A stretch of 31,543 bases of DNA, from assembly GCA_964509855.1 (NCBI GenBank), contig CAZDZP010000002.1:1-31543 (forward strand). The letters are read 5' to 3'. The position numbers and the translations under genes were made by a program. The number at the start of each line of letters is the position of its first letter. The stretch's first letter is position 1. Positions 1 through 31,543 of the stretch are shown piece by piece. Under the pieces are notes generated by a model. The model did no database searches, had not been told where the DNA came from, and saw nothing but the letters and a program-made list of their open reading frames with translations. The DNA is from an uncultured Anaerolineaceae bacterium. GTDB taxonomy: Bacteria > Chloroflexota > Dehalococcoidia > Tepidiformales > Tepidiformaceae.

Positions 1-2
1 TG

Positions 3-746
3 CTCTCGTCGATCGTGGTGTTGCTGCTCATCAATATGGCCGGGAGTGAGCCGGTATTGAGCAACGCCGGAGACATTTTCGAACTTTCGGGGCAAGTAGT
101 GGAGTACGCGGACGAGCGGCTTCGTGCGGCAACGCGCGGCGAAGAACTCCCTGCCCCGCCGGCGTTGATTGCCGACATCGTCTCGCTGCGGATCGCGCTG
201 GCGGCGACGATCCTGTTTCAACTCGTGACCATTGCTTCCGTGATGGTGGTCACGCGCAAAGGTCCTGGCGAACTCATAGGGCTGCTTCGACTGGACCGTT
301 TCACCTCCACGCGCTGGGGCCGGGCGGCCGCCGCCACGATCGTGGCCTATGCGGGCGTCGTGGGTTGGGCCGTGTTCGCGAACGCCGTCCTGCCCGATTT
401 CTTCGTGCCGGAAAGCACGGTGCCATCGTCGGTCGCGCGAGATTCGGCGGCGCTCGCACTTGCGGGGCTGGCGGCGGTGATCATGGCGCCGCTCGCTGAA
501 GAAATCTTCTATCGCGGGCTGCTCTTTGGCGGGATGTTGAAGTGGGGCTTCTGGCCCGCCGCCGTGGTCTCATCGGCAATCTTCTCGGCGGTCCACTTCG
601 ACCCGGGCAGCGTGGTGCCATTTCTCGGCGTGGGCATTGCGCTTTGCTGGGTCTATTGGCGAGGTGGACGCCTCTGGGACGCAATTGCGTTCCACTGCTT
701 TTTCAACTCAATCAGCTTTGCAATTCTTGCAGCCATAGGAGGCTAG
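3..746 (+). CDS. CPBP-family (Abi/CAAX-like) intramembrane metalloprotease, probably 5'-truncated by the window
   Basis: Motifs PLAEEIFYRG (EExxxR), FSAVH (FxxxH) and HCFFN (HxxxN) in a multi-TM protein. The frame is open back to the window edge, so the GTG at 15 may not be the true start. Confidence 0.85.
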   Translation, partial: LSSIVVLLLINMAGSEPVLSNAGDIFELSGQVVEYADERLRAATRGEELPAPPALIADIVSLRIALAATILFQLVTIASVMVVTRKGPGELIGLLRLDRFTSTRWGRAAAATIVAYAGVVGWAVFANAVLPDFFVPESTVPSSVARDSAALALAGLAAVIMAPLAEEIFYRGLLFGGMLKWGFWPAAVVSSAIFSAVHFDPGSVVPFLGVGIALCWVYWRGGRLWDAIAFHCFFNSISFAILAAIGG

Positions 747-748
747 GA

Positions 749-1540
749 ATGTCCCAGCGACTACGTGACACCTTCGCGAAGGGTAAGGAAGAGGGCCGGG
801 CGCTGTTTGTGCCATACGTGACCGCGGGCTACCCGGGTCCCGAGTACACGGTTGACTTGCTGTTGGCGATGGAAGCCGGGGGCGGCGACATCCTGGAACT
901 CGGCATGCCGTTCACGGACCCGTTGGCCGACGGCGCTACCATCCAGCATGCGAACCAGGTCGCCATCGAGAAGGGCGTCCATCTTGACGACTGTCTCGAC
1001 TACATCGCGCAAGCACGGGCGAAGGGGTTGAAAGCCCCCGTGCTGTTGATGGGCTACTACAACCCGATCCTGGCGATGGGCGAATCCAACGCCATCCGCC
1101 GTGCGAAGGAAGCGGGCGCCGATGGCTTTATCATGGTGGACCTCCCGCCGGAAGAAGCGGGTGAGTTTCTTGCGGCGTGCAAGCAGTACGACATGAGCTA
1201 CATCCCGCTCGCCGCGCCAACAACTTCGGATGCGCGGCTGGACAAGCTGGCCGCGGTGGCCGACGCCTTCATCTATTGCGTAAGCGTGACCGGCACCACC
1301 GGCAGCCGCACGGATTTGCCTACGGAGCTCGGCGAATTCATGGAACGCGTTCGCCGACACACCCCGCTACCGCTGGCCATCGGGTTCGGTGTCAGCACGC
1401 GCCAGCACGTGGAACAGGTATCGGCTATTGCGGATGCCGCTGTCGTGGGCAGTGCTATAATCGCGGCCATCGACGCGGGCGACGCTCCCGGCTGTGTGGA
1501 GCGCGTGAGGGACTACGTGGAGAGTGTGAGCGGCCGATAA
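749..1540 (+). CDS. trpA: tryptophan synthase alpha chain
   Basis: FVPYVTAGYP, LELGMPFTDPLADGATIQ (catalytic Glu/Asp), LLMGYYNPI, VSVTGTTG, IGFGV, VVGSA. ATG 749 lies 2 nt after the upstream stop, preceded by GGAGG; the ORF-track extension to 542 overlaps the CPBP gene. Confidence 0.96.
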   Translation: MSQRLRDTFAKGKEEGRALFVPYVTAGYPGPEYTVDLLLAMEAGGGDILELGMPFTDPLADGATIQHANQVAIEKGVHLDDCLDYIAQARAKGLKAPVLLMGYYNPILAMGESNAIRRAKEAGADGFIMVDLPPEEAGEFLAACKQYDMSYIPLAAPTTSDARLDKLAAVADAFIYCVSVTGTTGSRTDLPTELGEFMERVRRHTPLPLAIGFGVSTRQHVEQVSAIADAAVVGSAIIAAIDAGDAPGCVERVRDYVESVSGR

Positions 1541-1634
1541 GGCGCCGCACGTACGCAAAGGCTGATGGCCGTAGCGTCGAACTCGCCAACCCACCTGCGA
1601 ACCGAAGAAGGCGTCCATGGGAGGATAGCTGCTG

Positions 1635-2018
1635 ATGGCTGTGCGAGGAGTTCGTGGTGCGACAACGGTGCGCGCCAACACCAAGGAGGAGATCCTCGAC
1701 GCGGCGCGGGAGCTGTTGGAGGCGGTGGTCAAGGCGAACGAGATTGACCCGGAAGATGTGGCCTCCGCCTGGTTCACCACCACGCTCGACCTGAACTCCG
1801 AGTTCCCGGCGGTTGCGGCCCGGCAAATGGGCTGGACGTTCGTACCGCTCATGTGCGGCCACGAAATGGGGGTGCCGGGCAGTCTGCCGATGTGCCTCCG
1901 CGTGCTCATTCACCTGAACACCGAAAAGAGCATCCACGACATCCATCATGTCTACATTCGTGGCGCAAGCGTACTCCGGCCAGACCTTGGTTCGAGCACT
2001 CACTCAACCGCGCGGTAA
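1635..2018 (+). CDS. aroH: AroH-class chorismate mutase
   Basis: [57 protein letters not shown] are AroH signatures; GGAGG RBS upstream. Confidence 0.95.
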
Positions 2019-2305
2019 ACGGAAATGCGGCTGTGCTGGTACAAGTGGTAGCGATGGCGCAGAGTACTCCCATGGCTCCAATGCGTTGCTCCACCCCGGG
2101 GCCGGTCCATGTGCGCCTCCGCACGCGTGCTTCGTTGACATATGCGAAGTGCCACCACATCATGCGTCTTGTCGCGGTGGTTGAACCGGCGGTCGGGCAG
2201 ACGCAGGCGAAGGCTTAGCTTCTGCAGCCGGGACAGACAGCCGACGGGGGTCGCAAGGCCCGGGCGGGCACACCCTGGCGGGGTAGTGCGGGCTCGCAGA
2301 GTGCT

Positions 2306-3028
2306 ATGCCGGAAATCAGCCTACCCGTGTTCCAGGGTCCCCTGGACCTGCTTCTCCATCTCATCGAACGAAACGATCTCGATATCACCGCTGTGTCGCT
2401 CGTGCAGGTCACGGACCAGTACCTCGCGGCCGTGCACGAAGGCGACAAGCTGGACGCGCCCGCATTGGCGGAGTTCATCGCGATGGGCGCGCGGCTGATC
2501 TACCTCAAGTCGAAAGCGTTGTTGCCGCGAGCACCAGAAGAGCCCGACGATTCGCTCGAAGACGACGACGTGGGCCGCGAACTCGTGGACTTGTTGCGCG
2601 AATACAAGCGCTACACCGAAGTCACCGACATGCTGGAGGACCGCCAGGAACAGGGGCTTCGCTTCTTCACGCGCCAGGCGCCCGCGCCGGAACTCCCGCC
2701 GGGTGACGGATTGGATGCCGTCACCATGGACCGGCTCGTGCGGATCATGGAGGACGTGCTCTCGCGGAAGAAGCCGGAAAAGCCCACGGCAGTGGTGCGC
2801 CGCGACCCGATTACGCTTTCGCAACGTGTGTCCGACTTTCGCGATCGCCTGGCCCGCACGGGATCCTTCTCGTTTCGCGCCGTGATGGAAGAGTGCGAGT
2901 CACGCGTTGAAGTGATCGTCGCGTTTATGGCGATCCTGGAACTGCTGAAGGGCGGCGAATGCGACGCGCGCCAAGGGGAAAACTGGGGCGAAATCGAAGT
3001 CGTTTCGCTCGTGCCTGTCGCAGGCTAA
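2306..3028 (+). CDS. scpA: segregation and condensation protein A (kleisin)
   Basis: FQGPLDLLLHLI, VTDQYL, AEFIAMGARLIYLKSKALLP and C-terminal FMAILELLK. Confidence 0.93.
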   Translation: MPEISLPVFQGPLDLLLHLIERNDLDITAVSLVQVTDQYLAAVHEGDKLDAPALAEFIAMGARLIYLKSKALLPRAPEEPDDSLEDDDVGRELVDLLREYKRYTEVTDMLEDRQEQGLRFFTRQAPAPELPPGDGLDAVTMDRLVRIMEDVLSRKKPEKPTAVVRRDPITLSQRVSDFRDRLARTGSFSFRAVMEECESRVEVIVAFMAILELLKGGECDARQGENWGEIEVVSLVPVAG

Positions 3029-3197
3029 ACACGCCGCCTGTACCGCCCGAGAGTCCCTGCGACTGTGATGCGGGTGTAATGAGGCGCGCGCCCCACACTT
3101 ATCCGTTCGAAATGGTCTTTCGGACATTGTAGTGGCCGCATATCGGCCGTTTCGGCGATGGCTCGCCTGGGGGAGGATATGCAAGAAGGGACGTACC

Positions 3198-3443
3198 ATG
3201 ACACCCGGCCTTTGCAACCATTTTTGGCGCACCGAACCCTCGAACGGCGCTGGGACAATCGAGGCCCACTGCCTCCGCTGCGGCCAGCGGCGCCTATTCC
3301 CCGCCCTTGTCCAACGTCAGGAGCGACAGGCGAACCCGCGTGTGCGAAGCTTTCTCTCCGGCGCAGCGCCCGCAAGCGCAGAAAGGTTGGGCAATGACGG
3401 AACTAGCACAGACACCCGGGGGTGGCGTTCTCGAACTGGGTGA
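3198..3443 (+). CDS. putative small zinc-ribbon protein (C-x-H-x-W...CxxC)
   Basis: MTPGLCNHFWRTEPSNGAGTIEAHCLRCGQRRLFP gives C-x-H and CxxC ligand pairs with a beta-hairpin-like spacer; purine-rich AAGAAGGG upstream. Caveats: 50-nt overlap with the next gene and a competing frame at 3179-3397. Confidence 0.45.
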   Translation: MTPGLCNHFWRTEPSNGAGTIEAHCLRCGQRRLFPALVQRQERQANPRVRSFLSGAAPASAERLGNDGTSTDTRGWRSRTG

Positions 3444-4152
3444 GTCACTCATTGGCGCCAACGTTTCCGATGCGAACGGAACGGAAATGGGCCGCGTGCA
3501 GGACATCCAGGGAGCCTATTTGCAGGTCGATGCGTCGAACCGTGCGAGCTATTGGATTCACAGCGCGATGGTGCAGTCGGCGGAAACTGACGGAGTGGTC
3601 TTCGACTTCGCCAGTGAGTTCGTTGACGTCTTCGCCCTGGACACCCCCGGATTCGTCGCAGAAGTGCCGGAGGACGACATCGCTGAACGCGAGGCCGCAG
3701 CGCGAGCCGGCACTATGCCCCGGATCCAGGCGCACGATGCGATGGAGCGGAGCGCGCAACTGCTGGACGCGGTGCTTGAGAGCTACCCGGCCGAGGACAC
3801 GGTTGCCTGGGGACTCCGACTGCGACATGCGGCGAGGATGCTCTCCGAAGCTGTGAAGCAGCACCGTGATGCCACGGAAGCGGAGGGTGGTGCGCTTCAA
3901 ACGCTGGCGCAGGTGAAGCCAGCCCTGGTGCGCCAGATAGAGCGACAGCGCCGCGAGCACTTCGAGTTGCTGCTCAAGGCCGAGGAGTTGGAACACGAAG
4001 TGCGCGAGCAGATCGCCTTCGACCGGCTGGATGGTGACACAGCGCGACTCGCGGCGTTGATCCTGCGCGAAAGCCTGCGGCTACACATTTACCGGGCAAC
4101 GAACCTGCTCTACGAAGCGTACTTCCAGGAAGAGGGCGGCGAAGAGGGATAG
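3394..4152 (+). CDS. PRC-barrel/DUF2171-like N-terminal domain fused to a hemerythrin-like helical domain
   Basis: LIGANVSDANGTEMGRVQDI fits the PRC-barrel pattern. The helical C-terminal half has spaced His/Glu motifs (AHDAM, QHRDATE, REHFELL, LHIYR) and ends YEAYFQEEGGEEG. Start chosen at ATG 3394 (AAGG upstream). Confidence 0.65.
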   Translation: MTELAQTPGGGVLELGESLIGANVSDANGTEMGRVQDIQGAYLQVDASNRASYWIHSAMVQSAETDGVVFDFASEFVDVFALDTPGFVAEVPEDDIAEREAAARAGTMPRIQAHDAMERSAQLLDAVLESYPAEDTVAWGLRLRHAARMLSEAVKQHRDATEAEGGALQTLAQVKPALVRQIERQRREHFELLLKAEELEHEVREQIAFDRLDGDTARLAALILRESLRLHIYRATNLLYEAYFQEEGGEEG

Positions 4153-4219
4153 CCGCGACGCGCGACTCGTGGGGCAGCGTTTTGCGGACGTTTCGGCGCT
4201 GCTACGCTGTAGCCACTGT

Positions 4220-5152
4220 ATGACTCTTCCATCACTCACCCGCATCCAGTTGGGCGCCGGCGCTCCCGGCGCCGAGACCGCGCTTACCATCGGGGTACTC
4301 GACGGTGTCCACCTTGGGCACCAGCACCTGATACGCGAACTCTGTGAAGCAGCGCGGCCAGCCAACCTGGTGCCGGGCGTCGTGACGCTTCACCCGCACC
4401 CGCTGACTGTGTTGCGACCGGAAACCCCGCCAAGCTATCTGACTTCGCTCGAAGACCGCATTCAGCTCATGCTGGCGGCCGGCGCCAGGTGGGTGGTACC
4501 ACTCACCTTCACCGGCGAGGTGGCCGAAGTTGAGGCGGAGGAGTTGGCGGAGGGATTCGTTTCCGAACTTGGTATGAAACTCATGGTGCTAGGACCGGAC
4601 GCCTCATTTGGGCGCGGGGCACCGAAGGATACGTTCGAACGCATGACCGCTCTGGGCGCCAGGCTCGGCTTCGAAGTGCTGAAGGTGCAACCGCTCGTCC
4701 TCGGCGAAGAGCGCTATAGCTCCACTGCCGTGCGGAAGGCTCTCGCCGCCGGCGACATGGACCGCGTGCGTGCGCTCCTGGGACGCCCCTATCACCTCGC
4801 CGGGCCAGTGGTGCACGGCTTCGAGCGGGGCCGCACGATCGGGTTCCCAACGGCCAACATCTCCGTCGCTGCCGACCGGGCGATGCCGACGCTTGGCGTC
4901 TACGCGACGCGCGTGACCATCAACGGCAGCCAGTACGTGGGCGCGACGAACATCGGACGGCGGCCAACCTTCGATGCGGGGCACGTTTCCATTGAAACGA
5001 ACATCCTCGATTTCGAAGGGGACATCTACGGCGAGCGGTTGGAACTCGACATCTTCCACCGCATTCGCGAAGAGCGCGCCTTCGACGGCATCGACCAACT
5101 TGTCGCCCAGATTCGCAGCGATGTGGAGACCGCACGGAGGCTACTTTCATGA
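4220..5152 (+). CDS. ribF: bifunctional riboflavin kinase / FAD synthetase
   Basis: DGVHLGHQHLI, TLHPHP, YSSTAVRKAL, GRTIGFPTAN, NIGRRPTF, IETNILDFEGDIYG. Confidence 0.96.
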   Translation: MTLPSLTRIQLGAGAPGAETALTIGVLDGVHLGHQHLIRELCEAARPANLVPGVVTLHPHPLTVLRPETPPSYLTSLEDRIQLMLAAGARWVVPLTFTGEVAEVEAEELAEGFVSELGMKLMVLGPDASFGRGAPKDTFERMTALGARLGFEVLKVQPLVLGEERYSSTAVRKALAAGDMDRVRALLGRPYHLAGPVVHGFERGRTIGFPTANISVAADRAMPTLGVYATRVTINGSQYVGATNIGRRPTFDAGHVSIETNILDFEGDIYGERLELDIFHRIREERAFDGIDQLVAQIRSDVETARRLLS

Positions 5153-6348
5153 CACGCACCATGGCGCCAGTAGACGAGCAACTGTTCGTGCTGATGAGCG
5201 GCGTTGACTATGGCGACGAGGGCCTGCGCGCGGCGTTCACGGCGGAGTTGAAGAGGCGGCTGGAAGAAGACCGTCCGCTGAAGGTCTACCTTGGAATCGA
5301 CCCGACGGCGACAGCGCTCACGCTCGGGCATACAGTGCCGCTGCGAAAGCTGCGCCAGTTCCAGGATTTCGGGCACCACTGCGTCTTCCTGATTGGCGAC
5401 TACACGGCGCTGGTTGGCGACCCCAGCGACAAGAACAAGTTGCGCCCGGTCCTCACCCAGGAAGCCATCAAGGCCAACGAACAGACCTACTTCGAGCAGG
5501 CCGCCCGCATCCTCGATGCCTCCAAGACGGAGCTTCGGCACAACAGCGAATGGCTGGGACAGCTGAGCTTCCCGGATGTCATCTCCCTGATGTCCAAGTT
5601 CACCGCAGCCGAAATGCTCCGGCGCGACAACTTCCGTAAACGGTGGGAAGACGGTGACGCGGTCTACCTGCACGAGTTCCTTTACGCGCTGATGCAGGGC
5701 TACGACGCCTACGCACTGGAGTGCGATGTGCAGGTGGGCGGCACCGAACAGCTCTTCAACCTGATGGCCGGACGCAAAATCCAGGAGGATGCAGGGCAGC
5801 GGCCGCATGTGCCGGTAACGAACCCCATCCTCGTCGGTCTCGACGGCAAGGAGCGTATGTCGAAGTCCAAGGGCAATCACATTGGAATCGATGACCTGCC
5901 GGGCGAGCAGTACGGGAAGGCGATGTCGGTCCCGGATGAGGTGGTGATGGACTTCTTCACGCTGGCCACAAACGTGCCGCGTTCGGAACTGGAGTCCATC
6001 CAGGAACGCCTGGAGAGAGAACCGATGGCAGTGAAGAAGCTCCTCGCGAGGACGATCGTTTCGGAGTTCTGGGGGGACGAGGCGGCCAACGAAGCAGAAG
6101 CCGAGTTCGAGCGAACGGTGCAACGCAAAGAGGTCCCAGACGAGATGCCCGAAGTGAACGTCACGGGCGAGGAATCGCTCATCGACGTTTTGGTGGCAAA
6201 CGGCATGGCGCCTTCAAAGCGCGAGGCACGGCGATTGTTCGAGCAGGGTGCTGTGAGCCTGGACGGTGAACCCGCAACCATCGAAGCCTTGGCGACGGCG
6301 GGTGCGGTTGTGCAGGTGGGCAAGCGCCGCTGGATCAAGCTCGTCTAG
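5149..6348 (+). CDS. tyrS: tyrosine--tRNA ligase
   Basis: VYLGIDPT, LIGDYTALVGDPS, LYALMQGYD, VGGTEQLFNL, RMSKSKGN and a C-terminal S4-like domain (SKREARRLFEQGAV...QVGKRRW). ATGA overlap with ribF. Confidence 0.96.
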   Translation: MTRTMAPVDEQLFVLMSGVDYGDEGLRAAFTAELKRRLEEDRPLKVYLGIDPTATALTLGHTVPLRKLRQFQDFGHHCVFLIGDYTALVGDPSDKNKLRPVLTQEAIKANEQTYFEQAARILDASKTELRHNSEWLGQLSFPDVISLMSKFTAAEMLRRDNFRKRWEDGDAVYLHEFLYALMQGYDAYALECDVQVGGTEQLFNLMAGRKIQEDAGQRPHVPVTNPILVGLDGKERMSKSKGNHIGIDDLPGEQYGKAMSVPDEVVMDFFTLATNVPRSELESIQERLEREPMAVKKLLARTIVSEFWGDEAANEAEAEFERTVQRKEVPDEMPEVNVTGEESLIDVLVANGMAPSKREARRLFEQGAVSLDGEPATIEALATAGAVVQVGKRRWIKLV

Positions 6349-6704
6349 CTGGGCCCACCCGGCTCGAAGATGGCGCGGACTTCAACCTTGCCGGTAGCCG
6401 CCGCTGGAATGCGGGCTGCCCACTGGATAGCCTCGTTTTCGCTGGCGCACTCCACCAGGTAGTAGCCAGCGGGCTGCAGGTCGTGCGGCAACGCCGGGCC
6501 CGGCTCAACGACCGGTGAGTCATCCACAACGGAGACAGTCCTGGCTGCGACGCTAGAAGTGAAGGGCTGGGAATCGATAAGCACGCCTTGCTCCCGGGCC
6601 ACGGTATCCAACTCCACATAGGCCTGCCAGAGCGCGTCCCACCCGTCGTCGCCGGGATGCAGTTCCTTCGATTCGTCGGTGTAGATGAGCAGGATGTACT
6701 TCAC
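6345..6704 (-). CDS. YciI/YCII-family protein
   Basis: MKYILLIY...GP...AGYYLVECASENEAIQWAARIP...GKVEVRAI; GTG at 6704 preceded by a GAGGAGG RBS. Confidence 0.88.
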   Translation of the reverse strand: MKYILLIYTDESKELHPGDDGWDALWQAYVELDTVAREQGVLIDSQPFTSSVAARTVSVVDDSPVVEPGPALPHDLQPAGYYLVECASENEAIQWAARIPAAATGKVEVRAIFEPGGPS

Positions 6705-6804
6705 GGGACCTCCTCTTCGTTCACTTGGACGTTGCAATGTTCCCCGGCTCCATACGACAAGTGCAAAAGTTTCGCGGCACGGTCCTGGCAACTGGCGGAG
6801 GCGA

Positions 6805-6834
6805 TTGCGGCGCCGCAACCGTGGCGGTTATAGT
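6805..6834 (+). promoter_or_regulatory. putative sigma70 promoter TTGCGG-N18-TATAGT whose -35 lies in a perfect 14-bp palindrome
   Basis: TTGCGGCGCCGCAA (6805-6818) is self-complementary; TATAGT at 6829-6834 is 36 nt upstream of ATG 6871. Confidence 0.45.
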
Positions 6835-6870
6835 CCGCGCAGTTTACCGATCGGAAAGGAACCATCCTTC

Positions 6871-7146
6871 ATGGCAGATCTCAACGAAACCCGGACCCGA
6901 CACGCACAGGACGTGGTGGATGGCAACATGGCGAACCTGATGGGCGACTTCACGCCCGGGGCAATGCCGAAGGTGATGGCGCTCGCGGCCAACCCACTGC
7001 GCGCGACCAGCTTCGAAGTGAACGACCTGGGCAATAACGAGGCGGAGATAACGTATATCAACGGAGACACCCGCAGGGTTGTCTGGAGCAAATGGGAACA
7101 GACCGGCGACAAGTGGCAAATCTGTGATGTCGCCGAAAGGAGCTAA
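6871..7146 (+). CDS. small hypothetical protein, probable NTF2/SnoaL-like fold
   Basis: AAAGGA RBS; helix HAQDVVDGNMANLMGDFTP then beta strands ending WSKWEQTGDKWQICDV; similar to the next gene. Confidence 0.7.
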   Translation: MADLNETRTRHAQDVVDGNMANLMGDFTPGAMPKVMALAANPLRATSFEVNDLGNNEAEITYINGDTRRVVWSKWEQTGDKWQICDVAERS

Positions 7147-7149
7147 CGT

Positions 7150-7530
7150 GTGACGCAACAACCCGGGAGCGGACCGGTGGAGACTGCGCGCGACGCAGCA
7201 GAACGCAATGCCCAGGCGGTCATGAGCGGCAACCTCACGCAGGTGATGGCCGACATCACGCCCGAAGCGTTGGCGCAAATGATGCAGATGGGCGCGCAGG
7301 CACAGGCTGCCGGGTTGCAGACGCCGCAGTCACTCCCGAGCATCCAGTCCTACACGTTGGAGACAGTTTCGGAAGACGATGAGGAGGGGAGCGTGTTCAA
7401 CGTGACCTTCCATTCCGAAGCCGGGACGGCGACACTCGCGACGCGCTGGAAGCGGATCATGGGGCAGTGGAAGATCGCCGGGGTGGAGCTCGTTTCCGCG
7501 AAAGTTGAACCGGGATTCCTCGAAAGCTAA
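7150..7530 (+). CDS. hypothetical protein, probable NTF2/SnoaL-like fold (paralog of upstream gene)
   Basis: NAQAVMSGNLTQVMADITPEA...TRWKRIMGQWKIAGV; 3 nt after the upstream stop, and its stop overlaps the sixA ATG. Confidence 0.72.
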   Translation: MTQQPGSGPVETARDAAERNAQAVMSGNLTQVMADITPEALAQMMQMGAQAQAAGLQTPQSLPSIQSYTLETVSEDDEEGSVFNVTFHSEAGTATLATRWKRIMGQWKIAGVELVSAKVEPGFLES

Positions 7531-8021
7531 TGCAACTTTGCCTGGTGCGGCATGGAATCGCTACGGAGCGCGGACACGGTGACTACCGTGACGATGCTCT
7601 GCGCCCGCTTACGGCGGAAGGCCGGGAGAAGATGACCGCGGCAGCGGCCGGGATCGCGAGGATGTTCGACGCGCAACTGGTGCTGAGCAGTCCGCTCGTG
7701 CGCGCCCGCCAGACTGCGGACATCCTCGTGGTCGCCAGTGGCGGGACGAAGTTGCGAACGCACGACGGGCTTGCGAACGGAGACCACGAATCCGTGCTTT
7801 TGGCGGCGGCAGCTGCGAAGGTCGATCGCGTTGCGCTCGTTGGCCACGAACCGTTGATGTCCGAACTGCTTTCGTTGCTACTTACCGGCAGCGAGGGCCG
7901 TCTGCGCAGTGGCTTCAAGAAGGGCGGCGCGGCGGTCGTGGACTTCGACGGTCCACCGAGAGCCGGGTTGGGTAGGTTAGTTTGGGCAATGCCCCCGGCG
8001 GCCCTTCGCCGACTGGGCTAA
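7530..8021 (+). CDS. sixA: phosphohistidine phosphatase SixA (histidine phosphatase superfamily)
   Basis: LVRHGIA, RPLTAEG, SSPLVRARQTA, LVGHEP, FKKGG. Confidence 0.9.
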   Translation: MQLCLVRHGIATERGHGDYRDDALRPLTAEGREKMTAAAAGIARMFDAQLVLSSPLVRARQTADILVVASGGTKLRTHDGLANGDHESVLLAAAAAKVDRVALVGHEPLMSELLSLLLTGSEGRLRSGFKKGGAAVVDFDGPPRAGLGRLVWAMPPAALRRLG

Positions 8022-8041
8022 GCCAGCCCCGCGAGCCCGGG

Positions 8042-9562
8042 TCATAGGGGCCGGACGCGTACCGACATGGGGAACTTGAGCGCGCTTTGCAAGCGGTGCA
8101 ATTGCTTCTCGACCGCGTGGAACTCGGCGTCGGCGGGGCCGCCAGCAACCAGCACCATCTCCAGCGACTTCTTCCCGACGGCGAGTTCAACATCGTGCAC
8201 CGGCGACGGCGTTCTGCGCCAGACCGAGCGGGCAACGCCAAGCATCGCGCCGAGGACCGCCACACGGTCATCATCATCCGCTTGGATGGCGGCCTGGTAG
8301 GCGGAAAGGTCGGGCGAGCCGGACATCGACCAGCGGACCATGGAAGCGAGCAGAACGATTTCGCGATGGCTGAAGCCGTGCAAGTCGCCACTGTGCACCA
8401 GGTATTCGGCGTGGCGGTCGCGGTTGTAGTAGTCGATGTGCATGCCGATTTCCGAAAGCCGTGCGGCGCTGCTCAGCAAGTCCCGCTCGAATCCGCCGTA
8501 GCCGTGGATTGCCGATGTGGCATCGAAAAGCCGCAGGCCCACCGAAACTTCGGGTTCGGCATTGACGACGTTCACGCCGTTAGCAGCGGCGAGACCGGCA
8601 ATCGATGCGGCGCGAACGTCGGGGACGATGGGGCGTTCACGCCGAATTTCCTGCCAGAGGGTCCCTTCGCGCATGCCCTGTCCGGAGACCACCAGCTCAG
8701 TTGCGCCGACAACGCTCATCACCTCGTCCACCACGACGGCCGCCGCCGGCAGGGTGCCTACGCGCTCGGCGCCGAGGCCGGCCAGCTTGCGCCGTTCGGA
8801 TGCATCGCGGGCGAGCAGGTCGTCGACGAGCCGCTTGAGCTCGCCACGCTCCACAGCGAACCCATGGAGCCTGCGGAGGGGGTAGTGGCGGCGGGAGCGA
8901 ACCATTCGCGCAATGTTGCGAATGGCTCCGCCTGCGCCGAAAACAGCCCCGGCGCTGATTTTAAGGTCGATGGATTCGCGCACAGCCTTGCGCAAGGCCC
9001 GCACTTCCTTCGCAGTCGGCGGGTCGGAGCGGAGAAAACGTTCGGTCGCGTAGATTGCGCCCAGCGGCACCGAGAGCGATTCCACGAGGCGGCGACTTTC
9101 CACGTGCATCACTTCCAGCGAGCCACCACCGATGTCTACGACACAGCCTGAGTTCAGCTGGCTGCTGTTGATCACGCCGAGGAAACTCGCAAACGCCTCT
9201 TCTGGCGCCTGCAGAATACGGATTCGCACACCAGTTTCATCGAAGACGTCGTCGATAAACTCCAGGGCGTTTGGGGCGCGGCGAAGGGCTTCGGTGCCAA
9301 CAGCAACGAGACCCTGGGGACTGTAGGAGTTGGCCACCTGCGTGACCGCGCGCATTGCCCGCAGCCCGCGTTCCATGGCCTCTGGAGTGAGCTGTCCGTC
9401 GTCCTGGCCTTCGCCAAGGCGGGCGTCGAAGCGTTCTTCGTCCACTACTTCGAAGGCGGTCTCGCTGAGCTCACGGGCCACCAGCAGGCGAACGGACTTG
9501 GAACCAACATCGATGACCGCGTGAATGGGGCGAATGGAAGACTGCATCATGTGCGGCTTCAT
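8042..9562 (-). CDS. ppx: Ppx/GppA-family exopolyphosphatase
   Basis: VIDVGSKSVRL, GTEALRRAPN, EEA, DIGGGSLE, SVPLGAI, GMREG, plus a C-terminal HD-like helical region. The start could alternatively be 9550. Confidence 0.88.
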   Translation of the reverse strand: MKPHMMQSSIRPIHAVIDVGSKSVRLLVARELSETAFEVVDEERFDARLGEGQDDGQLTPEAMERGLRAMRAVTQVANSYSPQGLVAVGTEALRRAPNALEFIDDVFDETGVRIRILQAPEEAFASFLGVINSSQLNSGCVVDIGGGSLEVMHVESRRLVESLSVPLGAIYATERFLRSDPPTAKEVRALRKAVRESIDLKISAGAVFGAGGAIRNIARMVRSRRHYPLRRLHGFAVERGELKRLVDDLLARDASERRKLAGLGAERVGTLPAAAVVVDEVMSVVGATELVVSGQGMREGTLWQEIRRERPIVPDVRAASIAGLAAANGVNVVNAEPEVSVGLRLFDATSAIHGYGGFERDLLSSAARLSEIGMHIDYYNRDRHAEYLVHSGDLHGFSHREIVLLASMVRWSMSGSPDLSAYQAAIQADDDDRVAVLGAMLGVARSVWRRTPSPVHDVELAVGKKSLEMVLVAGGPADAEFHAVEKQLHRLQSALKFPMSVRVRPL

Positions 9563-9835
9563 CGTACTCCGTGCTTCGCCAATACAGCCGCTGGCGCCAC
9601 GGCAGCCGGGATGGGAAACGTTTCAGGTGGATGAAAAGATGGGCACCCGGGGGTGGCCCCTAAGAGTTATGACAATATGATTGTGGCTGGCCTCGCGAAG
9701 CCCGGTGAGCACAGAACCGAGCCAGCAGCACAGCTACTGAGCGGGGTGGAGCGTGTCCGCCGGGGTGTTCCGAAACTGCTTTTGGAGGCGGTTTTCGCAC
9801 TCCAGAAGATTAACGATCCCGTTCGCAAAACCCTG

Positions 9836-9865
9836 TGGACACTGCGAAGCGGGGCTGAATATGAT
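9836..9865 (+). promoter_or_regulatory. putative sigma70 promoter for xerD (TGGACA-N18-TATGAT)
   Basis: 5/6 match to -35 and 5/6 match to -10, ~50 nt upstream of the xerD ATG. Confidence 0.4.
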
Positions 9866-9914
9866 TCCGGACGTCCCGGGCGGTCGCGGGCTATCGGCAA
9901 ACAAGAGGTACCTG

Positions 9915-10817
9915 ATGAACGAAGGCATAAGCCAGTTTTTGAACTTCCTGGCAGTGGAGAAGAACGCGTCCGCCAACACGATCGCCGCTTACCGCAACGA
10001 CCTGGCACAACTTGAAACATTCGCGAAGAAGGAGTTTGGGGGACAGCTGCCGTGGGGCAGCATGTCGAGCGATTACGTCGTCCGCTATGTCGGCGAACTG
10101 CGCGAACGTGGATACAAAGACGCGACGGTCGCCCGTAAAGTTGCGGCCACAAAATCGTTCTTCGGGTTCCTTGCCGCCGAGGGGATGATCGCGAACGACC
10201 CGACCGAAAACCTGAAGTCGCCGCAGGTTGGCAAGAGCCTGCCGCGTGCACTCACCGCACAGGAAGTCGACGAACTGCTGGAGCAGCCCGCCCGCCGCAA
10301 TACGCCCGAAGCCAAGCGGGACAAGGCCATGCTGGAGTTGCTTTACGCCACCGGCCTGCGCGTGACCGAACTCGTGTCGCTCGATATCTCCGACGTGGAG
10401 CTGGAAGCCGACCCCGTTACGATCCGCTGCGTGGGGAAGGGCGACCAGGACCGGGTACGTCCGCTGCCGCCGAGCGCCGTGAACGAACTGCGCCAGTACA
10501 TCTTCCACGTGCGGCCACGCCTGGTGCGCAACCGCCGCGAATCGGCGCTATTCGTGAACCGCCGCGGGGAGCGCCTCACGCGCCAGGGTTTCTGGCTCAT
10601 CCTGAAGAACTACGCCCGCGAAGCGAATCTCGACAAGACGATTACCCCGCATACCCTGCGCCACACCTTCGCAACGCACATGCTTTCGGGCGGCATGCCC
10701 CTGCGAAACGTGCAGGAGGCTCTCGGCCACGCCAGCATTTCCACCACTCAGATTTACACCCACCTGACCGACGACCAGAAGCGAAAGCAGTACGACAACG
10801 CGCACCCTCGCGCGTAG
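9915..10817 (+). CDS. xerD: site-specific tyrosine recombinase XerD
   Basis: SANTIAAYRNDL, RKVAATKSFFGFL, LYATGLRVTEL (R), GKGD (K), LTRQGFWLILK, TPHTLRHTFATH (HxxR), LGHASISTTQIY (H/Y); AAGAGG RBS before ATG 9915. Confidence 0.92.
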   Translation: MNEGISQFLNFLAVEKNASANTIAAYRNDLAQLETFAKKEFGGQLPWGSMSSDYVVRYVGELRERGYKDATVARKVAATKSFFGFLAAEGMIANDPTENLKSPQVGKSLPRALTAQEVDELLEQPARRNTPEAKRDKAMLELLYATGLRVTELVSLDISDVELEADPVTIRCVGKGDQDRVRPLPPSAVNELRQYIFHVRPRLVRNRRESALFVNRRGERLTRQGFWLILKNYAREANLDKTITPHTLRHTFATHMLSGGMPLRNVQEALGHASISTTQIYTHLTDDQKRKQYDNAHPRA

Positions 10818-10860
10818 CGCGTACTGACGCTGGCCTGCCAAACGCGCTAGGCTCGACCGC

Positions 10861-11769
10861 ATGGTCGAGCCTTCTCTTCTGTTCACGGCACTTGAAGACG
10901 AAGCCCCGGCCGAAGCGCTGCGGGCACTCGACCGTGACGGGGTGCTGTGCACGCTCATACCCGAACTGGAAGCGGGCCGCGACTTCGTGCAGCCGGAACT
11001 CCATCACTTCGATGTTCTGAACCACAACCTCGCAGCCGTGGAAGCGTTCGACCGCACGATCGGCGACGGTTGGCACGGCGAGCGCATTCGCCAGCTCACC
11101 CGTTGGTTCGACCTTGATGCATCCCTCGAAGGCGAGGTCGACGGCACGCCGGTCGTGGTGCTCACGCGGCTGGCATGCCTGCTGCATGACGTGGCGAAGC
11201 CCGCGACCGCCACCCGCGACGAGGATGGGCGGCTTCGCTTTCCCCGGCACGGGCCGGAAGGCGCGCTGCTCATGAAGGCGCGGCTGCCGCAGCTCGGCGT
11301 GGGCCCGGTGGCTACCGATCTCATCGCGCGGCTAATCCGGCAGCACCTGCGGCCAGCCGAACTGGTTCGCAACCACCCGGCGACGGACAAGGCCGTGCGC
11401 AAGTTCACCAGCGATGTGGAAGGGCACGTGTTGCCGCTCATGCTGTTGAACCTCTCCGACGGCTGGGCGACGCGCGGCCCCGGGTATGACACCGCGAACT
11501 TCGAACGGCACTGCAACTTCCTGAACTACGTGGTGGCCCGCTCGTGGGCAGCTACGGAAAAGGACGAGGAGCCGCTGGTTACCGGTGAGGATTTGATGCA
11601 GGAACTCCCGCTGCAAAGTGGACGTTTGCTGGGTGCCGTCCTAACATCGATTCGCCGGGCACAGGAACAGCGCGAGGTCTCCACGCGCGCCGAGGCGCTT
11701 GAACTGGCGCGGAGGCTGTTCTCCGAAACAGGTGACGGCCAATTCGTCCCCACACCAGCCAAGGAGTGA
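10861..11769 (+). CDS. HD-domain protein resembling the C-terminal half of CCA-adding enzyme / poly(A) polymerase family proteins
   Basis: LIPELE...Q..LHHFDVLNHNL, LLHDVAKPAT, FPRHGPEGA, IRQHLRP, SDGWATRGP, LVTGEDLM...LGAVL. No nucleotidyltransferase domain is visible. Confidence 0.8.
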   Translation: MVEPSLLFTALEDEAPAEALRALDRDGVLCTLIPELEAGRDFVQPELHHFDVLNHNLAAVEAFDRTIGDGWHGERIRQLTRWFDLDASLEGEVDGTPVVVLTRLACLLHDVAKPATATRDEDGRLRFPRHGPEGALLMKARLPQLGVGPVATDLIARLIRQHLRPAELVRNHPATDKAVRKFTSDVEGHVLPLMLLNLSDGWATRGPGYDTANFERHCNFLNYVVARSWAATEKDEEPLVTGEDLMQELPLQSGRLLGAVLTSIRRAQEQREVSTRAEALELARRLFSETGDGQFVPTPAKE

Positions 11770-11778
11770 ATTCGAACC

Positions 11779-12135
11779 ATGGCCGCAATGTGGAGCGTGA
11801 TTTTCTACACCGTGCTGGCAGTTGCCGCGTTCTATTTCATCCTGCTCCAACCTGTGTTGAAGCAGCAGAAGGAACAGCGCAAAGCCGTGCGCGAACTGCA
11901 GATTGGCGATGAAGTCGTCACCGCTGGTGGACTGATCGCTGAGGTCGTGGACGTCGTCACGCCTGTTGACGGCCCGACAGAAATTATCCTTCAACTGGCG
12001 CCGGAGATACGCGTGCGGGCTACAACCGCCGCCGTGACCAAGCGCTTAAGCACCCTTGTGGTGGAAGATGACGAAGAAGTGTCGACTTCACAAGCCACCA
12101 CGCGCGATAAACCCGCAGAACCAGGAATTTCGTGA
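11779..12135 (+). CDS. yajC: preprotein translocase subunit YajC
   Basis: N-terminal TM helix, then QPVLKQQKEQRKAVRELQIGDEVVTAGGLIAEV; directly upstream of secDF. Confidence 0.9.
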   Translation: MAAMWSVIFYTVLAVAAFYFILLQPVLKQQKEQRKAVRELQIGDEVVTAGGLIAEVVDVVTPVDGPTEIILQLAPEIRVRATTAAVTKRLSTLVVEDDEEVSTSQATTRDKPAEPGIS

Positions 12136-14531
12136 GAAGAGCCTCTACCCTCGTCATCTTCGTCGGCGTCCTTGTGCTTACCGTCTTTGCCGTTGTGGCG
12201 GTGTGGCCGAGCTACCCCCAGCGCTACCTGCCGGGTGACTTCTGGCCTTCGGGCAATGGCATCAAGATTGGTGATTTTGAGCGCGAAACCATGCGGCTCG
12301 GACTCGATCTGCAGGGCGGCACGCGAATGGTGCTCGAGGCCAACCCACCGGCCGACTTCGAGGGCGACCTGAACGAAGCCCTGGAAACTGCTGCCGAGGT
12401 CATTGAGCGGCGCGTCAACGAATTCGGCGTTAGCGAATCCGAGGTTTCCGTGGCGAGCGGCAACCGCATTGTCGTGCAGGTCCCGGGCCTTTCGCTCGAG
12501 GATACTGAGCGGCTAATCGGTGCGACTGCCCAGTTGGAATTCAGAACGCTCGATCAATTCGGAGAGGTGGTGCCGGCCACCGGAGTTGTCGACGGTCAAA
12601 CGATCCAAATGACCGGCCAATTCCTGCGCAGCAACAGCTTCCCAACGCGCGCGGGTACGACGTTCGCGGTGAACTTCGAGACTACGGGCGTCGGCTCCCA
12701 ACTCATGGGGCAAATCACGACTCGCGCCATCTTCGACGAAGAAGGGCGAGAGCGTAGCCAGCTGGATCCCCAGCGCCAGCTGCTCGTGTACCTGGACGAT
12801 GTGCTGATTTCGCAGGCGACCGTCCAGGGGGTCATCACCGATTCCGGGAGCATCACTGGCCAGGAAAGCTTCACGGCGTCTCGTGACCTTTCGCGCCAGC
12901 TCAACGCCGGCGCTTTGCCGGTGCCGCTTCAGACCATCCAGTCGAGTGAGGTCTCGGCGACACTCGGCGAAGACTCGGTGAAGGCAACGGTACGCGCTGG
13001 TGAAGTGGGCCTCATCGCGGTCGCTATCTTCATGATCCTGATGTACCGGCTGCCGGGCGTGCTCGCGACTGCGGCGCTCTTTATCTACACCTTCCTCGTG
13101 CTCGCCGTGTTCAAGCTCTGGCCGGTCACGCTCACGCTTTCCGGCATTGCCGCCTTCATCCTGTCGGTGGGCATGGCCGTGGACGCCAACATCCTGATCT
13201 TCGAACGGATGAAGGAAGAGTTGCGGCGTGGCCGAACGCTGAACACAGCCGTTGACCTCGGGTTCCGCAACGCATGGAGTTCTATTCGCGACTCCAACGT
13301 ATCGACGCTCATCACCTGTCTCATCCTCTACTGGTTCGGCGACCAGTTCGGCGCGGCCCCGGTGAAGGGATTCGCACTCACCCTCGCCATCGGCGTATCC
13401 ATCAGCATGTTTTCGGCCATCACGATCACCCGCACTTTCCTAAAGATGCTGGTGGGCACACGAGTGGCACGAAACAGCTGGCTCTTCAACGCCGAGGAGC
13501 GCAAGGGCGGCACGACGCATGCCGGCGGCGGCCTGATCAATTTTGCCAAAGCGCGCTTCGTCACACTTGGCATTTCCGCCATCGTCGTGATCGGAGCCAT
13601 CGTCATCCTCGCGATTCCGCCAACGCTGAAGGGCGGCATTGAGTTCACTTCTGGTTCTGTCTTCACCATCCGTTTCACCGAACAATCGGTGGAACAACCG
13701 GTGCTGCGGCAATACATGGGCGAAATCGGGTACCCGGAGGCACGCGTCCAGGGTTCTGGCGACAATAGCTACGTCATCCGCACGCGGGAGCTTGATGGCG
13801 CACCGCCGCTCGGAAGCGACCCCGGACCGCAACCCACGGGCGAAATCGACACCATCACGTCCCAATTGCAGGAGCGCTTTGGAAGCCTCGTCCGCGATGA
13901 CTTCCAGACCGTTTCGGGCACTGTTTCTTCGGAAATCGCTCGCTACGCGACCCTGGCGGTGATCGGCGCTGCCATCGCCATCTTTGGCTATATTTGGCTG
14001 CAGTTCCGCAACGTTCCCAACGCGACTCGATACAGCGCTGCTGCGGTGATCGCGCTTTTGCACGACACACTGATCGTGCTGGGCCTGTTCTCACTCCTTG
14101 GGAAGGTTGCCGGGACAGAAGTCGACACGGCCTTCTTGACCGCAGTCCTCACAGTGATTGGCTTCTCCGTTCACGACACGATTGTGGTGTTCGACCGGAT
14201 ACGCGAGAAGCTGCAGAACGACGCCTACCTGCCGCTGGAAGAGGCTGTCAACGCCAGCCTGACGGAAACGCTTAGCCGCTCGTTGACGACGTCCCTCACG
14301 CTCATCCTGACGGTGCTTGCGCTGCTCCTTATTGGCGGCGCCACTATCCAGAACTTCCTCATCGTGCTGCTGGTTGGCGTCATCGCGGGGACCTACTCCA
14401 GCGTTGGCGTAGCGGCGCAGCTGCTGGTGGTGTGGGACCGGGGTGAGATGGGGCGGATTTTCGGCCGGGGAAAGCGCGAGGCCGGCCCCGCCGAGCGCAC
14501 TGCCCCCATGGAACCCGCCACCGAGGTTTAG
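12132..14531 (+). CDS. secDF: fused protein translocase subunit SecDF
   Basis: LGLDLQGG, VIERRVNEFGVSE, LNAGALPVP, SATLG, GMAVDANILIFERMKEE (SecD half); GIEFTSG, GFSVHDTIVVFDRIRE, SLTETLSRS, GTYSS (SecF half) in a single ORF. Confidence 0.95.
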   Translation: MRRASTLVIFVGVLVLTVFAVVAVWPSYPQRYLPGDFWPSGNGIKIGDFERETMRLGLDLQGGTRMVLEANPPADFEGDLNEALETAAEVIERRVNEFGVSESEVSVASGNRIVVQVPGLSLEDTERLIGATAQLEFRTLDQFGEVVPATGVVDGQTIQMTGQFLRSNSFPTRAGTTFAVNFETTGVGSQLMGQITTRAIFDEEGRERSQLDPQRQLLVYLDDVLISQATVQGVITDSGSITGQESFTASRDLSRQLNAGALPVPLQTIQSSEVSATLGEDSVKATVRAGEVGLIAVAIFMILMYRLPGVLATAALFIYTFLVLAVFKLWPVTLTLSGIAAFILSVGMAVDANILIFERMKEELRRGRTLNTAVDLGFRNAWSSIRDSNVSTLITCLILYWFGDQFGAAPVKGFALTLAIGVSISMFSAITITRTFLKMLVGTRVARNSWLFNAEERKGGTTHAGGGLINFAKARFVTLGISAIVVIGAIVILAIPPTLKGGIEFTSGSVFTIRFTEQSVEQPVLRQYMGEIGYPEARVQGSGDNSYVIRTRELDGAPPLGSDPGPQPTGEIDTITSQLQERFGSLVRDDFQTVSGTVSSEIARYATLAVIGAAIAIFGYIWLQFRNVPNATRYSAAAVIALLHDTLIVLGLFSLLGKVAGTEVDTAFLTAVLTVIGFSVHDTIVVFDRIREKLQNDAYLPLEEAVNASLTETLSRSLTTSLTLILTVLALLLIGGATIQNFLIVLLVGVIAGTYSSVGVAAQLLVVWDRGEMGRIFGRGKREAGPAERTAPMEPATEV

Positions 14532-16378
14532 CGTTCAGCGCGCAGCACGCGCGCATCGCCAACCCGCCTGGTGACTCTTTGTGCGTCCAGGTGTTCCAGA
14601 AACGCCTGGACGTACTTGCGACTGGAGCCCAGCAGGTCGCGCGTCTCGGCGAGACTAATGGACCCGTGCTCCTCAATATGCGCCCGTACTTTAGCCGTCA
14701 TCCCGGCGTAGACATCGGCGTCGAACACGACCCCGCCGCCCACATCCACCACCAGTCCACGGTGGGCGAGCAGCGCGACGAGCGCTGGTTCCGGGGATAG
14801 TTCCGCGGGAGGGCTGGTCCCCCCGGCCCTGATTGCCGCGAGGAAGGCGTCCGCTTCCCGCTGCTGGGCTGGCGAGAGCACCACGGTGTAGCCGGCCACA
14901 CCAAGCCCGGCACCGGCGTTCACGAGACTTCTGCTGGCAACGGCATGCTGCACCACCATCTCAAACACAGCCGTTTCCAGCCCCACGGAACTGCGAACGT
15001 GTTCACGCGGTGCAAGTTCGCGGAGCGAATTCTGTTCCAGGTAAAGCGAAATTGCGGTGAGGATGCGGCGCGCCTGGTTTTCAAGCCACTCCTTGCTACT
15101 CAGCATCGTCTCCGTGAGCCACGCTGCCCGGTCGCTCTCGACCAATTCGTTGGCCAATGACTGAAGCTCACGCGTCTCCACGCCGAGCCGCTCCGACAGG
15201 CGTGCAAGCGTCGTGGGGCCGACCGCCAATTCGTCGAGCATGCGCTCCGCCGGCGATCCCTCCAGCCGGAGCGCGAGCGCTTCGAGCGTGGGCACGTGGT
15301 TGCGGCGATGGCGGGGCGGCGAGAGGGCAACGATGGGACCGCCTCCAACGGTGTCGTTGGTCGTACGAATCACGTAGTGGTCACGCGCCAGCACAGCGAC
15401 GGGCGTTTCCAATACGACCTGCGCCCAGGCCACATCCCCGGGCAGCAACTCCGCGCGGTCGAGGAGACGGAGGGTGCCCTGCGCTTCGGCGGTGGCGCTG
15501 AGGAAGGTGATGCCAGCGTTGTCGCTCACGGCGTGGGGGAGCAGTTTCGTGGCTCGAAGCCGCACATCCATGGCCCGGACAGGCTTGATGGCGCCGGGCC
15601 TGGCGAGCACCATGCCACGCTCAATGTCGTCGGCGTGGACACCGCTGAGATTGACGGCCGCGCGGGTGCCTGGCTCCAGCCGTTGAACCTTCTCCTTGTG
15701 GCGTTGCAGGCCACGTATTCGCGCGCGCAAGCGGCCCGGTTGCAGTTCGACGTCCTGGCCAACTTCGAGGGCGCCGTCGACTAGGGTGCCGGTGACCACC
15801 GTACCGAAGCCCTGGATGGTAAAGGCGCGGTCGATGGGCATGCGGGGCCGACCGAGATCGCGCTTCGGCGGCGTGGTGTCGAGGGCGGCATCGATAGCGG
15901 TGAGGAGCGCCGGGATGCCGTCGCCGGTCGAGGCGGAGACGCGCGCTATCGGGGCCCCTTCAAGCCGTGAGCCCTTGAGCACGTCTTCGAGTTCCGCTTC
16001 GACGAGGTCGATGTATTCGGACTCAACGAGGTCGGTCTTTGTTATGACGACGAGACCGGCGGGCACATCCAAGAGATCGAGGATTGCGAGGTGCTCGTGG
16101 GTTTGCGGCATCGGGCCCTCGTCGGCGGCGACGATGAGCAGCGCGAGGTCGACGCCCCCGGCTCCGGCGAGCATGTTCTTGATGAAGCGCTCGTGCCCGG
16201 GCACGTCCACGATGGAGACGTCGCGTCCCGAAGGGAGGGCGAGCCACGCGAAGCCGATGTCGATGGTGAGCCCTCGCTCTTTTTCTTCGCGCAGACGATC
16301 GGGATCGATACCCGTGAGCGCTTTCACGAGGGTCGACTTGCCGTGATCGACGTGGCCAGCGGTTCCGATGACGAACAA
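14528..16378 (-). CDS. selB: selenocysteine-specific elongation factor
   Basis: [64 protein letters not shown] and C-terminal winged-helix [13 protein letters not shown]...RVGDAR; TTG start. Confidence 0.95.
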
Positions 16379-16386
16379 TGGAAGGC

Positions 16387-17568
16387 TCAGTCTACAGGGG
16401 CAGGCGCGGCACCGGGGCGTTGCATCGCGTCCAGGAGGCGGACGCTCAGTTCGCCATGGAGTAGCAGCCCGCGGTGGGTAAGCCTAAGCGTGCCGTCCGC
16501 CAGTTCGAGCACGCCCGCAGCGAAACCAGCGCGCAGCCAATTGGCCGCCACGCGGTCAAGCGGAACGCCGAACTTCGCATCGAAATCGTCCACCCGGAAG
16601 CCTTCCAGCATCCGCAGGCGAAGCGACACCCAGTCGGACGTTCGTGTTGGTTCGTCGAGTTCGTGGCGTTCGGCGACGGTTGCGCCGGGCACGCCACCGA
16701 GGGCCGCATCGATGTAGGCCCGGGGATGCGCGATGTTTTCGTAGCGCGAACCGTCGACGTATCCGTGGGCACCGGCGCCAAGCCCGAGGTAGTCCCGGTC
16801 CGTCCAATAAGCCTGGTTATGGTGCGAACGATGCCCGGGACGCGCCCAGTTCGATATTTCGTAGTGTTCGAAGCCAGCGGCACCCAGGAGCTCGCAGGCG
16901 AGTTCGTACATGTCCGCGGCGAGGTCCGGCCCCGGAACTTCAACTTCGCCCGCTTCCACGCGGCGGTGGAGTGGCGTTCCTTCCTCGACGCCGAGCGCGT
17001 ACAAGGACAGGTGGTCCGTACCGAGCGCTAGGGCTTGTTGCAGGTCCGACCGCCAGTCTTCGAGCGATTCGCCCGGAAGACCGTAGATGAGGTCCAGGTT
17101 CACATTGTCGCACCCCGCTGCGCGTGCCGCCCGGACCGAAGCCCCAATCGCCTGCGCGGAATGAATACGATCGAGGAATGCGAGACGCGTCGGGTCGAAA
17201 GTCTGGGCGCCGAGGGAAAGGCGCGTGATGCCCCCGGCCAGCAGGGCCGCCGCGTTCGCCTCGGTGGAGGTGCCCGGGTTGGCTTCCAGCGTGACCTCGG
17301 CACCTAGGGCGAAGGGAGCGGCGGCTCTCAGGGCGTCGACAACGGCCACGATGTCGGCCGGTGGCACTTCGCCCGGGGTGCCACCCCCAAAGCCGATAGA
17401 GACGATTTCACGGCCTTCCAGCGCGTGGCGAACACTGGCAGCCTCCGCCAGGAGCGCGTCGCGGTAACGGCCTTTGAGTGCGTCCATCCCGGCGTATGCG
17501 TTGAAGTCACAGTAGCCACACTTCACGGTGCAGAATGGGATGTGGACGTAGACCGAAATCGGCTTCAC
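16387..17568 (-). CDS. hemW: radical SAM family heme chaperone HemW (HemN-like)
   Basis: YVHIPFCTVKCGYCDF (CxxxCxxC), GGGTP, EANP, DLIYGLP, HYEISNWA, HNQAYW. GTG at 17568 overlaps the upstream TGA. Confidence 0.92.
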   Translation of the reverse strand: MKPISVYVHIPFCTVKCGYCDFNAYAGMDALKGRYRDALLAEAASVRHALEGREIVSIGFGGGTPGEVPPADIVAVVDALRAAAPFALGAEVTLEANPGTSTEANAAALLAGGITRLSLGAQTFDPTRLAFLDRIHSAQAIGASVRAARAAGCDNVNLDLIYGLPGESLEDWRSDLQQALALGTDHLSLYALGVEEGTPLHRRVEAGEVEVPGPDLAADMYELACELLGAAGFEHYEISNWARPGHRSHHNQAYWTDRDYLGLGAGAHGYVDGSRYENIAHPRAYIDAALGGVPGATVAERHELDEPTRTSDWVSLRLRMLEGFRVDDFDAKFGVPLDRVAANWLRAGFAAGVLELADGTLRLTHRGLLLHGELSVRLLDAMQRPGAAPAPVD

Positions 17569-18260
17569 GAAACGGGCGCAAGCAGAGCGTGCATTTCGTC
17601 GACCAGGTGGGTGGTTATGCCATCGACGCCCCACGACGCGAGCTCCGCAGCCCGTGGAAGGTCGTCGATGGTCCATGCGACTACCCGGATGCCCCGCTCG
17701 TGGAACTCTTCCACCAGTGGCCTTGAGAGGAGCGAGCCGCGGCATGAAATGCCGGCGGGACGGAAGTCGTGGCGCATGACAGAGCGGAAGAGGTCAAGGC
17801 GCGCTGTCACGTCTATCGAGTAAAAGAGCGGAACCTGTGGCGCCACTTCATGCAGCACGCGCAGGACACCCCAGTGAGGGCTGCTGGCCACGACCGGGGC
17901 TTTGCTCGCGACTTCGGCCAACACGGCGGCGGCAGTTTCCGCCGAAGCGCCAGAGTTCGTTTTGAGGTCCAGGAAGATACCGGACTTGTCTTCGACCGTT
18001 TCTGCGAGCAGGTCGAGGCTAAAGGGCGTCGAGGCGATTGCCAGGTACCACTTTTCGAAGAGGACGGGCAGAGCACCGATACGCCGTTCGTGGCGAGCTT
18101 CGAATTTGCCGTTGCGCAGCCAGAGGTCGACTTCGATGAAGTCGGCGCCTTGCTCGATGGCGCCTTCGGTCGTGTCCCGGGCATTGCCGGCGGAATGCGC
18201 GATGACCGCGGGGTATCCGCGGTCATCGAAGGGTTTCCAGGGATCGATGCGCGTTTCCAC
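17565..18260 (-). CDS. glycerophosphodiester phosphodiesterase-family protein (short variant)
   Basis: VIAHSAGN, GADFIEVDL, FLDLK, RVVAWTID, GVDGITT; the HRG motif is altered to HSA. Confidence 0.82.
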   Translation of the reverse strand: METRIDPWKPFDDRGYPAVIAHSAGNARDTTEGAIEQGADFIEVDLWLRNGKFEARHERRIGALPVLFEKWYLAIASTPFSLDLLAETVEDKSGIFLDLKTNSGASAETAAAVLAEVASKAPVVASSPHWGVLRVLHEVAPQVPLFYSIDVTARLDLFRSVMRHDFRPAGISCRGSLLSRPLVEEFHERGIRVVAWTIDDLPRAAELASWGVDGITTHLVDEMHALLAPVS

Positions 18261-18264
18261 GCTA

Positions 18265-19038
18265 CTAGGATGCAGGTTGACTGGCCGCTGTGCCTACCGG
18301 GTGACGGGGCGACACCTGGATGTCACCGTTGACGATGTCATCGAGCAGGTCGTCGTCGAGGATGCGGTATCCGTCACCGTCGGGTGCTATGGCGCCCATG
18401 GTGACGAAGCGGCTCAGGAGTGCGGTGACAGTTTCGCGGCTCGTGCCGATAGTTTGGGCCAGCTCCTGGTGGGTAAGGCCAAGCCGCACAAGGCCACCTT
18501 CCTGGCGGCTGACCAGTGTGTCGGCGAGTCGCGCGGATACGGGCTTCGAAACGATGTTCATGAACGTGCGCTGCATGCCGGCGAGGCGGCGGGCGGTGAG
18601 TTCAAGCATCGCGAAGCCGAGCCGCGGCGACTGCTGCATGCAGTAGGCGAAGTCGTCCCAGGAAATGCTCAGCGCGACGGTGTCGTCCAGAGCCTGGGCA
18701 CAAGCGATTCGCTCGCCGTCCTCAACGATGGCCATGTCTCCCACGACATCACCACGGCCGACGATGTCGAGGATGATTTCCTTGCCGTTTTCGGCCACCT
18801 GGTAGATCTTCACGCGGCCCTTGATGAGCAGGAACACCCGCTCCGGGGGGTCGCCCGCCGAGAACAGGAACTGGCGGGCTGAAAAGCGCCGCTCCGTCAT
18901 GTGTGGCGCAAGGCGCTCGATTTCCTCATCGGACAGCACCTGCATGACGCGGCTCAACTGCCGCAAATACCAGGCAATCGACCGTTGAAGCTTGGCGGGC
19001 TTCGCGCTCGACGGTCGTGCTATCGATTCGGTGGTCAT
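18265..19038 (-). CDS. Crp/Fnr-family transcriptional regulator
   Basis: cNMP-binding domain (LFSAGDPPERVFLLIKGRVKI, GDVVGDMA) and HTH LTHQELAQTIGTSRETVT. Confidence 0.92.
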   Translation of the reverse strand: MTTESIARPSSAKPAKLQRSIAWYLRQLSRVMQVLSDEEIERLAPHMTERRFSARQFLFSAGDPPERVFLLIKGRVKIYQVAENGKEIILDIVGRGDVVGDMAIVEDGERIACAQALDDTVALSISWDDFAYCMQQSPRLGFAMLELTARRLAGMQRTFMNIVSKPVSARLADTLVSRQEGGLVRLGLTHQELAQTIGTSRETVTALLSRFVTMGAIAPDGDGYRILDDDLLDDIVNGDIQVSPRHPVGTAASQPAS

Positions 19039-19883
19039 TTCGTTTCCTCTCGTGGCGGCTGTTCGCTGCTTCCCGTTCGTTCACGTAGTTGTTCAAGAAG
19101 CCGGGCTGCCCCGGCCGAAATCGCTTCAGGTTCGTTGGTGGCGACGTACACCTGCAGGTCTACGAGCGCGGCGTCGATATTCCCCAACCGGTATTGCAGG
19201 ATACCGCGTTCGCCGATAAGGGAGGCGTTCCACGGCTCAAGGACGAGCTGGAGTTCCACCGCTTCCAGCCAGCGAGCGTTCTCGCCAGTGTTGCGGAAAG
19301 CGAAGCGAAGGTTGTTGAGCATGCGCTGCAGCAACTGGCGCCTCGTAACCGGGAGCAGGTAGGACTCGATAGAGGTGGTACCCACGCTGCGAGCGGAAAG
19401 GCCCGAGAGCAGTTCGTGCCTGTCCAGCCGCGCTCCCTGGTGGAAGGGGTCGACGTAGAAGGGTCCTTCCGGTGGGCCGCAGCGGACGATGAAGTGGCCG
19501 GGATAGCCCACGCCGTCACAGGGGAGGCCGAGCCGCTGCGCGATTTCCATGTACAGCAGCGAAATCGTGATCGGAATGCCGGTCCGCCTGTCGATGACGA
19601 CGTTGAGGAAGCTATTTTCCGGGTTGCCGTAGTCCTCGCTATTGCCCGTGAATCCCATCACCGAGAACAGCTGGTAGTCGATAGCCGCGGCGAGGGCTTC
19701 GGGTTCCCTGGCGCCGGCGGCGTGGTTCGAAGCAGCCTCGGCGATGTGGTCCAGCCGGGCAGCGTAGGCATGCGGATTTAGTGTGGGGTAACCGAGCCGA
19801 GCGATAAGCATGGCCGCGCCAAAGAGATCCACCTCTTCGTCACGTCCCCGGGTTGCTTCGCGAAATTCATCGGTCAGGCTCAT
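19035..19883 (-). CDS. SirB1-family transglutaminase-like + TPR protein
   Basis: GFTGNSEDY..PENSFLNVVIDRRTGIPITISLLY, GVGYPGHFIVR, YVDPF and TPR-like ERGILQYRLG...DLQVY. Start at ATG 19883; the longer track ORF overlaps the opposite-strand MBL gene. Confidence 0.9.
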   Translation of the reverse strand: MSLTDEFREATRGRDEEVDLFGAAMLIARLGYPTLNPHAYAARLDHIAEAASNHAAGAREPEALAAAIDYQLFSVMGFTGNSEDYGNPENSFLNVVIDRRTGIPITISLLYMEIAQRLGLPCDGVGYPGHFIVRCGPPEGPFYVDPFHQGARLDRHELLSGLSARSVGTTSIESYLLPVTRRQLLQRMLNNLRFAFRNTGENARWLEAVELQLVLEPWNASLIGERGILQYRLGNIDAALVDLQVYVATNEPEAISAGAARLLEQLRERTGSSEQPPREETK

Positions 19884-19991
19884 GTTTCTCACAACAGAGT
19901 ATACGAACTGGGGGTAGGTTCCGGTCAGGGCAGGGCCCAAGGCATAGAGCGATTTGCTGGCAGGTACTGTTGCTTCGTATGGTTCGGAACT

Positions 19992-20852
19992 GTGAACAAC
20001 GTTGCGAAGTATCGTGTGGGCGAAATTGAGATCGCCATCATCAGTGATGGCCACACGAGACTGGATGGTGGCGCGGTCTTCGGGCTGGTGCCGCGCGTGA
20101 TGTGGGAGCCGGTCATCGGCAGTGAGAACATCGACGACCAGCACCGCATTCCGCTGGGGTTGAACTGCATGGTGGTGCGCCACGGTGAGACCATCGCGCT
20201 CATCGAAACTGGCATGGGCAACAAGCATGGCCCGCAGGTGCGCGAGAAGATCTTCCCGGGTGACTACGGCTACCTGCTCGACAACCTCGCTGCGCTAAGC
20301 CTTCGGCCGGAGGACATCACGCACGTCGCCAACACCCACCTCCACGCGGACCACTGCGGCTGGAATACGGTTCGCAAGGGCGAAGACGTGGTACCGACCT
20401 TTCCGAACGCGCGCTACTACATCCAGGCAGGTGAATACGAAGCGGCCATGCACCCGAACGACCGCACAAAGGGCACCTACTTTGCCGAGAATTTCGAGCC
20501 ACTTTCGCGAAGTGGCCAGCTTGAGCTCGTCAGTGGCGAGCAGCAGATTGCCCCGGGTATCCATTTCCTCCCCACGCCGGGACATACGGAAGACCACGCA
20601 TCGGTCGTGCTGTCCTCAGCGGGCGAAACGGCGATTTACACCGGCGACCTCGTGCATCATGCCGTGCAAGTCGAACGGCCCGCATGGATCCCAGCATTCG
20701 ACATCCTCCCCCTGGTGAGCCTGGCAACGAAGAAGAAGCTGGCCGAGCGGGCAATCCGCGAAAAGGCACTCCTGATTTGCACGCACAACGCCTTCCCGGG
20801 AGTCGGGCGGCTGACCGAGGTCGATGGCAAGCGGAGATTCGTCACCGAGTGA
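19992..20852 (+). CDS. MBL-fold metallo-hydrolase (YtnP-like)
   Basis: LDGGAVFGLVPR, THLHADHCG (HxHxDH), TPGHT, GDL, CTH. Confidence 0.9.
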   Translation: MNNVAKYRVGEIEIAIISDGHTRLDGGAVFGLVPRVMWEPVIGSENIDDQHRIPLGLNCMVVRHGETIALIETGMGNKHGPQVREKIFPGDYGYLLDNLAALSLRPEDITHVANTHLHADHCGWNTVRKGEDVVPTFPNARYYIQAGEYEAAMHPNDRTKGTYFAENFEPLSRSGQLELVSGEQQIAPGIHFLPTPGHTEDHASVVLSSAGETAIYTGDLVHHAVQVERPAWIPAFDILPLVSLATKKKLAERAIREKALLICTHNAFPGVGRLTEVDGKRRFVTE

Positions 20853-20859
20853 CCACGCG

Positions 20860-21918
20860 ATGACCAGTAGCGAGCCGAAGCCGGTGTACCACCTCGCGCT
20901 GCGCGACTGGCACGCTGCCCACGGAGCCATCCTCGGCGAACGGCGGGGGTGGTCCCTACCCCTGCACTATGGCGATTGGGTCGTCGAGCACGCGGCATTG
21001 CGCCAGGGCGTCGCCCTCATCGACCGCTCGAACCGCAGCCGCATCCTCGTGAGCGGCACGGACGCACTCGACGTGCTGAAGGCGAGCTTCGCGGGCCATG
21101 TCGAGGACCTCGAGGAAGGTCGCTCCATGCGGTCCGTGGTGGTCGGCGGCGAAGGCACGATTCGCGACCTCGCGCTCATCGCGCGCACAGGCGGAATCAG
21201 CTACTTCGTGATGGGGGAACCGGATCGCCGCTTCGCAACACTCGAGCGCATGCAGGCCGCGATTCAACCGGACTGGGACGCGCACGTCGACGACCGCACG
21301 GAGACTACTTGCATGCTCGGTATCGCCGGGCCGGGAGCTGCGCAGGCGATCCAGCATGCGCTGGAAGAGAGCCTTCCCGACGGGCTGCAATCGCTGCACG
21401 TCGCGCTTTTCCAGTTTCACGGCTTTCGCACGCTCGGCATGCGCACCAGCGATACAGGCGAGGATGGGTTCGAACTCATGCTGGCTCCCGCGGTGATGCA
21501 GCATCTGCTCGACACGTTGTTGGAAATGGGAGCGCGGCCGATTGGCTTCGAGGCCCAGGAGGCAGCGCGAATCGAAGCCTGTATCCCCGGGTTCGAACCG
21601 GACCTGAGCCCGGGAGTCAGTCCTGCGGAGGCCGACCTCGACGTCCTCCTGGACGTGCCAGGCGGTAGCGAGTCACGCATCCTCGCGGGGCTGCTGGTCG
21701 ACGGGGACGAAATCCCGGATCCTGGGACGCCGGTCAACGCCGGGATCGAAGCGGTTGGCACGGTTCGCTCGGCCACCTTTTCGCCTTCGCTGCAGTCCGT
21801 GGTTGCGCTCGCACTGCTCGATGCAAGGAGCGCCATACCGGGCGAAAGCGTTAGGATTGGGGATACGAAAGCGACAATTGTCGCGAAACCCTTCCTTCGT
21901 CGGAGAACAGCACAATGA
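20860..21918 (+). CDS. GcvT/YgfZ-like aminomethyltransferase-family protein
   Basis: GWSLPLHYG...EHAALRQGVALIDRS, RTSDTGEDGFEL, ARIEA, and C-terminal VGTVRSATFSPSL..VVALA. Confidence 0.82.
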   Translation: MTSSEPKPVYHLALRDWHAAHGAILGERRGWSLPLHYGDWVVEHAALRQGVALIDRSNRSRILVSGTDALDVLKASFAGHVEDLEEGRSMRSVVVGGEGTIRDLALIARTGGISYFVMGEPDRRFATLERMQAAIQPDWDAHVDDRTETTCMLGIAGPGAAQAIQHALEESLPDGLQSLHVALFQFHGFRTLGMRTSDTGEDGFELMLAPAVMQHLLDTLLEMGARPIGFEAQEAARIEACIPGFEPDLSPGVSPAEADLDVLLDVPGGSESRILAGLLVDGDEIPDPGTPVNAGIEAVGTVRSATFSPSLQSVVALALLDARSAIPGESVRIGDTKATIVAKPFLRRRTAQ

Positions 21919-22475
21919 TGGGCCCGTCACCGGCCGACTTGGCCAGGTACGCGCCGCGGGATCCCGCAGGCGTTGTCGAACTGAACATTAACGATCACTG
22001 GCGTGCCAAGTGGATAGCCGATTCCGAGCTTCCCGAACACGCGCCCGTGATGACTGCATACGCGATGGTGTTTCGCGGCGAGCGCGCTTATGTCACACGC
22101 GAGCATGGCGAGGACCGCTGGAGCATCATCGAAGGTGACCTGGGCGAGAGTGAGTCGGCTGAGGACTTCGTCGTTCGCGCCGCCTTTGAGCGGACCGGGG
22201 CAAAGGTCACCAAGACCGAGCTCTTCGGCTTTTTCGAATGCAAGGCCACCAGCCAGAATCCGCAGTTCCCCGTGGGAACGATAACAGTTCAGCCGTTCTA
22301 CATCGCTTCGGCGAGCGACGTTGAAGACGTGCCGGATGAGTCAGGTTATGAACGGCGACGGCTGCCGCTGAATGAGTTCAACAAACTGATTCGTGCACGC
22401 TACCCCCAGTCCGACCTGTACCTGCAGCAGGGTACGCAGCGCTACACGGTCATGTTGGCGCGCGGCGAAGTCTAA
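21915..22475 (+). CDS. Nudix-fold protein with degenerate Nudix box
   Basis: WSIIEG-DLGES-E-SAEDFVV-RAAFERTG follows the GX5EX7REUXEEXGU spacing but lacks the key glutamates. ATGA overlap with the upstream gene. Confidence 0.65.
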   Translation: MMGPSPADLARYAPRDPAGVVELNINDHWRAKWIADSELPEHAPVMTAYAMVFRGERAYVTREHGEDRWSIIEGDLGESESAEDFVVRAAFERTGAKVTKTELFGFFECKATSQNPQFPVGTITVQPFYIASASDVEDVPDESGYERRRLPLNEFNKLIRARYPQSDLYLQQGTQRYTVMLARGEV

Positions 22476-23113
22476 GAACCCGGGGCTATCGCATAGGTCA
22501 CGGTGACGTCGCAGGTGACGGCCGTTGTGCCTGCCTCAATGGGCGTCGCCTGCTGCGACTCCATCTTCATCGCCATTGCATGCAGCATCGGTTGCGGCCC
22601 GGCTGGCTGTCCTTCGGTGATGGCAACCGGCAGCCCTAACGACACGCCTGCGTGCGAGGCGAGTTGAGCCGCTTTGGCCGCAGCATCGCCGATGGCAAGA
22701 CGGCGCGCTTCTTCCTCGGCCGCACGAGGGTCCGACACGGAGAATTGGAGCCCGTTGAGCATGACGGCGTCACCGCCCGCTTCCAGGGCACCGTCAACGA
22801 CCCCGCCGAGTTTCGCGACGTCACGAACGACCACGTGGACGATATTGGACACGTCGTACCCCAACAGCTTTTGGCCACCGTCGTGGGAGTAGTCGTAGCG
22901 GGGGCCAACGGAAAGCTGGCTTGTACGGATGTCGGCATCAGCAACGTTCTGCGATTTGATGTTCGCGATCAGTTTGCTGGCGGCCCCCGCCGCGCGGTCG
23001 CGGGCCTCGGCGACGGAACGTGCGCTGGCCTGCACGCCGATGTTCAACATGGCGATATCCGGTACGACCTGTACCTCGCCGCGCCCGGTGACCGTGATTC
23101 CCTGTTCCTGCAT
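22472..23113 (-). CDS. SIMPL-domain (DUF541/YggE-like) protein
   Basis: ITVTGRGEVQVVPDIAMLNIGVQ, DIRTSQLSVGPRYDY, GYDVSNIV, AIGDAAAKAAQLA, PIEAGTTAVTCDVTVTY. Confidence 0.9.
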   Translation of the reverse strand: MQEQGITVTGRGEVQVVPDIAMLNIGVQASARSVAEARDRAAGAASKLIANIKSQNVADADIRTSQLSVGPRYDYSHDGGQKLLGYDVSNIVHVVVRDVAKLGGVVDGALEAGGDAVMLNGLQFSVSDPRAAEEEARRLAIGDAAAKAAQLASHAGVSLGLPVAITEGQPAGPQPMLHAMAMKMESQQATPIEAGTTAVTCDVTVTYAIAPGS

Positions 23114-23136
23114 GTTGAGAAGATAGCCCCCCGGGG

Positions 23137-23829
23137 TCAGAGGCGCTGGGCGCGCTGAACCTGGTGCCGCGATACGGCCCATGCCACCACCGCTAGAGCG
23201 AACACACCCCCGAGCGCCGAGTAAACCGGCAGCAAGGAATTGGGCGAGCTTTCAGTGGCGCTGCGATGCGATTCGAGCGCCGAGATTGGCGACGCCTCGT
23301 CGACGAGTTCCTTACCGTCGCCTGCGTCGTATGCCGGGGGTTCCTCACCACCCTCGGCGGAACCGGCCATTGTGCCGGCAGCCTCTCCGCCGTCGTCGCT
23401 GGTGGTGCGCATGTCGTCGCCTTCGGCCTGGGTTTCGAGCGAAGCCATGTTGGCGCCGCCGTTATCTCCGTCGGTCGTCGTACCGACCGTATCGAAGGCG
23501 AACACAATGCCGAACGCGGCGATGGCGGCGAAGGATGTGGCCTGGGCGAGGCGCATCGTGACGGCAGGCGCGCGGGAGGGCTTCGGCGCCGGTTCGGCGA
23601 CCATCGCCGGGGTGAGTGCGAAGGAACGGGGAGTGGCGAATTCGGGCATCTCGCCAAGCGCGGACTTGAGCGACTTCGTGTTGCGAAGCAGTTCGGCGAC
23701 GCTCTCGGACTCTTCGACGCGATCTTCCAGCAGTTCCCGTTCAACGGGCGTGAGGCGATGGTCGACATAGGCATCCACCTGTCGAGCCCACCGGTCATTG
23801 CGCCTGAAGATCTTCGGGAAACGCATCAC
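23137..23829 (-). CDS. putative membrane-bound anti-sigma factor (zf-HC2-like N-terminus without Zn ligands, two predicted TM helices)
   Basis: Lies directly downstream of the ECF sigma gene. N-terminal VDAYVDHRLTPVERELLE, then PRSFALTP, a hydrophobic helix, an acidic loop and a second hydrophobic helix. Confidence 0.75.
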   Translation of the reverse strand: MMRFPKIFRRNDRWARQVDAYVDHRLTPVERELLEDRVEESESVAELLRNTKSLKSALGEMPEFATPRSFALTPAMVAEPAPKPSRAPAVTMRLAQATSFAAIAAFGIVFAFDTVGTTTDGDNGGANMASLETQAEGDDMRTTSDDGGEAAGTMAGSAEGGEEPPAYDAGDGKELVDEASPISALESHRSATESSPNSLLPVYSALGGVFALAVVAWAVSRHQVQRAQRL

Positions 23830-23837
23830 AATTCCTT

Positions 23838-24446
23838 TCAGCTATCCAGACGTTCGCGGGCGCCGAAAAGTTCCGGGTTTCTGCGAATGAGTTCACGCAG
23901 CCGCTCACGGCCGCGATGAATGCGGGACTTAATGGTACCGGTAGAGGTTTCGCAGATGCTGGCCACCTCGTCGTAGGAGTAGCCGTGGATGTCGACCAGG
24001 ACGATTGCGCGGCGCTGATCGAAGGGCAATTCCAACAGTGCGTCCTGCAATGCGCGGCTTAACGCGGCGCGTTCCACACGGGCTTCTGAAGATTCAGTTT
24101 GGTCCGGCACCTCAACAGGAGCCCCAAGTGTGTCGAATAACTCATCTAGAGAGCTTGCGCGATCCTTGCGCTGCGCTCGACGGAGGGCATCCTTGCTGTG
24201 GTTAGCCGCAATGCGGAATAGCCAGGCGCGGAAATTGCCACCTTCGAAGCGCGCAAGGGCACGATAGGCCGAAAGAAAGGTTTCCTGCGTCGCGTCTTCA
24301 GCGGATTGCCGGTTGCCAAGCAGGCGGAGCGAGAGGTTGAACACCGCAACCTGGTAGCGTTCGACAAGGCTGTTGAAGGAAGCGAGATTGCCGTTCCTGG
24401 CTTGCTGAATGAGGTCCTCATCGGGCGGTTGTCCCTGTGGATCCAC
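23838..24446 (-). CDS. ECF (sigma-70 group 4) RNA polymerase sigma factor
   Basis: Region 2 AEDATQETFLSAYRAL...FRAWLFRIAAN; region 4 LPFDQRRAIVLVDIHGYSYDEVA...GTIKSRIHRGRERL. Confidence 0.93.
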   Translation of the reverse strand: MDPQGQPPDEDLIQQARNGNLASFNSLVERYQVAVFNLSLRLLGNRQSAEDATQETFLSAYRALARFEGGNFRAWLFRIAANHSKDALRRAQRKDRASSLDELFDTLGAPVEVPDQTESSEARVERAALSRALQDALLELPFDQRRAIVLVDIHGYSYDEVASICETSTGTIKSRIHRGRERLRELIRRNPELFGARERLDS

Positions 24447-24523
24447 GGCGGCGAGAGTAGGTCAATCGGCTGTAAAGCGCGACTAATGGGAACCGGGTGC
24501 GACCCGGAGGCTGTGATACCCTG

Positions 24524-27500
24524 ATGGCAATGGACCAGGGAGGCGAACGCCTCGACGAGGCATTCGAAGACGACCACGACGCCACGCAGGACTGGTACTT
24601 TGACCTGCCCAGCGGAGCATGGGAAAGACAAGAAGAGAAGAACCGCCAGCTGCGCGCGAATCTCCTTGGTCACACCACCAAAGACACCGACACGCCGAAG
24701 GACCCCTTTACCGGGCAGCCGGTGAAGGGTGGTGGTTTCCTTGGCCGAGGGCGCAAGAAGGACAAGCCGGTCGAAGGATCGAAAAAGCCGGTCTTCGAAC
24801 GCCGGGGTAGCGACGATGAACGCGTGTCGCGTTTCCGCGCTCTCCGCGAAGGAAGTGCCCCCGAGGGCGACAGCTGGTCGACAGAGCCGAAAGCCATCGA
24901 CGAGAACGCGCCGCTGCTGCGCAACCGCCTGAGCGCTGGCGATGAGCCGCCCGCAGCATCCCCCAAGGGCGAATCGCGCTGGGACCAGCTGTTTGGTGCG
25001 CCCGCCGACAGCGGCAGCATCGTCGACGGGATGCGCAACTGGGCCACGAGTCCGAATGATGCCGACGAAGACGCCGCCGAAGATCCAGGCGCGGAGAGCA
25101 CCGCCGAACCAGTAGATGCAGTAAACACGGCTGAAGAAGCAGTCGACGCGGACACCGAGGAGAGCCTTATCGGTGCGATGCGCAACTGGGCGACGGCGCC
25201 TGCGGACGAGCATGCCCCGGATTTCGAAAAGCCCGGTTTCGAACAAGAACCCGAAGTCGAAGACGAATGGGCGGTGGTAGCGCCGTCGAATCTTGTCGAC
25301 GGCGATGTTGAACCCGCGACAGAACCCGTTAGCGTCGTCGCCGAGAGCGACCTCTCCGTGGCGGACGACGCCGCGGAATCGCTCATGGAACGTATCCGCA
25401 ACCGAGCCCGCGTCCAGGCCGAACTCGACGCTGTTCCGAGTAGTGCCGATACCGAGGACCAGTCCGAAGAAGACGTGGTTGCAATCGGGGCTGATTCATC
25501 GGCCACCGCTCTCGTTCAGGATGAGTCTGAGTACGTCGAAGCGCCGGCCGCCGAGTTAGTCGCCAGTGCCGATGATGATGAAGCCACGCGGGACCCCGAC
25601 GAGAGCCCGCTGGAAGGGCTCCGTGCGTGGGCAATGAACCGCCCATCCAGGGCCCGGTTCGCAACAGCTGAAACTACCGTTGAGGAAACCCCCGATGCGG
25701 TTTCCGGCGGCGACGACAAGGCTTCTTCAATCGACGACGTTGTGCCCGCCGCAGAGGATGTCAACAGTCCGATCGAGGTCGAAGCGGACGACAACGAGTG
25801 GAGCGCTGTCGATGTCGATGTCGACAGTGGCGCCGAGTACTCCGAAACGAAGGCTCAAGCGGAAAGCGCAAGCGCACTGGCGCGATTCACTGCTGCGCAA
25901 ACCCCAGTCGAGGATGCTGTCGGCTCTCAGGAAGAACGCGAAGACACGGCGGAGAGTGAACCCCAGGCCAAAAAGCCAGGAATCCTCGGGCGGCTGTTCG
26001 GCCGCAAGCCCAAGCCAGACCCGGCAGAGGCAGCCGGCGCCGCCGCGATTAGCGCAGCCGCATGGCTGGAAGACGAGGATCCGGGTTGGGGCATGAGCCG
26101 CTCAGCGGCCACCGGCGCCAACCTGAACGCACAGGAATCCGAATGGGAGCCGGTCGAGCATGCCGAAGGCACGTCGGCCGACGGTAAGGATTCCGGTACT
26201 CCGGTTGTCTCAGCTTTTGCGGCCGAAACGATTTCGGACATCCCGGAGACGTCCGTGCCCTCGTTCCCCGCAAGCAACGATTCGACCACCGGGAACGCCT
26301 CGCCATGGGCTTCCTCGGACATGGCGACGCAGAACGACTCCTTCGGATGGAGCGCCACTCCGGCCGGGAATGAAGCCGCCGTGCCCGAGCCAGCGGAAGA
26401 AGAGGCTGTCGCGTCCGCACCCGTTGAGGATGACGACGAGGACGCTCCCACCTGGGCTGCCCCCGACATGGCCGCCAGCAACGACTCCTTCGGGTGGTCC
26501 AAGCCAGCTGAGGAAGAGGCCAGCGCCTCCGCGCCCGTTGAGGACGAGGCTCCGCATTGGGTCGCCCCCGACATGGCTTCCAGCAACGACTCCTTCGGAT
26601 GGTCCAAGCCAGCCGAGGAAGTAGCTGTCGCTTCAGCGCTCGTTGAAGATGAAGCTGAGGACGTCCCCACCTGGGCTGCCCCTGACATGGCCGCCAGCAA
26701 CGATTCCTTCGGGTGGTCCAAGCCAGCCGAGGAAGAGGCCGGCGCTTCCGCACCCGTTGAGGACGAGGCTCCGCACTGGGCTGCCCCTGACATGGCCGCC
26801 AGCAACGATTCTTTTGGCTGGTCCGCGACGACCGAGGAAGAGTCCGACGCGTCCGCACCTGTGGAGGATGAGGCTCCGCACTGGGCTGTCCCTGACATGG
26901 CCGCCAGCAACGATTCCTTCGGATGGTCCAAGCCAGCCGAGGAAGAGGTCGGCGCCTCCGCGCCCGTTGAGGATGGGGCTCCGCATTGGGCTGCCCCCGA
27001 CATGGCTGCCAGCAACGATTCCTTTGGCTGGTCTAATCCAGCCGAGGAAGAAGCTGTCGCTTCAGCGCTCGTTGAAGATGACGACGAGGACTCTCCAAGC
27101 TGGGTCGCCCCAGACATGGCCGCCAGCAACGATTCCTTTGGCTGGTCGAAGCCAGCCGAGGAAGAAGCTGTCGCTTCAGCGCTCGTTGAAGATGAAGCTG
27201 AGGATGTCCCCACCTGGGCTGCCCCTGACATGGCCGCCAGCAACGATTCTTTTGGCTGGTCCGCGACGACCGAGGAAGAGGTCGGTGCGTCCGCGCCCGT
27301 TGAGGATGAGGCGCCGCATTGGGCTGCCCCTGACATGGCAGCGAGCAACGATTCTTTTGGCTGGTCCGCGACGACCGAGGAAGAGGTCGGTGCGTCCGCG
27401 CCCGTTGAGGATGAGGCGCCGCATTGGGCTGCCCCTGACATGGCAGCGAGCAACGACTCCTTCGGGTGGTCCGCGCCGACCGAAGAAGAGGCGCTCGCCG

Positions 27501-29755
27501 AGGCGTTGGACGAAGAACAACTGGTTGCAGATTCCGCCGTCGACGATGAAGAACCGGCGTGGTCGTTCGCCCGGCCTTCGCACGAAGAAGAGCGGTCCGG
27601 GGAAGAGGCCGATGCTTCCGCACCCGTTGAGAATGGGGCTCCACACTGGGCTGTTACCGACATGGCCGCCAGCAACGACTCGTTTGGCTGGTCCGCTGCC
27701 CAAACGGAGGACGAGGCGCTGGCTGAAGCCCTTGAGGACGAGATGCCGTTGCCCGATTCGGCCAGCATCTTCCCGTGGATGGCAACAGCACTGAGCGACG
27801 ACGCGCAGGGCCTCATTGAGAACCAGGAAGTGGCCAGCATCGAGCCGGGCGAAGCATTCAGCGAACAGGCCGCCTTCTCGCCGCTTTCGGAACAACCAAC
27901 AGAAAGTGCGCCCGAAGCGGTAACCTTCGAAGCGATGCTACCCGCTGATGACGACGCCGACGACGAATCCCAGCCTTGGGCTGCAGCTGCGATCGCCGAA
28001 AACCACGAGGCCGCAAGAGTCGATGACGGCGGTGACGAGTGGGAACCAGAGCAGGACGATGGCGTAGAGCCGGCGCCAGCAGTACCAGCCTTCGAAGCAT
28101 CGATTGCGACGCCGCAGGAATCTCCGGTGGATGACGAAGAGTCCGAATGGGATCCCGAGGGCCTGGACGAGGAACCCGTTGTCCCGGCCCCGGCTCCGGT
28201 TGCGCTGTCCACCGAACCGGTCGCAGCCTCCGCCGCAGTCGAGTTCGAAGTCGAATCAGATGACGACTCAGTTTCGCTGGACTGGGATTGGGAATCGCAG
28301 GAAGAGGGCGAGGCCAACGACGTGGTCCCCGACTGGCAGATGCAGGCTCCTCGAGAGTCCGAACCCGCCGCCGAACCGGCCCAGCTTGGTTTCGCCTTCC
28401 CGGGCGCGGGCGCCCTGGAAACGGACGAAGAGCCAGACCTCGACGCGGAAGGCCCAGTGGAGGCAACCGACCCCTCGACCAATCCTGGCGAGTTCGCTGA
28501 GGGGAGCGACTGGGAATCGGTAGCTGCCATCACGGCGGCACCCGGCGCCGCCTCACTCGAAGACGAGCAGGACGAAGAGCCAGACCTCTGGGCCGCCATC
28601 GCAGAAGAAGCTGCCCTGGAGGGCGAAGCGGGCGAAAGCCTCGTCGACGCTCCCCATGCAACCGTGTTTGGCCAGTACGGCACCCGCAGAAGCGCAAGTG
28701 AACTCCACGCTGAGTACGACCAACAGTTCGTCCCGATAGAAGCGGAAGACGGCGACATGGAAGAAGACGTGGTCCTCCGCGCTTTCGAAGCCCATGCCGC
28801 TTCCGAAGAAAACGATGGCGACGACAAGAACGAAGCCTTCGACGAATTGCTTGGCGAACACGCAGATGTTGTCGACGACGAAGAGGGGCCCGCCCCACGC
28901 GGCGGTGTCGCTCCCGTTGGTTTCGGAAGCTGGGCACCGCCTCGTGCAGTCAACGCTTTCGATGAGACCAGCGACGAATGGGAACCGGAGTCCCAACCCG
29001 TAGCCGTCGGCGCCGCCGCCCCTGCCGGTTCGGCCGAGCGCGAGTACACAAGCTACGTCGGCGACGGGTCCTCATCCGCTGCTGACGCGGCTGCAAAGCG
29101 GGCGAGTTCGCGAACCTGGGTGCGAGAACTGGTGGAGACCGGCCTGCTCGCTATCCTCGTGTTCCTCGCCGTTCGAGCCAGTTTCCAAAACTTCAAAGTC
29201 GACGGCAGCTCCATGGCGCCGACGCTTGCCGATGGCCAGTTCCTCATCGTCAACAAGTTGGTCTACAGCGAAGTGGATGTGGAAAAGCTCGGCAAGTACC
29301 TCCCGTTCGTGAGCGCTGGTGACGACCCGACCCGGCACGTCTTCCACGGACCCGAACGCGGCGACATCATCGTGCTGCGTGACCCGAGCAACCCCAGCGT
29401 GGACCTTATCAAGCGAGTCGTTGGCATGCCGGGTGACAAGCTCGAAATCGTGGACGGCGCCGTGTATATCGACGACTTCCGGCTGGAGGAGCCGTACATC
29501 AAATCGGAATGGCGGGGCAATCGCCCGGCCGTGATAGTTCCCGAAGGTCACTTTTTCGTGATGGGTGACAACCGGGACAACAGCAAGGACAGCCGAAGCA
29601 GCTCGATCGGCTTCATACCGGAAGACCTGATCATCGGGCGGGCCGAGTTCTCGTATCTGCCCTTCGACCGCTTCGGGCGCGCGCCAAATGAAACACCGAG
29701 CCTTTCCGAAACGGACGGGCGGCCGGTGCTGACGTCGCAACGTTTGGAACGCTAG
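24524..29755 (+). CDS. lepB: signal peptidase I with a ~1,530-aa acidic, repeat-containing N-terminal extension (start 24524 or 24530)
   Basis: Single uninterrupted ORF. TM segment begins ~29117 (WVRELVETGLLAILVFLAV), followed by box B DGSSMAPTL (Ser 29210-29212), RGDIIV, box D LIKRVVGMPGD (Lys 29411-29413) and box E FVMGDNRDNSKDSR. Confidence 0.9.
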   Translation: MAMDQGGERLDEAFEDDHDATQDWYFDLPSGAWERQEEKNRQLRANLLGHTTKDTDTPKDPFTGQPVKGGGFLGRGRKKDKPVEGSKKPVFERRGSDDERVSRFRALREGSAPEGDSWSTEPKAIDENAPLLRNRLSAGDEPPAASPKGESRWDQLFGAPADSGSIVDGMRNWATSPNDADEDAAEDPGAESTAEPVDAVNTAEEAVDADTEESLIGAMRNWATAPADEHAPDFEKPGFEQEPEVEDEWAVVAPSNLVDGDVEPATEPVSVVAESDLSVADDAAESLMERIRNRARVQAELDAVPSSADTEDQSEEDVVAIGADSSATALVQDESEYVEAPAAELVASADDDEATRDPDESPLEGLRAWAMNRPSRARFATAETTVEETPDAVSGGDDKASSIDDVVPAAEDVNSPIEVEADDNEWSAVDVDVDSGAEYSETKAQAESASALARFTAAQTPVEDAVGSQEEREDTAESEPQAKKPGILGRLFGRKPKPDPAEAAGAAAISAAAWLEDEDPGWGMSRSAATGANLNAQESEWEPVEHAEGTSADGKDSGTPVVSAFAAETISDIPETSVPSFPASNDSTTGNASPWASSDMATQNDSFGWSATPAGNEAAVPEPAEEEAVASAPVEDDDEDAPTWAAPDMAASNDSFGWSKPAEEEASASAPVEDEAPHWVAPDMASSNDSFGWSKPAEEVAVASALVEDEAEDVPTWAAPDMAASNDSFGWSKPAEEEAGASAPVEDEAPHWAAPDMAASNDSFGWSATTEEESDASAPVEDEAPHWAVPDMAASNDSFGWSKPAEEEVGASAPVEDGAPHWAAPDMAASNDSFGWSNPAEEEAVASALVEDDDEDSPSWVAPDMAASNDSFGWSKPAEEEAVASALVEDEAEDVPTWAAPDMAASNDSFGWSATTEEEVGASAPVEDEAPHWAAPDMAASNDSFGWSATTEEEVGASAPVEDEAPHWAAPDMAASNDSFGWSAPTEEEALAEALDEEQLVADSAVDDEEPAWSFARPSHEEERSGEEADASAPVENGAPHWAVTDMAASNDSFGWSAAQTEDEALAEALEDEMPLPDSASIFPWMATALSDDAQGLIENQEVASIEPGEAFSEQAAFSPLSEQPTESAPEAVTFEAMLPADDDADDESQPWAAAAIAENHEAARVDDGGDEWEPEQDDGVEPAPAVPAFEASIATPQESPVDDEESEWDPEGLDEEPVVPAPAPVALSTEPVAASAAVEFEVESDDDSVSLDWDWESQEEGEANDVVPDWQMQAPRESEPAAEPAQLGFAFPGAGALETDEEPDLDAEGPVEATDPSTNPGEFAEGSDWESVAAITAAPGAASLEDEQDEEPDLWAAIAEEAALEGEAGESLVDAPHATVFGQYGTRRSASELHAEYDQQFVPIEAEDGDMEEDVVLRAFEAHAASEENDGDDKNEAFDELLGEHADVVDDEEGPAPRGGVAPVGFGSWAPPRAVNAFDETSDEWEPESQPVAVGAAAPAGSAEREYTSYVGDGSSSAADAAAKRASSRTWVRELVETGLLAILVFLAVRASFQNFKVDGSSMAPTLADGQFLIVNKLVYSEVDVEKLGKYLPFVSAGDDPTRHVFHGPERGDIIVLRDPSNPSVDLIKRVVGMPGDKLEIVDGAVYIDDFRLEEPYIKSEWRGNRPAVIVPEGHFFVMGDNRDNSKDSRSSSIGFIPEDLIIGRAEFSYLPFDRFGRAPNETPSLSETDGRPVLTSQRLER
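26306..27694 (+). repeat. intragenic coding tandem repeat: 12 copies of W(A/V)(A/V)PDMAASNDSFGWS-like cores, mostly at 105/114-bp period
   Basis: Core Trp codons at 26306, 26453, 26558, 26672, 26777, 26882, 26987, 27101, 27215, 27320, 27425 and 27647; every spacing is a multiple of 3. Confidence 0.97.
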
Positions 29756-29795
29756 CCCAATCGACCGGTTGGGCCCTCCAAGGTAGTCTCGCGGT

Positions 29796-30353
29796 GTGGA
29801 CGACAATTTCGAAGCACTGCTCCAGGAACGCGGCGCCCTGCTGAAAGGCCATTTCCAGTTGGCCAGCGGGCGCCACGCCGACACCTACATTGAAAAGTTC
29901 CGAATTCTCCAGTGGCCCGACCTGACCGAAGCGTTCTGCAAACGTGTTGCCGAACACTTCCAAGGGCAGGCAAACATCGTGGCCGGCCCCACTACGGGCG
30001 GCATCATCCTCTCCTACGAGACGGCCAGGCACATGGGCCTCCCGAGCATCATCGCGGAATCGAAAGACGACGGCAGCGGCCGCGAATTCCGGCGTGGTTT
30101 CCAGGTGGGCGAAGGCGACCGCGTACTCGTTGTTGACGACGTACTCACCACGGGCGGCAGCATTCGCGACGTGCTCGCGGCAGTGAAGGATCGGGGTGCG
30201 ACCGTTGCTGGCGTGGGTGTGCTGGTTGACCGCGCGGGCGGCACGGTGGACTTTGGCGCACCGTTCTTCGCCTGCATGACCGTGAACGTGGCCTCGTGGG
30301 CACCCGATGAATGCGCCCTCTGCAAGGAAGGCGTCCCGCTTATCGTCACGTAA
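29796..30353 (+). CDS. pyrE: orotate phosphoribosyltransferase
   Basis: ALLKGHFQLASGRHADTYIEK, VAGPTTGGI, PRPP-binding VLVVDDVLTTGGS, VGVLVDR. Confidence 0.95.
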   Translation: MDDNFEALLQERGALLKGHFQLASGRHADTYIEKFRILQWPDLTEAFCKRVAEHFQGQANIVAGPTTGGIILSYETARHMGLPSIIAESKDDGSGREFRRGFQVGEGDRVLVVDDVLTTGGSIRDVLAAVKDRGATVAGVGVLVDRAGGTVDFGAPFFACMTVNVASWAPDECALCKEGVPLIVT

Positions 30354-30363
30354 ACGGGAATTG

Positions 30364-30393
30364 CCCGGCCCGCCGCACGACCGGCGGACCGGG
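30364..30393. terminator. GC-rich hairpin between convergent pyrE and cysteine hydrolase genes; possible bidirectional terminator
   Basis: CCCGG-C-CCGCCG / CGGCGG-A-CCGGG inverted repeat with a 6-nt loop; no U-tract on either side. Confidence 0.4.
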
Positions 30394-30408
30394 ACGAACT
30401 CGCGACCC

Positions 30409-31125
30409 TTAGGCGGTCACGAGTTCCCGCGTTGTGACGGAAGCGAAGTAGGCTTCCGCGTCCGCCAGGCTCACGACGTCCGCATACTTCTGGTGCATGT
30501 CGAAGAGGCTCATGGCGTGAGAAGCCTCCGTGCGGTCGAAGGTGCACTCCTCAACGACGCCAACCTTGTAGCGCGCGGCGCTGCCATCGACGACGGTTGC
30601 ACGAACGCACCCGCTGGTGGAGTTGCCACAGCAAATGATGGTGTCGGCGCCGAGGTCCGTCAGGTACTGGCTGAGCGGCGTACCGTTGAACATGCTGGCG
30701 GACGTCTTGGCGATGACGAACTCGCCATCCTGGGGCGCGATCTCTTCGACGATTTCGGGAAGGCGTTCTTCCATCCACGCCGGGATGAGGTCCTGCGGGC
30801 GCTCCGAGGCTTCGCCGCGAGAGCTCATGCCCCGCACCGGGAAATCGGTCCGCAGCTTGGCGTAGGCAACCGGTATGCCGTTGGCACGGGCGGAGGCTAT
30901 GAGTTGCACGGTGCGGTCAATGGCCCGCCAGCCTTCGAGGCCACAACTGGCCGCGAGTGCCCCGGCGACGTCCATGAGCGGCATGCGCGGGCCGAGAATG
31001 CTGTAGACGTTGTCGATGACCAGCAGCACTGGCTTCTCGCCGAAGCCGAACGGCGCGGGCTTCTCCCAGTACATCTTCGTGTGTTCCCTGTCGCGTTCCG
31101 TGAGGAACGAATCCCAAACTCGCAT
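30409..31125 (-). CDS. isochorismatase-family cysteine hydrolase (maleamate amidohydrolase / N-carbamoylsarcosine amidase-like)
   Basis: GFGEKPVLLVID (Asp), IAKTSASMFNGT (Lys), STSGCVRATVVD (Cys), VVEECTFDR...SLFDM..KYADV; AGGAG RBS before ATG 31125. Confidence 0.9.
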   Translation of the reverse strand: MRVWDSFLTERDREHTKMYWEKPAPFGFGEKPVLLVIDNVYSILGPRMPLMDVAGALAASCGLEGWRAIDRTVQLIASARANGIPVAYAKLRTDFPVRGMSSRGEASERPQDLIPAWMEERLPEIVEEIAPQDGEFVIAKTSASMFNGTPLSQYLTDLGADTIICCGNSTSGCVRATVVDGSAARYKVGVVEECTFDRTEASHAMSLFDMHQKYADVVSLADAEAYFASVTTRELVTA

Positions 31126-31266
31126 CAATTGACTCCTGTAGCGCTGGCGTCGCGAGCAAAGCCCGCGCCCGGCCATCCTGCCGGTGGGAGGTTTCGCCAA
31201 GGTCACAGGCGTGCAGCAGCGGTAGGCCTGCGCTGTTCACCGAAACAACCCCTGGCGTGGCCTACA

Positions 31267-31543
31267 ATGGCCAGCGTGAGATTCGTACGAAAAGCAGGCA
31301 GCGACCCGGCCTTCCTGATAAAGGCCATGAACGAGGCTTCTGGTGAGCTCCGGGAGCTGTTCTATGGTCAGCGACTGGGCACGCTGCTCGAACCCGCTGA
31401 GCCACCGGACGATGGCTGGAGCCTGATGGGCATCGCCTTCCACATGCGCAGGGTGGAAGAGGGGGTGAGCGACCAGCTCGAAAAGATGGTGCGCTATCGC
31501 GAGCCAGACATCCCGAATGTGGACATGGACGACATTCCCTTCC
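31267..31543 (+). CDS. DinB-family protein, 3'-truncated by the window (start 31267 or GTG 31276)
   Basis: Open frame to the window end: MASVRFVRKAGSDPAFLIKAMNEASGELRELF...DGWSLMGIAFHMRRVE, containing the DinB-like WS-x(6)-H motif. Confidence 0.7.
   Translation, partial: MASVRFVRKAGSDPAFLIKAMNEASGELRELFYGQRLGTLLEPAEPPDDGWSLMGIAFHMRRVEEGVSDQLEKMVRYREPDIPNVDMDDIPF

Follow-up and report, generated by a model that had tools for sequence, protein, structure and literature searches.

A type I signal peptidase of the Tepidiformaceae with a long, predicted disordered cytoplasmic arm

The giant signal peptidase encoded in the window (the whole 31,543-nt stretch analysed here) is best explained as an arm-bearing enzyme in which a canonical membrane-anchored peptidase follows a membrane-tethered, disordered scaffold, an account that has about an even chance of being right as a whole. 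New here are the conserved islands within the arm, the split-gene versions of the protein, the restriction of its N-terminal head to the Tepidiformaceae and the linkage to an ECF sigma factor gene. The features of the locus are as follows.

22472..23182 (-): SIMPL/DUF541 protein, which adjoins lepB in arm-less relatives too
23137..23829 (-): candidate anti-sigma factor, 230 aa, with two hydrophobic segments
23838..24446 (-): ECF sigma factor, encoded divergently to the peptidase gene
24524..29755 (+): whole coding sequence, 1,743 aa, comprising arm (aa 1-1531), transmembrane helix and type I signal peptidase domain
24593..24670 (+): conserved N-terminal head, WYFDLPSGAWERQEEKNRQLRANLLG (aa 24-49)
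24725..24766 (+): basic amphipathic segment 1, KGGGFLGRGRKKDK; family consensus GLFGFGRKK
24974..25054 (+): first copy of the motif RWDxxF...[LIV][DE][AGS]MRxWA
25163-25201 and 25607-25645 (+), with a degenerate copy at 25379-25414 (+): other MRxWA copies
25970..26017 (+): basic amphipathic segment 2, KKPGILGRLFGRKPKP; family consensus GxFGRLFGR
26306..27694 (+): block of twelve Trp-acidic repeats of 35/38 aa in tandem, with core W..DMAASNDSFGWS and a predicted lack of structure
28583..28699 (+): island equivalent to the C-terminus that the free-standing arm protein has in split-gene relatives, DLWAAIAEEA ... VFGQYGTRRSAS
28760..28873 (+): conserved juxtamembrane helices, EEDVVLRAFEAHA and AFDELLGEHADVV
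29129..29185 (+): the one transmembrane helix, predicted N-in from the positive-inside rule
29204..29596 (+): catalytic boxes, with Ser1563 (29210-29212), Lys1630 (29411-29413) and GDNRDNSKDSR (29564-29596)
29796..30353 (+): pyrE (orotate phosphoribosyltransferase), a conserved downstream neighbour

Gene, peptidase domain and topology

The open frame ends at 29755 (+) and may start at GTG 24497 (1,752 aa) or ATG 24524 (1,743 aa), of which the ATG is preferred because the N-termini of homologues read M-x-M-[DE]. The product P0002 of the gene caller is the same protein as the 24524-29755 coding sequence, and GC content by codon position is gene-like over the full length of the arm. An antisense ORF of 1,040 aa (25927-29049, -) shows the wrong codon-position GC and is rejected as a shadow ORF. 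A shorter product may also be made from an internal start such as Met1412 (nt 28757). A search of sequencing runs of all kinds found the stretch in no run listed as RNA.

The C-terminal region matches Peptidase_S26 of Pfam (PF10502; 8.9e-44, 149.8 bits against a cut-off of 22.9) and TIGR02227 (7.3e-42, 143 bits against a cut-off of 47), the matches spanning nt 29126-29656. Together with the ORF and the catalytic boxes, these profiles bear out the initial annotation of a single frame of about 1,743 aa ending in a complete signal peptidase I. The catalytic-core structures of E. coli LepB (1T7D, 1B12) provide a template: in the alignment the serine lies in GSSMAPTL, the lysine in DLIKRVVG and box E reads GDNRDNSKDSR. 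The aligned residues correspond to the catalytic Ser90 and Lys145 of the E. coli enzyme. The protein would be expected to cleave signal peptides after A-x-A. It shares with SipS and SipT of B. subtilis and SpsB of S. aureus the S26A fold, the Ser/Lys dyad, boxes B, D and E and one N-in anchor. Such single-anchor enzymes have short cytoplasmic N-termini, unlike the window protein with its 1,531 residues before the anchor.

The only hydrophobic segment, aa 1536-1554 (KD19 1.96), lies directly before box B; the maximum within the arm is a KD19 of 1.01, in agreement with the earlier observation that there is no second one. Among homologues, K+R residues average 4.2 in the 18 residues N-terminal of the hydrophobic core and 1.0 on the C-terminal side, and the N-side count is the higher in 68 of 68. 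From the single transmembrane helix and the positive-inside bias, the arm is predicted to lie in the cytoplasm, as had been proposed for it, and the catalytic domain on the outside. As to both identity and topology, we hold with high confidence that the protein is the LepB/Sip-type signal peptidase I of a Tepidiformaceae bacterium, canonical and at the syntenic locus. At least one genome, the closed G022, encodes a second canonical signal peptidase I, and housekeeping may therefore not depend on the giant enzyme alone.

Could an assembly or gene-calling error have joined two unrelated genes? The metagenome-assembled genome consists of 471 contigs, and unitigs of the probable source run leave the repeat block unspanned. 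Against an error stand the identical fused design in a closed genome and in dozens of independent assemblies, and the junction itself: at about nt 29117 it is bridged by contigs of four runs from three studies, which refutes the fusion artefact that the initial annotation had wished to see excluded by means of sequencing runs and leaves such an error practically no probability. The arm plus peptidase design recurs in 77 protein clusters of 960-2,001 aa. Genomes of the same family have open frames of 449-2,163 aa (1,558 aa in G022), and the design is shared by most of the Tepidiformaceae genomes searched, a closed one included. The indels listed in comparison with strains about 95% identical group into multiples of 3, the arm differing by in-frame indels only, and the frame is kept open for 600-1,800 codons at 63% GC.

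Composition and conserved islands of the arm

The arm is rich in D+E (24.7%), A (18.4%), S (9.6%), P (8.3%) and W (3.1%), and carries a net charge of -309; contents of 18-30% D+E and 2-4.8% W are maintained in 77 of 77 homologues. FoldIndex is negative in 95% of arm windows. AlphaFold2 (AF2) with an alignment gives a pLDDT below 50 over most of the arm of a short, 870-aa homologue, and run on the repeat block as a single sequence, without alignment, it yields a mean pLDDT of 39 and no secondary structure. These predictions agree with the initial annotation, which had called the arm disordered, and the first 1,531 residues are very probably a cytoplasmic, intrinsically disordered polyanion.

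The repeat block covers aa 595-1057, with the core W-x2-3-DMAASNDSFGWS and a TRF period of 105 nt; the count of twelve repeats is that of the assembly, since nt 26493-27524 are not bridged by Logan contigs from the probable source run. The arrangement of repeats varies from strain to strain. Two ideas about the block were discarded. A folded solenoid is at odds with the AF2 result on this block, weak evidence in that no alignment was used, and the A-S-A-P of the repeat unit is no pseudo-substrate for the peptidase, as it lies on the wrong side of the membrane and composition explains the motif. Across the family, repeats are lineage-specific, about 31-42 aa long and Trp-containing, and arms with a higher repeat content tend to be longer (Spearman 0.56). 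The sequence between the islands is unconserved and arm length ranges about 3-fold, from 600 to 1,800 residues. The arm thus includes a hypervariable spacer that grows through lineage-specific expansion of Trp repeats.

This spacer separates short islands of conservation. The head has the consensus WYFDLPxGAWERQExKNRxLR with W24, F26 and L43 invariant, and in the homologue model it is a 24-residue helix with a block-mean pLDDT of 83-87 for most of its length. The MRxWA motif occurs in 74 of 77 arms, Met being enriched 7.9-fold at W-3. The basic segments have hydrophobic moments of 0.34-0.48, compared with 0.21 +/- 0.12 for the arm as background, and their resemblance to FtsY is at motif level; for segment 2 the helical moment of 0.44 corresponds to about the 95th percentile of arm 11-mers. 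Further downstream, the island at 28583..28699 matches the DPWAAFL...F.F.SDRxSRRAG-stop of split-gene arm proteins. Conserved arm columns are enriched in W (4.2-fold), F and M (about 2-fold) and R (1.6-fold) and depleted of D/E, the apparent Trp conservation being inflated because MAFFT tends to use rare Trp residues as anchors in disordered regions. Head, MRxWA, basic and juxtamembrane islands follow one another in the same order across at least 70 lineages; the arm is a family-specific accessory module with a fixed order of islands. The AF2 model of the 870-aa homologue shows no packing of the islands into one domain, giving isolated helices without docking between islands.

Searches of the whole protein against Pfam and NCBIfam found no known domain in the arm at E<=1. 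The head returned only a chance match (E=1.5) in a sequence profile search of the PDB, a protein atlas search gave scores of 0.70 or lower, and Foldseek with the full-length homologue model retrieved signal peptidases only.

Distribution, natural variants and gene neighbourhood

A profile of the head matches the window protein at 2.4e-28, with all islands in order. Among 1.84 billion proteins the head has only 86 representatives; the best match is N-terminal or nearly so in all of them except for a single weak hit to an unrelated repeat. The head is present as one copy per genome in 5 of 5 genomes checked, and in 8 of 10 Tepidiformaceae genomes as opposed to none of 190 genomes from other families of the class. 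Among 150 matches listed from 300 other Chloroflexota genomes, frames measure 170-520 aa and the sole longer one comes from the Tepidiformaceae. On sequence grounds, the head-arm module would constitute a provisional new family, recognizable by the head, GLFGFGRKK, MRxWA and an acidic Trp-rich region at the lepB locus. The initial annotation knew of no family with this architecture, a statement overtaken by the at least 77 clusters and most Tepidiformaceae genomes that have it, annotated as signal peptidase I; a literature search found no paper on an arm-bearing signal peptidase. Database matches named Tepidiforma sp. bear the arm plus peptidase architecture too, and cultured Tepidiforma strains exist.

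At least four lineages encode the arm as a gene of its own, placed immediately upstream of the peptidase gene. The separate arm proteins retain the basic segments and the conserved C-terminus, while the juxtamembrane helices stay with the peptidase gene. A conserved stop closes the arm gene in these split versions, and at 3 of 4 junctions it is accompanied by a Shine-Dalgarno-like run and a start codon. Programmed readthrough was considered and rejected: the two genes share a frame at three of the four junctions, yet double or repeated stops stand there, followed by the Shine-Dalgarno-like run and start, and the fourth junction (G007) is in a different frame. The split versions read as ordinary two-gene operons. 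Two further family members, grouped together on the tree, are arm-less and have a short lepB.

An ECF sigma factor gene lies divergently within 500 nt of the peptidase gene in 56 of 56 head-bearing loci with enough flanking sequence. For the adjacent candidate anti-sigma factor, 23137-23829 is the plausible frame and the ORF at 23193-23798 is in the wrong one; the orthologue in L037 has a zf-HC2 domain. Split-gene loci have the same neighbourhood. In the two arm-less relatives, SIMPL stands directly beside the short lepB, and sigma and anti-sigma genes are absent from the locus. Because the arm-less genomes cluster on the tree, the co-occurrence of sigma and arm counts as about one event and not as 56, and the linkage may go back to one gain or loss in an ancestor. 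The intergenic DNA contains conserved blocks. A candidate ECF-type promoter (GGAAC) before the peptidase gene was set aside, being found in the window and two orthologues and otherwise not conserved.

Possible roles of the arm and their significance

What might such an arm be for? We tentatively propose, at somewhat less than even confidence, that it works by scaffolding and docking. The arm would be a flexible scaffold tethered to the membrane, kept at the inner leaflet by the transmembrane helix and the two basic amphipathic segments; membrane binding by these segments is suggested by motif resemblance and a moderate hydrophobic moment. The Trp/Arg-rich islands would serve as docking sites for the membrane or a cytoplasmic partner and the acidic repeats as a spacer, a polyanionic brush. 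A covalent link between arm and peptidase would not be required, because the arm also occurs as a separate gene. The most likely functional context would be the adjacent divergent ECF sigma/anti-sigma pair. Docking-like motifs, split genes and the invariable ECF sigma neighbour together make a partner-binding role more concrete than before.

Other readings must be weighed against the tethered scaffold. An antenna on the secretion side, similar to the A-domain of FtsY, is unlikely: its basic segments would bind lipid or the translocon, its polyanion would draw in ribosome-nascent chain complexes or the basic N-regions of signal peptides, and the peptidase would thus be put beside active Sec channels. 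The window sequences KGGGFLGRGRKK and GILGRLFGRK, like the family consensus GLFGFGRKK, resemble KKRGFFSWLGFGQKE and KEGFFARLKRS of E. coli FtsY, and the basic segments persist in the separate arm proteins. The A-domain is flexible, membrane-binding and variable in length and sequence (PMC8082313). It is likewise acidic and unstructured, with basic Gly/Phe/Leu amphipathic membrane-binding flanks of a kind that the arm may share, and both proteins serve the signal-peptide pathway. Nevertheless, the resemblance is one of motifs without sequence homology, the window protein has an S26 domain as its only one and no NG GTPase domain, and the arm is 3-9 times longer than the A-domain and Trp-rich, with its own head and MRxWA motifs. 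We know of no A-domain that approaches 600-1,800 residues, and an antenna leaves the strict sigma neighbourhood and the conserved head unexplained. The FtsY search gave a single SRP54-family match in the window genome, which is 77% complete. The locus has also been read, in a manner we consider decidedly unlikely, as a signalling device that would couple the state of secretion or of the envelope to transcription. Arm, peptidase and adjacent sigma/anti-sigma pair could then form one machine, in which the peptidase would sense or cleave on the outside and make the site-1 cut in the anti-sigma factor, the head and MRxWA motifs would dock the sigma factor or the N-terminal domain of the anti-sigma factor, and the arm would work fused or in trans; or the sigma factor might merely drive the arm-lepB promoter. 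There is a precedent in RsiV and RsiP, anti-sigma factors that receive their site-1 cut from signal peptidase (PMC4183432; PMC8844934), so that a functional pairing of type I signal peptidase with an ECF sigma/anti-sigma system is established biology, whereas at the present locus the two are seen as invariable neighbours. The divergent sigma gene at all 56 loci, its absence along with the arm where SIMPL flanks a short lepB, the preserved neighbourhood of split versions and the conserved intergenic blocks all fit this reading. This evidence is synteny throughout, the co-occurrence possibly goes back to one evolutionary event, and inspection by eye reveals no clear A-x-A site after the first hydrophobic segment of the candidate anti-sigma factor. 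To our knowledge, moreover, the peptidases of RsiV/RsiP systems are ordinary short enzymes without a cytoplasmic arm and encoded away from the sigma factor.

The initial annotation had compared the arm with FimV/HubP and PopZ, scaffolds that recruit or position proteins at the cell pole or division site. The likeness is one of composition, in that a single-pass protein bears a long cytoplasmic region that is acidic and contains repeats, and the comparison is not supported. At E<=1 the whole protein matched only S26-type peptidase models in Pfam and NCBIfam (signal peptidase I, Ni-SOD maturation protease and TraF), with no LysM, no C-terminal FimV/TPR-like motif and no PopZ family domain; solved structures and the protein atlas offered nothing, and the C-terminal enzyme is a different one. 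A polar scaffold of this type is very unlikely. Still less credit is due to the idea that the arm is neutral baggage, a disordered region swollen by repeat slippage on a protein of which nothing but the C-terminal ~330 aa counts, perhaps through translation from an internal start. The unconserved spacer with its 3-fold length range, the two arm-less members and the split versions, which show that the peptidase can be made alone, would all suit it. The retention of islands in order over at least 70 lineages, the narrow composition in all 77 homologues, the confinement of strain differences to in-frame indels, the long frames kept open at high GC and the survival of the split arm as a gene of its own with a conserved C-terminus argue against it, and we consider it highly improbable.

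Type I signal peptidase has been studied closely, is essential and serves as an antibiotic target; the usual view of it is that of a minimal membrane-anchored protease. One bacterial family fuses this enzyme, or co-encodes it, with a cytoplasmic polyanion, predicted to be disordered and 600-1,800 residues long, and the natural fused, split and arm-less versions allow comparison. Should the arm recruit partners or regulate the sigma factor, it would represent a new coupling of protein export to gene control and, besides, a natural bacterial case in which a disordered region of great length, tethered to the membrane, carries short linear motifs.

The reading frame and the peptidase domain

The window is an entire 31.5-kb contig of a 2.9-Mb MAG that is 77% complete. 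Its plus strand contains one frame free of stops, from 24497/24524 through to 29755. The database product for the contig (P0002) has 1,743 aa and starts at ATG 24524, the position at which orthologues open with M-x-M-[DE]; in two of these, in-frame stops lie just 5' of the ATG, so that the conserved sequence before it is a DNA-level, non-coding feature. An open frame of such length by chance at 63% GC is excluded. The codon-position GC over the entire arm (aa 1-1531, N-terminal to the membrane helix) is 0.72/0.50/0.70, like that of the neighbouring genes; a 1,040-aa antisense ORF has mismatched codon-position GC and was set aside as a shadow ORF. The junction between arm and catalytic domain is bridged by contigs of four public runs (a stromatolite, the probable source; a hot spring; two sediments) and the fused frame is also found in a closed genome, ruling out the assembly fusion for which the initial annotation had proposed a check. 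Compared with strains of ~95% identity, the arm indels group into +9, +6, -9, -3, +6, -12 and -3 nt, all multiples of three, a pattern that argues for selection on the reading frame.

The C-terminal ~210 aa form a complete type I signal peptidase (Pfam PF10502, 8.9e-44; TIGR02227, 7.3e-42). Aligned with E. coli LepB structures, the domain has its catalytic Ser1563 in GSSMAPTL, Lys1630 in DLIKRVVG and box E as GDNRDNSKDSR; a homologue's model, used as a Foldseek query, matched signal peptidases only. The catalytic part is an ordinary S26A member. Frame, database product and profile matches thus bear out the single ~1,743-aa ORF ending in a complete SPase I that had been read from the sequence. 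One hydrophobic helix (aa 1536-1554) precedes the peptidase domain, and nothing elsewhere in the whole protein comes near membrane-helix hydrophobicity. Lys plus Arg average 4.2 on the N-terminal side of the helix versus 1.0 on the C-terminal side, with the excess N-terminal in 68/68 homologues, which puts the arm in the cytoplasm. The protein is an N-in single-pass signal peptidase with a cytoplasmic, disordered, family-specific arm of short conserved islands and a variable acidic spacer. Prediction here agrees with the initial annotation on the cytoplasmic arm, the single TM helix and, as described below, the disorder of the arm.

Anatomy of the arm

A search restricted to long proteins gave 77 clusters of 960-2,001 aa, all annotated plainly as "signal peptidase I", with 55-78% identity in the peptidase domain. 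Every one shares the single helix, and its arm is likewise acidic (18-30% D+E) and enriched in Trp (1.8-4.8%); by name the sources are Tepidiformaceae, Tepidiforma sp., Candidatus Amarobacter glycogenicus and Dehalococcoidia. The window arm contains 24.7% D+E, 18.4% A, 9.6% S, 8.3% P and 3.1% W, with a net charge of -309. Against the other 76 arms, BLAST finds it conserved over aa 1-180, almost nowhere between aa ~180 and 1350, and again at ~aa 1380-1470. In alignments the islands keep a fixed order:

Island 1, the head (window aa 24-49): WYFDLPxGAWERQExKNRxLR; W24, F26 and L43 invariant
Island 2: DPF, then a basic amphipathic segment (family GLFGFGRKK; window KGGGFLGRGRKK)
Island 3: RWDxxF...[LIV][DE][AGS]MRxWA, one to five copies, in 74/77 arms
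Island 4: second basic amphipathic segment (family GxFGRLFGR; window GILGRLFGRK)
Element 5: variable acidic Trp-rich spacer
Island 6: DPWxxF...F.F..R.SRR
Island 7: juxtamembrane helices, DVVLRAFEAHA and LLG...

Across the 161 conserved arm columns, W is enriched 4.2-fold, F and M ~2-fold and R 1.6-fold, while D/E are depleted; these figures carry the caveat that aligners anchor on Trp. Met at W-3 of island 3 is 7.9-fold enriched. FoldIndex is negative in 95% of arm windows. An AF2 model of an 870-aa homologue, built on a 36-sequence alignment, has pLDDT below 50 for 565 residues; beside a confident peptidase fold it contains only isolated helices, at the head (for most of which the block means of pLDDT are 83-87), the MRxWA and the juxtamembrane islands. 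The repeat block of the window was modelled at a mean pLDDT of 39.

Tandem repeats occupy the spacer of 27/77 arms, with median spacings between 16 and 48 aa (30-38 aa for the most part), and repeat content correlates with arm length. The unit depends on the lineage (EKPWWE, ERPWWE, DWASAMRGWA); that of the window is WAAPDMAASNDSFGWS, whose 12 copies are the uncertain count of the assembly, since the unitigs from the run that is the probable source break off at the block. The block (26306-27694) is arranged differently in ~95%-identical strains. Within the window repeats, A-S-A-P occurs eight times (ORF aa 630-1031, nt ~26411-27616), resembling a -3/-1 site for signal peptidase in which Pro at +1 acts as a block; the motif is cytoplasmic, however, and probably just reflects composition.

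Family restriction and two-gene versions

The initial annotation knew of no family with this architecture, a view overturned by the 77 clusters and by most genomes of the same bacterial family. In most of 24 such genomes the best S26 match lies in an open frame of 449-2,163 aa (1,558 aa in one that is closed as a single contig). The S26 frames of 16 other families in the class reach at most 381 aa, and across 300 genomes of the phylum the frames among the 150 matches listed span 170-520 aa, the sole exception belonging to the same family. A profile of the head matches just 86 representatives among 1.84 billion proteins, with best matches at or near the N-terminus in all but one unrelated weak repeat match. 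The head is present in 8/10 family genomes versus 0/190 genomes of other families of the class, with one copy per genome in 5/5 genomes checked. The weak match, P0127 (889 aa; E 2.7e-09), is an unrelated protein in which DDYFDAASGAWDLDGL recurs within ~12 tandem repeats; a hydrophobic segment lies at its N-terminus and the context of the repeats differs, so that its similarity is probably that of a convergent motif.

Two family members, G021 (closed; locus L040) and G011 (L042), carry an ordinary short lepB with ~70 cytoplasmic residues in the same SIMPL-lepB-pyrE locus and are natural arm-less controls. The closed relative G022 encodes another canonical signal peptidase I elsewhere in its genome (L041, C1 ~901-903 kb), whose Pro-rich cytoplasmic extension measures ~150 aa; the giant enzyme is thus not always the sole SPase I.

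Several head-profile matches lack a peptidase and share the C-terminus DPWAAFL...F.F.SDRxSRRAG. In three genomes (G002, G013 and G007) and a Logan contig, the separate arm gene terminates in one or two stop codons; in 3/4 cases a Shine-Dalgarno-like run comes next, together with a start codon. The product of the second gene opens with a cytoplasmic extension of ~230 aa that includes the juxtamembrane islands and continues into the helix and the peptidase. The two genes are a naturally split counterpart of the fused one, in the sense of a "Rosetta stone" pair. The 58 loci from species representatives (L045-L102) divide into 26 fused (arm length 598-1,784 aa, median 1,045), 3 split at the conserved stop, 6 frame-broken and 23 in which the contig ends within the arm, a sign of how frequently assemblies break at the arm repeats. 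Indel errors are suspected in several of the frame-broken loci, which come from isolates with long-read-assembly-like names. In the catalytic-domain tree the split forms nest among the fused, with split G002 sister to fused G003 (98/81 support). More than one change of state is therefore probable, although support is weak for most other branches around the split forms.

The ECF sigma locus and a possible role for the arm

The conserved gene order is SIMPL, anti-sigma and ECF sigma on one side, and arm-peptidase, pyrE and a 412-aa ORF, divergently, on the other. In the window the locus comprises:

23137-23829, minus strand: candidate anti-sigma gene, a 230-aa GTG ORF whose N-terminal helix region is anti-sigma-like and whose two hydrophobic segments flank an acidic loop
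24447-24523: 77-nt intergenic region between ECF sigma and peptidase genes
Block A therein: GAGGGTAGGTCAATCGGCTGTAAAGsGCGA, abutting the sigma start codon
Block B therein: GGGAGGCTrTGrTAssCTGATG, ending in the peptidase ATG
29796-30353: pyrE (TIGR01367 above cut-off), 3' of the peptidase gene, order conserved across the family
30307-31542: 412-aa ORF, no family match, 3' of pyrE in conserved order

The 230-aa ORF is the plausible anti-sigma gene; it has no NCBIfam match, and its orthologue at locus L037 carries zf-HC2. An overlapping Arg/Pro/Ser-rich ORF in another frame (23193-23798) is probably not a gene. Both intergenic blocks are conserved across ~12 orthologous loci, and the in-frame stops in two orthologues mark this conservation as regulatory (Shine-Dalgarno, promoter or leader); the sigma and peptidase transcripts may have very short leaders. 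The divergent ECF sigma gene lies within 500 nt of the head in 56/56 loci with sufficient flank. Neither a sigma nor an anti-sigma gene lies between SIMPL and lepB in the arm-less G021 and G011, which group together on the tree, so that the co-absence amounts to about one evolutionary event and is a lead, not a statistic.

What might such an arm do? It could serve as a membrane-tethered flexible scaffold. Its islands combine Trp, Phe and Met with Arg, a mix typical of interfacial or peptide-docking helices, and the acidic repeats would be spacer-like, since their composition and length class are conserved and their sequence is not. The basic segments are retained in the separate arm proteins, which could thereby reach the membrane unaided. 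These two segments resemble the lipid-binding motifs flanking the acidic, variable, unstructured A-domain of E. coli FtsY, which would be the closest functional analogy. The earlier comparison with FimV/HubP and PopZ fails as family membership in Pfam/NCBIfam searches; the arm belongs to no described family, and no paper describing a giant signal peptidase with an acidic arm was found. The adjacent sigma/anti-sigma pair would be the preferred candidate partner, by analogy; signal peptidase acts as site-1 protease of RsiV and RsiP (PMC4183432, PMC8844934). Sec/SRP components or the basic N-regions of signal peptides rank as second candidates.

The present analysis adds the island anatomy, the head family and the finding that it is confined to one bacterial family, the versions split into two genes, the strain indels that keep the frame, and the ECF sigma gene as an invariable neighbour. 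The architecture is real, conserved and undescribed, a known enzyme (S26A) in altered form.

Follow-up and report, generated by a model that had tools for sequence, protein, structure and literature searches.

A tandem array of twelve Trp-bracketed cores, located within the 31,543-nucleotide stretch of DNA analyzed in this study (the window), is, as judged from comparison among its units, a translated and selectively maintained repeat in which two short motifs per unit are under purifying selection. The array lies within the arm of a predicted giant signal peptidase I, and it is proposed, with a probability of roughly 0.45, that it represents a series of multivalent aromatic docking sites in a disordered, polyanionic, membrane-tethered extension of this enzyme. 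The gene and the landmarks that frame the array are as follows:

24497..29755, + strand: giant signal peptidase I gene, 1752 codons counted from GTG 24497 (ORF list and translation)
24590..24655, + strand: N-terminal motif DWYFDLPSGAWERQEEKNRQLR, conserved and present in 26 complete orthologs; the arm begins here in all orthologs
25970..26014, + strand: basic amphipathic island KKPGILGRLFGRKPK, with the pattern K-K-x-G-L-L/F-x-R-L-F-G-R-K-K conserved in orthologs
29117..29185, + strand: single transmembrane anchor WVRELVETGLLAILVFLAVRASF (Kyte-Doolittle), with K/R residues on its N-side
29126..29656, + strand: signal peptidase I (S26) catalytic domain (PF10502, TIGR02227)

Translation is likely to start at ATG 24524, which is preceded by GGAGG (24506-24510) and at which the database record for the same protein, of 1743 aa, also begins. 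The ORF is laid out as an acidic arm of ~1,530 residues, for which no Pfam match was obtained, followed by a single transmembrane helix and a signal peptidase I domain that is intact, matching PF10502 with 149.8 bits (cut-off of 22.9) and TIGR02227 with 143 bits (cut-off of 47). Catalytic boxes B (GSSMAPT, supplying Ser), D (DLIKRV, supplying Lys), and E (GDNRDNSKDSR) are invariant in a seven-ortholog alignment. Profile, boxes, and anchor all identify the protein as a signal peptidase I, with cleavage of signal peptides as its predicted activity. The anchor (residues 1545 to 1563; Kyte-Doolittle value of 1.96) is the sole 19-residue window above 1.6, the runner-up reaching 1.01, and, because K/R residues lie ahead of this single anchor, the positive-inside rule would place the arm in the cytoplasm and the catalytic domain outside the cell. 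An extracellular arm was considered and ruled out, given that the protein has no signal peptide and a single hydrophobic segment with K/R on its N-side. The initial annotation had described the repeat without this context, namely, its position in the cytoplasmic arm of signal peptidase I. The 98%-complete genome of the relative G009 contains no strong S26 match other than the giant gene, and the giant form may represent the main peptidase of its hosts; some family members harbor a short S26 paralog, so that the giant form may be specialized rather than housekeeping.

Three genes form a conserved context, situated outside the repeat, the first of them being adjacent to and divergent from the peptidase gene in 25 of 26 complete ortholog loci:

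23838..24446, - strand: ECF sigma factor gene (Pfam), divergent from the peptidase gene
23137-23829: putative anti-sigma gene with two transmembrane segments, after the ECF sigma factor gene (Pfam)
22472-23182: SIMPL protein gene, after the putative anti-sigma gene (Pfam)

Within the array itself, the following elements were delineated:

26306..27694, + strand: repeat array of 12 cores, W-x3-DMA-x2-NDSFGWS (regular-expression scan of the translated ORF)
27215..27424, + strand: near-identical unit pair, with 2 differences per 105 nt, both synonymous
27425..27646, + strand: irregular 74-aa unit harboring an extra aromatic site, PAWSFARP, and the site of a variant junction, 27602>27425

The scan returned exactly the twelve near-invariant 16-aa cores previously reported from this region, each of 48 nt and starting at 26306, 26453, 26558, 26672, 26777, 26882, 26987, 27101, 27215, 27320, 27425, and 27647, while Tandem Repeats Finder resolved positions 26388 to 27491 into periods of 105 nt (9.6 copies, score of 1079) and 219 nt (5.1 copies, score of 1190). 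The three linker types noted earlier, in units of 35 and 38 aa, were likewise recovered (three 35-aa units of the KPAEEE type, three of the ATTEEE type, and three 38-aa units), together with an irregular first unit of 49 aa and the eleventh, of 74 aa. A regular unit consists, in order, of the core, a variable segment, an ASA(P/L)VED island, and a second variable segment, and a 35-aa unit carries 8 D/E and at most one K, in keeping with the acidity originally attributed to it. An N-glycosylation sequon, N-D-S, in the core was dropped from consideration, as the corresponding core of G015 reads N-D-A.

The units at 27215 and 27320 encode identical peptides, so that both of their nucleotide differences are synonymous, as had been stated. 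The accompanying suggestion that the array is recently expanded applies to this pair only: the remaining 35-aa units differ by 7 to 20 of 105 nt, colinear units with ~86 to 96% identity are present in a relative from a hot spring, and, as units differ at ~45% of synonymous sites, most copies are old.

The source genome is a 471-contig short-read MAG of ~7x depth, and the copy number is taken from this one metagenome assembly; an assembly artefact or a non-coding repeat was considered as an alternative. Independent contigs from what is probably the source run break into pieces of 107 to 152 nt within the array, none of them spanning it, and approximately 30 of 80 ortholog contigs end within the arm. 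Furthermore, a competing junction, 27602>27425 (+23 nt, in frame), which would add one 67-aa long unit, is present in X1 (depth of 3.7), X2, X3, and X5, in runs from four studies. Every independent source-run piece nevertheless matches the window with 0 differences, and the runs of three further studies contain diverged colinear copies of the array; the frame is open over 1752 codons and under strong purifying selection, and the equivalent arrays of long-read MAGs are intact ORFs. An artefactual or non-coding origin is, on this evidence, exceedingly improbable. Copy number is a separate matter, being uncertain because no contig (among assembled contigs only) spans the array and the junction with one more unit exists; the earlier view of the array as variable in copy number receives some support from this junction and from one relative in which the order of units differs.

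Comparison among units revealed a pS of 0.45, a pN of 0.02, and a pN/pS of 0.05 for the core, and the ASA(P/L)VED island, with a pN/pS of 0.06, is constrained to an equal extent, whereas the segments between the islands gave values of 0.55 and 0.30. Since pS is similar throughout the unit (0.39 to 0.74 across its parts) and equal in core and linker, conservation of the core does not reflect homogenization by gene conversion. The contrast between synonymous and nonsynonymous change in core and linker consequently bears out the core as a conserved element: it is conserved at the protein level far beyond what the age of the duplications explains. The same pattern is evident in L040, a member of another genus, in which an EAVASVD island has a pN/pS of 0.05, KPWWEQPA a value of 0.17, and the remainder of the unit 0.51. 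The initial annotation had also likened the array to aromatic stickers on acidic spacers, a description which fits the acidity and disordered appearance of the chain but not the linkers, whose island, constrained as strongly as the core, is more than a mere spacer.

The arm, as traced by the marker DWYFDLPSGAWERQEEKNRQLR, was detected in 17 of 25 sampled Tepidiformaceae genomes versus 0 of 375 from other families of the class and is, across this sampling, an innovation specific to the Tepidiformaceae (Chloroflexota, Dehalococcoidia). Among its orthologs, the arm varies from ~600 to 1800 aa and is highly variable in sequence, with its composition retained (17 to 30% D/E, Trp rich). At least 12 orthologs, including those of the cultured Tepidiforma flava and of long-read MAGs, harbor arrays with a 31- to 36-aa period downstream of the amphipathic motif, in which the aromatic pairs take the form PWWE, W.PF, WF, or WATPAAFSW. 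The feature conserved across genera is thus most likely an aromatic pair in an acidic setting at a pitch of ~35 residues, rather than one particular sequence. The EKPWWEQ...EAVASV arrays of Tepidiforma flava, “Ca. Amarobacter glycogenicus,” and several MAGs resemble the present array in being located in the same gene, at the same place between the amphipathic motif and the transmembrane segment, and in their period of 31 to 36 aa, copy number of 12 to 23, two-island unit (an aromatic pair plus an A-V-A-S-type island), and selection pattern. They differ in that their two Trp residues are adjacent, as opposed to 13 residues apart in the NDSFGWS core. An HMM of PWWEQ-type units produced no significant match to the giant peptidase, its scores being negative and no better than those of shuffled controls; homology of the two array types is, for this reason, not claimed.

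Of 124 family genomes, only 2 were seen to contain the NDxFGWS core. In G015, which belongs to another genus, a MARNDAFGWS core (E value of 2.5e-21) is embedded in unrelated linkers, and P0005, the closest relative in the N-terminal region, carries a shorter W-bracketed core, WATPAAFSW. This type has a patchy phylogenetic occurrence: in the C-terminal tree, G000 and G015 do not form sister lineages, and G009 and G008, which are the nearest relatives, are without it. Beyond the family, an exhaustive HMMER search of 1.84 billion representative proteins yielded no true relative of the array, its single match being to an ankyrin-repeat protein. Word-indexed protein searches (residues 600 to 1070 within the full-length protein and 640 to 1000 alone) returned only the window's own protein, an ESM Atlas feature search gave no usable match, and a PDB sequence search gave a chance MHC match alone (E value of 0.075). 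Scanning of metagenome contigs returned 0 matches to the full core pattern and, for the looser pattern M-A..N-D-[SA]-F-G-W, 71 scattered single matches consistent with chance and no arrays.

The ankyrin-repeat match bears on the possibility that the array folds into a repeat domain such as a degenerate ankyrin-like solenoid. The protein in question is eukaryote-like, has a 33-aa period, and was matched with an E value of 2e-6 and 29% identity over seven stretches, sharing the letters ND..GW and G.SAPV.E with the array. The match is, however, a sum across periodic stretches, a procedure that exaggerates similarity arising by chance, and neither Pfam ankyrin nor any other repeat family was matched at E values of up to 0.1. 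The repeat region, moreover, contains 24.6% D/E and 9% Pro, is devoid of a hydrophobic ankyrin core, and was modeled from its single sequence by AF2 with a pLDDT of 39.5 and without helices or other secondary structure. The match was accordingly judged an artefact of periodicity, and a folded solenoid is very unlikely. The arm as a whole (24.9% D/E and 4.4% K/R) is placed by the Uversky charge-hydropathy boundary among disordered chains and apparently lacks a stable fold, as suggested by composition and the one single-sequence AF2 model. Among its 48 Trp residues, 43 lie within 4 residues of D/E.

These bulk properties may be all that matters: the arm could act as a polyelectrolyte brush, by length and charge, so as to sense curvature, buffer cations, or maintain a zone of entropic or electrostatic exclusion, with the repeats as a cheap means of extending it. 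A net charge of -311, the variation in arm length and sequence at constant composition, and the turnover of arrays between genera are all in line with such a role. A brush predicts relaxed sequence constraint, yet two islands per unit are held at a pN/pS of ~0.05 despite ~45% synonymous divergence, likewise in L040, and we regard this explanation as unlikely. Different genera do not share the core sequence, which suits a generic physicochemical role no less than it suits specific docking.

The position of the array within the arm is delimited by the amphipathic island KKPGILGRLFGRKPK, a probable membrane-targeting helix which we take to resemble the C-terminal membrane-targeting sequence of MinD. 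If KKPGILGRLFGRKPK does tether the chain, the repeat region would be closed into a loop attached at both ends. The segment between this motif and the transmembrane helix, of ~1,000 residues, contains the array, which would consequently be held near the inner face of the membrane, beside the peptidase. Such an arrangement, with two flanking attachment points, invites the suggestion that the Trp pairs are stitched into the lipid head-group region, the array forming anchors and acidic loops that would lay a charged carpet around the peptidase. Trp prefers membrane interfaces, and Trp/Phe pairs are common to the arrays of different genera. Conversely, cores set amid ~25% D/E should be repelled by anionic bilayers and would be costly to place at the interface, and a simple interfacial anchor leaves unexplained why the non-aromatic core residues (P, D, M, S, N, D, S, and G) and ASAPVED are equally invariant. 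Membrane stitching appears doubtful, to about the same degree as the brush.

It is, instead, the proposed docking function that we favor, in which the acidic segments would keep the chain expanded and its Trp/Phe residues exposed, and the at least 12 cores would together provide multivalent docking, weak at each individual site, for a partner of basic or hydrophobic character located where secretion takes place. Multivalent binding is what we infer from this architecture, and the putative partners include the basic n-region and hydrophobic core of a signal peptide or preprotein and the basic surfaces of SecA, YidC, or the ribosome. Arrays with other aromatic pairs, of the same period and position, would serve this purpose in other genera. 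The sticker-and-spacer architecture, high valency, and apparent disorder of the chain would also suit a condensate scaffold, in which the aromatic cores drive phase separation of the arm at the membrane; in view of the charge, polycations or basic proteins would have to join it in a complex coacervate. This idea, which overlaps the docking explanation and cannot be told apart from it by sequence, is less probable than either the brush or membrane stitching, as a net charge per residue of -0.23 disfavors homotypic association. A broader and more speculative form of the docking proposal, which we consider rather unlikely, is that the signal peptidase I of the Tepidiformaceae is a membrane-tethered polyanionic scaffold whose aromatic-pair arrays capture the basic and hydrophobic signal peptides of preproteins, or the delivery machinery, and thereby raise the concentration of substrates where cleavage occurs, perhaps within a condensate bound to the membrane, its motif arrays undergoing rapid birth and death.

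Few bacterial membrane enzymes have been studied as thoroughly as signal peptidase I, which ordinarily has a negligible cytoplasmic part; the Tepidiformaceae, as a family, extend it by 600 to 1,800 residues of polyanionic, Trp-studded, repeat-bearing chain. Were the arrays to bind substrates or secretion factors, they would constitute a new way of organizing protein export and a rare bacterial multivalent linear-motif scaffold evolving through array turnover; under the scaffold reading, they would represent a bacterial secretion-site organizer of a kind not described before. Experimental tests of the idea are feasible, as the sister PWWEQ arrays occur in Tepidiforma strains that are in culture.

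With respect to known systems, the C-terminal 210 residues correspond to a regular S26 domain with Ser/Lys boxes, as in LepB and SipS (MEROPS S26A), and the single N-in transmembrane anchor which precedes this domain is shared with Gram-positive enzymes of the SipS type. In known type I signal peptidases, by comparison, the cytoplasmic stretch ahead of the anchor amounts to a few up to a few dozen residues, as opposed to ~1,530 acidic, Trp-rich, and repeat-bearing residues, and no such arm was described in the literature searched on signal peptidase in conjunction with Tepidiforma, N-terminal extension or disorder, or on acidic tandem repeats of Chloroflexota. The FtsY A-domain and the C-terminal scaffold of RNase E are disordered extensions that carry short linear motifs along with short amphipathic stretches for membrane binding, that of FtsY being acidic and in the secretion pathway. 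The arm resembles both as an apparently disordered extension with an amphipathic motif on a membrane-associated enzyme but is unrelated to them in sequence; they are not known to have tandem aromatic arrays, their catalytic partners are different, and the FtsY extension is 5 to 10 times shorter. Ribosomal P-stalk tails, the DPW/WxxF endocytic motifs, the GW repeats of GW182, and acidic activation domains all present Trp/Phe motifs exposed by acidic disordered linkers and repeated for avidity or local concentration. As no Piwi-domain protein (PF02171) was detected in four family genomes (G000, which is 77% complete, G015, G009, and T. flava), while control genomes gave matches, the array is not an Argonaute hook. 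The likeness to these eukaryotic and archaeal arrays is one of working principle without sequence relation, the present array being bacterial and fused to a signal peptidase.

The repeat array lies within a single long open reading frame (ORF) of 1752 codons, which encodes the giant signal peptidase I and whose likely start codon (ATG at 24524, with GGAGG upstream) agrees with a database record of 1743 aa. The features of this region and its surroundings are as follows.

12132-14531, plus strand: fused SecDF, 799 aa
14528-16378, minus strand: SelB selenocysteine elongation factor, the presence of which makes use of selenocysteine by the organism probable
22472-24446, minus strand, divergent from the giant peptidase gene: ECF sigma factor, two-TM putative anti-sigma factor (without a Pfam match) and SIMPL/DUF541 protein
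24497-29755, plus strand: ORF of the giant signal peptidase I
25031-25045, 25178-25192 and 25619-25633: M/L-R-x-W-A motifs (MRNWA twice, LRAWA once) in the N-terminal half of the arm, the acidic part of the protein ahead of its transmembrane helix
25970-26014: basic amphipathic island KKPGILGRLFGRKPK, conserved in orthologs
26306-27694, plus strand: the array

A pattern scan of the ORF translation returned exactly 12 cores of the form W-x3-[DS]MA-x2-NDSFGWS, while Tandem Repeats Finder reported a period of 105 nt (9.6 copies) and a higher-order period of 219 nt. Three 35-aa units carry KPAEEE-type linkers, three further 35-aa units carry ATTEEE-type linkers and three units are of 38 aa, the first (49 aa) and eleventh (74 aa) being irregular. 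The unit at 27215 is distinguished from that at 27320 by 2 of 105 nt, with no change in the peptide. The cores, coordinates, linker classes and near-identical pair described in the initial annotation were correct wherever checked by pattern scan and unit comparison.

Nei-Gojobori counts among the units, which are descriptive only as pairwise counts are non-independent, gave a pS of 0.45 and a pN of 0.02 for the 16-codon core (pN/pS 0.05), and pN/pS values of 0.55 for the eight codons that follow it, 0.06 for ASA(P/L)VED and 0.30 for the unit tail, with pS being alike across all segments (0.39-0.74). Columns with amino acid variation numbered 3 of 16 in the core versus 11 of 22 in the linker (Fisher p = 0.09). 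From this pattern, the plus frame is the translated frame, and conservation of the core reflects purifying selection on the protein rather than recent duplication or gene conversion, since either would have wiped out the synonymous differences as well. Each unit thus contains two short islands held by selection, between which the sequence drifts. The earlier proposal of a conserved core separated by acidic spacers therefore fits in its motif-plus-spacer outline, though the linker, harboring a constrained island of its own, is more than a spacer; the suggested recent expansion was not borne out, as most units are old and only one pair is recent. A 1040-codon antisense ORF (25927-29049, minus strand) spanning the array was rejected as a gene, being a by-product of GAx/GCx-rich sense codons, with selection acting in the sense frame.

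That the array might be an assembly artefact required consideration, as the source genome is a MAG of 471 contigs (77% complete). Contigs built independently from its probable source, a stromatolite metagenome run holding 91% of the sampled words, match the window perfectly and contain the array in pieces of 107 to 152 nt, none spanning it. An in-frame junction that leads from 27602 back to 27425, with 23 letters inserted, and would add a 67-aa long unit was found at a depth of 3.7 in this run and also in hot-spring and sediment runs from three further studies. The hot-spring pieces keep the same order as the window, with identities of about 86-96%, and in one sediment run the unit order differs on a 12-kb contig. 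Based on these matching fragments, the extra junction, the diverged copies and the lack of a spanning contig, the array is real and present in related populations, while for this organism the precise number of units and their arrangement are not firmly established; populations are likely to differ to some extent in these respects. Roughly 30 of the 80 ortholog contigs terminate inside the arm, as expected if repeats there often break assemblies.

Pfam and NCBIfam profiles match the final 210 residues only, as signal peptidase I (PF10502, 149.8 bits; TIGR02227, 143 bits), and orthologs show no variation in the catalytic boxes GSSMAPT, DLIKRV and GDNRDNSKDSR; the arm matched no family in either collection. 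The sole hydrophobic segment spans residues 1545-1563 (Kyte-Doolittle 1.96; runner-up window 1.01) and is preceded by Lys and Arg. The positive-inside rule, together with the need for the catalytic domain to lie outside the cell, predicts that the ~1,530 residues ahead of this segment, including the translated array, are cytoplasmic and adjoin the membrane. The arm contains 24.9% D/E and 4.4% K/R (net charge -311), and 43 of its 48 Trp residues (3.2%) lie at most four residues from an acidic one. A hidden fold is one rival reading; single-sequence AlphaFold2 modeling of residues 590-1075 returned a mean pLDDT of 39.5 and zero secondary structure, and the array is apparently unfolded and strongly anionic, the model agreeing with disorder rather than proving it. 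When 1.84 billion representative proteins were searched exhaustively with HMMER, the single hit was an ankyrin-repeat protein of eukaryote-like type whose repeats have a period of 33 aa (E 2e-6); it was judged a periodicity artefact because ankyrin profiles gave no match and both composition and model oppose a fold. Word-indexed protein searches with the array recovered the window's own protein only, and pattern scans of metagenome contigs yielded zero arrays. The basic amphipathic island KKPGILGRLFGRKPK resembles the MinD membrane-targeting helix; if this island binds the membrane, the array would form a loop attached to it at either end.

The relatives belong to Tepidiformaceae/Tepidiformales (Chloroflexota, Dehalococcoidia) and include the cultured Tepidiforma flava. 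The arm's conserved N-terminal motif, WYFDLP.GAWERQ..KNR.LR, sits 605-1791 residues ahead of the catalytic Ser in the 26 loci whose 5' end is complete; it was present in 17 of 25 family genomes sampled, and none of 375 genomes representing 87 other families in the class had it. With this query, no match was obtained in genus g45 (seven near-complete Tepidiformaceae genomes, G114-G129), in which the arm may have been lost or have strongly diverged, and which would in that case provide a natural comparison group. Further conserved short motifs are M/L-R-x-W-A, LLKPFDWE, DDPWAAI..ASGY, VVLRAFEAHAA and GWAPQR, the first of which has several copies in orthologs too and contributes to a 95-aa repeat in L013/G014. 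The ECF sigma gene, divergently oriented, lies next to the giant peptidase gene at 25 of the 26 complete loci of orthologs (among L020-L096), an arrangement suggestive of co-regulation or a functional connection; the SIMPL and a phosphoribosyltransferase gene are syntenic in most. T. flava and G015 encode a short S26 paralog besides the giant gene, which is the only strong S26 match in G009 (98% complete) and G012.

Downstream of the amphipathic motif, tandem arrays with periods of 31-36 aa occur in many genera. The commonest unit, EKPWWEQPA...PVEAVASV(D/E)... (12-23 copies), was found in seven MAGs, including the long-read assembly of Ca. Amarobacter glycogenicus, and in T. flava, whose locus (NZ_CP115149, about 1794463-1800000) holds about 13 EEPRPWWEASEAE...EEAVASA units, with masked bases interrupting the arm in the stored copy. 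Other units are DGW.PFNETFE and EPWEPFG, NAWFEAD, SDAPVWSW and DDPWATPAAFSWP, a shorter bracket carried by P0005, the nearest relative by N-terminal sequence. In ortholog L040, pN/pS is 0.05 for the EAVASVD island, 0.17 for KPWWEQPA and 0.51 for the remainder, the same two-island pattern as in the window. These arrays correspond to that of the window in their position, period, composition and pattern of selection; homology is not claimed, as a PWWEQ-unit profile did not detect the window's array. Among 124 genomes of 34 genera, the NDxFGWS core was found in one further genome only, G015 (MARNDAFGWS and VARNDAFTWGS; E 2.5e-21), with unrelated linkers. A tree of the conserved C-terminal part groups the window's genome with G009, L023, G008 and L021 (support 100/99), all lacking this core, and places G015 elsewhere on an unresolved backbone; loss, transfer or convergence could each explain this patchy distribution. 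The G015 ortholog (C2:121500-129000) has at least two types of array one after another, NDAFGWS and SDAPVWSW, and is split within them over at least three reading frames, which may represent long-read indel errors or real frameshifts.

The array is most aptly regarded as a local version of a family-wide trait, namely the giant acidic arm on Tepidiformaceae signal peptidase I. Across the family, an aromatic pair in acidic context recurs at a pitch of ~35 residues. We propose that the acidic chain would keep the aromatic islands exposed as individually weak, multivalent contact sites, which may engage a basic and hydrophobic partner at the secretion site. Multivalent docking in general is given a probability of about 0.45, any single named partner being far less probable. 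Signal peptides are an attractive candidate, since the enzyme's substrates display just this combination, a basic n-region and a hydrophobic core, towards the cytoplasm; other candidates are SecA, YidC tails and ribosomal proteins. The Trp pairs might instead stitch the array to the membrane interface, although the strong negative charge speaks, more than anything else, against direct contact with lipids. A pure polyelectrolyte brush and a coacervate scaffold are further rivals; the bulk readings are countered chiefly by the sequence-specific constraint. An analogy to GW hooks does not reach the partner level, because a search of four family genomes revealed no Piwi protein. Our literature search found no description of a signal peptidase with such an arm; linear-motif arrays in disordered regions are a known general kind, and it is the host protein that is unexpected here.
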